Assembly: GCA_963737265.1 (NCBI GenBank)
Contig: CAVTRY010000006.1
Span: 32,001-96,000 of the forward strand
Reading direction: 5' to 3'
DNA: 64,000 nucleotides
Source: an uncultured delta proteobacterium
GTDB taxonomy: Bacteria > Myxococcota_A > Polyangia > Fen-1088
Below the pieces are notes generated by a model that was given only the letters and a program-made list of their open reading frames with translations, was not told where the DNA came from and did not search any database. Position 1 is the first letter of the stretch, and each line of letters opens with the position of its first letter. The translations under genes and the position numbers were made by a program. Positions 1-64,000 of this stretch are shown here, one piece after another.

Positions 1-930
1 GCCCAGGTCACAAGCGAGCTGCGTGCCCGGGACATCACCTTCATCCCCGCCTTCTACCTTGGCGACGACGATTTCTGGACCGCCGACCGAGCCACCAGCG
101 TGAACGTTCCCTGGTACCTCGCCAACGCCTTGCTTTGGCAGCTGGTCAACGACCACCTGTTCGAGTACACGCGCGAGGAGGTCGTGATGTATCTGCGGCA
201 CGAGACCGGCCACGCTGTCAACTACGCCTTCGAGCTTTGGAAGCGCAAAGACTGGACGCAGACCTTCGGTGAGTTTCGCCGGCCCTACCGCGACGTCTAC
301 AGCCCTAATCCGTGGAGCCGCGAGTACGTTCGTTACCTTCATCGCGCCGGCATGTACCACTACGCACAGAAACACCCTGACGAGGACTTCGCCGAGACTT
401 TCGCCGTGTGGCTAGATCCCTCGTCGCGCTGGCGGCGGCGCTACCGCGACTGGCAAGTCGCGCTGGCCAAACTGGAGTATCTCGAACGGGTCGTGGACCT
501 CGAAGGCGTATGCCGGGGCTCGCCGTCCAACCATCGTCTCGGCCAGCGCGTGCTTTACAGCGAGATCAGGGAAACCGTCGCCGACTATTTCGACATCGAG
601 CACGCGGTAGATCCGGACCTGGCGGAGTACCGCCGCGATCTGCTCGAAATCTTCCCGCGTCGTTCCGAGCGAACGCGCGGCGCACAGAGCGGTCTCTCGG
701 CGGCACGCTTCATCCAGCAATACCAGCCCATGCTGATCGACAAGCTGGGCAGCTGGATAGGAAAGTCCGACCGCCGCGTGATTGGCCGCTTCCTTCGCCA
801 GCTGCAGGCGCTTTGTACCTACGAGCACCTGGTGGTTCCCGAGAACCAACGCAGCGAGCGGCTGGTTGACCTCACGATCGTCGCCACCTGGCACGTGCTC
901 GACGGTATCCACCGGCTGAGCGAGAAATAG
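1..930 (+). CDS. Putative zinc-binding metallopeptidase, 5'-partial
   Basis: Frame is open from base 1; HExxH motif (RHETGH) and HPDEDFAETFAVWL motif typical of this family. Confidence 0.75.
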   Translation, partial: AQVTSELRARDITFIPAFYLGDDDFWTADRATSVNVPWYLANALLWQLVNDHLFEYTREEVVMYLRHETGHAVNYAFELWKRKDWTQTFGEFRRPYRDVYSPNPWSREYVRYLHRAGMYHYAQKHPDEDFAETFAVWLDPSSRWRRRYRDWQVALAKLEYLERVVDLEGVCRGSPSNHRLGQRVLYSEIRETVADYFDIEHAVDPDLAEYRRDLLEIFPRRSERTRGAQSGLSAARFIQQYQPMLIDKLGSWIGKSDRRVIGRFLRQLQALCTYEHLVVPENQRSERLVDLTIVATWHVLDGIHRLSEK

Positions 931-979
931 CCTTCCTCGCTCTCGGCACTCGCCAGACCGAACGGCCGCGCCAGCTATC

Positions 980-1228
980 TTATTCGACCGTAAGACCCAC
1001 TTGGATGATCTTGCGCAAGACATCCGCCCCGATGCGCGGAGTTCGCTTTTCCTCCTCGAAGATGATCTGTGCCAGCGTCTGCGCGGTGAGATCCGCGCTG
1101 CTAACATAATCAGTCACCTGCACGTCGTCGCCCTTGCGGACAAAGCCAGCGACATCGGCCAGAGTCACGTAGTGACGCTCGGTCGTGTCGTAGAGTTTTC
1201 GATTTGAGTAGCGTTTGATGATACGCAT
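980..1228 (-). CDS. PhaR-type polyhydroxyalkanoate synthesis regulator DNA-binding domain protein
   Basis: N-terminal IIKRYSNRKLYDT..YVTL and D.TAQTL.QII.EEE signature; 82 aa. Confidence 0.85.
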   Translation of the reverse strand: MRIIKRYSNRKLYDTTERHYVTLADVAGFVRKGDDVQVTDYVSSADLTAQTLAQIIFEEEKRTPRIGADVLRKIIQVGLTVE

Positions 1229-1415
1229 GGTCCCCTAAGAATGACACGCGTCGGCGAGTTGACAAGTTTGTCTTCGCGCGGGGGCGCAAGCGGGCCGAAA
1301 AGCTAAACCCAATCGGCCGCCGTCATCATCTTATGGAGGCAGCCTGGACCACAACCGCGCAAAACTGCAGCCCATCTTCACGACCTAGACAGTCCTCTTT
1401 TCGGAGCCCGCTCTC

Positions 1416-2864
<1,449 letters not shown>

Positions 2865-2868
2865 CTCG

Positions 2869-3648
2869 ATGGCATTACTGTCTATCAAGAACCTGCATGT
2901 GGAAGCGGCCGGCAAGCCGATTCTGCGCGGCCTCAGCCTCGATGTGCAGGCGGGCGAAGTGCACGCGGTCATGGGCCCCAATGGCTCGGGCAAGAGCACG
3001 TTGGCCAATGTGCTCGCTGGCCGCGACGGCTATGTCGTCACGGCCGGCGAAGTCCTCTATCAGGACAAGAACCTGCTTACGCTCGCGCCCGAGGAGCGGG
3101 CGCGCGAGGGGATCTTCCTCGGCTTTCAATATCCCGTGGAAATCCCGGGCGTGGCCAATACCTATTTTCTGCGCGCCGCCCTCAATGCGGTCAGGAAATA
3201 CCGTGGCGAAGAACAACTGGACGCGATGGATTTCTTGGCGCTGGTTAAGCAGAAGGCCAAGAACCTGGGACTTGACCCCGGCTTGCTCGGGCGACCTGTG
3301 AATGAAGGTTTCTCGGGCGGCGAAAAGAAGCGCAACGAGATTCTGCAAATGTCGCTGCTTGAACCACGCCTGGCGGTGCTCGACGAAACCGATTCGGGTC
3401 TCGACATCGATGCCTTGCGCGAGGTCGCGAACGCCGTCCAGGCGCTTCGGCACCCCACGCGCGCCATGGTGGTCATAACCCATCACCAACGCCTGCTCGA
3501 CTATCTGATTCCCGATCGCGTGCACGTGCTTTCGGGCGGCACCATCGTCACCTCGGGCGACAAGACGCTCGCCACCGAGCTGGAGCAGCGCGGTTATGGC
3601 TGGGCCGCCGCGCAGCCGGAGGCACCAGAACCGGGACAGGCCGCATGA
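2869..3648 (+). CDS. sufC: Fe-S cluster assembly ATPase SufC
   Basis: Walker A GPNGSGKST, FQYPVEIPGV, NEGFSGGEKKRNEILQ, LDETDSGLDID. Confidence 0.97.
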   Translation: MALLSIKNLHVEAAGKPILRGLSLDVQAGEVHAVMGPNGSGKSTLANVLAGRDGYVVTAGEVLYQDKNLLTLAPEERAREGIFLGFQYPVEIPGVANTYFLRAALNAVRKYRGEEQLDAMDFLALVKQKAKNLGLDPGLLGRPVNEGFSGGEKKRNEILQMSLLEPRLAVLDETDSGLDIDALREVANAVQALRHPTRAMVVITHHQRLLDYLIPDRVHVLSGGTIVTSGDKTLATELEQRGYGWAAAQPEAPEPGQAA

Positions 3649-5009
3649 ACATGGGACTTCCAACGGAAATGCGCGACGCCTACGCGGCCGAGTTCGCGAA
3701 CGCTCTGGCACGCAGCGCGGGACTGCCATCTTGGCTGGCCGGTGCGCGCAAGACCGCATTCGACGCTTTCGTTGAGCAGGGGTGGCCGACCACCAAGCAG
3801 GAAGACTGGCGTTTAACCGATGTCACGCCCATCACGCGTCTTGCTCTTCTGCCACCGCCGGCGACGCAGCCCGAGCTCAGCACAGACGCTTTCGATTCAA
3901 AGCTAGTCAATCTTGGCAGCGGGCGGGGTCATCGCCTGGTATTTGTCGACGGCCGATACCAGGCCGGATTCTCGACCTGGCAGGCCCTTCCGCGTGATGT
4001 GCGGGTAACGCCGTTGTCGTCTATTGTTGCCGGGGTTGCCGGGGCTGCTGGCGACGCGAAGCCGCTGCGCGACGTCCTAGGTAGCCAACTTGGCAGTCAA
4101 AACGCATTCGTAGCCCTCAGCACGGCCTTCATGACCGATGGGGCGCTGGTTCACATTCCGGCGGGTATCAGCGTCGAATTGCCCATCTACTTGGTTTTTC
4201 TTTCTTCCGGCCAGGAAGCGACCAGTTTTCCTCGCACCGTGGTGTTGGCTGGCGAGAACAGTCAAGCCACCGTCGTCGAGGTTCACCTCGGTGCCGCGGC
4301 CTCCGCGACGCTGTCGAATGCCGTCACGGAAATCGTGCTTGAACCTCACGCCCGCCTTGCCCACCACAGTATCCAGAAGATGTCGCCCGCGGGGTTTCAC
4401 GTCGGCCATGTCGCCGTCACCCAACAGGCCGACAGCGCGTTCTCGGGCCACAGCCTGTTTCTCGACGGCCGCATCGTCCGCAACGACGTTCGCGCGCTGC
4501 TGTCGGCAGAGCGCTGTGCTTGCAATCTCGATGGGCTGTATCTCGCTGGCGGCACCAGCCACGTCGACAACCACACCACCATCGACCACCGCATGCCCAA
4601 GTCGACCAGTCGCGAGTCGTACCGGGGTGTGGTCGACGGACGCAGCAGCGCCGTGTTCAACGGTCGCATCATCGTCCGGCCGGGCGCGCAGCAAACCGAC
4701 GCACGCCAGACCAGCCGGAATCTGATTCTCGCCGACGGTGCCATGGTGCACACCAAGCCGCATCTCGAGATCTTCGCCAACGACGTCAAGTGCGCTCACG
4801 GCGCGACCATCGGCCGCCTCGATGAGGAATCCCTGTTCTACCTGCGCTCGCGTGGCATCGGCCTGCGCGAGGCAAATCAGATCCTCATCGGTGCCTTCAT
4901 GCGAGAAGGGCTCGAACGCGTCACCTTTGCGCCCCTGCTCCATGAGCTCGAAGCAATCCTCGCCAGTCGAATCGACGACATGACCAGCGTCGCGGGAGTA
5001 TCCACGTGA
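3645..5009 (+). CDS. sufD: Fe-S cluster assembly protein SufD
   Basis: PTTKQEDWR, VFNGRIIV, KPHLEIFANDVKCAHGATIG, LFYLRSRGI; ATGA overlap with sufC. Confidence 0.95.
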   Translation: MNMGLPTEMRDAYAAEFANALARSAGLPSWLAGARKTAFDAFVEQGWPTTKQEDWRLTDVTPITRLALLPPPATQPELSTDAFDSKLVNLGSGRGHRLVFVDGRYQAGFSTWQALPRDVRVTPLSSIVAGVAGAAGDAKPLRDVLGSQLGSQNAFVALSTAFMTDGALVHIPAGISVELPIYLVFLSSGQEATSFPRTVVLAGENSQATVVEVHLGAAASATLSNAVTEIVLEPHARLAHHSIQKMSPAGFHVGHVAVTQQADSAFSGHSLFLDGRIVRNDVRALLSAERCACNLDGLYLAGGTSHVDNHTTIDHRMPKSTSRESYRGVVDGRSSAVFNGRIIVRPGAQQTDARQTSRNLILADGAMVHTKPHLEIFANDVKCAHGATIGRLDEESLFYLRSRGIGLREANQILIGAFMREGLERVTFAPLLHELEAILASRIDDMTSVAGVST

Positions 5010-6277
5010 TGGCCACCAAGTCGATGAGCGGCTCGAATCACCCTGCCCTGTCGAACAACCTCGACGTGGAGCGCGTGCGCAGGGACTTTCCTGCGCTCGC
5101 ACAGAAGATCCACGGGCATCCCCTGGTCTATCTCGACAATGCGGCCACGACACAGAAGCCGTCGGTCGTTCTCGATCGCATTCGTCGCAGCTACATCGAG
5201 GAATGCGCCAACATCCACCGCGGTGTCTATCAACTGAGCGAACGCGCGACCGCCGCCCACGAGGCCGCGCGCGAAAAGGTTCGCCAGTTCATCGGCGCCG
5301 AGATGAGCAGCGAGATCGTCTTCGTGCGCGGAGCGACCGAGGGGGTGAACCTGGTGGCGCAAAGCTACGGCCGCGCGCACGTCGGCGCCGGCGACGAAAT
5401 CCTCATCACCGCCATGGAGCACCATTCGAACCTCGTGCCGTGGCAGATGCTTTGCCACGAACGGGGCGCGCATCTGAAAGTCGCTCCCATCGACGACAAC
5501 GGCGATGTCATCCTGGCCGAGTACGAAAAGCTCCTCGGCGCCCGCACCAAGCTGGTCGCCTTCACCCATGTTTCGAACGCCTTCGGCACTGTCAATCCGG
5601 TGCAAACCATGACCGAGGCCGCCCACCGACATGGCGCCGTGGTTTTGCTCGACGCCGCGCAAGCCGCGCCACACTGCGAGCTCGATGTGAAAGAGCTTGG
5701 CTGCGATTTCCTGGTCTTCTCCGGTCACAAGATCTACGGCCCGACCGGCATAGGCGTGCTTTACGGCAAGCAAGCCTTGCTGGAAGAAATGCCGCCCTGG
5801 CAAGGTGGCGGCGACATGATCCTTTCGGTGACGTTCGAGAAGACAACGTATGCCGCCGTGCCGGCGAAATTCGAAGCCGGAACGCCCGACATCAGTGGCG
5901 CCATCGGCCTCGGCGCGGCCATCGACTACGTTCGATCCTTCGGCATGGCCGCGATCGAACGCTACGAGGCAGAGTTGATTCGGTACACCGAAACCTCGCT
6001 GGCGAAGCTACCGGGCGTGCGGCTCATCGGACGCCCGAAGCGCCGCGCGGCCGCGGTCTCGTTCATGCTTGACGACATTCATCCCCACGACGTGGGCACG
6101 GTTCTCGATCGGTATGGGATCGCCATTCGCGCCGGCCACCACTGCGCCCAGCCCGCCATGAAACGCATGGGCGTTCCCGGCACCGCGCGCGTCTCGGTAG
6201 CCTTCTACAACAAGAGCGACGAAATCGATTATGTGGTTTCCTGCCTCGAGGAAACCCGGAAAATTTTCCGTTCATGA
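5006..6277 (+). CDS. sufS: Cysteine desulfurase SufS
   Basis: YLDNAATTQKP, EHHSNLVPW, FSGHK (PLP lysine), RAGHHCAQP. Confidence 0.96.
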   Translation: MMATKSMSGSNHPALSNNLDVERVRRDFPALAQKIHGHPLVYLDNAATTQKPSVVLDRIRRSYIEECANIHRGVYQLSERATAAHEAAREKVRQFIGAEMSSEIVFVRGATEGVNLVAQSYGRAHVGAGDEILITAMEHHSNLVPWQMLCHERGAHLKVAPIDDNGDVILAEYEKLLGARTKLVAFTHVSNAFGTVNPVQTMTEAAHRHGAVVLLDAAQAAPHCELDVKELGCDFLVFSGHKIYGPTGIGVLYGKQALLEEMPPWQGGGDMILSVTFEKTTYAAVPAKFEAGTPDISGAIGLGAAIDYVRSFGMAAIERYEAELIRYTETSLAKLPGVRLIGRPKRRAAAVSFMLDDIHPHDVGTVLDRYGIAIRAGHHCAQPAMKRMGVPGTARVSVAFYNKSDEIDYVVSCLEETRKIFRS

Positions 6278-6759
6278 ACGACCTTGAAGATCTTTATCAG
6301 GAAGTCATTCTCGACCATCAGCGCAACCCGCGTAACTTTGCCCTGTTGCCCACCGCCAATCGCCACGCCGAAGGGCTCAACCCCCTGTGCGGCGACCATG
6401 TGACGGTTTATTTGGACGTGCAAGACGGCATCATTCGCAACATCAGCTTTCAGGGCGACGGTTGTGCTATCGCCAAGGCGTCGGCATCCATGATGACCTC
6501 GGTGGTGAAGGGAAAAACCTTGGCCGAGGCATCCGAGACCTTCAAGCGCTTTCACCAGATGGTGATGGGCGAAGACCCGTGTTTCGATTTGGAATCCGTG
6601 GGCAAGCTCGCCGCGTTTTCGGGCGTAAGCGCGTTCCCGGTGCGGGTCAAGTGTGCCAGCCTAGCTTGGCACACGCTGAATGCGGCCATGAATACACCGG
6701 CGGCGGGCGGCGGCGCTCCGGCGGCTGTGACGGAGAGAGGCAAAGGAGACGCGAAGTGA
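6274..6759 (+). CDS. sufU: SUF system NifU-family sulfur transfer protein SufU
   Basis: LYQEVILDH, NPLCGD, GCAIAKASAS, RVKCA. Confidence 0.93.
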   Translation: MNDLEDLYQEVILDHQRNPRNFALLPTANRHAEGLNPLCGDHVTVYLDVQDGIIRNISFQGDGCAIAKASASMMTSVVKGKTLAEASETFKRFHQMVMGEDPCFDLESVGKLAAFSGVSAFPVRVKCASLAWHTLNAAMNTPAAGGGAPAAVTERGKGDAK

Positions 6760-7136
6760 CCGCCAGCGCGGAAGAGCAGCCTGCCTCCGGCGAGACTCCA
6801 ACCTCGCCGACTGGCGAGGCACTTTCGCCGCTCGATCGCCTGGTTTGGCAGGAACTGCGTGAATGTTATGACCCCGAGATTCCGGTCAACATCGTCGATT
6901 TGGGCCTGGTTTATGCGATGAAATCCGAGGCGCTTCCCGAAGGCGGGCACCGGGTTGAAGTCCTCATGACCGTGACTTCTCCGGCGTGCGGTATGTCGGA
7001 AATCCTGCGCACCGAGGCCGAGGAGCGCATCCGCAAGTTGCCCGACGTCCGCCAGGTCGAGGTCGCGATTACATTCGATCCGCCGTGGACACCTGAGCTC
7101 ATGACCGAAGACGCCCGGCTGCTGCTGAATATGTAG
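6756..7136 (+). CDS. sufT: SufT/DUF59 metal-sulfur cluster assembly factor
   Basis: YDPEIPVNIVDLGLVY, MTVTSPACGM, FDPPWT; GTG start overlaps the sufU stop (GTGA). Confidence 0.88.
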   Translation: MTASAEEQPASGETPTSPTGEALSPLDRLVWQELRECYDPEIPVNIVDLGLVYAMKSEALPEGGHRVEVLMTVTSPACGMSEILRTEAEERIRKLPDVRQVEVAITFDPPWTPELMTEDARLLLNM

Positions 7137-7212
7137 ACTCAACACGGGGGGCGCCGCCCCCGATTCTCTGTGGCGAAATTCGTCGCGGTTGCCCTATAAA
7201 CACCGCAACTAG

Positions 7213-7650
7213 ATGAGCTTCGTTGCTACTGCCCTCCTCGTCACGGTTTTGGCCGCGCCCACAAGCCAGGTCGGCGGGCTTGCGCCCATGCCGCCCGAGG
7301 CGGGACTCTCGGCCGCGCCGACCGCCCCTCCACCGCTACCTCATCGCTTTTTCGATCGGGAAAACGTGCTGCTCTTTACTGGCGTGGCCGCGGGGCGGGC
7401 GTTCGACTATGTGTCTACCCGCCGCTTTCGCGACAAACACCTCAAAGAGTGGCTGCTCGACGACAAGACCGTCGACAACAAGCCCTTGTTCATTTCCATC
7501 GAAGTGGCCGCGACGGCGCTTTCCGTCGCCGCGTCGTACGCCCTTCACCAAACCGGCCATCACCGCTTAGAACGCTGGACTTCCATTCTCCACATTGCCT
7601 TCGCAACCGGCGGATCGATCTGGAACTGCACTCTGCCGAACGGCTTGTAA
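7213..7650 (+). CDS. Hypothetical exported/membrane protein
   Basis: Signal-like N-terminus, Pro-rich linker, hydrophobic C-terminal segments; fills the gap between sufT and the GH8 gene. Confidence 0.65.
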   Translation: MSFVATALLVTVLAAPTSQVGGLAPMPPEAGLSAAPTAPPPLPHRFFDRENVLLFTGVAAGRAFDYVSTRRFRDKHLKEWLLDDKTVDNKPLFISIEVAATALSVAASYALHQTGHHRLERWTSILHIAFATGGSIWNCTLPNGL

Positions 7651-7675
7651 GCAAGGCGCTGTTCCAGCGCTACAC

Positions 7676-10600
7676 CTACTTGACCGGCGCCACTGTGGTC
7701 GGGTTCGGGAAGTTTCCGCTTAGGAACAACATCGAGTACACGCCGAGGGATTCCTGGAAATAGCGGTCGTTTTCGACCGTGGTGGAAACCGCCTCTTCAA
7801 TGGCTTCCCGCCGGATGTCGCTGGTCGTGGCATTGCCGTCGTTAAACAAACTGACGTAGTTACACATGGCCGTGTTGACCGTGTAGGAATTGTGACCGTA
7901 GGCTGGGTCGCAGTTGGTAATCGTGCCGTCGCCATGGAGTCGGTCGCAGATTGACGAGAAGCGATTGGCATTCGCCTCGACCGGATTGTTCTTGTAGAAG
8001 TTGTTGAAGAACTCCTGGGTGTTGTCGATCTTCGCTTGAATGCGCGACTTCGGGCTGTAGTGGGGCGAAGAGCTCGCCGTGTTCTCGGGTAGGGTGGCGT
8101 TGTTGCCGAACCAAGCGCCATCGATCCCAACGCGCCAGAGCGAGCGCAGCCCCTCGTAGGTCCCGACATCGACCGAGGCGCATGGCTTGGCCACATTTCC
8201 GTAGTCGCCCATCAAACCCGGATTGAGCCCCGGCTGGTCGTAGCACATCTCGATCATCTGGTAGACAGTCTCGGAGGTCTTGTACCAGAAATCGCGATGG
8301 GTCTGGCCGTTCGCCGCCTGCTGCGTGGCCCCCAACTGGGAAGACAAGAAATCGCCAAACACCCTGAAATAGCCCGGCGGGTAGTAGTCCATGAAAACCT
8401 GGCTGGGTTGTCCCGCAGCGTAGGAGCAGGGTTGGCCGGGGTAGTTCTGGCAATTCTTGTCCGCGGTGTCGCCCATTGACGGGTAGTTCCACTTGCCATC
8501 GTATTTGGTGTTGATCTCGCACTCCATCTTCGTCAGCCAACCGACGGCTGCCGGAGCGTACTCGGGCCACTGCAAAGCCGCGTACACCAGACCGATACCG
8601 ATGTCCACGTCGCCGTCGAAGGCGCTGTCCTCGTTACCCGAGCAAGCCTCCACGTCGATGTTGCATGCCGAATCGAGCTGTCGGCACGCCGTGCCGCCAT
8701 CCCACATCCAGCCCATCAGGCCGCCGCAGTACTTCTTCGACGACTGCGACAGGAAGTGCCGCACGAAGTTCCACAAGGCATCGAAGGTTGGCTTGTCGCC
8801 GATGGCGGCCGAAATGGCCATGCCGTAGCCTTGGCCTTCGCTTACAGTCTTGGGCGGATCGGTCTGAACGCGCGCCGTTCCAGGTCCACACACCGTGTCC
8901 GTCGTCGTAACGTAATTGTCCCTCCAGAGAAGGTAGCGCTCAAAGGTGAAAGCATTGAGAAGATCCTGAACGGTGGCCGGGTTGGGGTAGATATAGGCAA
9001 GCGAGGCGCCGTAGGGATACTTGTACTCCGTGCCTTTGTACGGGAACCAGCCCCCGTAGGGGAAGCCCACTGTCACCGGCGTCGCGGGCGGCTTGGGCGC
9101 GCACATGCTGTCGTTCCACACGCCGGTGGCCGACCAGTCGCCGTTCGTTCCGTCAGGATAGTAGTCGAAGAACTTGAAGTTGTCCGGCGGGGCCGTCCTG
9201 GGGATATCCGGCTTGCCGTAATACCAACGCAGCCAGTAGTCCTTGGCCACGGTCGGGAAGGGCCTGGGCGCGACCGTGTTCCACTCCGGACTGTGCAGCT
9301 TGTCCACCGCACGCCAAGTCGTCCCGGCGACGAAAAGTGAATCGGGAACCGGACAATCGAACCACGGACGATCTTGTTCGCGCCAACAGATCACCTTGGT
9401 GGCGGTCGTTCCGTTGACTTCCATTTCAATCCACTTGGGCATGAGCTCGGGCTTGGGGAAGAAGGTGAAGGTCTTCTGGCCGGCCCAAATGTAGCGGAAG
9501 TGCACCGAGTGATAGCCCGTCGGCTGCGGCGGGCTGCACGGATCGACGGCGGCGACGCTGCCGCCACCGCAACCCTGGTAACCGGGACCCGGGTTCGCCG
9601 TGTAGACGAAATAACTGTTCGGCTGCAGCGACCAGTCCATGCACTTGGTCGCGGAGGCAACGGTGTTGTCGGGCGCGCCGGCGTAGCCTATCCAATACTC
9701 GTTGGCCGTCCGCGGCGGCAAGGCGATGTTGTTGGTGAACAGCCCCTTCGACTCGTCCGGATAGCGGAACACGATGGAGGGCTCGGTACCGCTGGCCGGC
9801 CAAACGGAATTGGGAATGAGCACGTAGTACCAGGGACACACTCCGTCCTGGAATTCGAGGTTCGCCGTCATTTCGCAACCGCTGAGCCCAGTGACCTTGA
9901 GGCTGCTCGGATAGGGCGGCGGAGTGAAGCCGAGCTTGGTCGCGACATCAAGCGGGCAGGCGGAGCCGGCATAATTCGTTTGCGGATTCGTCGGGTCGTT
10001 CCACGGCCAGCGGAAGTGCACCTTGGTGTATCCGCTGGGAGGCGTCTCGTCTGGCGCCGTACCGATCTTGCATGCTAGGGCGGCAAGCGTGCTGCTGTCG
10101 GACGTGACGTGGAACTTGCCGCTGCCGATGGGCACGTTGGGATATTGGCCATAGTCGCCCTTCAGCGACGTGCTCGGACCGGTGTATTCGATCCAAAACT
10201 CCTTGCTCTTGTTCACCGATGTGATGTCGAAGAAGCCCGAGGAGCTGTCCGCCGGGCACGCGCTTGAGCCAATGGCCTGGATCTGGATGCTGGTGATGGT
10301 GTTTGGAATGCAAACCGAATAATAGGTGCAGGGGGGATTGCCGTTGATGTCGGTGGTCCCGTCGAGACGGGCGCCGTACTTCTGGTAGCCGTTCGCCGGA
10401 TCGATCACGATGACCCCAAGCGGGGGATTGGTCATGGTGTTCATGGTCGGGGTCACGCCCGAAGACCACAGGTCGCGCACGTGGACCCGCACTTGCCCGG
10501 CTGGGCAGACGAGGTTCTCGGTGGGCGGCGGCGGTGGAGGCGGCGGAGGCGCGTCCGGAATCGCAACCGTGGCGGCATCGGTCGGGCTTGGCGGGGACCG

Positions 10601-10858
10601 GACGGCGGGAACATCAGAGCCTCCAGCGTCGGGGAGTGGTCCAAGCTGGACCGGCTGGCCAAAGGGGCTGGACGTGGGTAGCCCTGCGTCGGAAAGAGTT
10701 ACCGGCGGTGGCGGCACAAACGTCGGAGGGTCGGTGACGCCAACCGATCCAGACTGGACATTCGACAGCAGGAGGTGCGAGTTGCAGCTTACGAGCGCTC
10801 CAACCAGGGCCACGGCTGCCAGTCCAAGACGCAAATATTTCCACGCGTTTGAATTCAT
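7676..10858 (-). CDS. Large secreted lipoprotein with C-terminal glycoside hydrolase family 8 domain and three N-terminal repeat modules
   Basis: Lipobox-like LVSC; TVSEGQGYGM and SAFDGDVDI GH8 motifs; LMGW; Pro-rich linker; start chosen at MNSNAW. Confidence 0.85.
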   Translation of the reverse strand: MNSNAWKYLRLGLAAVALVGALVSCNSHLLLSNVQSGSVGVTDPPTFVPPPPVTLSDAGLPTSSPFGQPVQLGPLPDAGGSDVPAVRSPPSPTDAATVAIPDAPPPPPPPPPTENLVCPAGQVRVHVRDLWSSGVTPTMNTMTNPPLGVIVIDPANGYQKYGARLDGTTDINGNPPCTYYSVCIPNTITSIQIQAIGSSACPADSSSGFFDITSVNKSKEFWIEYTGPSTSLKGDYGQYPNVPIGSGKFHVTSDSSTLAALACKIGTAPDETPPSGYTKVHFRWPWNDPTNPQTNYAGSACPLDVATKLGFTPPPYPSSLKVTGLSGCEMTANLEFQDGVCPWYYVLIPNSVWPASGTEPSIVFRYPDESKGLFTNNIALPPRTANEYWIGYAGAPDNTVASATKCMDWSLQPNSYFVYTANPGPGYQGCGGGSVAAVDPCSPPQPTGYHSVHFRYIWAGQKTFTFFPKPELMPKWIEMEVNGTTATKVICWREQDRPWFDCPVPDSLFVAGTTWRAVDKLHSPEWNTVAPRPFPTVAKDYWLRWYYGKPDIPRTAPPDNFKFFDYYPDGTNGDWSATGVWNDSMCAPKPPATPVTVGFPYGGWFPYKGTEYKYPYGASLAYIYPNPATVQDLLNAFTFERYLLWRDNYVTTTDTVCGPGTARVQTDPPKTVSEGQGYGMAISAAIGDKPTFDALWNFVRHFLSQSSKKYCGGLMGWMWDGGTACRQLDSACNIDVEACSGNEDSAFDGDVDIGIGLVYAALQWPEYAPAAVGWLTKMECEINTKYDGKWNYPSMGDTADKNCQNYPGQPCSYAAGQPSQVFMDYYPPGYFRVFGDFLSSQLGATQQAANGQTHRDFWYKTSETVYQMIEMCYDQPGLNPGLMGDYGNVAKPCASVDVGTYEGLRSLWRVGIDGAWFGNNATLPENTASSSPHYSPKSRIQAKIDNTQEFFNNFYKNNPVEANANRFSSICDRLHGDGTITNCDPAYGHNSYTVNTAMCNYVSLFNDGNATTSDIRREAIEEAVSTTVENDRYFQESLGVYSMLFLSGNFPNPTTVAPVK

Positions 10859-11032
10859 GAGGCCCATCCAACATAGAGGACGTGAGAGCGATGGCGACTG
10901 GGGACGGTCGGCGGATCTTGAGGATGTTACCACACGGTCCGGCGACCAAGCATTGTGTGGTCGCAATCCCACGTTATGCTACCTCGTCATGGTCAGTGTC
11001 TTCCCTGTGGATCCATCGGGTAAACTAGCCGC

Positions 11033-11785
11033 GTGAAGCTCATTTCATGGAACGTCAACGGGCTGCGCTCGGTCTTGCGCAAGAACTTCCTCGACTACCT
11101 GGCAAGCGAAGAGCCAGATGTCCTTTCTCTTCAAGAAACCAAGTGCCAACCTGAAGACGTGGACCAGGTTTGGCCGACGCCCTACTCCGCCTTCTGGAAC
11201 GCGGCCCACAAGAAGGGCTACGCCGGTACAGCGATCCTCACCAAGACAGCCCCACTTAGCGTCGTTCCTCACATCGACATCGCCGAGCACGATCGGGAGG
11301 GCCGCGTCCTGACTGCGGAATTCGTCGACTTCTTCCTGGTCAATGTCTACGTCCCGAACTCCAAGCGCGACCTCAGCCGGTTGCCCTATCGCCAGAAGTG
11401 GGATCGCGATTTTCTTGCCTACCTCAAACGCCTGGAGAAGAAGAAGCCCGTCGTCTTCTGCGGCGACCTCAATGTGGCCCACACCGAGATCGATCTGACT
11501 CATCCCAAAGCCAACGTCCACAACCATGGCTTTACGCCTGAAGAGCGCACCGGATTCGACGCCTTCGTGGGCGCCAACTTCCTCGACACGTATCGCGAAT
11601 TCGACGAGACCGGCGGTCATTACACCTGGTGGCGTCCCATGGGCGATGCCCGTGCGCGCAACATCGGTTGGCGGCTCGACTATTTTCTAATCAGTGCCGC
11701 CCTTCGTCCTCGGCTCAAACGGGCCTTCATCCAAAGCGATGTCCTCGGCTCCGACCACTGCCCGGTGGGGATCGAGATCGAGTAG
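11033..11785 (+). CDS. xth: Exodeoxyribonuclease III
   Basis: SWNVNGLR, LQETK, GDLNVAH, GWRLDYF, SDHCP. Confidence 0.95.
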   Translation: MKLISWNVNGLRSVLRKNFLDYLASEEPDVLSLQETKCQPEDVDQVWPTPYSAFWNAAHKKGYAGTAILTKTAPLSVVPHIDIAEHDREGRVLTAEFVDFFLVNVYVPNSKRDLSRLPYRQKWDRDFLAYLKRLEKKKPVVFCGDLNVAHTEIDLTHPKANVHNHGFTPEERTGFDAFVGANFLDTYREFDETGGHYTWWRPMGDARARNIGWRLDYFLISAALRPRLKRAFIQSDVLGSDHCPVGIEIE

Positions 11786-11789
11786 GCGA

Positions 11790-12464
11790 TCAGTTGGCTC
11801 GGCCGGGCTTCGCCACCCGATCCGTCAGCGCTACCACTTCGCTCGACAGTCGTTCGAGGCGCTGAAACACGTCGGTGGTTTCCAGCAAATGCTGCCGGGT
11901 TTGCGAATCCGCAATAAGCGAGGCGGCGACGACGTTGGCGAGCGCGGCCGGGGTGTCCTGCGCAGCGGCCACGTGTTTGAGCAGGTCGCCACCGTCGGGG
12001 ATGGATTCTGCCAGACCGGTAACCAAGGCACGCAAGGCGGTGTCCGCTTCGTCGATGTCGGCGCGCTCCTCCGCCGAATCGTCGGGAATTTCGTGGGCCG
12101 CGATCAGGCGGTAGGGCTCGTCGCTCGGCAGCTCCTCGTCGATGCCGATGCGCGCTCGGCCGCGCACCACCAGATTGAATCGACCGTCGGGCAACTCCTG
12201 CGCCAGCACCAGCTCGCCCACCGACGCGACAACTGCCACGCGCGGAATGTTGCCGTCGTGCGGATTCTCCTTTTCGAGCTGAAGGCTGATGGCCAGCAAT
12301 CGGTTGGAGCCGAGAACGTCGCGCACCATTTTGCGGTAGCGCGACTCGAAGATGTGCAGCGGAATCATCGAATGCGGGAACAGCACCACATCCTCGAGGG
12401 GAAACAGGGGCAGTCGCCGCAGCGCCCGGCCGAGTCCACGCGACGACACCTTACCCGAAGACAT
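11790..12464 (-). CDS. LON peptidase substrate-binding domain protein
   Basis: LPLFPL..VLFP, LHIFESRYRKMV, DGRFNLVVRG; no ATPase or protease domain. Confidence 0.88.
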   Translation of the reverse strand: MSSGKVSSRGLGRALRRLPLFPLEDVVLFPHSMIPLHIFESRYRKMVRDVLGSNRLLAISLQLEKENPHDGNIPRVAVVASVGELVLAQELPDGRFNLVVRGRARIGIDEELPSDEPYRLIAAHEIPDDSAEERADIDEADTALRALVTGLAESIPDGGDLLKHVAAAQDTPAALANVVAASLIADSQTRQHLLETTDVFQRLERLSSEVVALTDRVAKPGRAN

Positions 12465-13164
12465 CGATACACGCTCCAGTCAGGGCGGACGGCGCAAGGG
12501 CGGCCAGGAATAGCGCCACGCGCGCCACTTCGTCGGCGCTCATCTTCGCTGTTCCGCCCGGCATGCCTTGCTTGAGCATCTCGGTGTCGACGGAGCCCGG
12601 ACAAATGGCGTTGATGGAAATCCCATCGGCGCGGAATTCTTCGGCAAGGGAGCGCGTCAGGCCCACCACGCCGTGCTTGGCCGCGCAATAGGCGGACAGC
12701 AGGGGCGTCCCGGTCCGGCCGGCGACGGACGCAAGGTTGACGATGCGGCCATGTCGCCGCGCCTTCATCGCGGGCAGAAATGCCTGGGTCACGAGAAAAG
12801 TCCCCGTCAGATTGGATGCCAGCACATCGTTCCAGGTCCCCTCGGTCATGGTGAGGGCAGATTCACGGGCCACGATGCCGGCATTGTTGACCAGGATATC
12901 GGGCGCGCCAAGCGCCGCCTGCACTTCATCGCGGAAGCGTGTCACGTCCGGCCTGGCGCGGATATCGCAAGGGGCGTAGACGCAGCGGCGCCGCTCGTCA
13001 GGCGAAAGATCGTCGAGGAAACCGGCCGCACCTGCACCGCGGGCGCAGCCGGCCACGCGCGCGCCTTGCTTGGCGAAAAGAACGGCGATCGCCCGGCCGA
13101 TGCCTCGCGAGGCACCCGTGACCACCGCCACACGCCCATCGAGGTTGCCGACAAGCGTGGCCAC
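12451..13164 (-). CDS. SDR family NAD(P)-dependent oxidoreductase
   Basis: TGASRGIG, LVNNAG, YCAAK, NAICPG. Confidence 0.92.
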   Translation of the reverse strand: MATLVGNLDGRVAVVTGASRGIGRAIAVLFAKQGARVAGCARGAGAAGFLDDLSPDERRRCVYAPCDIRARPDVTRFRDEVQAALGAPDILVNNAGIVARESALTMTEGTWNDVLASNLTGTFLVTQAFLPAMKARRHGRIVNLASVAGRTGTPLLSAYCAAKHGVVGLTRSLAEEFRADGISINAICPGSVDTEMLKQGMPGGTAKMSADEVARVALFLAALAPSALTGACIDVFG

Positions 13165-13165
13165 G

Positions 13166-13762
13166 TCAGCGGTTCCTTCCGCCGAGGTCGGCGGCGGCGA
13201 GCAGGCGCGCTTTTAGATCCGGCCGTTCCCGCATTTCGCCCACGAAGGCGCTGGTCACGACGCCGGATTGGTCGTGGCGCTCGCCCGGCAAGGACAGACA
13301 CATCTGCTCGGCCTCTATCACGCAGCCGGCCCCGCGCGCGCCTAAGCCCTGCCACAGCGCCTCGGCGATTTGGTGCGTGGCCCGCTCTTGCAGCGTCAGG
13401 CGCTTGGTGAAGCATTCGACTAAATCCGCGAGCCGACCAAAACCCGCCAGCTTGCCCGCGGGAATGTACGCCACATGCGCCACCCCGCGGAAGGGCACGA
13501 GGTGATGCGGGCACATGGAGTGAAACCGCAAACCGCCCACCACCACGACGTCGGGATCGGCTTCGCCAAGGACCGGCTCGCCGAGGATCTTGGCGGGATC
13601 CATGGCATAGCCCGCGAGAAATTCTTCCCGCCACAGCTTGGCCACGCGTTCTGGCGTTTGTGCCAGATCCGCATCGCCCACCGGATCGCGGCCCGCGGCC
13701 CGCAAAAGGGCCGCAACCGCCGCCGACAATCCTTCGTGGCTGGATTCGTGATCGCGGTGCAA
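13166..13762 (-). CDS. folE: GTP cyclohydrolase I (FolE family), divergent
   Basis: TPERVAK, SMCPHHLVPF.G.AHVAYIP, LQER; several consensus positions substituted. Confidence 0.8.
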   Translation of the reverse strand: MHRDHESSHEGLSAAVAALLRAAGRDPVGDADLAQTPERVAKLWREEFLAGYAMDPAKILGEPVLGEADPDVVVVGGLRFHSMCPHHLVPFRGVAHVAYIPAGKLAGFGRLADLVECFTKRLTLQERATHQIAEALWQGLGARGAGCVIEAEQMCLSLPGERHDQSGVVTSAFVGEMRERPDLKARLLAAADLGGRNR

Positions 13763-13851
13763 GGGAGCCTCGTTGGGATGAATCTATACAACATGAACCC
13801 GAAAAGGGTGTGCGACAATCGAAAGGTCGACTTCCATGTCAAGCCAACCCC

Positions 13852-14293
13852 TTCATCTTCGAGGCCGAACCGGTGCGTGTGATGGGGCTGCTCGAGACCG
13901 ACCCGCGTTTCGGCGTCGACCGCCTGACGTCGGGCGATGCTGGAGCTCCCGCTAGGTCACGCCACCTTCACCTGCGCCACGCAGCTCATTTCACACCAGG
14001 CGCTCGACATCATCGGAACGCGCGGCCGCATCACCATCGAGATTCCTTGGAGCATGCCTGCGGATCGGCCGAGTCGGCTTCTGCTCGACACAAGCTCGCG
14101 CGCCGCCAGGGACAACCTGGAAGAGGTATGGTTTCCCGCCTGCGATCAGTGGGGCGTCATGTGCGACCGATTCTGCGAGGCCATCGTGAATGCACAGCCC
14201 GCCCCCATCCCCATCGAGGATGGGGTGGCCAACATGCGCACGATCGACGCAATCTTCCGCTCGTCTCAGTCGGGCCGCTGGGAGACGCCGTAG
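13852..14293 (+). pseudogene. C-terminal remnant of a Gfo/Idh/MocA oxidoreductase, 5'-truncated and frameshifted
   Basis: FIFEAEPVRV..DPRFGVDRLTS in one frame continues as MLEL..HATFTCATQL..GTRGRITIEIP..ANMRTIDAIFRS after an extra G at about 13932-13934; no Rossmann N-terminus upstream. Confidence 0.75.
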
Positions 14294-14321
14294 CGGCGCC
14301 CACTGACAACCCTGAAGATCG

Positions 14322-15173
14322 CTACAGTGCCACTGTCTCGCCCTCGGCCGCGCCCATGATCGCGATGTGGCTGCCGCCACGCGAGTCGAGTAGGCGGCGA
14401 CCGCGCAGCACGAGCTCGTCGACGTCGTGGTCGCTGTAGTCCTGGTCGTAGTGAAAGAGCGCCAGCTTCTTCACCTCGGCACGCAGGGCTGCTTCCACGG
14501 CGTCCTCGAGCGAGGACAATCCGCGCGAGAGGCGCTCCGCTCGGTCCTCGGGCGTAAAGGAGCTGTCGTGGATGAGCAGATCGGCGCCGCGGTAGAGCGC
14601 GACCGCCTCATCCGATGGGCCGCGTTCGTCGTATCCCACGTCGCCGGCGTAGACCAGGGTCTTGCCGTCGGCTTCAATGCGATAGGCCATCACTTCGGTC
14701 GGGCCATGGGGGTTGGGATGGGCGGTGACCTGCGCTTGGCCCACGCGCACCTGCCGGTCTTCGAACACCGAGCGCATTTCGATCTGCGCGCCCATGTTGC
14801 GGTAGCTCTGCACCGGAAAGAACTGCGCCGCCATCTGCCGTTCGAGCACGCGCTCGAGCAGCTCGGAGCTGCGGCTTCCGCCCACGACGGTGAAGCGGTT
14901 GCCCGGGACATAGAACGGGCCGAAAAAAGGGAAGCCCTGAATGTGGTCCCAGTGGGCGTGCGACAGCAAGACCGTGGCGCTGCCCCTGCCGCCGCCAAAC
15001 GCACCCGCGAGCAGCGAGATACCGAAGTTGCGCGCGCCCGTCCCGCAATCGATCATGATGATCTCGCCGTCGGCGAGCTGGAGCGACACGCAGGACGTGT
15101 TGCCGCCGTAGCGCATCGTGGCCGGACCGGGCGATGGAATCGATCCGCGGACGCCCCAAAAGGTGACTTCCAT
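14322..15173 (-). CDS. MBL-fold metallo-hydrolase
   Basis: FWGVRGSIP, YGGNTSCV, SHAHWDHIQG. Confidence 0.92.
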   Translation of the reverse strand: MEVTFWGVRGSIPSPGPATMRYGGNTSCVSLQLADGEIIMIDCGTGARNFGISLLAGAFGGGRGSATVLLSHAHWDHIQGFPFFGPFYVPGNRFTVVGGSRSSELLERVLERQMAAQFFPVQSYRNMGAQIEMRSVFEDRQVRVGQAQVTAHPNPHGPTEVMAYRIEADGKTLVYAGDVGYDERGPSDEAVALYRGADLLIHDSSFTPEDRAERLSRGLSSLEDAVEAALRAEVKKLALFHYDQDYSDHDVDELVLRGRRLLDSRGGSHIAIMGAAEGETVAL

Positions 15174-16105
15174 CAGCCCTTCCCCAGCGAAAGGTCGAGT
15201 CCTTCGAAGGCCGCGACGACCTCCAGCTTCCTCGCCTCGCTCTTGGCATGGCCGCGCGCAGCGTCGAGCATGGTGTCCACTTCGGCATCCGAACGATCGG
15301 GGGCATGATGAAAGAGCGCCAGCATTTTAGCGCCCGCATCGCGACACACGACGATGGCGTCCGACGGACGCGAGTGGCCGAAGTGGGGAAACTGGCGGTA
15401 TTCGTCCGCGGTGTACATGGTGTCGTAGATGACCAGATCGGCGCCTTCGCACAGGCGCACGACGGCCGCGGCCATGGACTTCAGCGTCGCCTTGTCGGCC
15501 TTGCCGAGACGAGCGTGCCTCGACGTTGGTCCGGACAGAAATTCCTGACCGAACAAGATGTCTGAAAACGGCGCAGTGTCCGCGATGTACGCCACGCGTG
15601 CGCCGTCCGCTTCCAGGGCGTAGGCCGTGGCGACGTGCGGATGGTTGAGCCGCGCCGAGGACACGCGCACATCCTCTATCTCGAACTCGGCGCCGTCGTG
15701 CAACTCGCGAAACGAAACATTGGCGCGCGTGTGGTCGAAGGGCACGGGAAAAAACGGCGCATCCGCCTGAGAGGCGAAGACGCTGCGCAGATTCTGGTCG
15801 TCACGCTGGCGCGCATAGACGAACAGGCGGTTGCCTTCGCGGTAAAACGGCGCGAAGAACGGCAGACCCTGAATGTGATCCCAGTGGGTGTGGCTGACCA
15901 GAATGTGCGCCTGGCCCTTGCCGGACTCGAACTCCGCGCGCATCAGCTCTTTGCCCAGGCGCCGGATGCCCGTGCCACCGTCGATGATGATGCGCGTGCC
16001 TGACGCCGAGGTGACCTCCACGCACGAGGTGTTCCCTCCGTAGCGCACAGTTCGTGCGCCAGGAACCGGAAGAGAGCCGCGAACGCCCCAGAAACGAACT
16101 CTCAT
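15173..16105 (-). CDS. MBL-fold metallo-hydrolase (tandem paralog)
   Basis: FWGVRGSLP, YGGNTSCV, SHTHWDHIQG, GHS, LFHHAP. Confidence 0.92.
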   Translation of the reverse strand: MRVRFWGVRGSLPVPGARTVRYGGNTSCVEVTSASGTRIIIDGGTGIRRLGKELMRAEFESGKGQAHILVSHTHWDHIQGLPFFAPFYREGNRLFVYARQRDDQNLRSVFASQADAPFFPVPFDHTRANVSFRELHDGAEFEIEDVRVSSARLNHPHVATAYALEADGARVAYIADTAPFSDILFGQEFLSGPTSRHARLGKADKATLKSMAAAVVRLCEGADLVIYDTMYTADEYRQFPHFGHSRPSDAIVVCRDAGAKMLALFHHAPDRSDAEVDTMLDAARGHAKSEARKLEVVAAFEGLDLSLGKG

Positions 16106-16168
16106 GGATGGTAAAGCACGCGTCCTTCGTCGTGCATGACGTAGCTCAACCTTAACACAGCACCGACG

Positions 16169-16194
16169 GAAGCGCGCGGGGCGTTGCGCGCTTC
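16169..16194. terminator. GC-rich hairpin, possible terminator or attenuator
   Basis: gaagcgcgc/gcgcgcttc 9-bp stem in intergenic DNA; no clear U-tract. Confidence 0.3.
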
Positions 16195-16278
16195 GAGCTG
16201 CGCGAGGCTCAGGACCACAGGCGTTAAGCGAATGGCCTCCAAAAATTCGACCAGCTGGTTTTCACCACGGAGTGCGGG

Positions 16279-16683
16279 CTAGTACCCGCGCAGATCCTTC
16301 AGCAAAGCGAAGTATTCGCTGCGGGAATAGGGCCGGTTGAGGATGTGAAACTCCTTCTTGGCGAGCCCCACGCAGCCCAAGCAGTAGTTGCAGTCGGTGC
16401 AAAAAGAACAGCGCAAGAGATAGGCGGAGTGGGTGCAGCCGAGGGCATCCTCGCAGTGGGAACAGTCGTGACAGCCCACGCAGCGCACGCAGTGCCCACT
16501 GCCCGTCGTGGCGTCACAGGATTCGCAGTGCGTGCAGCGGTAGCAGTTGCGACAGTCCTTGCAGAACATGCAATGCATGGAACCGGAGCAGCTCTCGCTG
16601 CGAAAGCTGCCCGGATTCTGCGTGGCTACGCCGAACTCCCGCACCAAACGGGCCAATTCGGCATCAAACTCGGAACGATTCAT
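16279..16683 (-). CDS. Small cysteine-rich CxxC-repeat protein
   Basis: Cys roughly every third residue over about 75 aa, ending CVGL.KKEFHILNRPYS. Confidence 0.8.
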   Translation of the reverse strand: MNRSEFDAELARLVREFGVATQNPGSFRSESCSGSMHCMFCKDCRNCYRCTHCESCDATTGSGHCVRCVGCHDCSHCEDALGCTHSAYLLRCSFCTDCNYCLGCVGLAKKEFHILNRPYSRSEYFALLKDLRGY

Positions 16684-16710
16684 GGCCGGGGACTATAGCT
16701 GAATCCGGTA

Positions 16711-16765
16711 GCGGGCGGACTTGCTCGCTCGACCAGGCGGTCTGCTATTGATAGACACGTCTTGA
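16711..16765. repeat. Degenerate partial copy of the 159-bp MITE (one end only)
   Basis: gcgggcggacttgctcgctcgacc..cggtctgctattgatagacacgtct-tga aligns with the last ~58 bp of the copy ending at 31410. Confidence 0.8.
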
Positions 16766-16805
16766 GCTTGCAGTGACCCATCCGCTCCCTATAATCCCGC
16801 GTTCC

Positions 16806-18899
16806 ATGTCCGACCCAGCGCCAAGTCCCGACGCCAAAGCGAAGAAGCCTTCGAAGCTCACCCGTGTGCGCAACATCGGCGTCGCTGCGCACATCGATGC
16901 CGGCAAGACCACCGTCAGCGAACGGTTCCTCTACTACGCAGGGCGCATCCATAAGATCGGCGAGGTCCACGACGGCGAGGCGCAAATGGACTGGATGCCG
17001 CAAGAACGCGAGCGCGGCATCACCATCACCGCCGCGGCCACGACTCTCGAATGGCGCGGGCACGAGGTGCACCTCATTGATACGCCAGGTCACGTGGATT
17101 TCACCATCGAGGTCGAGCGCTCGCTGCGCGTGCTCGACGGCGCCGTGATCGTGTTTTGCGGTGTTTCGGGGGTCGAGCCGCAATCCGAAACGGTGTGGCA
17201 TCAAGCCGACAACTTCCACGTTCCCCGCCTGGCCTTCGTCAACAAGATGGACCGGCCGGGCGCCGATTTTCGGGCCGTGGTCGACGAAATCCGCGAACGC
17301 CTGGCCGCGTATCCGGTCGCCGTGCAACTGCCCATCGGCGCCGAGGACCAGTTCGTCGGCGTGGTGGATCTCATCCATGAGCGCGCCATCTATTTTTCCG
17401 GCGCCGAGGACGATCCCCCGCGCGAAGACAGCATTCCCGTGGCCATGGCCGACCAGGTCGCGGTCGCGCGCGAGAAACTCATCGAGGCTGCCGCCGACCT
17501 CGACGACACAATCGCCACCGCCTACCTCGAAGGAAAGCCCATCGCGCCCGCGGCGCTCATGGCAGCCCTGCGCAAGGGAACCATTCGCTGTTCCATCGTC
17601 CCCGTGCTAGCTGGCTCGGCCCTACGCAACAAAGGCATCCAACCCCTGCTCGACGCCGTCTGCGACTACCTGCCCGCGCCCACCGATGTGCCGCCCATCC
17701 AGGGCAAGGATCCCACCACCAACGAACCCACCACGCGTCCGCCCGAGGATAGCGCGCCCTTGTGCGCCCTGGCCTTCAAGGTGGCCATGGACGAAGGCCG
17801 CAAGACGGTGTTCCTGCGCATCTATTCGGGCGTGCTCAAGCCCGGCGACGAAGTCCAGAACGCGCGCACGCGCCGCAACGAAAAGGTGGCACGCCTGTTC
17901 TCGGTGCACGCCAATCGCCGCGAGCGCATCGAGCGCGCCGGTGCCGGCAGCATCGTGGTCGCCATGGGTCTCAAGGAAGCCGGCACTGGCGACACACTCT
18001 ATGCGCCCAGGGCGCCCATTTCCCTCGGCAGCATCGATGCGCACGAGCCGGTCATCGCCCGCGCCATCGAACCCAAGACCCAGGCCGAGAAGGAAAAGCT
18101 CGACTTCGGCCTGGCCAAGCTGGCCGACGAGGATCCCACGTTTCGTTTTGGCGAAGACGCGGAGACCGGACAAACCATCATTCGCGGCATGGGCGAGCTT
18201 CACCTCGACATCATGGTGGACCGCCTGCGCCGCGAGTACGGCGTCGATGCCCATGTCGGGCGACCGCAGGTGGTGTACCGCGAAACCCTCGCCGGCACAG
18301 CCGAGGCCGAGGCCCACTTCGAGCGCCAGGTCGGCGACGAAACCCTGTTCGGCCAGGCGCGCGTGCGCGTGGCCGCGCGCCCGCGGGGCAGCGGCAACCA
18401 GGTCAAGCTGGCCGTAGCGATGCCCGAGCAAGTGCCGGGCGCGCCCAAAATCCCAGAGCCTCCGCGCGCGATTCTGGAGGCGGCGCTCGAAGGCGCCACC
18501 GAGGCCATGCGCTCGGGACCGGAGGGCTATCCCTTCGAAGACATCGAGGTGGTGGTGACCGGCATCGAATACCGCCCCGACGCCTCGACGCCGGCAGGAC
18601 AAAAAGCCGCCGTCGGCGAGGCTCTACGCCAGGCCTCGCGCGAGGCCGGCACGCGCCTACTCGAACCCATCATGAAGGTCGAAGTGACCGCGCCCGAGGC
18701 CAACGTGGGCGACGTGCTAGGCGACCTCAACGCCCGCCGCGCCCGCATCGAAGACGTCAACGTGCGTGGCAACCAACGCCTCATCGTCGCCAAGGTTCCC
18801 CTGCGCCGCATGTTCGGCTACTCCACCGATCTGCGCTCCGCCACCCAAGGCCGCGCCAACTACACCATGCAATTCGAAACCTTCGACGCCTGGGAATAG
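16806..18899 (+). CDS. fusA: Elongation factor G paralog (stand-alone, EF-G2-like)
   Basis: [55 protein letters not shown]; no rpsL/rpsG/tuf adjacent. Confidence 0.92.
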
Positions 18900-18925
18900 G
18901 CGGGATCCCATTGCTCGTTAGTGCA

Positions 18926-18949
18926 CGTGGCGCCGAATCGGGCGCCACG
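18926..18949. terminator. Probable bidirectional terminator hairpin between convergent genes
   Basis: cgtggcgcc-6 nt-ggcgccacg perfect 9-bp stem. Confidence 0.45.
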
Positions 18950-18964
18950 GGGCGAACGAAAAGC

Positions 18965-19951
18965 CTAGTCTATTCCGACGATCGCTTTGATGTATTGGCC
19001 GCGCTCATAGGACCAGAGGTCGCTGTCCTTGGCGCCGGCCAGCTTGCCGCGGAAAGCGGCCAAGTTGGCGAACTTGTGCTCGGTCATCCAGGCGTCTAGC
19101 TCGCCCAGCATCTTCTGCACGCCGGCGCCTTGGGTCTTGAGGATCGCGCTCACGGCCTGCACCGAGTTGGCGCCGGCCAGGATTAGGCGGGCGATGTCCT
19201 TACCGCTGCCCACGCCGGTGCTGCCGACCAGGTCGGCCTTCACGCGCTTGCCGAGCAGGCCGATCCAGCGCAATGCCACCAGGGAATCGTGAGACTCGCT
19301 CGGGCGAAAGGCGGCGCGCTTGGTGAGCGTGTCCACGTCGATGTCGGGCTCGAACAGGCGGTTGAAGAGAACGAAGGCGTTGGCGCCTGCCTTTTCGAAG
19401 GCGGCGATGACGCTCATCAGGCTGGTGTAGTAGGGATGCAGCTTGACCGCGATGGGGATCGTCACCGCGGCCCGCACCTTCGCCACCACGTCCGCTTCGT
19501 GCTTTTCGATGTCGCCGGACTTCACGTCGGGGCTAAGCGCGGGCGAGTAGAAGTTGAGCTCCAGACCGTTGACGCCCGTGTCGGCCAGCTGCTTGGCGTA
19601 CTCGGCCCATGACGAGCCGTTGATACAGTTGAGGCTGGCGAAAATCGGCAGCTTCACCGCCTTGCGCGCTTCGTGCACCCAAAAGACGTGCTCCTTGGGG
19701 CCGCCGTGGCGGAGTTGCGGGAAGAACGACTGCGCCTCGGAATCCGCGTTGTCGTGCGCAGCCAGTTTGCTGTTGAAGTCGTCTTCCTCGATTTGAATCT
19801 GTTCTTCGAAGAGCGACTTGATGACAAGCCCGCCCGCCCCTGCAGCTTCCAGTGCCTTGATGCTGTCCACGTGCTTCGACAGCGAGCACGCGCCAACCAC
19901 CAGCGGATTGGCCAGTGGAATTCCCATATACGTCGTCTTCAAGTCAGCCAT
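18965..19951 (-). CDS. Dihydroorotate dehydrogenase-like protein
   Basis: DLKTTYMGI.L.NPLV, VIKSLFEEQI, ASLN, LELN, PIAVKL.PY, VLFNRLFEPDID, YERGQY. Confidence 0.88.
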   Translation of the reverse strand: MADLKTTYMGIPLANPLVVGACSLSKHVDSIKALEAAGAGGLVIKSLFEEQIQIEEDDFNSKLAAHDNADSEAQSFFPQLRHGGPKEHVFWVHEARKAVKLPIFASLNCINGSSWAEYAKQLADTGVNGLELNFYSPALSPDVKSGDIEKHEADVVAKVRAAVTIPIAVKLHPYYTSLMSVIAAFEKAGANAFVLFNRLFEPDIDVDTLTKRAAFRPSESHDSLVALRWIGLLGKRVKADLVGSTGVGSGKDIARLILAGANSVQAVSAILKTQGAGVQKMLGELDAWMTEHKFANLAAFRGKLAGAKDSDLWSYERGQYIKAIVGID

Positions 19952-20151
19952 GGTGCACCTTTCTTTCGAACGCAAGCCTGCCGCGATAGACGGAAGCGCG
20001 TGCGCACAGCCGGATCGCGAACTCATTTATCCAGGTTTGCACGAGCCGTCAACTACAGATGCGTTAGCAGCAGCGTTAGCATGCCGCCACTTGCCCACGC
20101 CATGGGCGCGACTTCTGGCTATACGCCGCCATCTCTGTAAGGATCGGCGTC

Positions 20152-22008
20152 ATGTCAGTCGAAAAGCCGCGCTTTCGCCGCGACCTTGAGGCGGTTGCCG
20201 TCGAGGCCGAGGGACGAGATTACGTCGAGGTCAGCGACCGGCGCACGGGCACGAGCTTTCGCTTCTACGATTTCGAGTACCGTGTCGCGCTGGCATTCGA
20301 CGGGCTGGCCTTCGACAAGGTCGCGCCGTGGGTGAAGTTGTCGAGTGGGCTGGAATTGACCGTCGCTCAGCTCGAGGAATTCGCCGCGCGTCTCGACGAG
20401 ATGGGTTTTCTCGAAACCGAAACCGGCTTCACACCCACGCCGCAGGTCGTACCGCGGCTGCTCGATCTGGCGGAAGCGAAAAACTCCTCAAGACGTGTCT
20501 ATCAATCGCAGGCCGAGCCCCGGCCGAGCGAGCAAGCCCGCCCGCGAGGCGCGACGAGCGCGCATAGCGCGGGCTCTGTAAGCGAGGAGCAACGAAGCGG
20601 GCGGGCTGCGCAGCCGGACGGGCGACGGGAGCGATTGATGGACACGTCTTCAGACACTGGCCTCGATCGCGAGCTCGAAGCGCTGGTTGCGACGACGGCG
20701 GCCGTCGCCAGCGACGCCGCGGAAGTCGCGGAACCGGTGACGGCGGTAGACACCGCGCCCCTAGCGGTGGCTGAGCCACGCGCGAAAGCGGCGACCCCGC
20801 CCGACGCCGCGGCGGAGACAACTGCGGCGCCGGCAAGTCGCGTGGATGCAACCGCGTTTCCCGTGCTGCCGGCGTCGTCTCCGCCGCGAACGATCGAGGC
20901 CGACCTTCCCGCCTCACCCTTGCCGCCCGCGTGGACGACGCCGCGGCCGATGATGACACCGGTGCCGGTCACCTTCGGGCCCAGCTTGTTTTCCGATCCG
21001 CCATCGCCCGCGGTCCGGCGGCGGCGGCGACGCTCTTTCGTCCTGTTCGCCTCGGCTGGTATCGTCGCGGCGATGGCGGTTCTCCTGCTGGTGCTGCCGT
21101 TTCTGTTCTCGCCCCGCGCCCCGTCGGCCGCCGAGGTGGCCACCCTGGTTGCCGCCCCGGGAACCGTTCTTCGCTATTTTGACGGGGCGGGCGTTATCGA
21201 GCCAGTCCCTGGCTTGGTGCTCAGGTTCCCAGCCCCGGGCAAGGTCATGCGTGTTGCAAGCCGCGGCGCCGCGCTGGCCGCCGGGGATGTCGCGGCGGCG
21301 GTCGAGGCCGCACGGCCCTTGCTGACTCAGCTTGGCCACCAGAGCGAAAGATTGGCGTTCTATCGCCAGATGACCGAGGCCATGAACCAGGTTGGAAATA
21401 CCAAGGAAGAAGGACAGCAAGCCGCGCAGGTCGAGCAGAGGACGGCAAACATCGCGCGGACGCGGCGTGCCCTGACCGATGTCGCGGTGGTGGCGAACGA
21501 TCCCGGTCAGGTCGAGGAAGCCCTGGTCCACGAAGGCGACCTCGTGCAGGCGGGCAGTCCGGCCTTGCGCTTGCGCTCGGCCGGATTTCGCGTGACCTTC
21601 GATCTACCGCGCGGCGAGGCGACGCGTGCGCGGCGCCTCGGCTTCTGCGAAGTTGAAGTGGATGGCTACCTTGTGGATTGCAATCCCGTCGCAACCAACT
21701 CCGAGGACACCCGCGTGAGCGTCGCGCTAGCGTCCGTTCCGGCGTCGCTGCTCGACAAGCCGGCGCACCTCGTCCGGGCGCGGTTCGTGGGCGCTCTCGT
21801 CGTGCCGGCCGCCGCGATCGCACGGACCGGGAGCCACGATCAAGCTCTGCTTGTCTCTCCGCGGGGGCAGGCGGAAGCACGCCCCGTGACCGTGGCGGAA
21901 CGAAACGCGACGGAAGCCGTCGTCGTTCAGGGTTTGGATGCTGGCGATCGCATCATCATCGAGGGGCCGGCCGGCCTGGCCGCGGGCATGCCCGTTCGGA
22001 CTCGCTAG
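20152..22008 (+). CDS. Membrane-fusion (RND/HlyD adaptor-like) protein with N-terminal PqqD-like domain; contains an in-frame MITE
   Basis: N-terminal PRFRRDL..D..TG..FRF motif, Pro/Ala linker, single TM, C-terminal ALVVP..AI..RPVTV..VVQGL.AGD.II adaptor signature. Confidence 0.7.
   Translation: MSVEKPRFRRDLEAVAVEAEGRDYVEVSDRRTGTSFRFYDFEYRVALAFDGLAFDKVAPWVKLSSGLELTVAQLEEFAARLDEMGFLETETGFTPTPQVVPRLLDLAEAKNSSRRVYQSQAEPRPSEQARPRGATSAHSAGSVSEEQRSGRAAQPDGRRERLMDTSSDTGLDRELEALVATTAAVASDAAEVAEPVTAVDTAPLAVAEPRAKAATPPDAAAETTAAPASRVDATAFPVLPASSPPRTIEADLPASPLPPAWTTPRPMMTPVPVTFGPSLFSDPPSPAVRRRRRRSFVLFASAGIVAAMAVLLLVLPFLFSPRAPSAAEVATLVAAPGTVLRYFDGAGVIEPVPGLVLRFPAPGKVMRVASRGAALAAGDVAAAVEAARPLLTQLGHQSERLAFYRQMTEAMNQVGNTKEEGQQAAQVEQRTANIARTRRALTDVAVVANDPGQVEEALVHEGDLVQAGSPALRLRSAGFRVTFDLPRGEATRARRLGFCEVEVDGYLVDCNPVATNSEDTRVSVALASVPASLLDKPAHLVRARFVGALVVPAAAIARTGSHDQALLVSPRGQAEARPVTVAERNATEAVVVQGLDAGDRIIIEGPAGLAAGMPVRTR
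20491..20649. mobile_element. 159-bp MITE, copy 1 (in frame within a CDS)
   Basis: TIR agacgtgtctatcaatcgc/gcgattgatggacacgtct (18/19); TCA on both sides (20488-90, 20650-52); near-identical inverted copy at 31249-31407. Confidence 0.92.
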
Positions 22009-22025
22009 CGCTAGCGAACGCGCCA

Positions 22026-22412
22026 CTAGGGCGGATAGCCGTCGGTCTGCCAGTTTTGCAACAACTTCTTTCCGTTGGGGCCGACGCCTTCGCCCCACAG
22101 CCCGGCGGGCGGCATGTGGTCGTTGAGGGTGGCCTTGACGAGACGGGATCCTTGATCGAAGGCTCCCTGCACGCCGTTCGATGTCGCGTAGACATCGAGC
22201 CGGAAATTGGTCGGCGCGCCGCGGGTGGCGGGATAGCCGTGGCACAAGAGACAATGATCCGCGAGCAAGGGTTTGACGTCCAGCTCGAACGTGGGATGGG
22301 CTGGCACAGTGGCGATATCGGGCTTGGCACATGCCGACAGGGACGCTGTCAGCACGACCAACAGCGACCGCAGTAAACGCGCGAGCCGAGGATTCCGGTA
22401 TTGCTTCAACAT
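22026..22412 (-). CDS. Lipoprotein with single c-type heme motif
   Basis: Lipobox LSAC, PTF..DVKPLL..HCLLCHG, distal MPP, LQNW. Confidence 0.75.
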   Translation of the reverse strand: MLKQYRNPRLARLLRSLLVVLTASLSACAKPDIATVPAHPTFELDVKPLLADHCLLCHGYPATRGAPTNFRLDVYATSNGVQGAFDQGSRLVKATLNDHMPPAGLWGEGVGPNGKKLLQNWQTDGYPP

Positions 22413-22430
22413 GGCGTCCTTTCCTCGAAA

Positions 22431-23159
22431 TCAGAACACCCACGACAGGCCGGCCGCGGTCATGAATCCGAACGTCGTCCAGCCCACAATCTGGTGAGCC
22501 TGCGCCATCTGCTTGAGACCGCTTGGATTGCCTGCGTCGGCCTGACGAGCCGTGATGAAACCGAGCGCGACCTCGGCTAGCATGCCCGCGGTCGCGCCGA
22601 TGGCGGCCAGGCGATGCACGAGCGCGGTATCGAGCTGGAGCGGCTTTTTGTAGGGCGAGGGCGCCAGCAGCGAATAGATTCCCGTCGTCGCGAACAGCGC
22701 AGCCGTGGGATAGACGAGGAGGCGATGGGGCATTTGATAACTTCCCCTGCCGCTGCCGCCGCCATAGAGATCGTTGTAGTTGAGCTGCCCGACCACGCAG
22801 CTCGCTCCCATGAGGATCCAGGTCGCGATTCCGAGCGTCTGGTGGATCTCCAAGCGATGCCGGCGCGTCTTCGACAGCTGGTCGACGCTGGCGTCCTTCG
22901 CCGTGGTATCCGCGCCAGGCGTCGCGCCGGGCTCCGCAGCAAAGAAGTTGAAGTCGAGGCCGGGCGGTTTGCTGCCGGGTGCCGGCAGCGGTATGGATTG
23001 TGGCAACTTTTCCGAGGACGCGTGGGGTGTGACCACCGCTGGCACGCTCTCCGTCGGCGCGGATTCGTTCTCCGCAGGCGCGGGCGTCTGCGCCCAAGCG
23101 GCGACAGGCGCGAAAAGCGGGGCAAAGAGCAACAACCAAACTGCTGGGATACGGTTCAT
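22431..23159 (-). CDS. Hypothetical membrane protein with four His-bearing TM helices (cytochrome b-like?)
   Basis: Signal peptide, Pro/Thr linker, then IHQTLG, PHRLLV, VHRLAA, AHQIVG each preceding a hydrophobic segment. Confidence 0.6.
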   Translation of the reverse strand: MNRIPAVWLLLFAPLFAPVAAWAQTPAPAENESAPTESVPAVVTPHASSEKLPQSIPLPAPGSKPPGLDFNFFAAEPGATPGADTTAKDASVDQLSKTRRHRLEIHQTLGIATWILMGASCVVGQLNYNDLYGGGSGRGSYQMPHRLLVYPTAALFATTGIYSLLAPSPYKKPLQLDTALVHRLAAIGATAGMLAEVALGFITARQADAGNPSGLKQMAQAHQIVGWTTFGFMTAAGLSWVF

Positions 23160-23290
23160 TACGATGACGGAAATTAGCCTATTTCGCCCGCGATGCAATG
23201 ACCGGGAGGGGAAAAACGGATTTTGAATGCCGAAATTAACGGCGCATCCGATCGGCAAAATCCGCACGAACCGTGCATCTGGCTCCGCCA

Positions 23291-24340
23291 TCAACGACGG
23301 CTGCTTCCGCCGCGTACGAGCGCAGCCTGCACGGCCAGGATTACCTTGCGGGCCAACGCCGAAAGGGGCGCGGCGAGCGGGTCGGGCCACCACTTCTGTC
23401 CGGCCGCTTTTCTCGTCGTCGCAAGGTACACGCCGGCGCTCACGTGGCGGTGGGTGAGCTCGTGAAAGACTTGCGCCAGGCGCGGGCCGAGCGGCTGGCC
23501 GAGGCGCGCGGCGAGATCCCTTTTGGCCCGGATGCCGCTGGCGCTCGGCAATTCCCACAGCCCGGGCCACAGACCGTCGAGGGAGCGCTGTTCGAGCAGG
23601 ACCGCGCCCTCGCGCTCGCTCCAGGCGAAGGCAATGCGCAGAGATCTGCGTGGGGCCTTCGCGGCCTTGCCGGGATATGCCGCCTGCGCTCCGTCGCAAG
23701 ACGCGCGACAGATCCGGCGCAGGGGGCAGGCAAGGCATGCCGGCGCGTCTGGCCGGCACAGCGTCGCGCCGATGTCCATGAGCGCCTGGTTGATCTCGCC
23801 CGGCTGCCGGCAATCGACGAGACGTTGCGCCTGGGCGCGCACGGCGCGAACCAGAGCCGGGTCGGAAGCTCGGCCGGGCAAGGCAAACACGCGCGCGAGC
23901 ACGCGCACGAGGTTGCCGTCTACAGCGGCAGCGCGCGCGCCGTAGGCAATCGACGCGACGGCCGCGGCGGTGTAGGCCCCGATTCCGGGCAGCCCGCGCA
24001 GACCGGCCTCGTCCGCGGGCAGCTTGCCACCCAGATCGGAAACGATCAGGCGCGCGGCCTTGTGCAGGTTGCGCGCGCGCCGGTAATAGCCAAGTCCTGC
24101 CCAGGCTTCACACACGGTGCGCTCCTCCGCCGCCGCGAGCGCTTTCAGGTCGGGGAACTGGCGCAAAAAAACGGAAAAGCGGGGCACCACGGTTTGCACT
24201 TGCGTCTGCTGCAACATGACCTCGGAGACCCAGATGGCGTAGGGCTCGCGGGTTTGCCGCCAAGGCAGGTCGCGACCGTGTTTGCGATAGAACGCCAGCA
24301 GCGCCCGACGGAGCTCGCTGATGACCGCTAGCGTTTCCAG
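23291..24340 (-). CDS. mutY: A/G-specific adenine glycosylase MutY
   Basis: RDLPWR..PYAIWVSEVMLQQTQV, WAGLGYYRRARNL, LPGIG.YTA, VDGN, CxxxxxxCxxCxxxxxC; conserved N-terminus extends upstream of the listed ATG, so a CTG start at 24340 is inferred. Confidence 0.92.
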   Translation of the reverse strand: METLAVISELRRALLAFYRKHGRDLPWRQTREPYAIWVSEVMLQQTQVQTVVPRFSVFLRQFPDLKALAAAEERTVCEAWAGLGYYRRARNLHKAARLIVSDLGGKLPADEAGLRGLPGIGAYTAAAVASIAYGARAAAVDGNLVRVLARVFALPGRASDPALVRAVRAQAQRLVDCRQPGEINQALMDIGATLCRPDAPACLACPLRRICRASCDGAQAAYPGKAAKAPRRSLRIAFAWSEREGAVLLEQRSLDGLWPGLWELPSASGIRAKRDLAARLGQPLGPRLAQVFHELTHRHVSAGVYLATTRKAAGQKWWPDPLAAPLSALARKVILAVQAALVRGGSSRR

Positions 24341-27300
24341 AGTGTCATCCCACGGTAGTCGTTGCTAAAGCCAATCCGCCGAAGGACCTCGGCGTAGGGT
24401 GAAGCCATCGGACTCGCGTCGTTGACGGTCTCCACGATGACCGACGACAGTGGCGAAAATTCTCGGCTGAGGAATAGTCGATAAATGGCCAACGCGGATT
24501 CGAGCGCGGGATGGTCAGGTTCCACCAAGACCGTCAGCTCCCGACTGCTTCGCTCGACCACCAGCATCAGTCGGCTGCCGAGAAACGCCATCCAATTGCC
24601 GGCGATGCGGCGGGGTAAGTGCGCGGGAAGACCGTCGAGACCCAAGCCGCACAGCGAAGCCGGGTCGCAAGCATTTACGAAATAGATGCGCTCGCCGGGC
24701 AACGGGTCGGCCAGGCGACGAATGGCTTCGTGGGTGGCGAATTGAATTCCAGGCGCGCCCGCGAAGAAATGCCCCGACACGATTTCGCCCGAAAGCTCCA
24801 GCAAGCGCAGCGCCCGAAACAGCCTGGGCCAGCGCAGGGCGGGCAGCTCGTGTTCGAGGAGCTCGCGAAACACCACACCGAAGCGCCCCAGCACCATGCG
24901 CGCACGCTCTTTTTCCAGCTCGGCGTGTTGCACCGGACTCTTGCCGCTCGGACTCTGAACGAGCTTCCAAATCCCGGTGCTGGGTCGGGAGCGCTCCCAG
25001 CGGCGAAAACCCGCGCGGCCGCCATTGCCGATTTGTTTCACCTCTTGGGCGGAGAAACCATTCAAGACGCCACGCCGGACGGTTTCGTAGCTGTCGGTGG
25101 AGGCGCGCCCCTGCCAAGCCAAGCTCCACAACGTCTGGGCGAGCCTCGCGGTGTCGAGCGCGGTCGCCGCCGCCACATCGAAAAAGCCGAGCCCGCCGCT
25201 CGCTTGCTGGAGTCGCTGCGCGACCAAGGATTCGCCATCTCCCTGTTCGCCATCTTCCTGTTCGGCGGAGCGGTCGCTATCGACCAAGAACAGCTCTTGG
25301 TCGCTCGGAAAAGCGAAGCCGACTTTCTCCTTGCCACAACCTATCCAAGTCAATCCGTACGACAAAAAGAGCGTGTCCAGCCATGACGGATAGTAGGTTT
25401 CGAGCCGGCAGGGCAGGATGGCCTCTTCCCACAGCTCGGCGGGAAGGGGAAAACCAAATAGGCGATCGAGGGCGGCTTGCAGCGGTTCGAGACCGCTGCT
25501 TTGTCGGGAGAGGCCGTGCCATTCGGCGAGAAAGAGCGGCAAGTCTTCCATGGGTCTCGTGGGCAGCGACTGTCCGACCTCGGCGCGCCGGCCGGCGCGA
25601 TGCAGGCGGAGCAAGCGTTCGGCATTCTCGGCGTCGCAGAAGAGACGCTCGGCCAGGCCGTCGAGCAGCGGGCCCGCGACGATGCTTTCGCTTTCCAGCA
25701 GCTCATCGATGAGAGGCGGGAGCTCGGCCGCCCCCACCCCGAGAGCCGCAGAGATCTCGTCCGGCGAAACCGCGGCGCGACTGCGCAAGTAGTCGGCGAT
25801 CAGCCTGGCGGCAGACTCGGACTCCGAGCGATAGGGATGGGACTGCAAGTAATCGGTGACCTGCTCGCACGCTCCGCCGGACAATCGGCGCAAACCGCGC
25901 AGGTCGAGGCAGTCGATCCCGCGCAAAAACAAAACCCGCGGCACATCCCCGAGATCGGAGACCAGCTCCTGCGTCGCGCCGGGGAGAATGTAGGCCACGA
26001 GCGAGCTCAAAGTATCTGCGTCGCGGGATACCTTCTCGTCGGGGGAAAGCTGCGCAAGCCAAGCTTCGACGATGGCGCTCGGCAAAAGCACAATCTCGCG
26101 CACGGCGAGTAGGATCTCCTCGCGCGTGGCCGGCTGGTAGCCCGGATGGGTGCGCAGGAGCTTGCTGGTAAAGGCTGTGGCAAGTTGCTCCGGCACCGTT
26201 GGCGGCGCGCTGGCGTCGTGGAACAGATCGCGAAAGAGCTCGTCCGACAGATTCGACCGGCCGCCCGGGCCCGGCGCATCGTCGAGATACATGTGATAGT
26301 TGGTCTGGCGGAACACGACGCCGTCGGAAAAAGGGGTGGGGTGGGCCGGCCACGATACGTTCAGGGCGATGCGCTTGGCGGCGACGTCGTCGAGCAGGCC
26401 AGCCAGGGTGGGGATCTCGAATTCGTCCTCGAGTAGGTCGCGCCAGGTTTCGAGCAAGATGGGAAAGTCCTGCAGCCGCAGGACCGACGCCAGCAGCTTC
26501 TTCGCGCGCAGGCGATTGAGCCAAAGCGGATAGCGTTTCCTGGCGTCCCCGCGCGGAAGCAGCAGCGCCCGGCTGGCGTTCTCGCGAAAGCGCGAGCCGA
26601 AGAGCGCCGTCTTCTCCAAGCGCGAACGCAGAAGCTCGTCGAGCGCACTGGCCGACACCAGCTCAAACACGGCCGCCGGGTCGAAAGCATCGGGCAGCAT
26701 GAAGAGGATGTGATCGTTGGTCGCGAAACTGTCGAGCGGGCTGTCGTGACCGCGCTCCCAGGCTTCGGACATGGCCAAGGCCAGCGGGCGATTCACCCGG
26801 CCGCCCCAGAAGGTATGAAAGATCACCTGCTGCATGTCCGCTGGCGCCGACGGATCCTTGCTGCATTCGACGAGCACGCGCTGGCGGCCGGGAAGGGGCG
26901 CGCGCGACACCTCGCGCTGGCGCGCCAGGCAACGCACCAGGCTGCGCGCGGCGGCGGCGTCCATCCCGTGACGCGCGCGCAGCTCGCCGGCAAGATCGTC
27001 GGCAGCATCGTCGGCAGCGCCGAGCCCGGCGAGGTGTTTCTCGCAGACGTCGAAAAAATCCAGTAGCGCGAATGACGCCTGCGTCGATCGGTTCTGTTCG
27101 TCGGCCTTCCAAAACGGAATCATCGAGCCGCTTGGATTGGCGGGACCCACTTCGACATCGTTGTGGGTCACCTTGAGAATACGCCACGCCTGCGTGCCCA
27201 GGCTGAACTGATCGCCGAGCCTGCGCTCGCACACGAATTCCTCGTCGAGCTCGCCGAGCACGGCTTTGCTGTCGGCCAAGCGCAGGTGGTAGTAGCCGCG

Positions 27301-28824
27301 ATCGGGAATAGTTCCGCCGGATTGATAGAGGATAAATTCGGTCCCACTTCGGGCGGTGAAGGTGTGATCGACGCTATCGACGAGCGCCCGCAGCCGCAAC
27401 TCGCGCACCGGCGCGTCGGCGTAGCGGCCGGCGAGCATGGCCAAGACCAGATCGAAATGCGCACGCGGCAGGTCGTGATAGGCCGCGATGGTGCGCACGA
27501 AGGCGTAAAGTCGACCGATCTCCCAGACCGTCTGGCAGCCCATGGACAGCAGCACCTGCGCTAGCACGTCGAGGGCGTTTCTGATGGGACGAACTTCCTC
27601 TACCAAGCCTTGCCGGATCATTCCTTCCATCGACGCAGCCTGCGCGCCGTCGAGACCGTGCAGCACGAACAGACTGGCCCGGCTGGTGCCGCCCACGCGA
27701 TGGTCGGCGCGTCCGATGCGCTGGACCGACTGTGCGACCGAGGGCGGCGTGCCGACGAGAATTACTTCCTCGACCGAGCCGATGTCGATGCCGAGCTCTA
27801 GCGACCCGGTGGCCACGACAGCGCGCAGGCGGCCCTGCTTCATGCGTTCTTCGACCTCGAGGCGAATCTCGCGCGACAGCGAGCCGTGATGAGAATAGGC
27901 GACAGGTTCGCTCTCGCCAGCGTTGAGCAGGCGGGCAATCTTTTCCACCGTGCGCCGGCTGTTGGCGAATATGAGCGTGGAGCGGTTCTTGGCGATGATG
28001 GCCTTCACATCGCTGGCCAGCGCGTCCCACCACAGATCCGCCGCCTCCGGCCCCGGCGCAATTTCCACACCCGGCGCGCGCACGGTGAGCGCTATCGATC
28101 GCGCGTCGGTGGCGTGAACGATGGTCACCGGCCGCGGACGATAGCTGGCGCCCGACCCGTGATTGGTCATGGCGAAGCCGGCCATCCACGCGGCCACTAC
28201 CTCGGCCGGTCGCACGGTGGCGGACAGAGCGATACGCTGGAATTCGCCAGCCGAAAGCGTCAGGCGCTCGACCGCGGACATCATGTACGTGCCGCGTTTG
28301 CTCGCCGCCAGAGCGTGGATCTCGTCGAGGATCACGGTCTTGACGCCGTCGAATAGTTTCCGACTTTGCTTGCCGGTCAGCATCAGATTCAAGCTTTCCG
28401 GCGTCGTGATGAGAATTTCGGGCGGATGGCGCAGCATCGCGCGCCGTTCGTCGTCGGGCGTGTCGCCCGAGCGGGTCATCACGCGGATGGGCGGAAAGGC
28501 GACCTTCTCGCGCTCGAACAGGGCGCCCAGCTCCGCCAGCGGCTCGATCAGATTGAGGCGGATGTCGCTGTTGAGCGCCTTGAGCGGCGAAAGGTAGAGC
28601 GCGCGCACGACGCCGCCCGACCAGCGCCCAGTCACCAGGTTGTCGATGGCCGACAGGAACGCGGTCAGGGTCTTACCGCTGCCGGTGGGCGCGCTGACCA
28701 GCACGTGCCTCCCCTCGGCGATGAGCGGCCACGCCTGCGCCTGGGCATCCGTGGGCGCAGCAAAGCGACCCTCGAACCACCGGCGAACCAGGGGATGAAA
28801 TCCGTCGAGCTCGCGCTCGTCCAT
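24328..28824 (-). CDS. lhr: Lhr-family ATP-dependent DEAD/H helicase (long form)
   Basis: APTGSGKT, SPLKAL, TTPESL, DEIH, SAT, HHGSL, LELGIDIG, QRIGR; C-terminal winged-helix/glycosylase-like region; start MDERELDGFHP. Confidence 0.92.
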   Translation of the reverse strand: MDERELDGFHPLVRRWFEGRFAAPTDAQAQAWPLIAEGRHVLVSAPTGSGKTLTAFLSAIDNLVTGRWSGGVVRALYLSPLKALNSDIRLNLIEPLAELGALFEREKVAFPPIRVMTRSGDTPDDERRAMLRHPPEILITTPESLNLMLTGKQSRKLFDGVKTVILDEIHALAASKRGTYMMSAVERLTLSAGEFQRIALSATVRPAEVVAAWMAGFAMTNHGSGASYRPRPVTIVHATDARSIALTVRAPGVEIAPGPEAADLWWDALASDVKAIIAKNRSTLIFANSRRTVEKIARLLNAGESEPVAYSHHGSLSREIRLEVEERMKQGRLRAVVATGSLELGIDIGSVEEVILVGTPPSVAQSVQRIGRADHRVGGTSRASLFVLHGLDGAQAASMEGMIRQGLVEEVRPIRNALDVLAQVLLSMGCQTVWEIGRLYAFVRTIAAYHDLPRAHFDLVLAMLAGRYADAPVRELRLRALVDSVDHTFTARSGTEFILYQSGGTIPDRGYYHLRLADSKAVLGELDEEFVCERRLGDQFSLGTQAWRILKVTHNDVEVGPANPSGSMIPFWKADEQNRSTQASFALLDFFDVCEKHLAGLGAADDAADDLAGELRARHGMDAAAARSLVRCLARQREVSRAPLPGRQRVLVECSKDPSAPADMQQVIFHTFWGGRVNRPLALAMSEAWERGHDSPLDSFATNDHILFMLPDAFDPAAVFELVSASALDELLRSRLEKTALFGSRFRENASRALLLPRGDARKRYPLWLNRLRAKKLLASVLRLQDFPILLETWRDLLEDEFEIPTLAGLLDDVAAKRIALNVSWPAHPTPFSDGVVFRQTNYHMYLDDAPGPGGRSNLSDELFRDLFHDASAPPTVPEQLATAFTSKLLRTHPGYQPATREEILLAVREIVLLPSAIVEAWLAQLSPDEKVSRDADTLSSLVAYILPGATQELVSDLGDVPRVLFLRGIDCLDLRGLRRLSGGACEQVTDYLQSHPYRSESESAARLIADYLRSRAAVSPDEISAALGVGAAELPPLIDELLESESIVAGPLLDGLAERLFCDAENAERLLRLHRAGRRAEVGQSLPTRPMEDLPLFLAEWHGLSRQSSGLEPLQAALDRLFGFPLPAELWEEAILPCRLETYYPSWLDTLFLSYGLTWIGCGKEKVGFAFPSDQELFLVDSDRSAEQEDGEQGDGESLVAQRLQQASGGLGFFDVAAATALDTARLAQTLWSLAWQGRASTDSYETVRRGVLNGFSAQEVKQIGNGGRAGFRRWERSRPSTGIWKLVQSPSGKSPVQHAELEKERARMVLGRFGVVFRELLEHELPALRWPRLFRALRLLELSGEIVSGHFFAGAPGIQFATHEAIRRLADPLPGERIYFVNACDPASLCGLGLDGLPAHLPRRIAGNWMAFLGSRLMLVVERSSRELTVLVEPDHPALESALAIYRLFLSREFSPLSSVIVETVNDASPMASPYAEVLRRIGFSNDYRGMTLWKR

Positions 28825-28998
28825 GACCCGAAGCTTACGCGATCCCCCACTCGCCAATGATCGCCACAAGATCCTCGACGACGGAAACGTCAGGCTAGAG
28901 TTCAAGAAGTCCAGCAGGGGTACTGCCTCTGGGCTCTGGGGCAGCGTAACGCACCGCCGCTTGCTGGAATATTTGGGACGCCCCGTGGTTCTATACCT

Positions 28999-31248
28999 AT
29001 GAAAGACGCAGCTCGCCCCATGCGGCAAAACGCCGGAGACATTTTGAGAGTCTCTGCCAGAATTCTTCTGTGTGCCGTCGGACTGGGCCTGGTCCTTACC
29101 TCGACGGTCTGGGGTGGTCAGCCGGCCTCCGAGCGCAGCACCGCCGATACCACCGAAGCCAATATCACGTTGGTGACGGCGGGATTCTTGGAACATTCGC
29201 AGCTTGCCCATCACCCGCTCGACACCGAGCTGGCGGGGAAGTTCCTGGATCGCTATCTCGACGACCTGGACGGCTCGCGGTCGCTGCTCTTGCAGTCTGA
29301 CGTCAAGGAATTCGCGGCGTATCGCGCGACCTTGGCCGAAGCCATCCACAAGAACGGCGACACCAGCGCGGCCCATGTCATCTTTGCCCGCTTTCTGGAG
29401 CGGCTCGGGCAACGAGCGGCCTACGTCACGAATCTGCTGCAGACCACGACGTTCGAGTTCACGGGACACGACGTCTACGCCCTCGATCGGGAAAAAGCAG
29501 AGCGACCGCGCGATTTGCAGGCCGCCCAGCAGATTTGGCGGCAGCAAATTCGCGCCGAGTATTTGCAGGAGAAACTGTCGGACAAGTCGCCCTCCGAGAT
29601 TGTGCGCACGCTCTTGCGCAGGAAAGCCCACCAGCTTGCAACCATGAAGGCCCTGCGTGGCAGCGAGGTGATCGAGATCTACTTGAATGCTCTGGCCCAC
29701 GTTTACGACCCGCACACGGACTATCTCGGGCATGAACAGATGGAAAGTCTGAACATCGCCATGAACCTCTCGCTCTTTGGCATCGGTGCGGCGCTAGAGA
29801 CCGACGATGGCTACTGCAAGATTCACCAGCTCTTGCCAGGTGGGCCCGCGTTGCGCAGCGGCCGGCTCAAACCCGGCGATCGCATTGTCGCCGTCGCGCA
29901 ATCCCACGAAGAGCCCGTGGACATCACGAGCATGCCGCTCTCGCGTACCGTGGAATTGATTCGGGGACCGAAGGGGAGCGCGGTGACGTTGACCATCCTT
30001 CCTGCGGGCGCCGCCGATGGTTCGCTTGCCAAGACCGTGTCGCTGGTACGTGACGAGATCAAGCTCGAAGACCAGCAGGCGAAGGCCCGCATCCTGGAAG
30101 TGCCGATGCAACCACATCGTACGCTTCGCCTTGGGGTCATCGACCTGCCCTCGTTTTACGCTGACATGGGCGGACGAAAGGGTGCCAAGCCTCGCAGCGC
30201 AACCGCGGATGTGGCGCGATTGCTGGCTAGATTGAAGAAGGAGCACGTGCGCGGCGTGGTGCTGGATCTGCGGGACGACGGCGGCGGGTCGCTGGAAGAA
30301 GCCATCAGCCTAACGGGGCTATTCATTCGGCAAGGCCCGGTGGTGCAGACGCGCGGCCTCGGGGGCGAGGTTGAAGTGGGCGCGGACCAGGATCCAAGCG
30401 TTCAATACGACGGGCCGCTGATTGTCCTGGCCAACCGATTCAGTGCTTCGGCGTCGGAAATCCTGGTGGGTGCCTTGCAGGACTATGGGCGCGCGGTGGT
30501 CGTGGGAGATTCCTCGACCTTCGGCAAGGGTACGGTGCAAAGCATTTTGCCGCTGGCGACGGTGATGGACAAAGCTGGCTTCGCGCACGCGTACGATCCC
30601 GGCGCGCTCAAGGTCACTATCAGCAAGTTCTATCGACCGGACGGCGCTTCGACCCAACTACGAGGCGTGGCATCCGACATCGTGCTGCCTTCTTCCAGTG
30701 ACTTTGCCGATGTGAACGAGTCGGCACTGAAAGACCCATTGCCGTGGGACGCTGTTCCCGCGGCGCCCCACGAACAACTGAATCGCGTGCAGCCCTATCT
30801 TGGTATCCTGCGGGAGAGATCCCTGCATCGGGTAGCCACGGAAAAGCCGTTCACCTATCTGGCCGAGGATGTGGCTCGGCTTAAGAAGAGTCTGGCCGAG
30901 AAATCGGTTTCGCTCGCCGAAGCCCTTCGCCGGCAGGAGATGGCGCAGCTCAAGGCCCGCCAAGCCGCGCGCAAACAAGAAGAGCTGGCCCATCCGATTT
31001 CCCAGCCCGTGACCTATGAGATCACGCTCAAGAACGTCTCCTCGCCCGGCTTGCCGCCGACCATGATACCCAAGCAAGGTGAAGACACGGCCGCGACAGC
31101 CGACCAATCGCCGGACAGCGACATCCTCTTGCATGAGACCATGAAGATCTTGGGGGACTATGTCGACCTTCTCGGCATCCAGCCCAAAGGCCCACGCCTC
31201 GCCGGCCCACGCGTCGGCCCGCCGCCTGCGGCTGCCTTCAGTCGCTGA
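28999..31248 (+). CDS. prc: Carboxy-terminal processing protease (Prc/Tsp, S41)
   Basis: YDPHTDY, PDZ (GIGA.L, IRGPKGS.V.L), LDLR.DGGGSL, SASASEI, TFGKGTVQ, KFYRP.G.STQ. Confidence 0.92.
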   Translation: MKDAARPMRQNAGDILRVSARILLCAVGLGLVLTSTVWGGQPASERSTADTTEANITLVTAGFLEHSQLAHHPLDTELAGKFLDRYLDDLDGSRSLLLQSDVKEFAAYRATLAEAIHKNGDTSAAHVIFARFLERLGQRAAYVTNLLQTTTFEFTGHDVYALDREKAERPRDLQAAQQIWRQQIRAEYLQEKLSDKSPSEIVRTLLRRKAHQLATMKALRGSEVIEIYLNALAHVYDPHTDYLGHEQMESLNIAMNLSLFGIGAALETDDGYCKIHQLLPGGPALRSGRLKPGDRIVAVAQSHEEPVDITSMPLSRTVELIRGPKGSAVTLTILPAGAADGSLAKTVSLVRDEIKLEDQQAKARILEVPMQPHRTLRLGVIDLPSFYADMGGRKGAKPRSATADVARLLARLKKEHVRGVVLDLRDDGGGSLEEAISLTGLFIRQGPVVQTRGLGGEVEVGADQDPSVQYDGPLIVLANRFSASASEILVGALQDYGRAVVVGDSSTFGKGTVQSILPLATVMDKAGFAHAYDPGALKVTISKFYRPDGASTQLRGVASDIVLPSSSDFADVNESALKDPLPWDAVPAAPHEQLNRVQPYLGILRERSLHRVATEKPFTYLAEDVARLKKSLAEKSVSLAEALRRQEMAQLKARQAARKQEELAHPISQPVTYEITLKNVSSPGLPPTMIPKQGEDTAATADQSPDSDILLHETMKILGDYVDLLGIQPKGPRLAGPRVGPPPAAAFSR

Positions 31249-31407
31249 AGACGTGTCCATCAATCGCTCCCGTCGCCCGTCCGGCTGCGCAGCCCGCCCG
31301 CTTCGTTGCTCCTCGCTTACAGAGCCCGCGCTATGCGCGCTCGTCGCGCCTCGCGGGCGGGCTTGCTCGCTCGGCCGGGGCTCGGTCTGCGATTGATAGA
31401 CACGTCT
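31249..31407. mobile_element. 159-bp MITE, copy 2 (inverted), inserted at the prc stop codon
   Basis: Reverse complement of 20491-20649 with one mismatch seen; TGA on both sides (31246-48, the prc stop, and 31408-10). Confidence 0.92.
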
Positions 31408-31801
31408 TGACTGCGCCCGCGCGTTTTGTTGCCGCGGGCTCGATCAAAAAGACGCCGGGCTGCGGAGCCTTCACCGTTCTCGGCGCAAGTCTACCATGCT
31501 TCCCTCCGCCTCCTCATTGCCGCTATATCCCCTGATATCCCCGATATCCCAGGCAAGTCACGCTTCCGTCGGTGAGCGGCCCACAGGTGTCGGTGCGCCG
31601 CCCACAGAGCGTGAAACCCGCCAGCGGAAATTTGCTTCGCGTCGCGCCGGCCGCATCGCGCCATGCGGTAATCCTGCCCAGTCGATGGCCTGAGCTATTA
31701 TAGTGAGCGGATGCGCGGGCCTCGTCGGCACCGTCGCCTTAGCCGTGGCCATCGAGCGCGGCCTCCTGTAGAAGGGACTGCGCAACAGAGGAAAGCACGA
31801 G

Positions 31802-33383
31802 ATGTTGTTTGACTGTCGAATCCTTCGCCTTGGCACCCCCTTCCTGATCGCAATCCTCTTGGCCCTCGGAACCCTCGGGGCTTGCCGGCCCGTGGCGAAT
31901 CCGGGTCCGGCGGCGTCGGGTGGCGCGGGCGGCTCCAACAATGGCGGGCAAAGCAGCGGCGCGGCCAGCGGCGGCGCGCCCAGCGGCGGCGCGGCGGGCA
32001 GCGGCGCATCGGCCAGCGGCGGAAACGCGGGTGGCGGCTTATCGGCCAGCGGCGGCGCGGGCGCGACTGCGGCTACGGGGGGCGCGGGCGCTGCTGGCAC
32101 GATGATTGGCGCCGGAGGAAAAGGTGGAGCGGGCGGAACCAGCTTGACCCCCGACGCGGCCGCCGACAGCGCTCCCGACGTGGCTCCGCCTTCACGTGGC
32201 CCAACCCCAGCCCAGACGGGCCATTCTCACCCCTTCCCGCAGAACCGTGAAAACCAGCCGCTGCATCTATCCCACGGCCTATCGCAACGAGGCCGTGCAG
32301 GCTGCCTACAACCAATGGAAGAACGACACGGTGACTTCGAGTGGCGCCGACGGCTTCCGCAGGGTGCAGCGACCTTCCGACCCCGGCCTCAATCCGAACT
32401 CGACGGTGTCCGAAGGCATCGGCTACGGGATGCTCATCGCCGTGTACATGGACGACCAGTCGCTCTTCGACGACCTTTGGCAGTACGAACAGAAGAACCT
32501 GGATGGCGCCACGGGCCTCATGAACTGGTACATCAAGGCGGATGGCTCGGGGCCCGACAATAACGGCAGCGGCCCGGCAACCGATGCCGACGAAGACATG
32601 GCGTTCGCGCTGGTCATGGCCGACAAGCAATGGGGCGGGCAAGGCAAGATCGGAAAGAACTACAAGGACGTCGCGCTCGACCAGATCGTCAAGGTGTGGA
32701 ACAACGAGGTCTTCAATTACAATTACTTGAAGCCGTGGCCCAACGCCGACTCGTCGACCATCAACCCTTCGTACTTCGCGCCGGCCTATTACAAGATATT
32801 TGCCAAGATCGACACCACCGAGCCCAGCCGCAACTGGACGGCCATGACCGACACCATGTACACGGTGCTTGGTGCCTCTCTCAATTCCAGCAATGGTAAT
32901 ACGAGCAACGGCCTCGTTCCCGCCTGGTGCGACAGCAACGGCAAGCCCAACGGCGGCGCGTTCGGGCCCACCGGCGGTCAGTCGCCGACCAACTACCAAT
33001 ACGACTCGTGCCGCACCCCTTTCCGCATCGGCCTCGACTATTGCTGGAACGGCGAGGCGCGCGCGCAGGCTTACGTTGCCAAGACGAGTAGTTTCTTCAG
33101 CGGCATTACGGTTGCGAAGATGGTCGACGGCTACGACCTCAACGGCAACCCGCATGCGCAGTTTCAAACCGGAGGGAACGCGCTCATGCAATCGTCGGCT
33201 TTCATCGGGCCCGCTGGCGTGGGCGCCATGAGCAGCGCCAGCTACCAGGGCTTCGTCAACGACGCGTACGCCGTGCTCGCCACCGGCAAGGCGCTCGTGG
33301 GCGGCACCTACTACGACGACTCGTGGATGGTCCTGTCGCTGTTGATGATGAGCGCCAACTTCCTCGACTACACCACGAACTGA
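31802..33383 (+). pseudogene. Glycoside hydrolase family 8 lipoprotein split by a +1 frameshift (pseudogene or sequencing error)
   Basis: Lipobox LGAC and Gly/Ser/Ala linker up to PFPQNRE in one frame; SRCIYP..TVSEGIGYGM..ATDADEDM..NPSYFAP..GLVP.WC..YDSCR in the next; switch at gaaaacc about 32249-32255. Confidence 0.8.
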
Positions 33384-33393
33384 GGGCCGGGCG

Positions 33394-34725
33394 TCACGGC
33401 GGTCGCCAAGTCGCGAACCAGAGCCGGTGGTGGGCAGCCGCCGTCGAGAGAGCGAGCTCGCCCCAAACCGGCGCGTAGTACAGCGAAACAACCAGCGCCA
33501 AGGCGATGTAGCCAGCAACCCACTTGGGATACTTGCGTTCCAAATTCGAAGCGAGGCCCGCCAGCATGACCAGCAGAAACGCGTAACAGGGAAGGTAGTA
33601 ATGGCTGAAGGTATAGTTGCCGCGCGTGCCGCGCGTCGCAAGCCAGGGCGCCATGAACGCAAACCACCCAACCAACATCAAGAGGACACCCTGGGTCGTG
33701 GGCGCATCGAGGAGTGTGGACCAATAGCGCTTGAATCTCGACCGGACGACAATCACCGCAGTCGCGATGGGGAAGGCAACGACGAGAAAAGTCGTCGTGA
33801 ACCACATCAACAAGTTTCCCATGCTGGACGAATAGCGGGATGTCAGTCCGCTGGTTGACTGCTTCACGACGACTGGGTGCATGAGAATCGGCCAGCCATA
33901 CCAGGGCGACGTCAGTTCGTTCTTGTAGTGGCCGATGTCCAAGTGATGCCTGTAGAGATTGATAATTACCTTCCATGTCGACACGGGATCGCTCGGCTTA
34001 CCAGTCAGGCGCAAAGCCCCCATCCAGATGAGCGTGTGCACGATGGGAATGACCGCCAGCCACAGCACCGAAAAGCTGGAAACCCGACGCATCATGAGGA
34101 TTGCGACGGCGGCGGGAATAGCGGTCATGGCGCCACTCCATTTCACCGAGGCGGAAAATCCAATCAATACGCCAGCGACAATCACCCCGCGCCAGGTGCG
34201 CGCGGTAAGCGCCGCCACCATTCCCCACAGCATGAACGAGATCATGATTCCGTCGAGCAGCCCCGAGCGCGAATAGGAGATGAAGAAGCCGTCCGCGGCC
34301 ACGAACGCAGCCGCCATCCAGCCTGCGCGCTTGTCCTTGAACAAGGCGCGACCCATCCAATAGGCCAAACACACCGATTGCAAACCAAATAGCAGGGGAA
34401 CGAACCGCCAGCCCAGCGAGTTATATCCGAAGAGCAACATGCCCACGGCGATCAGCAACTTGCCGAGCGGCGCGTGGTCGTTGCCGTCAGGAAGCCCCAC
34501 GGCGTAATTGTGGGCATTGCGAACAAAAGGCTCTTCGTCGAAGGTGAACCAATTGGGCCACGCCACGCCTTGAATTCGAATCACCGCCCCGCCCACAATC
34601 ATCACGGCAATAAAAGCAGTAGTCCACCGTTGCGGCGCGGGCATCGCCGCCCAATCCTGGCGCAACCGCGCGCCCCAAGTGCGCAGATTCTCGGCAACGC
34701 GGTTCTTGGCGGATGCAATGCTCAT
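33394..34725 (-). CDS. PMT-family (GT39-like) lipid-carrier-dependent glycosyltransferase, copy A
   Basis: FDE, HAPLGK, GWRF, SR..LLD, SVKWSG, SPWYGWP, HYYLP; multi-TM. Confidence 0.88.
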   Translation of the reverse strand: MSIASAKNRVAENLRTWGARLRQDWAAMPAPQRWTTAFIAVMIVGGAVIRIQGVAWPNWFTFDEEPFVRNAHNYAVGLPDGNDHAPLGKLLIAVGMLLFGYNSLGWRFVPLLFGLQSVCLAYWMGRALFKDKRAGWMAAAFVAADGFFISYSRSGLLDGIMISFMLWGMVAALTARTWRGVIVAGVLIGFSASVKWSGAMTAIPAAVAILMMRRVSSFSVLWLAVIPIVHTLIWMGALRLTGKPSDPVSTWKVIINLYRHHLDIGHYKNELTSPWYGWPILMHPVVVKQSTSGLTSRYSSSMGNLLMWFTTTFLVVAFPIATAVIVVRSRFKRYWSTLLDAPTTQGVLLMLVGWFAFMAPWLATRGTRGNYTFSHYYLPCYAFLLVMLAGLASNLERKYPKWVAGYIALALVVSLYYAPVWGELALSTAAAHHRLWFATWRPP

Positions 34726-35417
34726 TGCGGAATCACGCAATCGGAAAGAGTGCCGATGGTCGCGCTCTGGGCGACGGGATTGAAACTGCCCGTGGCCGCC
34801 CAGCGCAGCGCAACCGATTTGGCGACGCCCACCACGCGATAGTTGCAAACCACCGTGAACCGCTCGACGGGCAAGGTCCCCTGTAGGGCCGGCGAAACCC
34901 AAAGGCCAGCTCCGAGGAAGAGCTCATTCTTGATTGTATTGTAGGGTTGCAGCGTATGGGCGTCGATTTCAGCGCTTGCGCCAAACGGCTGGCCGTTCGC
35001 GCGGTAGCCACAATGGGTGTCGCCGAAAATCTTGTCGGATGCACAAGCCAAGTTCTTCTTGTCTTCGCCGACGAGTGTGATTTCCACCATCTTCGTTCCA
35101 CCCAAGTGCCATCCCTCGGTGATCTGGGAGTACTTCTCCTTGTAGCCGCTCCACGCGAACAGCAGCCACAGCGCCACGCCCATAGCAAGGAAGCCAAAAG
35201 CCGTGTGGAGGAGAATGCTGTGCGGCAAAGCGTCTTCAGCGGCGGACGCGAGGCACTTCGCCGGGATTGCTTCGCTCGCCGGAGCTTGGGCACGCGCGGG
35301 CGAATGGGATTCGCTGTCACGTTGGTCAACTTGGGCGGGCCCGGAAGGATCGACAAGCGGATCGGCTTGCGGCGTGGCTTGCGACGCGGGCGCAAGGTCG
35401 TCGGGCGAAGAACTCAT
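34722..35417 (-). CDS. Unknown single-TM protein with 4-Cys extracytoplasmic domain, copy A
   Basis: Paralog of 36801-37466; ends SDCVIPQ; stop overlaps the PMT start (ATGA). Confidence 0.8.
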   Translation of the reverse strand: MSSSPDDLAPASQATPQADPLVDPSGPAQVDQRDSESHSPARAQAPASEAIPAKCLASAAEDALPHSILLHTAFGFLAMGVALWLLFAWSGYKEKYSQITEGWHLGGTKMVEITLVGEDKKNLACASDKIFGDTHCGYRANGQPFGASAEIDAHTLQPYNTIKNELFLGAGLWVSPALQGTLPVERFTVVCNYRVVGVAKSVALRWAATGSFNPVAQSATIGTLSDCVIPQ

Positions 35418-35478
35418 GCTAACGGACTATTCTATCTAGAGTTTCCCGTCAAATCGTACCTATGTCCGGCTCCCCATC

Positions 35479-36804
35479 CTACGGCCGCCAAGGAAGAAAG
35501 ATCAGGCGACGATTGGCCTCTTCTGTGGTCAGAGGAAATTCGGCCCACACCGGCGCGAAATAGATTGCCATCAACAGGGCCAGACTGACGAACGCCAGCA
35601 CCGCGCGGGGCCAGCGCTGCTCTAGCTTGGCGGTAACCCCGGCCAACAGCACGATGGCGAAACCATAGGATGGCTGGTAGTGGTAGAAGAATGAGTGCTT
35701 TCCCATGGAGACGGCAAACAAGATGAGCAGGGCCGCCCAACCCGCGGCGAGTACCAGCACTGCCTCGGTGAACCGAGGGTCGAAATAGGATGCCCAATAG
35801 CGGCGCAGGCGCGGCCGCAAGGCCGCGAGGCCGCGGGTCAGGGGCAGCCCCATCACAAGCAGACTGGCGGGGAACCAGAACACTGGATTGCCAGCGCTGG
35901 AGGCATAGCGCAAGCTGGTTCCGTAGGATGACAGCTTGACCACGATGGGATGATAGAGAGCCGGCCAAGAATACCAGGGCGACGCCAAAGGATTGTCGTA
36001 CCGCCCGGTGGCGTGGAGGCTGATGAACGCTGTAACGATGACCTGCCATAACGCGGATGGATTACTGCTGTGGCCCATTACACGCAGTCCCACCATCCAA
36101 ATGAGAAAATGCGCAATGGGTGACAGCCCGAACAAGAAGATCGTTTGCCAGGGTACGCGGCGGAAGAGCAGCACGGCCAGGATGGCAGGCGCCAGGGTCT
36201 GCGCGGCACTCCATTTGATCGACGTGGCGGCCCCAATGATGACCGCGGCAACGGCCACGCCACGCCACGTGCGCGCGGTCACAACGGCCAGAACACTCCA
36301 TAAGATGAAGCAGGTGAGCATGCCATCGATCAGGGCCGTGCGCGAATAGGCGAGAAAGAAGCCATCCGCAGCGACAAAGCTCGCCGCAATCCAGCCCGCC
36401 CGCCGACTGGCGAAGATCTCGCGTGCAAGCCAGAAGGCGATGATCATCGTTTGCAAGCCGAAACACAAATACATGAACCGCCATCCCACCGGGTTGTAGC
36501 CAAACAGGAGCAACCCAATTGCGCCTAGCAGCTTGCCGAGCGGCGGATGGAAGTCGTGCATATCGGGAATGCCGAGCAAGAAGTGGTGCGACGTTGGCCC
36601 GTAGAACTGCTCGTCGAAGGTGTTGCGAGGCGGGAAGCCAATCCCTTGAATACGCAGGATCACGCCGCCCACGATCATCAAGGCAAGCAGCAGCGTGGTG
36701 ACACGTTGGGGGCGCCCAATGGATCCCCACCGCTCCAAGGCGTCTTGCCAGGCCGCGCGAACGGTGCGCACCAGGCCGCGAACCATCGTCGCTGGCATCA
36801 TCAT
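35479..36804 (-). CDS. PMT-family (GT39-like) lipid-carrier-dependent glycosyltransferase, copy B
   Basis: FDE, FHPPLGK, GWRF, SRTALID, SIKWS, SPWYSWP, GNP, FFYHYQP. Confidence 0.88.
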   Translation of the reverse strand: MMMPATMVRGLVRTVRAAWQDALERWGSIGRPQRVTTLLLALMIVGGVILRIQGIGFPPRNTFDEQFYGPTSHHFLLGIPDMHDFHPPLGKLLGAIGLLLFGYNPVGWRFMYLCFGLQTMIIAFWLAREIFASRRAGWIAASFVAADGFFLAYSRTALIDGMLTCFILWSVLAVVTARTWRGVAVAAVIIGAATSIKWSAAQTLAPAILAVLLFRRVPWQTIFLFGLSPIAHFLIWMVGLRVMGHSSNPSALWQVIVTAFISLHATGRYDNPLASPWYSWPALYHPIVVKLSSYGTSLRYASSAGNPVFWFPASLLVMGLPLTRGLAALRPRLRRYWASYFDPRFTEAVLVLAAGWAALLILFAVSMGKHSFFYHYQPSYGFAIVLLAGVTAKLEQRWPRAVLAFVSLALLMAIYFAPVWAEFPLTTEEANRRLIFLPWRP

Positions 36805-37466
36805 TGCGGAATCACACAGTCCGAGAGCAGTCCCACGGGCACAGCGCTTTTTGCCGGGCCGAATGCACCTCCTACCGCCCAGCGCAGCGACACCGACTTC
36901 ATCGTGCTGACCATGTGATAATTGCACGTCACTGTGAAGCGGTCTTTGGGGAGCGCGCTGGACAGGCCAGGTGAGCTCCAGAGGCCCGCGCCAAGAAAGA
37001 GCACCTGATCCGCGGTGTTGTAAGGACGCAGTCGCGCCGAGTCGGGGGTGCCGTTCGGCTCGAAGGGCTGCTGATTGGACCGATACGCGCAGTGCAGACC
37101 TCCCAGCACCAGGTCAGAGGCACAGTCAAGGCTCTGAATATCTTCGCGAACCAAGGTGATCTCGATGGATCGCGTGCCCCCGGCGTACCACCCATCGGCG
37201 AGAGGCGCGTAACGCTTGCCGTAGTTCGTCCATGCGAAAATTAGCCAGACACCAAAGCTGACAATGAACAGGCTGAGCAGTGTGTAACAAAGCACGTTGA
37301 ATTCGCCGGTTACCTTGGATGGCGGAAGAACGTCAGGTTGTGCGACCGGGCGTTCTTCAAGAAGCGATGCGGTCGTCGCCGCTGGCCCGGGCAACGAGCT
37401 CTCGACTTGCGGTTCGCCACTCGTTGCGACATCGAGCGAAGTCTCGGGAACGGGCGGTGAGGCCAT
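36801..37466 (-). CDS. Unknown single-TM protein with 4-Cys extracytoplasmic domain, copy B
   Basis: EITLV.ED, CASD, HC.YR.N.QPF, PYNT, LFLGAGLW.SP, RFTV.CNY, LRWA and SDCVIPQ shared with 34722-35417. Confidence 0.8.
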   Translation of the reverse strand: MASPPVPETSLDVATSGEPQVESSLPGPAATTASLLEERPVAQPDVLPPSKVTGEFNVLCYTLLSLFIVSFGVWLIFAWTNYGKRYAPLADGWYAGGTRSIEITLVREDIQSLDCASDLVLGGLHCAYRSNQQPFEPNGTPDSARLRPYNTADQVLFLGAGLWSSPGLSSALPKDRFTVTCNYHMVSTMKSVSLRWAVGGAFGPAKSAVPVGLLSDCVIPQ

Positions 37467-37532
37467 GAGAACATAATTAGTGGAACCCACTCCTGCCGTC
37501 AACCAACGAGCGTCCGCCGCGAGGCGCAGAAG

Positions 37533-37586
37533 GTCGTGGCCGTGGTCGGAGTAATCATCTTCGTCGGCCACGGCCACGGCCACGAC
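37533..37586. repeat. REP-like palindrome built from (GGCCAC)n units
   Basis: gtcgtggccgtggtcg pairs with cggccacggccacgac (15/16); three tandem ggccac units. Confidence 0.55.
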
Positions 37587-37749
37587 GACGTTTACGACTA
37601 CCATTCATCGCGCCAACTGGGTGGTGCGTCCATCCTGGAAAGGCGCCTTTTTCTGCCGCCTTTCGCGACGTCGCTGCGCTTGTCGCGGGTTTACGGGTCC
37701 GCGTCGCCGTGATCCTCGTCACAACGATTGCTCGTGCTACTCTCGGCGC

Positions 37750-38616
37750 ATGCGATTCAGCCCGACAGTCGATGCGCTCGCGGTGAGCCTCGTGGTAGGG
37801 CTCGTCGGCGCTGAGTGTGCAACCACGTGTTCGACGGCCCGGATGTCGGGACCGGCCGAATGGATTCGCGGAAACATGGTCGAGATACCTGGGGGCTCGT
37901 TCGCCATGGGGTGTGACGATGCCACCGCCAGTGACAACCAAAAGCCGGTTCGCGCGGTTACCGTGGCGAGTTTTCGTCTTGACAGGACTGAAGTCACGGT
38001 CGAAGCCTATGGCGATTGCGTTCGCGCAGGCCGGTGCAGCGAGCCCGAGACATACCGCAATGAGCGCGGCAATTATCGAAGCTTCTGCAATTGGCGCCAT
38101 CCGCAGGGGCGAGCAACACATCCCGCGAATTGCGTGGATTTTCAACAGGCGGCCGGGTTTTGCGCGTGGGCCGGCAAGCGCTTGCCCAGCGAGGAGGAAT
38201 GGGAGTACGCCGCGCGCGGCGGTGCAGAGGGCAGGAAGTATCCCTGGGGTAACGACGAGCCCAACGAAACACGACTCAATGCCTGCGGCGGCGAATGTCC
38301 ACGGAATCTCACCGCGAAGGGTTTTCCGTCCGCGTCCCCCTTGTATCCAGCGAGCGATGGCTGGCCGGAAACGGCGCCGGTGGGCAGTTTTCCCGCGGGT
38401 GCTTCCAAGGACGGCGTGCTCGACCTGGCTGGCAATGTCTGGGAATGGACCGGCTCGCTGTTCGCGACCTACGACGGCAGCCGCACGGAAAACAAGCGCG
38501 TCCTGCGCGGCGGAAGCTGGGGTGGCGGTGATGCGCGCACCGAACGCACAACCAATCGCTTCAGACTCGATGCAACGACCCGCGCGCAGTTTCTCGGCTT
38601 CCGCTGCGCCAACTAA
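37750..38616 (+). CDS. Formylglycine-generating enzyme (SUMF1/FGE-sulfatase) domain protein
   Basis: IPGGSFAMG, FRLDRTEVT, HPANCV, KRLPSEEEWEYAARG, YPWG, DLAGNVWEW, RGGSW, GFRC. Confidence 0.92.
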   Translation: MRFSPTVDALAVSLVVGLVGAECATTCSTARMSGPAEWIRGNMVEIPGGSFAMGCDDATASDNQKPVRAVTVASFRLDRTEVTVEAYGDCVRAGRCSEPETYRNERGNYRSFCNWRHPQGRATHPANCVDFQQAAGFCAWAGKRLPSEEEWEYAARGGAEGRKYPWGNDEPNETRLNACGGECPRNLTAKGFPSASPLYPASDGWPETAPVGSFPAGASKDGVLDLAGNVWEWTGSLFATYDGSRTENKRVLRGGSWGGGDARTERTTNRFRLDATTRAQFLGFRCAN

Positions 38617-39425
38617 GCCTAATCGACTTTCACTTGCGCGAGCCCGTGTGCCTCGGCAAACGGCGCCGCGACGAACACCGCCGCGAGCGCGTCGAGGTGG
38701 ACGCAGCGCCAGCGCGGGTCGTGCGCGAGAACATCGATGGCACGGCCGAGAATTCCCCGCTCGATAAGTAGCGCGGGGATGTCGTCGGACCGCGCATAGT
38801 CGATGCCCAGCGGAATTCCCCAATCGGCCTCGCCACGCCACAGCTTGCGGATCCCGGCGACATAGCGCTCGAAGGTCTCTTGCGAATTGACTTCGAGTCG
38901 TGGATCCATGAACAGCTTGTGCTCGGGCGCCGCATGCGCGATGCACACGCCAGCTTGCCCCAGATTGAAGGCCGCAATCCGCTCGGGCATGTCTGGCCTG
39001 GCCAGGAGATCACAGGCTTCGTGCGCGTACCATTGCCGGCGCTCGCCGAAACCCACCGTCCTGCCCTCGCCGGCCCACGAATACAGGGTGCCGGAAAGAG
39101 CGGCGAGGCCGACCAGGGCGATCGCGACGAGAAGTCCAAGGTGCGCCGCGGGTCGCAGCTTCGCCGTATCGCGCGGGCGGCGCGTTCGGTGTGTGCGCCT
39201 GAATTTGACCGGCGCGGCGGATACGGCGCGGGTGGCTTCGATGGCGTCATCGAAGGTCCGCGCGATCACAATGGCCGCGACCAGGGCGAAAAGAGCACTG
39301 TTTCGCGTGGCCTGCCACCCAAGATAGAACGATGCCGAAAAAAGCAGCAGGCGATATAGGCTGAAGCGACCACGCCGCACAAGCCAGGCGAAGCTGACCA
39401 TCCCGAGCGCCAGCACCACCAGAAA

Positions 39426-40004
39426 GGGTGCCTCCCTGAAACGGGGGCCCCAGCCGGGGGCTCGGTGAGGTAGCAACTTCTGGCGGAGTGCCGCCGAAAA
39501 CGCAGATCTGGAACAGCGAGGAACGGAGAAACAGAGACAGGATGACTTTACTGGGCAAATTATCGCCGCCTGCATCGAAGTCCACCGTCACCTCGGTCCC
39601 GGGCTGCTTGAGTCGGCCTACGAGCACTGCCTGGCGCGCGAGCTAGGCCTGCGTGGATTTCGCACGCAACGTCAGGTCGCGATTCCTCTGCAGTACAAAG
39701 GCATTGACCTCGACTGCGGCTATCGCCTCGACCTCATGGTGGAAGGCCGTTTGGTCGTCGAAGTCAAGGCGGTAGAGCAGTTGCTTCCTGTCCACTTGGC
39801 ACAGGTCATTACCTATCTCAAGCTCCTACGACTGCCGGTGGGCCTGCTCGTCAATTTCCACGTCCCCGTACTTCGCGAGGGTCTCCGCCACCTCGTCAAC
39901 CCAACCCGTGATCCCTCTGGTCCTCCGTTCCTCCCTGTTTTTCCCTCCGATCCCACCTGCGCGGGGCGAGGTGAAGCCCCAGCCCCCATTTCAGGGAAGC
40001 ACCC
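39426..40004. mobile_element. 579-bp transposase-less insertion cassette carrying a GxxExxY nuclease gene
   Basis: TIR gggtgcctccctgaaacgggggc/gcccccatttcagggaagcaccc (21/23); direct repeat caccagaaa at 39417-25 and 40005-13; inner IR 39512-36/39915-39. Confidence 0.9.
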
Positions 40005-40026
40005 CACCAGAAATGCGAGCAGGTAG
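39508..40026 (+). CDS. GxxExxY protein (PD-(D/E)XK nuclease family)
   Basis: IIAACIEVHRHLGPGLLESAYE, YKG, YRLDLMVE..VVEVKAV, HLAQVITYLK, GLLVNF; frame open from 39469; CTG start inferred. Confidence 0.9.
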   Translation: MEQRGTEKQRQDDFTGQIIAACIEVHRHLGPGLLESAYEHCLARELGLRGFRTQRQVAIPLQYKGIDLDCGYRLDLMVEGRLVVEVKAVEQLLPVHLAQVITYLKLLRLPVGLLVNFHVPVLREGLRHLVNPTRDPSGPPFLPVFPSDPTCAGRGEAPAPISGKHPTRNASR

Positions 40027-40381
40027 GGATTGTTCACCCCGGCGATCGCGATGAAATCGCCGATACTTTTTAGCTCGCCGATTGAGCAACTGCGCGGCGT
40101 ACGCGGCGAGGACGAGCGGACCAGACCGGTTCGGAACGGGATCCGGCGTGCCGGGGCTGGGATCACGTGGACCTCCGGGTTGAGCCGTCGTCGTGAAACC
40201 GGGTGATGACCGAAATCAGCATGGGGCGCTCGCCGCGCGCATCATCCCACGCCGGGTGGCCCGGCCAAGAACTTTGAAGCCGCGTTTTGTGAGGGCGGGT
40301 AGGGTGTCGGCAATTCTCTTTGCAGGGCCGCCTGGCCACGCCGGTGCGATACAATGAGGGACATGGAGGACACGAGCTCGA

Positions 40382-40984
40382 GTGGATAGGACCTGTTCCC
40401 GCCGCGAACGCCAGCATTGGTGTCCTTCCGTGGTGTTTATTATCCTCTTCTTTCTGGTCCGGACGGCCAATGCCAGCGACGAGGAGAAGATGCCAGCGCC
40501 ACGCTTGGCGACGTTTTTCGGGCGACTCCTTGCCTACGATACCAACCTCAAGGACCGGGCGAAGGGACGCATCGACATCGCTGTCCTCTATCGGCGCGGG
40601 GGCACATCGCCGGAGGATCTCGCCGCGATGACGAACGCTCTCCAGACCCTCGAGCTGACGAGGATCTTGGACCTTCCGGTCAAGACCTACAGCGTCGCCG
40701 TCACCAACCTGGCGGAGTTGGAAAAGGCGGTCGAGCTGCACGGCATCGATGCGTTCATCGTCAGCCCCGGCCTCGAAGGGCAAACCGCGCTCATCACCCA
40801 AGTGAGTGAAAGAAGGAAGGTCATCGCCCTTGGCTTGGCCAGCGCTCAGGCGCGTGCAGGCTTCGCCGTCGCGGTCTATCTTGAAAACAAGAAGAGCAAA
40901 ATCCTGGTGAACCTGAGCGCGAGCAAGCTCAAGGGCGCCGCGTTCAGCAGCGACCTGCTACGGCTCTCGGAGGTCATCCCGTGA
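40382..40984 (+). CDS. YfiR/DUF4154-like periplasmic protein
   Basis: Signal-like segment, RLLAYD.NL, C-terminal KILVNL.ASK..GA.FSSDLLRLSEVI. Confidence 0.7.
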   Translation: MDRTCSRRERQHWCPSVVFIILFFLVRTANASDEEKMPAPRLATFFGRLLAYDTNLKDRAKGRIDIAVLYRRGGTSPEDLAAMTNALQTLELTRILDLPVKTYSVAVTNLAELEKAVELHGIDAFIVSPGLEGQTALITQVSERRKVIALGLASAQARAGFAVAVYLENKKSKILVNLSASKLKGAAFSSDLLRLSEVIP

Positions 40985-42327
40985 AGCAGCGTCGGAGTTC
41001 TCCCAAGATCCCGAAAATTCCCATGGCCATGCTCGTCGGGCTGGGCCTCATCGCGACGGTCCCTGCCACCCCCAGCGACGGTGCGGAAAAGGCCGCGCGG
41101 AAGAAACAGGCCGAGATCACGCTTCAAGTGTGGATCATGCCCAATGCGCCGAGCGACAACGAGAAGCACTTCGCCGAGCTCATTCGCCCCTTTAGCGAGG
41201 CCAATCCACGCATCAAGGTCGTGCCCACCGTGCTGCGCTGGAATGTCGCGTGGGATAGGATCCAAGACGCAGTCAGCGGTGGTCCAGCGCCGGATCTCAT
41301 GCAGCTCGGAACCAGCTGGGTTGCCGCCATCGCCGCAACCGGCATGCTGGTAGACCTCTCGGGGAAATACGACCAAAGCCTTTTCCCGCCGCAGGTGCTT
41401 GCCACGACCATGATTGAAGGGCAGCTAGGCCGCTTCGCCATGCCGTGGATCGTGGACACACGCGCGCTTTACTACAACAAGGCCGCCTGTGCCAAGGCTG
41501 GCATCGATCCGACCAGGGACTTCGCGACCTGGGCCAGCTTCAAGACCGCGCTCAGGAAGCTGAAAGACATCGAGGTGGACGGCAAACATCCCTGGCCCTT
41601 GGGGGTCAGCAACAGCATGGCCGGCCGGGACGGGATTCACAATCTGTCGTGGTGGCTGTGGGGCGCGGGTGGGGGATTCGTCGCGCGAGGCGCGGGGGAA
41701 AACGGCATCGATTCCCCGGGGTCGAGGGACGGCATCGAATACTACAGCAGCCTGTTTCGCGAGGGACTCATGTCGCCCAAAGCAGACAAGGAGACTGGCT
41801 ATTCCGTCATGGACATGTTTCGCCGGGGCGATCTCGCCACCACCATCGCCTTGCCCATTCCGTCGCTACCCGAAGATCGCTTCGGCGTCACGCTCGTGCC
41901 CGAGGGGCCGCGGGGACGATTCTCCTTTCTCGGGGGCAGCACCTTGGCGGTCCTCAAGTCCTCGAAACATCCGGAACAAGCCGTGGCGCTCATCAAATTC
42001 CTCTCCAGCGAAGCGGCGCAGGTTCGCTATTCCACGCTGACCGGGATCTTGCCCGCCGCTGCCGCCGAATATGACGAATTGCTGCTCAAGCTTCATCCCG
42101 TCCTAGCCACCTTCGTCGAGGAGATGCGCTACGGGAGAGCGTATCCTTCGATCGCGCAATGGGGCGACATCGAGAATGTCCTACACGAAGGCATCGAGAA
42201 GGTCTGGCTTATTGCCAAGAAGCCCGGGCCCTACGACAAGACCGGCGTTGGCGATGAGCTTGACAAGATGGCCAAGAAGATCGACGGCATCCTCCACGCA
42301 CCGGCCAAGACCAAATCAAACCGATAG
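40981..42327 (+). CDS. Extracellular sugar-type solute-binding protein
   Basis: F..ANP.IKV, APDLMQLG.SW, AMPWIVDTRALYYNK, FLGGS.LAV.K.SKH.E.A. Confidence 0.9.
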   Translation: MKQRRSSPKIPKIPMAMLVGLGLIATVPATPSDGAEKAARKKQAEITLQVWIMPNAPSDNEKHFAELIRPFSEANPRIKVVPTVLRWNVAWDRIQDAVSGGPAPDLMQLGTSWVAAIAATGMLVDLSGKYDQSLFPPQVLATTMIEGQLGRFAMPWIVDTRALYYNKAACAKAGIDPTRDFATWASFKTALRKLKDIEVDGKHPWPLGVSNSMAGRDGIHNLSWWLWGAGGGFVARGAGENGIDSPGSRDGIEYYSSLFREGLMSPKADKETGYSVMDMFRRGDLATTIALPIPSLPEDRFGVTLVPEGPRGRFSFLGGSTLAVLKSSKHPEQAVALIKFLSSEAAQVRYSTLTGILPAAAAEYDELLLKLHPVLATFVEEMRYGRAYPSIAQWGDIENVLHEGIEKVWLIAKKPGPYDKTGVGDELDKMAKKIDGILHAPAKTKSNR

Positions 42328-42387
42328 CTCCAATCCTCGACTGTCGGCTGCTTGCAATCGTCCGGGTCTCGGTCATGGTGGTTCGTC

Positions 42388-43290
42388 ATGCGAGCGTTGG
42401 TCACTGGAGCGACAGGATTTATCGGCCGGGCGCTTATCGCGCGGCTGGGCGAAGTGGTCGTGCTCAGTCGCGATGCCGCGCGGACCAAGCTGCGCCTGCC
42501 CGCGGTCGAGGCCCATGTGTGGGAACCCGCGTCCAAGCCGCCCCCGAGCGCGGCTCTTCGGGGCGCCGACGTGGTCTTCAATCTGGCAGGCGAAGCGCTC
42601 GCGGACGGGCGATGGTCGGCTGGCAAGAAGGCCCGCATTCGCGAGAGCCGCGTGCTGGGAACGCGCAATCTGGTAGCCGGGCTCGCGGCCCTGGATCCGG
42701 ACCTGCGGCCACGCGTGCTTGTCTCGGCGTCGGCCGTCGGCTACTACGGCGACCGCGGCGACGAAGCGCTCGATGAAGGCTCGACGGTGGGCCAGGGCTT
42801 TCTCGCCGACGTGTGCAACGCGTGGGAGCAGGAAGCGATGGCGGCGGAACGACTGGACATCCGCGTGGTCCTCATTCGAATCGGAATCGTGCTGGCTCGC
42901 GGCGGTGGGGCGCTCGACCGAATGCTCATTCCATTCAAGATGGGCGTGGGCGGACGCCTCGGCGGCGGCAGGCAATGGATGTCTTGGATCGCCATTGACG
43001 ATGTTGTCGGGATCCTTTTGCACGCTGCGGGCAACGACCATATTCGAGGAGCAATGAATGCAGTGGCCGCAAGTCCGGTCACCAACGCCGATTTCACGCA
43101 GGCGCTGGGCCGTGCCGTGCGCCGGCCGGCCGTGCTGCCGGTGCCGCAAGCCGTGCTTCGCATCGCCTTCGGCGAGATGAGCGAGCTCCTGCTCGCCTCG
43201 CAGAAGGTCTTCCCGCGCGTCGCCCATTCCACCGGCTACACCTTTCGGCACCCAGAGCTCGCCGGAGCCCTCGATGCCATGGTGTCATGA
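42388..43290 (+). CDS. TIGR01777-type NAD-dependent epimerase/oxidoreductase
   Basis: VTGATGFIG, NLAGE, SRV.GTRNL, SASAVGYYG, GFLADVC..WE, G.QWMSWI, SQKV.P. Confidence 0.92.
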   Translation: MRALVTGATGFIGRALIARLGEVVVLSRDAARTKLRLPAVEAHVWEPASKPPPSAALRGADVVFNLAGEALADGRWSAGKKARIRESRVLGTRNLVAGLAALDPDLRPRVLVSASAVGYYGDRGDEALDEGSTVGQGFLADVCNAWEQEAMAAERLDIRVVLIRIGIVLARGGGALDRMLIPFKMGVGGRLGGGRQWMSWIAIDDVVGILLHAAGNDHIRGAMNAVAASPVTNADFTQALGRAVRRPAVLPVPQAVLRIAFGEMSELLLASQKVFPRVAHSTGYTFRHPELAGALDAMVS

Positions 43291-44045
43291 GCGACCAGTT
43301 TGCCACCACCAAATTTCCGCATGGTGCTAGCATCGTCCCCATGGCGATCCGAGACGTGGTGGTACCCGCAGTAGTGGCGGCAGTCGTGGCCGCCGCAACG
43401 ACAGTGGCGCTCAACCGCGCCGTGCTCCAGCACGATGCCGTCGAGGTTCCGTCGGTGCTAGGTCTGCCAACGCAAAGCGCGCGCGCGTTGATTGAGAGCC
43501 GCGGCCTGATGTTCGTGGTGGGCGAGGAACGCGACGATATCAAGATCCCGGCTGGCAACGTGGTGGCCCAGCGGCCGCTCGAAGGATCGAGAATCGAACG
43601 CGGCCAGGCCGTGGATGTGGTGGTGGCCAAAGCGCCCGCGCCGATCAAGGCGCCCGCGCTGGTCGGCCTGGCGCTGGGCGAGGCGAAGCTGCGGCTCGAG
43701 ACCGCGAAATTGGTTGCCGGCAAAATCACCGAAGAAGCGAGCGCGGATGTGAAGGCCGGTAGCGTGATCTCGCAGAGCGTGACCGAGGGCGGAGAGATCC
43801 GGGTGGGAAACGCCATCGACCTCGTCGTCTCCAAGGGCGCGGCGATGATCCCCGTGCCAAGTGTGGTCGGCCGCTCGCTCGCCAAGGCAAAGGACGAGCT
43901 GCAAAAGACCGGCTTCACCGTGGGAAACCTGCGATCACGGGAAGATGACGACCACAGTGACGGCGTGATTCTGGAGCAGAATCCAGCCGCCAATCAGCGG
44001 GCCGCCAAGGGCTCGGCCGTGGACTTGGTCGTCAATAGGACCTAG
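43287..44045 (+). CDS. Membrane-anchored protein with three PASTA domains
   Basis: Three VP.V.G...A...L...G.V..Q.P..G..V.LVVS repeats after a TM segment. Confidence 0.9.
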   Translation: MSDQFATTKFPHGASIVPMAIRDVVVPAVVAAVVAAATTVALNRAVLQHDAVEVPSVLGLPTQSARALIESRGLMFVVGEERDDIKIPAGNVVAQRPLEGSRIERGQAVDVVVAKAPAPIKAPALVGLALGEAKLRLETAKLVAGKITEEASADVKAGSVISQSVTEGGEIRVGNAIDLVVSKGAAMIPVPSVVGRSLAKAKDELQKTGFTVGNLRSREDDDHSDGVILEQNPAANQRAAKGSAVDLVVNRT

Positions 44046-44063
44046 ATCCGTCCGGCGGCGGCG

Positions 44064-45566
44064 TCACGCCGGGTCCTGGCCTGCGACGACGAGATTGCGC
44101 CCGCCGCGCTTGGCTGCGTAGAGCGCTGCATCGACATTCGCCAGCAGAGCTTCGCCGCTCGCCTGGGAGCCAGGCTGCAAAGTGGCGTGGCCGGCGGAAG
44201 CGGTAATGTGCAGCACCGAGCCATTGCCGATGTCGTGGATGGCTTCAGCCAAGCGGCGGCGCAGGCGCTCGGCAACCACCGCCGCGCCGGGCGCGTCGGT
44301 GTCGGGCAACAGCAAGACGAATTCCTCGCCGCCGTAGCGTGCGGTGATGTCGCTCGGTCGCATGCGGCCGCCCAGCGCCTTGGCAACCCCGGCCAGCACC
44401 TTGTCGCCGGCCTGGTGACCGTAGTTGTCGTTCACCAGCTTGAAGTGATCGATGTCGAACAGAATCAGACTTAGCGGCGATCCCTTGAGCTTCGCCTGCG
44501 CCATCTTCTCGGCGAACATCTGATCGAAGTACGCGCGGTTGTAAAGCCCGGTCAGTCCATCGCGCTGGACCTCCTGTTCGAGATGTCTCGTCTTGGCTTC
44601 GAGCGAGCCGATGGCCTCCTGGGCGTCGCTGGCCTGCCGGTTGGCGGCCAGGGCGAGAATCAGCAGGGTTTCCTTGGCCTGATCCAGTATGGCTGACAGA
44701 TCCTCGGGCGAACCGATATCGAGGTCGAAATAGGCGGCGACCTCTTCGCTTTGCTTCGCCACCCGCCGCAGGGTCGCATCCAACTTCTGGTCGTCGATTT
44801 GCAGCAGCCGCGAGGACGAGCGCCGCAACGTCCGGGTCGCGCCGGCCGCGTCCTCCTCGATCCACACGTCTGCAACCGCGCCCGAAACCGCCACCAAGCG
44901 CGCAAGCTGCGCGACGTCCCGGTGGGTACCTTCAGGCAGGCTCTCGGGCGCGTGGCTCGCGGCGATGGCGTTGCACAGGGTCGCGGGGAGCTTCCAACGC
45001 TCGGCCATCCAGGCGCCGATGGCGGCATGATCTTCGCCGAACATCTTGTGCTCGCTCTCGGCGAGCACGGCGTGGCTTGCGCCAGGCCGCGCGATGGCGG
45101 CATAGTCGGAGCCCGCCAGCTGGCGCAGCGCCAGGACGCCAATGTCTTGCAAAAGCGCGCCCATAAACGCCTCCTCGCCGAGGCGAAAATTCGTAGTCAA
45201 GGCCAGCTCGCGCGCCGCCACCGCCGAGAGCAACGAGCGCTTCCAAAACCATGTGAGTGCCTTCTTGTCGCGGGTCTGCAAGCCCTTGACCAAGGAGAAC
45301 GACAGGGCCAGCGGACGCACCGCCGACAGGCCGAGCAGACAAATGGCGTGAGAAACCGTGCGCACCTCGCACTTGAGACCGTACATCGGCGAGTTGGTTA
45401 GACGCAGAATCTTGGCCGACAGCGCCGGGTCGCTGGCGATCAGCTTGGCGATCTCGCCCATGTCCGGTTCATCGCGCTGGCACAGGTCCAGAATCTGGAT
45501 GGCAACCGCCGGCATGCTGGGCAGATCGGCACACCTCGCGAGTTTTTCCCGGATGGCGCTACTCAT
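44064..45566 (-). CDS. HDOD-GGDEF diguanylate cyclase
   Basis: LPSMP..DPALSAKILR..NS (HDOD); DGLTGLYNR, DIDHFK.VND.YGH.AGD, RYGGEEF. Confidence 0.93.
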   Translation of the reverse strand: MSSAIREKLARCADLPSMPAVAIQILDLCQRDEPDMGEIAKLIASDPALSAKILRLTNSPMYGLKCEVRTVSHAICLLGLSAVRPLALSFSLVKGLQTRDKKALTWFWKRSLLSAVAARELALTTNFRLGEEAFMGALLQDIGVLALRQLAGSDYAAIARPGASHAVLAESEHKMFGEDHAAIGAWMAERWKLPATLCNAIAASHAPESLPEGTHRDVAQLARLVAVSGAVADVWIEEDAAGATRTLRRSSSRLLQIDDQKLDATLRRVAKQSEEVAAYFDLDIGSPEDLSAILDQAKETLLILALAANRQASDAQEAIGSLEAKTRHLEQEVQRDGLTGLYNRAYFDQMFAEKMAQAKLKGSPLSLILFDIDHFKLVNDNYGHQAGDKVLAGVAKALGGRMRPSDITARYGGEEFVLLLPDTDAPGAAVVAERLRRRLAEAIHDIGNGSVLHITASAGHATLQPGSQASGEALLANVDAALYAAKRGGRNLVVAGQDPA

Positions 45567-45675
45567 GGCAGTCACTTAGAGACTTCGGTGGTATTGCGAG
45601 GGTTCTAAAGCAGGTGGGGAGCCGGTGGGACAGCCCACTGTGCGCGTCGGCGCAGGCGAGCTATGCTCCACCCCG

Positions 45676-46926
45676 ATGACCAACCCACAGATCAACGCCG
45701 AGCAGATTCACTTCCTGCGTCAGCTGCGCCTGTTTCTCGAAGAGATCTGCTGCGAGATCTGCCGGTTCGAGGTCGTCGGCCATCACGACTTGGGGGCCGA
45801 GAACGTGGAGATCTCGCGCGAAGTCGATCTGGGCGTCACCGGCGCGTTCGCGGATGTGGTGGTGCGCGCGCCTGGTCGTGCCCCATTCTTCGTCGAGGTC
45901 AAGTTCGGCTACGCCAGCGACCGCATGGTGGAACACTTCACCCGCAAATACCACCAACCATCGCCCACGGTGCCGGATGCGGATCGCGTGATCGTCGTCG
46001 TCGACCGCACCGACCGTTCTGATTGGTCGCTGCTGGAATCCCGCCTGCGCAAGGTCACGCGCAGGGAGTTGAAGCTCGAGTTCTGGGATGAACACCGCCT
46101 GCAGGAGCTCGTCGCCGCTTGCTTCGGCCTGAAACTCGGCGCAATGACCACCGGCGGTTTGTCCGAGCTGCGCAATGCCATCGACGATATCAAGTGGAAA
46201 TGGGCGTTCGGCGAGAGTCACGTCGAAAGCCCGCTCAAGACGTCGCTGCTGTGGCACTTCGGCTACTCGCGCCTGCTGCAATTGCACAAGGTGCACAAGT
46301 TTGCGCCCGAACAAATCCTTCCGCCACGCCGCTTTCGCAACGCCGTGGTCATGCTGGCCGACCTGTCGTCGTTTTCGAGCTTCGTGCGCGACACGCGCGA
46401 CGACGAAGTCATGCGCAACGCCTTGACCACGTTCTATTCCAATTCGCGCTACGCCGTCATCAACTCGGGCGGCATGATGTCGCAGTTCGTGGGCGACGAG
46501 GTCGTGGCCCTGTTCGGCGTGCCCGACGTGCAGGACGGTTACGGCAAGCGCGCCCTCGATTGCGCACGATCCCTGCTGCAAATCGGCAGCTCGGTTTCGA
46601 ACCGCTGGCAGCGCGAGATCGATCGCATTCAACCTTCGGGTGGCGTGCACATCGGCATGGCCATGGGCGACATCCAGTCCGTGCTCTACCGGCCCTTTTG
46701 CAGCAGCCACGTCGGCATCGTGGGCGACGCCGTCAATCTGGCCGCGCGCCTGCTCGCCCAGGCGTCGACCCACGAAATCGTCGTGTCCAACACCTATCTA
46801 CAGACGCTACCCGATCGCGACCAGAGCGGCTTTCAGGAAATGGAGCCGCTCGAGGCCAAGAACGTCGGTCTCATCAAGGCGTGGAAGCTGCATCAACAGT
46901 CGAGCTACTCCACACGCGGGGCGTGA
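45676..46926 (+). CDS. Class III nucleotidyl cyclase fused to an N-terminal PD-(D/E)XK/Mrr-like domain
   Basis: C-terminal ADLSSFS, FVGDEV, HIG..MG, GDAVNLAARL; N-terminal E..D..VEVK and LEFWD..L. Confidence 0.8.
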   Translation: MTNPQINAEQIHFLRQLRLFLEEICCEICRFEVVGHHDLGAENVEISREVDLGVTGAFADVVVRAPGRAPFFVEVKFGYASDRMVEHFTRKYHQPSPTVPDADRVIVVVDRTDRSDWSLLESRLRKVTRRELKLEFWDEHRLQELVAACFGLKLGAMTTGGLSELRNAIDDIKWKWAFGESHVESPLKTSLLWHFGYSRLLQLHKVHKFAPEQILPPRRFRNAVVMLADLSSFSSFVRDTRDDEVMRNALTTFYSNSRYAVINSGGMMSQFVGDEVVALFGVPDVQDGYGKRALDCARSLLQIGSSVSNRWQREIDRIQPSGGVHIGMAMGDIQSVLYRPFCSSHVGIVGDAVNLAARLLAQASTHEIVVSNTYLQTLPDRDQSGFQEMEPLEAKNVGLIKAWKLHQQSSYSTRGA

Positions 46927-46935
46927 CGAGCCCGG

Positions 46936-47457
46936 CTATTTCGCCTCTTTCGCAATCACGCCGCAGGCGATGCGTTCGCCTGCGTTGCCGGCCGGGTCGG
47001 TCTTCATATCGTCGGCCTTGGCGTGAATGACCAACGCGGTTCCGCCGTTGCTGTAGAGCGAATGGGCGTCGGTCCCGAGATTCACGCTCTTGTTGACAAT
47101 GGTCGCCTTGGCATTGCCCTTGTCGTCCGCAGTGAAGTTGAGCATGTCCCCGGCGTGACAGCCCTCCGGATTCTCCAGCCCGTGCTTCTTCCCGTCGGGA
47201 TTGAAGTGCGGGCCAGCGGACTTGAAATCCGGAGCGTCGCATTTCGCGTTCTGATGAAAGTGAATGGCGTGCTCGCCGGGCGTGAGCCCGCGAAGATTCA
47301 GCTTCAGCTCCACGCCGGTGGCGATGGATTTGATCTTGACGGTTCCCATGCCCTTGCCCTTGGCGTCTTTGACATCGACCGTGATTGCACTTCCCTTGGC
47401 CATGCTTGTGGCTGACACAAGAGAGAATAGAGACAACAGCAGGATGGTTTTGCGCAT
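46936..47457 (-). CDS. sodC: Periplasmic Cu/Zn superoxide dismutase
   Basis: GEHAIHFH, SAGPHFNP, KHG, HAGD, ALVIHAKADD, GNAGERIACGVI; signal peptide. Confidence 0.95.
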   Translation of the reverse strand: MRKTILLLSLFSLVSATSMAKGSAITVDVKDAKGKGMGTVKIKSIATGVELKLNLRGLTPGEHAIHFHQNAKCDAPDFKSAGPHFNPDGKKHGLENPEGCHAGDMLNFTADDKGNAKATIVNKSVNLGTDAHSLYSNGGTALVIHAKADDMKTDPAGNAGERIACGVIAKEAK

Positions 47458-47528
47458 GATGCGCGATTTTAGCGCCGATAGTGCCCGCGTCCACCGCGGC
47501 ACTGCCAAGCTACCTTCCGGAGACAGGC

Positions 47529-49919
47529 TTATTCGACGACCAAGGCGTTGAACGTGGCCAAAAGCCCACGGCAGGCATCTAGGGCGGCGAGCTCACTCGG
47601 CCGCCTGACCGCCGCCCGACCGCCGCCCTGCGCCGCGAGATCCCGCGCGGCTCGCATGAAATCGTTCGCCCCTGAAATGCGCCCGATTTCCTGCGGGTTA
47701 CGCCCGGCGTAGTCGAGAAACGCTTGCTGGTATTCATCGAGCTTGGCGCGGCGCTGGTCGATGCCCAACCCGCCGGGCGCCCTGAGGCCGCGGACCCAAG
47801 ACTGCCCCGCCAAGGCCAGCCTGCGCATGTGCCACGCCGCCCGGCGTCCGTCGCCGGTTCCTTCTTGCGCCAGCTCTTGCATCTGCCACGCCGTGCGCGC
47901 CGCGAGAAATTCGCCGCGAAACGTCGCCGTCGTCCGGCCGACAGACTCGATCTTTTGGCCGGCCTGAATCGCCGCGAGGTACGCTTCAGCCGCCGCCTGC
48001 AACCCGGCCATCGCGGGCTCCGTCGCCGCCGCCTCGCGCACCAGGCGCTGACACTCGGCGAACTCGCCTCCGCGCAGACGGGCGCGACCGCCTTTCTTGG
48101 CTTCGCCATTCGCATCGGCGATGAGGCCAAGGCACGCGGCGAAGCCGGCGAGCTTGGCAAATGCGCGATCGATTTCGCCGGCTGGGCGCGCAACGTCGGG
48201 GAAGCCGGCGGCCAGCTCGGCCGGCAACGGCTCGGGATCGGCGGGACTCGGCAACGGCAGAATGTGGCCAAGGCGGACCGACAATTTCAAGTCGGCCTTG
48301 GCGGCGAAGGAAAAGCGCCGGGTCACCCGTCCCGTCGCCGCGGCGTTGAGCACATGCGGCACTCCGGACTCCAGCGAGAGCTCGCCCTTCGCGACCGGGA
48401 TGTGGTCGATCTGCACGCTGGCATCGGCCGGCTCCACCGTCAGAAGCACCCTGGTGGCTCCGCCCCGCCGCGCGAGCAGGCGGCTGCCCTCGCCGCCTGG
48501 ATGCAAGGTGCTGTACGCAACCCGCGCACCGACGAGAAGTACCAGCAGAATGCCTGCCTTGACCAGCCGCGATCGCGTACGCCGCGAAAATACCTGTTCC
48601 GGTGCCAGCGTGCCCTCGTTCGGCGCCACCACGTGCGGCCGAGGCGGCGCGTCCAGCTCGAGCGGAGGCGGGTCGGAGCTGGCGGGCGTCCAAGGGTGAG
48701 CCACGGGAGATCCTGCCGCTCTCGGCCAGTCGGTATCGTCGGCCAGCGAGGGCGACATCGCTCTATCCGGCGGCGGCGCGAACGGATCTTCGCCCGGCAA
48801 GACGCGTCGCGTCCTGTCTCCGGCTGGCCTGCTGGGCGGAGCGACTTCGAGCAAGCCAATCGGCGCGGTCCCGTCGTCGCCCTGGTCGCTTGACGACGAC
48901 GAAACACGCAGCGGATCCCCGATGGAGGCGGAGGCGAGCATGGGCGCCGGGGTCGCATCCTCGCTGCCACCTGAAATCGCCTCGCGCATCGCGGCCGCGG
49001 TCGGAAAGCGCTTCGCGATGTCGCGGTCGAGCGCGCGTACGATGGCGGCCTCCAGTGCGGCCGGAATGTCGGGTCGCAGACTGCGCGGCGGCGGATACTT
49101 GCCATCGAGTAGCCCGCACAGGATTTGCGCACACCCCTCGCCGACGAAGGGCGTGCGGCCACACAGCATCTCGTAAAGAACGACGCCGGCGGAATAGATG
49201 TCCGTGCGGTGGTCGATGAGCGACGCTTGGCCGATGGCTTGCTCGGGCGACATGTAGAGCGGCGTGCCGAGGATCGCGCCGACCATGGTGCCGGCAACCT
49301 TCGCCGTCGCCGCCGGACTGGATCCCTGCGGTCGCATCACCTTGGAAATGCCGAAGTCGACGATCTTGACGAAGTTGGGTCGGTCGTCGCTGTTGATGAC
49401 GAAGATGTTGTCGGGCTTGAGATCGCGATGGACGATGCCGTTCTTGTGCGCGGCCGACAGCCCGCCCAGCACTTGGGCCATGAGGTGAACCGCGAGCGGA
49501 ACAGGAAGGCGTGGCGTTTTCTGGAGGATGGAAGCCAGCGGCTCGCCGTCGAGCAACTCCATCACCATGAAGAGAAGACCATCGGAGGTGCGGCCGAGGT
49601 CGAAGACGTCGACGATGTGGGGATGGCCGATGGCACTGGCGGCGCGCGCCTCGCGCTCGAAGCGAGCCCCGAGCTGGGGGTCGGCGAGGATCTCTTGCAG
49701 CAGGGTCTTGATCGCTACGCGCCGGCCGAGCGCCACATGCAGGGCTTCGTAAACCACGCCCATGGCTCCGCGACCCAGCTCGCGCCCGATCTGGTACTTG
49801 CCATCCAGCAGCTCGCCGATGGCAAGCGCGGCCGGGCGATTGGTCGCCATCGCCAGTCCCGTGATGGGACAGACGCTGGTTTCCCTGGGGTGCGGGTTAC
49901 CGCAATGCGGACATGCCAC
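47529..49919 (-). CDS. Ser/Thr protein kinase with N-terminal zinc ribbon, TM segment and extracytoplasmic domain
   Basis: [45 protein letters not shown]. Confidence 0.93.
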   Translation of the reverse strand: MACPHCGNPHPRETSVCPITGLAMATNRPAALAIGELLDGKYQIGRELGRGAMGVVYEALHVALGRRVAIKTLLQEILADPQLGARFEREARAASAIGHPHIVDVFDLGRTSDGLLFMVMELLDGEPLASILQKTPRLPVPLAVHLMAQVLGGLSAAHKNGIVHRDLKPDNIFVINSDDRPNFVKIVDFGISKVMRPQGSSPAATAKVAGTMVGAILGTPLYMSPEQAIGQASLIDHRTDIYSAGVVLYEMLCGRTPFVGEGCAQILCGLLDGKYPPPRSLRPDIPAALEAAIVRALDRDIAKRFPTAAAMREAISGGSEDATPAPMLASASIGDPLRVSSSSSDQGDDGTAPIGLLEVAPPSRPAGDRTRRVLPGEDPFAPPPDRAMSPSLADDTDWPRAAGSPVAHPWTPASSDPPPLELDAPPRPHVVAPNEGTLAPEQVFSRRTRSRLVKAGILLVLLVGARVAYSTLHPGGEGSRLLARRGGATRVLLTVEPADASVQIDHIPVAKGELSLESGVPHVLNAAATGRVTRRFSFAAKADLKLSVRLGHILPLPSPADPEPLPAELAAGFPDVARPAGEIDRAFAKLAGFAACLGLIADANGEAKKGGRARLRGGEFAECQRLVREAAATEPAMAGLQAAAEAYLAAIQAGQKIESVGRTTATFRGEFLAARTAWQMQELAQEGTGDGRRAAWHMRRLALAGQSWVRGLRAPGGLGIDQRRAKLDEYQQAFLDYAGRNPQEIGRISGANDFMRAARDLAAQGGGRAAVRRPSELAALDACRGLLATFNALVVE

Positions 49920-50131
49920 GAAGCGAGAATATCAGCAGGCTGCGCACCTGTCAGGAAGCCGCCCGCCATTGCACCCACCTTTGCACCGTCTTTGCGAGCG
50001 TTCAAAGCCCAACACTTGAGGTGGTGAAATCTCAACACTTACCGATTTCCCCCCGCGGTCGGGCGAGTGTTTCCGTCTAGTTAGGCCAGGATCTCCGTCT
50101 GGCGCGCGCCTTGCTGCATTGCCTGGCTGTC

Positions 50132-50893
50132 ATGGAAGCCACCCTCGAAGCCGGTAGCGAACACACGACGGCACTACGGCAAAGCAATCGAAGCACCGCC
50201 GCCTCGCGGCAGCGCGAGATGTCGACCCTGGCTCTGCCCAAGGTTCTGCTGTGCGACCTCGATGGAACGCTAGTCGATACCATGCCCGTGCTGGCCGACC
50301 TGGCGACGGAAGTCATGGTTGGGTTGTATGGCATTCCCAAGCCGCTGGCGCGCGAGCTGTACCTGGCCACCTGCGGCCTGCCTTTCATCGCCCAGCTTGA
50401 AGACATTTTTCCGGGCGATGTTCGCAATCGCGAGGCCTCGGATTTGTTCGAGGACAGCAAGCCGGCCCGCTGCGGCTCCGCGCGCATGCCGGCCGACACG
50501 CTAGCGGCCCTCGCCGATCTCAAGCGGCGCGGTGTGCGCATCGCGGTTTCATCGAACAACGGCCGCAAGAATGTCGAAGCCTTCGCCAGCGGCGCCGACT
50601 TCTCGTTCGATCTCGTCATGGGCTACGGCAACGGCCTGTCCAAGGGCCGGCCGCACGTGCAAATGGTCGAGCGCGCCTTTGGCGTGGGTCGCGGCGAAAT
50701 GATGTTCATCGGCGACTCGCTCCACGACGGCGAGATCGCCATCGTCGAGGGTTTGGCCTTCGTGGGCGTGGCCGGTACGTTCTCGAAAGAGAGTTTTCTG
50801 CTCCGCTTTCCGGGCGTTGCGGTGGTGCATCGCTTCGCCGAGCTGCTCGATCTGTTCGAGAGCAAGGTGGCGGTGGCCACGGCTGGTTACTAG
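50132..50893 (+). CDS. HAD-family hydrolase
   Basis: DLDGTLVDT, SSNN, K, FIGDSLHD; start uncertain (50132 or 50219). Confidence 0.88.
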   Translation: MEATLEAGSEHTTALRQSNRSTAASRQREMSTLALPKVLLCDLDGTLVDTMPVLADLATEVMVGLYGIPKPLARELYLATCGLPFIAQLEDIFPGDVRNREASDLFEDSKPARCGSARMPADTLAALADLKRRGVRIAVSSNNGRKNVEAFASGADFSFDLVMGYGNGLSKGRPHVQMVERAFGVGRGEMMFIGDSLHDGEIAIVEGLAFVGVAGTFSKESFLLRFPGVAVVHRFAELLDLFESKVAVATAGY

Positions 50894-50913
50894 GCCGCAC
50901 CCCTGGGCGCAGC

Positions 50914-51642
50914 ATGGACGTCGTTCTGCTGGCAGCCGGGCTGGGAAGCCGACTCGGCTCGCTCACTCGGGATCTGCCCAAGGCTCTGATCGAGGTGGGT
51001 GGGCGGTCGCTGCTGCTCCACGCCCTATCGTTCGCGCGCAGGCTTCGTCCTTCGCGCATCGTCGTCGTGGGTGGCTTCTGCTTTCCCTTGCTGCGCCTGG
51101 CGCTGGCCGAGTTTCGCGGCGGCGATACGCCGCCCATCGAATTGGTTGAGAACACCCACTTCCGCGACGGCAATTTGGTTTCGCTCTTGACCGCCAAGCC
51201 GCTCGTTTCCGAAGGCTTTCTCGTCATGAACGTGGACCACATCTACCGGCCCAGCATCGCCGCCGTGGTGGCTCCGGAAGTCGCCGAGGTGACCGCCTTT
51301 ATCGACACCGACCGCAAGCTCGGCGACGACGATATGAAAGTCGAGCGGGGCGGCGACGGCCGGGTCGTGGCGATCGCGAAGACGCTGGCCAAATTCGACT
51401 GTGGCTATGTGGGCATGACCCGCGTGCCGGGCGCGCTGCTTGAGCGCTATTTTCTGGAAGCCGATCGCGCGCTGGCCGAAGAAGGCCCCGCCATCCACGT
51501 TGAACGGATCTTGGCCCGCTTGGCGAAGACCGTCGCCGCCCCCAGTTGCCGAGACATCAGCGGCCACGGCTGGCTGGAGGTCGACACCCCAGTCGAGCGC
51601 GCGGCCGCGGAAGCCAGGCTGGCTTCGGCCGGTTGGGCGTAA
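50914..51642 (+). CDS. NTP transferase (phosphocholine/sugar-phosphate cytidylyltransferase-like)
   Basis: LLAAGLGSRL, PKAL, GNL.SL, DDMKV, WLEVDT. Confidence 0.85.
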   Translation: MDVVLLAAGLGSRLGSLTRDLPKALIEVGGRSLLLHALSFARRLRPSRIVVVGGFCFPLLRLALAEFRGGDTPPIELVENTHFRDGNLVSLLTAKPLVSEGFLVMNVDHIYRPSIAAVVAPEVAEVTAFIDTDRKLGDDDMKVERGGDGRVVAIAKTLAKFDCGYVGMTRVPGALLERYFLEADRALAEEGPAIHVERILARLAKTVAAPSCRDISGHGWLEVDTPVERAAAEARLASAGWA

Positions 51643-51672
51643 GGCGCCGCGCGTGGTAATCCACGCTCACGC

Positions 51673-52947
51673 ATGAACGTGCCTTCGCAAACGCTCTGGT
51701 ATCCCTACGCGCAGATGCTCGGCCTCGAGATCCAGAACGAGGTCGTGCGCGCGCACGGAGTGGAGCTCCACCTTCGCGACGGGCGAATTCTCATCGACGC
51801 CATCGCGAGCTGGTGGTGCGTGATCCACGGCTACAACCATCCCGAGCTGAATGCGGCGCTGCAGGCGCAAATGGACGATTTCGCCCACGTCATGCTCGGC
51901 GGCCTCACCCACGCGCCCGCGCAGCGTCTGGCCGATCGATTGGTGGCGCTGGCGTCGCCGGGGCTGGCGCACGTATTCTTTGCCGACTCGGGGTCCGTGG
52001 GCATGGAAGTGGCCATGAAAATGGCGGTGCAGTACTGGAAGAACCTCGGCGTGCCGGGCAAACACGCCTTCCTGTCGCTCCGCCACGCCTACCACGGCGA
52101 CACCACCGGCGTGATGAGCCTCGGCGATCCCGACGATGGCATGCATCGGCTATTCGCCGGCTTTCTGCCCCGACAACACTTCGTTGCGCCGCCGGAAGGA
52201 ATGGGCAAGGGACGCGGTGAAATCCGCCGCTCGGTCGACGAAGCCCTCGTCGAGCTGCGAACCACACTGGCCCAGCGCGGGCACGAAATCGCCGCCTTCG
52301 CCTGCGAGCCCCTTTTGCAAGGCGCCGGCGGTTTCAATTTCTATCCGCCGAGCTATCTGACCCAAGCACGCCGCCTGTGCGACCAGCACGACGTGCTCCT
52401 CGTCTGCGACGAAGTGGCGACCGGGTTCGGCCGCACTGGCACCCTGTTCGCCTGCGAGCAGGCCGGCATCACCCCGGACATCCTGGTGTTGGCCAAGGGC
52501 CTCACTGCCGGCTACCTCGGGTTGTCGGCCACCCTGGCCACCCATCGCGTGTTCCAGGCGTTCCTGGGTGACGGCCAGGCCAAAGCGTTCATGCACGGGC
52601 CGACGTTTATGGGCAATGCCCTGGCCTGCGCCGTGGCCCTGGCGAGCATCCACATTTTCGAGCGCGACGGCTATCTGGCCAAGATCCACCGCATCGAGGA
52701 CATTCTGCGTGAAGAGCTGCTTGATCTGCGCGCGCCCGCCATTCGCGAAACACGCGTTTTCGGAGCATGCGGCGTCGTCGAGGTTCACGACCCGTCCGCG
52801 TGGCAAGGCATTCAAGACTTCGCAGCCAGGCGCGGGGTGTGGCTGCGCCCCTTCGACAAAGTGGTCTACACCATGCCCGCGTATGTGATTGACGAGCCCA
52901 GTCTGCGCCGCGTTTGCCAAACCATGCGCGCCTGGTTTGGCGGCTAA
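51673..52947 (+). CDS. bioA: Adenosylmethionine-8-amino-7-oxononanoate aminotransferase
   Basis: WYPYAQM, SWWC.IHG, DSGSV..EVA.KMA, YHGDT, DEVATGFGRTG, AKGLT.G, HGPTFMGN. Confidence 0.93.
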   Translation: MNVPSQTLWYPYAQMLGLEIQNEVVRAHGVELHLRDGRILIDAIASWWCVIHGYNHPELNAALQAQMDDFAHVMLGGLTHAPAQRLADRLVALASPGLAHVFFADSGSVGMEVAMKMAVQYWKNLGVPGKHAFLSLRHAYHGDTTGVMSLGDPDDGMHRLFAGFLPRQHFVAPPEGMGKGRGEIRRSVDEALVELRTTLAQRGHEIAAFACEPLLQGAGGFNFYPPSYLTQARRLCDQHDVLLVCDEVATGFGRTGTLFACEQAGITPDILVLAKGLTAGYLGLSATLATHRVFQAFLGDGQAKAFMHGPTFMGNALACAVALASIHIFERDGYLAKIHRIEDILREELLDLRAPAIRETRVFGACGVVEVHDPSAWQGIQDFAARRGVWLRPFDKVVYTMPAYVIDEPSLRRVCQTMRAWFGG

Positions 52948-52966
52948 TGATGGCGATCTCCAGACG

Positions 52967-53338
52967 CTATCGCTTCGGGGAGAAGCGTCTAACGATGCGA
53001 TCCAGATCCGAGCTGTGGAACAGGTCAATGCACTTCATCGTCTGCAGGGGCTGCCCCGACAAGCTGAGATACTTGTGGACCAGAAATTCGTCGGCGAGCT
53101 TCGCGATCTCGGCGTAGGCGTCGGCACTCACGGATCCGCGTTCGAGATATCCTGCCGCGCTCGCGCTAGCATCGGGGTCCAGCGGCGACCCCGGGAAGGC
53201 CTGGCTGAGGCACCTCGCAAGGGCGTAGTTTCTGAGAAGATCCGCCTGCGAGTACTTCCGAGCGACGAACCGTTCCACATCCGCCGGTGCCGTCGCCATC
53301 GAAAAGACGAAGGCCATCGCCGCGACCAAGGCCCGCAT
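52967..53338 (-). CDS. T6SS amidase immunity protein, Tai4 family
   Basis: Signal peptide; NYALARCL, DA.ASA.GYLE.G, TMKCIDLFHS..L; TGATG-coupled to the upstream effector. Confidence 0.8.
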   Translation of the reverse strand: MRALVAAMAFVFSMATAPADVERFVARKYSQADLLRNYALARCLSQAFPGSPLDPDASASAAGYLERGSVSADAYAEIAKLADEFLVHKYLSLSGQPLQTMKCIDLFHSSDLDRIVRRFSPKR

Positions 53339-53808
53339 CACGGCAGTGCCCAAAAGAGGAGCCGTTTCGCCTCAAGAAAATAGCAATGATCGGAGCACGT
53401 CACGCCATCCCACAGCGTGGCGTGCCCGGATGCATCTCCCCAGATGGCCACCTCGAACAAAAGGATTCCCCTTTTTTCCATGAGGCCGAGGCCTCCCGCG
53501 CTTGGACCCATCAGGATTCCGTCGGGCTTTCCCAGGCTATGGCGAAGAAACGCAGCGAGATCCATCAGCCGAAAGAAATACTGATAGTGGTCGCCGCCAG
53601 AAACGGTCTCACCCTCAAGCCGCGGAATCGGAAGCCCCGCACGATTCAAGACGTAACTCATCCTGAGGGCGCAAGCGTTGGTGAATATATGGGCATCGAT
53701 ATTCGCCTTGACCTTGCCGCCTATTTGATTGCCAACGGTCGCCAGGGTTCCGTCGCCATGGATAGTCTGAAATAGGGCCCATGTTTGCGTAAACTGTGGT
53801 CGCCGCAT
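53338..53808 (-). CDS. T6SS peptidoglycan amidase effector, Tae4 family
   Basis: NACALRMSY.LN (catalytic Cys), GILLF, W.DASGHATLWDG (catalytic His), CSDHCYF. Confidence 0.88.
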   Translation of the reverse strand: MRRPQFTQTWALFQTIHGDGTLATVGNQIGGKVKANIDAHIFTNACALRMSYVLNRAGLPIPRLEGETVSGGDHYQYFFRLMDLAAFLRHSLGKPDGILMGPSAGGLGLMEKRGILLFEVAIWGDASGHATLWDGVTCSDHCYFLEAKRLLFWALP

Positions 53809-54008
53809 TTGATCCTCTCCTATTCACGGATAGTGCCCTCAAATGCTCGGACCGACAACATGGTTCGACCGGTGAGAGGAGGCCCCGTCACCTCATAAGC
53901 GTTAAGCGGGGCGTGCCCCAGAAATCCGCACCCCTTCTCCCCGGTCCGCATCCGGTCCGCCGGGGGGAGTCGGTACAAGCGCCATTTCCTTTTCACCGAA
54001 TCGTATCT

Positions 54009-54158
54009 GTTAGGCAAAGACTCGGCTTGGCAGGCCTTGCTATTGCCTGCCTTGCGTATTCCTTCTGGCCGCGAAACGCGAGCCTGCGCGAGTTTTCTCC
54101 CGACGCCATGGGCCGGCTCGAAACCGCGATGTGGCGAGACTACTACGATTGGACATGA
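54009..54158 (+). pseudogene. Probable truncated gene fragment
   Basis: TM-like segment plus LREFSPDAMGRLETAMWRDYYD, ending abruptly; no canonical start. Confidence 0.3.
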
Positions 54159-54453
54159 TTGAACCTCTGGCTGTGATACGAACCAGAGTCGAATTCGGAT
54201 CGCCCTGCTGGTTCGCCCGTCTCACTCCAACGCCGCAAGCCCGTGCATCGTCGCGAATTCGGTCGTGACAAACACAAGGCGATAAACACAGCCAGGTGCC
54301 AGCGATGGTTTGCGCGCGCAGGTGGCGAGATCACGGACTGCCGCAACTGAAGCGTCAACACGAGATGAATCAACCCAAAATTCCACACGCCAGGTTCCAC
54401 CCGGTAGGGTTTTCCATCGCGGGCGGCGCGTCGGGGCCTTCGCGGGAGACGCG

Positions 54454-55086
54454 GTGATTAGTTGCAAGCTGTGCCAAGCAACTGCGTGCGTGCGCGTTTG
54501 CCCGCGTGCGCGGCGAACCTTCCTTCACTGTCCGGCGTGCGGTCTCGTCTTCGTTCCCGACAGGGAATACCCGACTGTCGCGGCCGAGCGCTCGCGCTAC
54601 GATCGGCATGACAACACGCCGACCAATCTCGGCTATCGGCGCTTTCTTTCCGAGGTCGCTGATGCGGTGGACCGGCTGGACTTGGGTGCTGGAACCATCC
54701 TCGACTTCGGCGCGGGCGAGCACGCCGTGCTCACGCAGTTGTTGCAAGAGCGGGGACGGCGCGCGCGGGACTACGATCCTCTTTACGGCCGGGGGCTGAA
54801 TGCGCTCGCCGAGCGCTACGACCTAGTCATCGTGTGCGAGGTCATCGAGCACTTGCGCGACCTTACCGGCGAATTGACGAGACTTGAGTCCTGTCTGCAC
54901 CCGGGTGGCCGCGTGCTGTTGCGGACGCAGATTCACCCATCCGTCGACGATATCGCCGATTGGTGGTACAGCCGCGATCCGACTCACCTGAACTTTTTCG
55001 CCCGCGACACCCTCGCGACCGTCGCGGCGCTCTTGCGGAAGACCGCGGTCACGGCGCTAGCGGCCGATCTGTTCCTCATTGCGTGA
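54454..55086 (+). CDS. Class I SAM-dependent methyltransferase with N-terminal zinc ribbon
   Basis: CKLC..CPAC.LVF, E..RY..H.N, LDFGAG, YDP.Y, EVIEH, WWY.RDPTH..FF. Confidence 0.88.
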   Translation: MISCKLCQATACVRVCPRARRTFLHCPACGLVFVPDREYPTVAAERSRYDRHDNTPTNLGYRRFLSEVADAVDRLDLGAGTILDFGAGEHAVLTQLLQERGRRARDYDPLYGRGLNALAERYDLVIVCEVIEHLRDLTGELTRLESCLHPGGRVLLRTQIHPSVDDIADWWYSRDPTHLNFFARDTLATVAALLRKTAVTALAADLFLIA

Positions 55087-55193
55087 TGGTGTGGCGCGAC
55101 GATTTCCTCAGCGGCCGTTTCATGAGGGATGAGGCTGCAGGCTCAGGCTAGGTGAATGCAGTCTGGCTCAAATGAAGCCTGTTTCCGATGCCT

Positions 55194-56204
55194 CTACTTC
55201 CGCGCCGGAAGTCCCACCCGGCGAGCGAGGCCGCGCATGCGCTCGGCCGCTTCGGTGGTAAACACGCCCCAGCGGTTGGAGAACGGCAGCGACGTGCGCA
55301 CCATGCAGTCCACCCCGCAGCCGTCTTCGCAACCCTTGGCTTTCCGGTTGGCCTTGATTTGGGCCAACGTCACGTCGGCGAGCTTGCCCACCGGATCGGT
55401 GTGATTGCAGTAGTGAAAATTGCCTTCGGGCGAGACGTAGAACGCCTTGCTTCCGCCCATGCAGGTCCACGAGAGCGGCTTGCCCGACAGAATGCGCTCG
55501 TAGTAATCGATGAGGTAGTAGGGATTGGAAACCGGCTTGCCCTCACGCTTCTGCTGTTTGAGCCAGCGGACCTTTTCGAGGTAACGGGCGCTGTTCGGCC
55601 CGAAAACGATGCGCCCGCGGTCGTGGACCACGGCGAGGAAGATCGGGACCCCGAGGTCGAAGCAGAATTCGGCTAGCGCCTGAATTTCGTCCAGGGTTGC
55701 TTCGCAGATGCACGCCGCAACGTAAAACCACAAACCGCGCCGCGCGACCATTTCGATCTTCGAACGCAGCGTCTTGAGCGACTTGGGCGTGGCGGGCGTG
55801 GGGGAAAGGCCATCCACCGAGATCTGAATGCGCCCCATGCCGGCGTCGATGAGCTCGTCGAGCTTTTCTGGCGTGAGCAAGAATGCGTTGGTGGTCATGC
55901 CGGTGGTCATGCCCTGCTTGCGCACGTGGCGCATGAGCGGAACGATATCGGGATGCAGCAGCGGCTCGCCGCCGATGAGATCGGCGTGCAGTACGCCTAG
56001 CTCTTTGCACTTGTCGATCCTCGCCACCACGTCGGCGAAGGGAACGTGACCTTTGGCGTTGTCATACTCGGTGCAATAGCCACACGTCAGATTGCACTTC
56101 CACGTCACGTTGAGCTGCGCCCACAGCGGCCGGCCGTCGAAGCCACGGGGCACGCCGCGCAGGAAACCGGCGACCGACAGGGGATTTTTCACCTTGGGTT
56201 TCAT
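55194..56204 (-). CDS. Radical SAM protein
   Basis: CNLTCGYC, GGEPLLHP, TTNA, ISVDG, C-terminal Cys cluster. Confidence 0.92.
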   Translation of the reverse strand: MKPKVKNPLSVAGFLRGVPRGFDGRPLWAQLNVTWKCNLTCGYCTEYDNAKGHVPFADVVARIDKCKELGVLHADLIGGEPLLHPDIVPLMRHVRKQGMTTGMTTNAFLLTPEKLDELIDAGMGRIQISVDGLSPTPATPKSLKTLRSKIEMVARRGLWFYVAACICEATLDEIQALAEFCFDLGVPIFLAVVHDRGRIVFGPNSARYLEKVRWLKQQKREGKPVSNPYYLIDYYERILSGKPLSWTCMGGSKAFYVSPEGNFHYCNHTDPVGKLADVTLAQIKANRKAKGCEDGCGVDCMVRTSLPFSNRWGVFTTEAAERMRGLARRVGLPARK

Positions 56205-57622
56205 GACGAGGTCACACCGGCACTCTGCCACACCCCGCTCTTCCAGCGCCATCCGTTGGCCAGCGCGCGCGTCCATTCGTCGACGGCCATGCCGGCCCAA
56301 ATGCCCACCACGCCCCAACCCATGCCGAACGCCAGTCCCACGGCGGAGCCTAAACCGACGGTCCACATGAGCGACGTGCCGGCGATGGCGGGGAAGCGCG
56401 AATCGCCGGCCGCGCGCAGCGAGAAGGTGAGCGCGAGGTTGGCCGCCTTGGCCGGCTGAAGCAGGACGTCCAGCCACAGCAGCGACGCGCCCAGCGCCGC
56501 GATTCCGGCATCGTGGGTGAAGAGGCCAAGCAACCTATGGCCCGCCAGGGCTAGCGCAAGCGACGCGAGAAACGCGAGGCCCGCTCCCCACGCCACCGCG
56601 GTTCGAAGACGGCGATCGGCGGTGGCAAATCGGCGCGCCCCAACCAGGTGTGCAACCAGAATCTGCGCGCCGAAGGCCAGACCGTAACTGAAGAGGACGG
56701 GAAGATTGGCGAGGTTGGCCGCGTAGACACGGGCGGTGAGTGCGAAAGCGCCCAGACGCACGACCTGGCTGGCCAGCACCACTTGAAACAGTTGGTAGGA
56801 GATGGGCTCAACGGCCGAAGGCAGGCCAATGCGAATCAGGTGGCGCAGGATGCGCTTCCAGCCCAAGGCCAGCAGCATCCACGACGGATGAAAGTCGAGC
56901 CGCCGCACCACCAAGCCCAAGGTCGACAGGCCGACGATGCCCCACGAGAGCACGGTCGCGACGGCCACGCCTTGTACGCCGAAACAGGGCAGACCAAACA
57001 GGCGGCCCACCAGCAGCAGGTTGAAAACGGCGTTGAGTCCCACCATGGCTACCGACACCCACAGGTTCCAGCGGGTAAGCCCGCGCGCCGCCAGCAAATT
57101 GGTGAGACCGGCGATAAGGGCGCGGCCGACGAACCCAGCGCCGATAATGCGCAGAAATTCGACCGAATGTTCCGCGATGGCCCCGCGCAGTCCCAGGCCC
57201 CACACCAGCCAGGGGCTGGACAAGCTCAGCAATGCCCCCAGCACGAGACCACTGCCGCCCAGCACGGTGAGCACGAGAGCGAAGGTAGCTTGCGCCATGC
57301 GTGGCCGGCCAGCCCCGAGGTACTGCCCCGCGATGGCGGCGCCCGCCTGCCCCATGGCGCCGAGGACGGTCTGCGTCAGCATGAACACCGGCAAGGTGGC
57401 GCCCACGCCCGCCGCGGCGTCATCGGAAATGCGCGACAGAAACCACGAATCGAGAATCGGGCCGGAGATGCCCGCCGCCATGGTGACCATCACCGGCCAC
57501 GAAATCGCAATCAGGGACTGCTCGTGCACCGGCGGCGCTGCGCTAACTGGGCGAGGCTTGGGAGCCGGCGAGTCTGCGGCACGCGAGGTGCCGGTAGCAA
57601 CGAGGTTGAGATCTGAACGCAT
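56201..57622 (-). CDS. MATE family efflux transporter
   Basis: About 12 TM; D..FLS, QYLGA, GV.GVA.ATV, IGLPSA.E, LRAAGD.RFP, G..GIW. Confidence 0.93.
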   Translation of the reverse strand: MRSDLNLVATGTSRAADSPAPKPRPVSAAPPVHEQSLIAISWPVMVTMAAGISGPILDSWFLSRISDDAAAGVGATLPVFMLTQTVLGAMGQAGAAIAGQYLGAGRPRMAQATFALVLTVLGGSGLVLGALLSLSSPWLVWGLGLRGAIAEHSVEFLRIIGAGFVGRALIAGLTNLLAARGLTRWNLWVSVAMVGLNAVFNLLLVGRLFGLPCFGVQGVAVATVLSWGIVGLSTLGLVVRRLDFHPSWMLLALGWKRILRHLIRIGLPSAVEPISYQLFQVVLASQVVRLGAFALTARVYAANLANLPVLFSYGLAFGAQILVAHLVGARRFATADRRLRTAVAWGAGLAFLASLALALAGHRLLGLFTHDAGIAALGASLLWLDVLLQPAKAANLALTFSLRAAGDSRFPAIAGTSLMWTVGLGSAVGLAFGMGWGVVGIWAGMAVDEWTRALANGWRWKSGVWQSAGVTSS

Positions 57623-57751
57623 GGGTACTTCAGGCGGCTCCGCCCGCGTCGGCGATAGCACAGATCAGGCAAGCGCGACACCAATCAGCGAAGACGTGTG
57701 CGCCGAACGCCGCATCGTCTTTTTCCAACAGAAGGGGTATTCTCCTGCCCC

Positions 57752-59215
57752 ATGGGCGACGGGGAGAAGAGCCGTCGGGCTCTCGACGCAACCATTCTCG
57801 TCAGCGGCGCGTCCGAGGACGGAGCCGCGGCCATCGCCGATGGGTTGGCGGGCACTCGTTTGCAGCACTTCGCGCTGGTGCGCCTGCTTGGCCGCGGCGG
57901 TATGGGCGCGGTCTACTACGGCACCGACCTGTCGCTGGATCGGCCGGTGGCCGTCAAGGTGCTAGCCATCGAAATCGCGGGCGATCCCGAGATCGTCACG
58001 CGCTTCGAGGTCGAGGCCCGCGCCCAGGCGCGCGTGCGCCACCCCAACATCGCGCAGATCTATTTCATCGGCGAGGATCGCGGGTTTCATTTCTTCGTCA
58101 TGGAATACCTGGAGGGGCCGGCGCTCGATGCCTTGCTCGCGCGACCTCGGCCCCTGCCGGTAACCGAGGCGCTCGACTACGCCCTCGCCGCGGCCCGTGG
58201 CCTGCGTGCGGCCCTGGCCCACGGCTTCGTCCACCGCGACGTCAAGCCTTCCAACCTCATGCTCGACCACGAAGCCGGGCTCAAGATTCTCGACTTCGGC
58301 CTGGTCAAGAGCATGCACGGCGATTCCCAGCTCACCCAGGCGGGCGCCATCATCGGCTCGCCGCTCTACATGTCGCCCGAGCAAGGGCGCGGCCTCATCG
58401 TCGATCACCGCTCCGACATCTATTCGCTCGGCTGCACGCTCTTCCACATGTTGGCCGGCCGCCCGCCCTTCAACGGGCCGTCTCCGGTCGGCATCATCAC
58501 CATGCACGTGACGGATCGCCCGCCGCCTTTGCGCGATCTCAATCCGGCGGTGCCGCACAACGTGGCTCGTATCGTCCTGCGCATGATGGCCAAGAAGCCA
58601 GAGGATCGCTACGGCGACTACGACGAGTTGATCGCCGCCCTCGATGCCGAACGCACGCCCCACCGCGAGCTGGGCGGCCTCGGCAGGCGCGGCATCGCGC
58701 TCGGCATCGACGCCGTCCTCCTGCTCGCGGCCGCGTTCTTCCTGCACTTGTGGGTCGTTCCGGTGGCCGTGGCCTACTTCATTCTGTGCCATCGCCTGCT
58801 CGGCCAGACACCCGGCAAATGGCTCCTCGGCATCCGCGTCGAGAGCAGCGCGGGTGGCCGTCTCGGCTGGAAGTCCGCCCTTATTCGCTTCCTCGCCTTC
58901 GCCTGGGGGCCGGTGGCGTGGACCCTGCTTGCCGTGCTCGTCTATACCCTGCACAGCAACGACCGCGTGGCCTTCCGGCTATCGCGCTTGACCTTGTCCG
59001 ATCTCGCCGTGCCCATCGTCTACATCGCCCTCGCTACCATCATCCTGGTCGGCTACCTGGCCGGCTTTCTCCTGGTCGCCTTTCATCCCAAGCGCCAGGC
59101 CTTGCACGACTTGCTCGCCCACACCCTGGTCTACTTCAAGTCCCGCGTGCCCGCCGGCGAGGTGGTCGAGGCGGTCAAGTCCACCGCCAGCGCCGCGTTG
59201 TCGAGGCATCGCTAA
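57752..59215 (+). CDS. Ser/Thr protein kinase with C-terminal RDD domain
   Basis: [32 protein letters not shown]; RDD motifs [29 protein letters not shown]. Confidence 0.92.
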
Positions 59216-59370
59216 CAGGCCCCCACCGACACCGAGTTACGAGCATCGGCGAATCCCGCAGCTTCGCCGATGCTCCGCCGAGCGATCGTGGAACATCCAA
59301 GTGACATAGGGCCTTCCGCCGAGATCGATCACGGATCGGCCAAGCAAGGGACACATGCCAGAGAAAAAAA

Positions 59371-59847
59371 ATGTACATCCGTCGTTCCGCGGTCCTCACA
59401 TTTGCCGCTTGTTTTGCGTGCTCAAGCAACCACAGTGCTGGGCAGGGGGACGCGGGTGGGACGGGAATCGCGATCCTCCTTGGCGATGCACTCTGTCTTG
59501 GCAGCTCGGCCGCGCCACCTGACGTGGACGCCGCTACCGTCGATCCTCTCTGCACAACGACGATGCCCACGGTCTCTTTCGCCAAAGACGTCGCGCCCAT
59601 CCTCGTCGGATGCACCGGCGAAATCTGCCACGCGTCCTGGACCTACAACACGCTCGTCGGACGAGAATCCACCGCCTGTTGCGACCACCGCTGGCTCATC
59701 CTGCCCGGTCAAGCTTCGTCGAGTCATGTGGTGCAAGCCTTGAATGGCATCGGCTGCGTCCCGCGAATGCCACTCGGGGGCGAGCTTCCGGAATCGAGTA
59801 TTGCGACCATCACCGCCTGGGTATGCCAGGGCGCGCTCGACAATTAA
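59371..59847 (+). CDS. Lipoprotein, cytochrome c-like with atypical CxxxxCH motif
   Basis: Lipobox FAC, VSF.KDV.PIL, CTGEICH, RMP.GG.L, I.AW..QGA. Confidence 0.65.
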   Translation: MYIRRSAVLTFAACFACSSNHSAGQGDAGGTGIAILLGDALCLGSSAAPPDVDAATVDPLCTTTMPTVSFAKDVAPILVGCTGEICHASWTYNTLVGRESTACCDHRWLILPGQASSSHVVQALNGIGCVPRMPLGGELPESSIATITAWVCQGALDN

Positions 59848-59853
59848 GCGGCG

Positions 59854-61689
59854 TTACTGCAGAGGCGCACAGGTTGAGACGCCCGCGCCGACGATGTAGC
59901 GACCATTCGTGTCGCCGACGGGAATGAGGACGGCCGGATTGTCGCGCGCCGCTTTATAGATCGACGTGTTGACGAAGATCCAGAAATAGCCGCCCCAGAA
60001 TTTCATGGCCCAATCGCCGTTCTCGGTGAGCGTCGGGTAAGTGTAGGTATCGAGGGTCGCTCCGCTGGTGGGATCTATTCGCAGCAGCGAGGCCAGGCCC
60101 GACGCACTGGCCCCCCCGGGGAAGAACCCCCACAAGCTACCGTCTCCCGTCCCGGACAGCTCGGGCGAGCCAGCCTTGATAGGGCCGACCGGTGTGACCA
60201 CCAGGGAAGGAAAAGACACGGTGGCGAGCTCGGACGGCATGGAGGAGGCGGAGACGCCGCCAGCGATGTACAGGGTGTCTAGGCCCGTCGACGGATCGAA
60301 CACGAAGCCCATGCCGAAGACATTCAAGCCATGTTGCCCGGGCAGAAACCCCGTCGCCTGGCACTGTCCGGTGCTGGTGTCCACCTTGAACAGATTGCCA
60401 TCGCTGTAGGCGACCCAGGCCACTGCATTCTGGTCCACGGCCATGGAGAAAGGCGAGTAGCCGGTCGGGCAGGCAAGCTTCTGGATGATGTCGGTGAAGG
60501 TCAAGGTTGTCGGATCGAAGCGCGAAAAAATGCCAAATTGATCCACGGTGTAGATCCACTGACTCGCTTCAACGCAGACCGTGTTGACGTTGGCCGACAG
60601 CGGGACCGACGCTTGCGGCGCCTTCGGGTCGCCGGTTTGCAAGACCAAGGTCCCGTTCTTTTGGTGCGGCGGCGTGCTGTCGGACGCGACGAACTGGACG
60701 GCGACAGTTTGGCTGAACCCGGGCGCGACGGTGAAGGCGACGGCCTGCCCGGCGCCAAGCGTGAAGCCAGGATCGCTGCCGGGATCGATCCCGACGCCCG
60801 AGACCTGGCAGGCATCGGTGCCGGTGTTGGCGAGCGTGACGCTGGCGCTGGCGGTGTTGTTCAGGATGACGTTGCCGAAGCTCACGCTGGCCGGCGAAAT
60901 CGTTAGGATGCAGCCGGTGTCGACGTCGGCCGACAGCGGGATGGCGACGGACGCCTGCTTCGTGTCCGTGGTGGCGAAGACAAGCTGGCCGGTGCGATGG
61001 TGGGGCGCCGCTGAAGCTATGGCGTCGAAGGCAATTGGAATCACTTCCACGGCAAGCGGAGCCAGCGTGAATTTATTCGCCTGCCCCGCGCCGATCGAGA
61101 ATTCCGAATCGCTGCCCGGTGCGAGGGCGAGGCCCGCAACCTCGCACGAGCCGCTGCCGACGTTGGTAACTACGACCGAGCCGGTGGCGGTATCACCCAG
61201 CTGGACTTGCCCGAAGTCGTAGGAGGACGGGTAGATCGAAAGCGTGCAGCTTGTCTGGATGGTCGCGCTGAGCGGAACTTGGACGGTGCCTTGGTTCGGA
61301 TCGTCAGTCTGGAAAATCAGGGCTCCCGTGCGCTGGAGCGGCACCGACGCGCTGGCCGGGCTGAACGTCACGGTCAGCGTAGCGGAGTCGCCCGAAGGAA
61401 TGACTAAGGTCGGCGTCTGCGCGGCGGCAGCGAAGCCGGGGTCGGAATTGGGTCCAAGAACCACGCCGGAGATGTGGCAATCCCCGCCGCCGTGGTTGGC
61501 CACGCTAACACTCCTCGTCGCCGAGCTGCCCGGAGCAACTGCGCCGAAGTCGAGCGCCGAGGGTGCCACCTCGATCAAACACATTGGGGGCAGCAGCGGC
61601 GTCCGGTAGCATGCGAACAAGAAAAGTGGTGCGCACAGGATCCACGGAAACGGAATCTTGTGCGTCACGGTCGCGTTCGCGCATTTCAT
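59854..61689 (-). CDS. Lipoprotein with three Ig-like ASH (choice-of-anchor D) domains and a C-terminal propeller-like domain
   Basis: Lipobox LFAC; three P.S..FG.V..V.N.G...C..SD..F..G.L...T.D..VPLSA repeats; PFSMAVD, ELSGTGDG.LWGFF, IVGAGVSTCAP. Confidence 0.8.
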   Translation of the reverse strand: MKCANATVTHKIPFPWILCAPLFLFACYRTPLLPPMCLIEVAPSALDFGAVAPGSSATRSVSVANHGGGDCHISGVVLGPNSDPGFAAAAQTPTLVIPSGDSATLTVTFSPASASVPLQRTGALIFQTDDPNQGTVQVPLSATIQTSCTLSIYPSSYDFGQVQLGDTATGSVVVTNVGSGSCEVAGLALAPGSDSEFSIGAGQANKFTLAPLAVEVIPIAFDAIASAAPHHRTGQLVFATTDTKQASVAIPLSADVDTGCILTISPASVSFGNVILNNTASASVTLANTGTDACQVSGVGIDPGSDPGFTLGAGQAVAFTVAPGFSQTVAVQFVASDSTPPHQKNGTLVLQTGDPKAPQASVPLSANVNTVCVEASQWIYTVDQFGIFSRFDPTTLTFTDIIQKLACPTGYSPFSMAVDQNAVAWVAYSDGNLFKVDTSTGQCQATGFLPGQHGLNVFGMGFVFDPSTGLDTLYIAGGVSASSMPSELATVSFPSLVVTPVGPIKAGSPELSGTGDGSLWGFFPGGASASGLASLLRIDPTSGATLDTYTYPTLTENGDWAMKFWGGYFWIFVNTSIYKAARDNPAVLIPVGDTNGRYIVGAGVSTCAPLQ

Positions 61690-61890
61690 GATCCTGGACT
61701 CCTGTTATGACCCGGCGGAGGATGCCTCCGACGAGGCGGACAAGCCCGAACGGTCGTCAGCATACCGCAGGCGCACTGGGAAATCGATGGCGGCGCAGCG
61801 CCAGTCGGCGGACGGACAGGAAATGTTACTATCCAAAACATGGCAACACGGATCAATGTCACCGCAACCTGCATCCTCGCGATCTAGACG

Positions 61891-62355
61891 ATGCCGCTGC
61901 CGACCGTACCCTCCATTCCGCCGCATCCTGAAGCCTCGCAGGCCAAGCTCGACGCCCTTCGCGACAGGCTGCACCGTCGCTGTGTTATCACCGGGCCCGA
62001 CAATCCGGTGGGGCTCAAGCTCAAGTTCAAGGTGCTGGAAGACGGCTCGGTGCGGGCCATGTTTCCCTGCGGTCCTCATCTCGAAAGCTATCCCAACACC
62101 GTGCATGGCGGAATCATCGCGGCGGTGCTCGACTCGGCCATGGTGAACGCACTGTTCGCCGTCGGCATTGTCGCCGTCACCGCCAGCCTCGATTTGCGCT
62201 ACAAGGCCCCCACCGTGCCCGACCGCTTCGCCACCGTCCACGCCTGGATCGAAAATGACGACGCCCGTCCGCTGTACCGAATGCGTGCCGAACTTTCCCA
62301 GGACGGAACCCCGCGTGTGCAGGCCAGCGCGAATTTTCTCGTGAACGAAAGCTAG
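61891..62355 (+). CDS. PaaI family thioesterase
   Basis: C...GPDNPVGLKL.F, VHGGIIAAVLD.AM, VTASL.LRY..P. Confidence 0.9.
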   Translation: MPLPTVPSIPPHPEASQAKLDALRDRLHRRCVITGPDNPVGLKLKFKVLEDGSVRAMFPCGPHLESYPNTVHGGIIAAVLDSAMVNALFAVGIVAVTASLDLRYKAPTVPDRFATVHAWIENDDARPLYRMRAELSQDGTPRVQASANFLVNES

Positions 62356-62402
62356 CTAGCTCCTTCCACCCAGCCCGAGCTTCCGTGGCAAACTGGCGTC
62401 CG

Positions 62403-63263
62403 ATGCCCGCTGCACAGCCGTTCTTGAAGCTCCTCGGCCGCTTTGCCACGATGGAGATCCGACGCTTCGGCAGCCCGGGCGCGTTTCTTGTCGAGAAGGA
62501 GGCCGGCGCCGAGGCCACCACGCTGCTGCTCCTCGGCGCGGAGATCCCCGCAGGCGCGATCGAGGGCGACGAGATTTCCGTCTTCGTCATGCTCGATTCC
62601 GAGGGTCGCCCGCTGGCCACGACCAGGATCCCCAAGCTAGAGTTGGGCGAGGTCGCCTTTCTGACGGTCACCGCATGCACGGAGTTCGGTGCGTTCGTGG
62701 ACTGGGGCCTGCCCAAGGAATTGCTAGTGCCGTTCGCGGAGCAGACCACGAAGCTGCGCGTGGCTGAACGGCAGCCGATTGGTCTTTACATCGACAACAG
62801 CGGCCGCCTGGCTGGCACCATGCGGGTGAGCGAGCTTCTCAGCACGACGAGCGGCACCTTCGTGCGCGGTGAACGGGTCGAGGGCGAGGCTTGGCGCGAC
62901 GACCCTGAGATTGGCCTATTCGTAATTGTTGAGCGGCGCTTTGTCGGGCTCGTTCCCAAGCACGAGCCGCACGCCCTGGCGCGCGGCGAGGCGGCGCGGT
63001 TTCGCGTGGCACACGTGCACCCGGACGGCAAGATCGAGCTCTCGCTGCGCGGGCACGCGCATGAAGAGCTGGAACGCGACGCACAAAAGATCCTGCTCCT
63101 GCTCAAGCGCCCGGGCGCGCCCAAGCTCGGCGATCGTTCGGATCCCGAGCAGATCCGCGCGCTCTTTGGCCTGAGCAAAAAGGCGTTCAAGCGCGCAGTG
63201 GGAAGACTGCTCAAGGAGCGGATGGTGGACATCGACGACCAAGGCTACGTGCGCGTCTTGTAA
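62403..63263 (+). CDS. CvfB-like S1 RNA-binding protein
   Basis: VFV.LDSE.R..AT, GAFVDWGLPKELLVPF.EQ, DGKI.LSL, FGLSKKAFKRAVG.L.K. Confidence 0.9.
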   Translation: MPAAQPFLKLLGRFATMEIRRFGSPGAFLVEKEAGAEATTLLLLGAEIPAGAIEGDEISVFVMLDSEGRPLATTRIPKLELGEVAFLTVTACTEFGAFVDWGLPKELLVPFAEQTTKLRVAERQPIGLYIDNSGRLAGTMRVSELLSTTSGTFVRGERVEGEAWRDDPEIGLFVIVERRFVGLVPKHEPHALARGEAARFRVAHVHPDGKIELSLRGHAHEELERDAQKILLLLKRPGAPKLGDRSDPEQIRALFGLSKKAFKRAVGRLLKERMVDIDDQGYVRVL

Positions 63264-63450
63264 GACCGCAATCATGCACACAGGGGATCGACGTTGGAAT
63301 CGCCGCGCCCACTGACATCGCCACGGTGCTAACAGTGAACACGGCCAACTGCACGCAATAGCCATCCCACGCGGACGCCGTCGATCGTCCGCGAAAACCC
63401 CGCGGGCAATCGCCGCCAGCCTCCTTGGCGGCGGATTGCCCGCGCTTGCC

Positions 63451-64000
63451 TTAGCCGCCAGTGCGGGTGGCGGCCAGCATGAGGACTTGCATGGCCAGGG
63501 CTTTGTCGCCGTCGACGCGCAGGCGACCGGCCAGCAGGGCCTGCAACGGGTTCACGGCGCGCGCGGCGAGCTTTTCGCACGTTCCAGCGTCGACGATGAC
63601 CGTGGTGCGCGGCCGGCCGGCCATCATGCCGGAACGGCCGAAGGCGATGTCCACGCACCAGCGCCGCCGGCGCTTGCCTTCGAGCTCGAACTTGATGCGG
63701 CCTTCGAGTCTTTGCAGCAGCTCCATTTCCTGCGCTTCCGCGCACAGCAGATCGACCATGTCGACCGAGGCGGGCAACAGTTCGAACAAGTCGTCACTGG
63801 GGAAAATCACGGCGAGGAAGTCGGCGGCGGGCTGGCGGACCCAGATGTCGGGATCCTCGCGCCGGACGCCGATGGTCGCTTGGCATCGATTCACAAACAA
63901 GGCGCCATCGGAGACCCGCAAGTCCCATTCGCCGCCCTCCGGCCCCGAAAGGGAAAGGCGCACATAGGGCGAGGAGCCTTGGCAGGTCTTGACCGCGTCC
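63451..64000 (-). CDS. SCP2 sterol-binding domain protein, 5'-partial
   Basis: C-terminal NPLQALLAGRLRVDGD.ALAMQ; frame open to the window end. Confidence 0.75.
   Translation of the reverse strand, partial: DAVKTCQGSSPYVRLSLSGPEGGEWDLRVSDGALFVNRCQATIGVRREDPDIWVRQPAADFLAVIFPSDDLFELLPASVDMVDLLCAEAQEMELLQRLEGRIKFELEGKRRRRWCVDIAFGRSGMMAGRPRTTVIVDAGTCEKLAARAVNPLQALLAGRLRVDGDKALAMQVLMLAATRTGG

Follow-up and report, generated by a model that had tools for sequence, protein, structure and literature searches.

A cassette of 579 bp in the window analysed here, the whole stretch of 64,000 nucleotides from the metagenome-assembled genome of a soil bacterium (G000; 6.55 Mb, 25 contigs), has the ends and target duplication of a transposon and a GxxExxY gene between them, raising the question of what moves it and whether the gene takes part in its spread. 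The original prediction had offered two answers, a non-autonomous cassette mobilised in trans or an element whose nuclease aids its own spread or retention, and had suggested that either would help explain the scattered occurrence of GxxExxY genes, being aware of no description of the architecture. Our analysis points firmly to the first answer: the cassette, found at 39 loci, consists of ISKra4-family ends around a GxxExxY gene, and its copying was most likely done in trans by a Mutator-like DDE transposase of the ISKra4 family, the predicted nuclease being a likely decaying passenger.

The cassette and its insertion site

The element occupies positions 39426–40004 and is bounded by 23-bp terminal inverted repeats (TIRs; 39426..39448 on the plus strand and 39982..40004 on the minus strand) that agree at 21 of 23 positions (91% complementary), the element terminating in CACCC. 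It is flanked by a perfect 9-bp target-site duplication, caccagaaa, at 39417..39425 and 40005..40013 (both plus strand); the coordinates and repeats first proposed were thus reproduced. Six-frame translation of the 579 bp revealed no transposase ORF, and the single long plus-strand ORF (39508..40026) matched TIGR04256 (140 bits, cut-off 35) and PF13366 (138, cut-off 22) only, in agreement with the predicted single GxxExxY ORF without a DDE or recombinase gene. The reading of the ORF itself stood in part: its GxxExxY core is complete, but the start codon of the window copy is CTG (39508), with ATG present in 34/39 loci and in contigs of three sequencing runs, and there is no stop inside the element, so that the ORF reads through the right TIR and ends beyond it at 40024–40026. 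The left TIR is followed by the rest of a left shell with a small GC hairpin (39449..39465, plus strand), by a putatively captured GxxExxY unit comprising a leader, the gene core and an inner inverted repeat (39466..39957, plus strand; boundaries approximate), and by the right-hand end of an IS of the ISKra4 family, in which half of a subterminal hairpin is retained (39951..40004, minus strand). The inner inverted repeat is 25 nt long with arms 22/25 alike; its left arm (39512..39536, plus strand) overlaps the first codons of the ORF, and its right arm lies at 39915..39939 (minus strand).

The cassette interrupts a membrane-protein gene on the minus strand, whose 3′ part lies at 38619..39416 (residues 335–590 of the orthologue in the relative G001, 60%) and of which a short 5′ remnant lies at 40014..40085 (residues 309–335). 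That this was a real insertion, as originally claimed, was borne out by empty alleles in three relatives (G001, G002, and G010), which hold a single copy of the duplicated sequence and align across the junction, without a gap in G002 and with small compensating gaps in G010 and G001. The host gene matched no Pfam or NCBIfam family above cut-off. It is a 5′-truncated copy covering only residues 309–590 of the 596-aa orthologue; homology stops at the 5′ remnant, and about 300 N-terminal residues are therefore missing. A longer paralogue is present elsewhere in the genome (G000:C16:57586-59202; residues 63–590, 62%). In-frame read-through of the host gene across the element (579 + 9 being divisible by 3) was ruled out, as no frame is open throughout.

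Amplification, ISKra4-type ends and target choice

A scan of G000 for the TIRs (≤4 mismatches) returned 75 sites, which paired into 36 elements, namely 35 cassettes and one 2120-bp IS. In all, 39 loci in this genome are cassette-derived, and the element with its duplication is therefore not a product of chance. An exact 9-bp duplication flanks 31 of the 35 two-ended cassettes; of the other four, one has a 10-bp duplication, two have duplications matching at 7/9 positions, and one has none. The 31 short cassettes (564–580 bp) form two subfamilies ~93% alike, plus mosaics. Two versions of ~2 kb (C20:14118 and C23:162554) are larger because an IS4-like element, which has ends of its own, is nested in them, and were ruled out as an autonomous partner. 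With 39 loci, the cassette outnumbers the other repeats that were compared (10, 10, and 1). No gene-less miniature with its ends was found in G000; the search for other cargo between the same ends returned unpaired TIR matches in four other genomes (G009, G018, G011, and G298) and on seven metagenomic contigs, several of them at contig ends; and a plasmid collection contained no match to the cassette. The amplification in G000 is real and recent.

Because the genome has a contamination estimate of 7.6% and the window's own junctions are unbridged in four sequencing runs, the copies might be regarded as artefacts of assembly or contamination, a reading to which we give a negligible probability. 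The copies carry distinct duplications and copy-specific SNPs, and the three relatives hold empty alleles. In one run (X1), the depth was 61–83 over the element compared with 0–4 over its flanks, and the loose ends correspond to sequence beside other copies in G000; the runs come from one study and may be source material of G000, X1 included, rather than independent of it. Of three loose-end motifs considered as signs of new insertion sites, two were absent from G000, each coming from one or two contigs and possibly from other strains. Gap openings were ~ten times commoner in the cassette (1.74 per kb) than in two control IS families (0.14–0.17 per kb), which rules out assembly error behind all of the indels, one recurrent deletion still being suspect.

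The ends of the cassette belong with a larger kind of element. An exact scan for the TIR pattern in a metagenome collection returned 15 stretches on 11 contigs, and the four two-ended elements among them (L043, L046, L049, and L051) all measured 2.0–2.15 kb; none contained a GxxExxY gene. They encode transposases 73–75% identical to that of the 2120-bp IS of G000 (the C20 IS), frameshifted in L051, together with the same second ORF, and the three transposases that were scanned (L043, L046, and L049) pass the ISKra4 cut-off. Their TIRs match those of the cassette at 21–23 of 23 positions (left TIR 22/23, 21–22 for L051; right TIR 21–23/23), and the last 55 bp of the cassette are identical at 51/55 positions to the end of L046, downstream of the L046 genes. 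These are the autonomous elements with the same ends that one would look for, the one in G000 being a looser match. The C20 IS (G000:C20:66979-69098) is single-copy and flanked by a 9-bp duplication, with TCGACA lying 16 bp beyond one of its ends; it codes for an ISKra4 transposase of 466 aa (NF033572; 257 bits, cut-off 205) and contains a 141-aa ORF; given its single copy and TIRs that match the cassette at only 19/23 (left) and 17/23, it is perhaps not the true master. A 1782-bp ISKra4-like family in G000 is an unlikely partner, its TIRs matching those of the cassette at 10–11/23. A C20-type transposase (E ≤ 1e-60) was found in G000 alone among 89 family genomes, many of them fragmented, and the TIR pattern (≤2 mismatches) in 5/401 genomes of the class, G000 included.

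The interior has a different affinity. Element positions 41–514 share 91% identity with a GxxExxY locus of G005, and positions 44/47–523 share 81–82% with two loci of G009; all three lack the outer TIRs. With ISKra4 ends and an interior resembling the TIR-less G005 locus, the cassette is therefore a mosaic in which the ends of an IS enclose a GxxExxY unit that already existed. The segment at 39449..39465 may be derived from the left end of the IS, in that similarity to the shell-less G005 unit begins only at element position 41; its positional likeness to the left end of L043 is weak. Since the ends are of the ISKra4 family and no transposase is present between them, the cassette was most likely moved by an enzyme made elsewhere. 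Mobilisation in trans, the first of the two alternatives originally offered, is thus well supported by the matching ends, which identify ISKra4 as the family.

The choice of target was examined at 33 reconstructed sites; the four partial loci, the copy that lacks a duplication and the second of two cassettes in tandem at a single site were left out. Only 5/33 lie inside genes, compared with 212/300 positions drawn at random (p = 6e-10 by Fisher's test, with genes called by a crude codon model). A TTG lies exactly 16 bp out in 8/33 right flanks (p = 1e-8) and 6/33 left flanks (p = 5e-6), against a background of 1.4%; 72 offset-side combinations were examined, and among offsets 9 to 44 only that of 16 bp passed the threshold for reporting. 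Fuller promoter-like matches were present in eight right and two left flanks (background 0.2%). The copies avoid genes and keep a 16-bp spacing to TTG. The window copy is intragenic, with no TTG at 16 bp on either side; it is among the few insertions that hit a gene, and its target is the truncated duplicate for which a longer paralogue exists elsewhere.

According to sections of PMC3942029 (Guerillot et al. 2014), ISKra4-group elements have 8–9-bp duplications, near-perfect inverted repeats of 18–39 bp (terminal C, 83–100% complementary) and promoters on both sides; they insert upstream of the sigma-A −35 box, on either side, at ~16 bp, with a strong peak 16 bp from the promoter for p-MULT 3 and a similar but lower one for p-MULT 4. 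A circular intermediate is described for their superfamily. The cassette resembles ISKra4-group elements (p-MULT 4; NF033572) in its 23-bp near-perfect TIRs, its right end in C, its 9-bp duplication and, at a number of its copies, the 16 bp to a −35 box on either side, and differs from an autonomous ISKra4 element in lacking the p-MULT 4 DDE transposase.

A course of events consistent with these features would begin with a GxxExxY gene that had its own inner inverted repeat and that either inserted into a miniature ISKra4 derivative or took the place of the IS interior, ending up with the leftmost ~40 bp of an ISKra4 element on one side and the rightmost ~54 bp on the other. An ISKra4 transposase would bind the 23-bp ends and insert the cassette at cuts staggered by 9 bp, probably via a circular intermediate; many of the insertions would fall 16 bp upstream of the −35 box of a sigma-70 promoter, which may lie to either side. 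No circle joint was found in the contigs of four runs, contigs being liable to drop rare variants. The supplier of the transposase may be the C20 IS, the single intact element, or a closer relative that was lost or left unassembled. Several observations count against this explanation: the C20 IS has the looser TIR match noted above, L043 and L049 (for which both flanks are available) have no 9-bp duplication, the window copy has no TTG at 16 bp, and G000 has no gene-less miniature, though pure hitchhiking often yields one.

The GxxExxY gene in the cassette

E35, E85, and K87 are invariant and D75 is at least 90% conserved among 46 sequences, and all four are present in the ORF, which contains a full-length domain of the GxxExxY family (TIGR04256; PF13366, PDDEXK_3); the motif suggests a catalytic role for these residues. 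The AF2 model of the reference copy (pLDDT 93.9) gave top structural matches mostly to restriction-like, Cas4, exonuclease and Hjc nucleases, the best of them modest (Z 7.6, rmsd 3.2, 114 aligned), while Foldseek returned no match at E ≤ 0.001 and a search of the PDB by sequence returned none. On these modest scores, the protein is a predicted PD-(D/E)XK-fold nuclease; the literature found on GxxExxY/PF13366 proteins contains no demonstration of nuclease activity.

As the sole ORF of a known family in the 579-bp element, the GxxExxY protein could conceivably be its transposase, in which case it would recognise the 23-bp ends and cut the target with a stagger of 9 bp. Against this, the same ends occur on ISKra4 elements that have no GxxExxY gene, both the length of the duplication and the 16 bp to the promoter match what is seen with ISKra4 transposases, the shell is present at 0/102 other GxxExxY loci, and the predicted fold, at the modest Z score given above, is like that of restriction enzymes, Cas4 and Hjc, not a DDE core; we consider this reading very improbable.

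The gene shows signs of decay. Most members of the GxxExxY family have a stop at or soon after the domain, with 1–3 matches per genome; by contrast, the cassette gene is stop-less, multi-copy and without detectable recent selection, and with its stop lost, its C-terminal tail differs at random from one insertion site to the next. Homologues in the genus gave uncorrected pN/pS values of 0.18–0.41, indicating purifying selection. Young copies, however, differ by 14 non-synonymous and 4 synonymous distinct changes (288:99 sites), which agrees with neutrality (p = 1.0) and rejects the value of 0.22 that holds between homologues (p = 0.001). Between the two cassette subfamilies, pN/pS is 0.40 (7:6 changes), a hint that some selection acted at an earlier stage of the cassette's history. 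An ATG start and an unbroken core are retained by 15/31 short copies (17 by length, minus one with Q3* and one with a compensated double frameshift). A +1 frameshift tied to a private SNP marks a single clade whose members occupy three different sites and have distinct duplications there, the frame being restored by a second indel in one of these three copies. In addition, a recurrent 1-bp deletion occurs at 10 loci scattered over SNP backgrounds; it could be a systematic sequencing error or a result of gene conversion, and the count of broken copies is therefore an upper bound.

Given the neutral substitutions in young copies and the broken lineages, the nuclease is very probably not needed in cis. 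Self-mobilisation by the nuclease is rejected in view of the neutral decay, the broken lineages and the ISKra4 ownership of the ends. The second of the original alternatives, in which the nuclease aids its own spread or retention, therefore finds no support in this cassette, young copies being neutral and broken copies holding insertion sites of their own. Judged from its sequence, the predicted nuclease of the cassette is likely a decaying passenger. About 15 clean copies could still supply GxxExxY protein in trans.

A modified reading keeps the ISKra4 transposase as the mover and gives the GxxExxY protein a supporting part: made by clean copies, it would assist in trans, perhaps in the processing of intermediates such as circles or hairpins, or it would have favoured retention of the cassette early on. 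Such help would account for the amplification of the cassette rather than of an empty miniature, and would sit well with its standing as the most amplified of the repeats compared and with a majority sequence whose core is intact, with E35, D75, E85, and K87. Because clean copies exist, no empty shell was found, and the subfamilies diverged at a pN/pS of 0.40, we allow this role in trans a small chance. It is opposed by the neutrality of the young substitutions, by the lost stop and the random C-terminal tail at each site, by the autonomous relatives that have no GxxExxY gene, by a related inner unit with most of its ORF deleted that is multi-copy in a different shell in two other genomes (G003 and G004), and by a simple consensus scan of 39300–40450, in which no sigma-70-type promoter was found. 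We therefore favour transposition by an ISKra4 enzyme with the GxxExxY gene as a probable passenger.

Known systems and the GxxExxY family

Chen et al. are said to have defined a mobile insertion cassette (MIC) in 1999, with MIC231, by its passenger gene. Transposase-less IS derivatives that are activated by an intact relative, such as MITEs and MICs, are a class described in sections of PMC3129680 and PMC6542083, and the overall architecture, IS ends around a passenger without a transposase, belongs to the MIC class of the former source. The cassette resembles a MIC in its IS-type terminal repeats, in a target duplication of the length of the parent family (31/35 copies with an exact 9 bp), and in carrying a passenger unrelated to transposition in place of a transposase. 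G000 also contains one related intact IS, which with TIRs alike at only 19/23 and 17/23 is no firm cognate. The cassette differs in that its ends are of ISKra4 rather than IS231/IS4, in that it occupies 39 loci in one genome, and in that its passenger is a decaying nuclease-fold gene without a known benefit and with inverted-repeat arms of its own that are older. The sections of PMC3942029 covered here mention ISKra4 elements with extra genes and no transposase-less derivative. A literature search that lay outside ISfinder, most subscription journals and supplements found no account of GxxExxY cassettes or of ISKra4-derived MICs.

The cassette does not account for the patchy distribution of GxxExxY genes. 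A detector of TIRs with an 8–10-bp duplication, at a strict setting, returned only the three G000 controls among the best 80 of 200 confirmed loci and the family loci. At a relaxed setting, 102 distinct non-G000 GxxExxY loci, 98 of which have at least 300 bp on both sides, gave four matches at 14/20 that were long and heterogeneous and were judged to be chance. With the three controls detected and 0 strict matches outside G000, TIRs plus duplication were ruled out as a general GxxExxY trait; and since none of the 102 other loci has the shell and duplication, the explanation of GxxExxY scatter by this architecture is not supported. Sections of PMC3424549 list PF13366 with the function 'Unknown' and with multiple transfers.

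The feature that does generalise is the inner repeat, described in the original prediction as nested within the outer one. An inverted repeat (score ≥13) hugs the gene at 50/80 loci (best 80 of 200 confirmed) across phyla, compared with 0/79 shifted controls, and at 27/30 family loci (four of them from G000), compared with 0/30 controls. The arms are mostly arrays of 8–9-nt words. At the 46 loci with a canonical arm at both ends, the border 4-mer is mostly TTCA or TGAA; the borders are direct at 11 loci, inverted at 14 and neither at 21, a pattern that would be expected neither of target duplications alone nor of inverted repeats alone. The unit that is multi-copy in G003 and G004 is a close relative of the inner unit from which most of the ORF is deleted, and the shell around it is REP-like; the inner unit has thus apparently hitchhiked more than once.

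The nearest analogue of this inner unit is the Ssn nuclease with its NTS/SRM repeats, found in many phyla; sections of PMC11893778 report such repeats on both sides of 42% of ssnA homologues. As in that system and in REP/RAYT, a small nuclease gene is flanked on both sides by a characteristic repeat, a likeness that concerns the inner unit only. The fold differs: the GxxExxY protein is of the PD-(D/E)XK type, with PF13366 as its sole Pfam match, rather than GIY-YIG or HUH, and its arms, a candidate substrate, are inverted arrays of 8–9-nt units. Tentatively, and with more doubt than confidence, the inner unit of ~470–490 bp may represent an undescribed class of selfish elements, moved or inverted through the action of their PD-(D/E)XK nuclease on the arms that flank it; one such element would here have jumped into an ISKra4 miniature and then have been amplified 39-fold by this second system.

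The cassette is an ISKra4-derived example that places a 579-bp, stop-less ORF beside promoters at dozens of sites, extending the promoter-targeting habit of ISKra4 elements to a non-autonomous derivative. A gene whose function is not known can thereby reach ~40 copies without selection on the gene, and copy number should not be read as function. The inner inverted repeat is a more important lead than the shell of the cassette, offering GxxExxY genes, for which no role is known, a concrete candidate substrate that is present across the family. If the inner unit is indeed mobile, the cassette would be a nested element of two mobility systems, with wild-type copies and naturally broken ones at hand for comparison.

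GxxExxY inner units outside the cassette shell

The inner unit, the GxxExxY gene with the inverted repeat that hugs it, was also present without the outer ISKra4-type ends of the cassette shell. Two other genomes, G003 and G004, contain a multi-copy repeat of about 310 bp that consists of the inner arms of the cassette and has lost the greater part of the GxxExxY ORF; it sits inside a REP-like inverted pair unrelated to ISKra4 ends (loci L173, L174, L178, L179, L183, L184, L188, L189, L193, and L198). The closest shell-less homolog was found in genome G005 (C17:34834-35364; L055/L008), following the end of a gene that we tentatively take to be a PIN-like gene of toxin-antitoxin type. Directly before this unit lies a second copy of its right end, with positions 478-532 joined to position 41. 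This head-to-tail arrangement may be the relic of a tandem or a circle. The source genome has one ordinary shell-less GxxExxY gene (C22:198377-198724; L170), 60% identical and with canonical inner arms. In G009 (contig C239; L009/L056), 11 bases that match the start of the left TIR of the cassette occur just upstream of the leader of a GxxExxY homolog, with another short inverted pair further outside; this homolog may be a decayed relative, or the likeness may be due to chance.

Cassette copies as insertion targets

Copies of the cassette in the source genome are landing sites for other elements (C20:14118-16133, C23:162554-164571, C20:7328-8008, C13:547670-548445, and C14:367967), including an IS4-like element inserted twice, near each end, an REP-like insert of about 110 bp, and an insert of about 190 bp; the left end of one copy is replaced by another repeat family. 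At C17:62354-63520, two different cassette variants lie in tandem, with an identical 9-bp sequence on each side and between them and TTGACC at 16 bp, probably reflecting a second insertion into one promoter-defined site.

ISKra4-like elements and genes of the window

A second ISKra4-like IS family of 1782 bp is present in the source genome in 10 full copies with 9-bp duplications (C2:48037-49818 and at least nine further loci). It scores below the cut-off of the ISKra4 transposase profile NF033572, and a TTG or −35-like hexamer likewise often lies 16 bp out. A second, conserved ORF of 141 aa comes after the transposase in each of these ISKra4 elements, 66–74% identical (L002:3037-3462, equivalent to C20:68536-68958 of the source genome; also L043, L044, L046, L049, and L051), for which no Pfam or NCBIfam family scored above cut-off. 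The window itself contains two tandem paralogous gene pairs, comprising membrane proteins that we presume to resemble protein O-mannosyltransferases (33394-34902 and 35479-36927) and small membrane-anchored proteins (34722-35417 and 36801-37604).

Borders of the inner arms

At either end of canonical GxxExxY inner arms, the bordering 4-mer is mostly TTCA or, as the reverse complement, TGAA (for example in L062, L066, L067, L070, L119, L133, L147, and L161, among others), with the 4-mers in direct orientation at 11 of 46 loci and inverted at 14. Such a border resembles a short, asymmetric crossover core, which makes it a candidate site of cutting.
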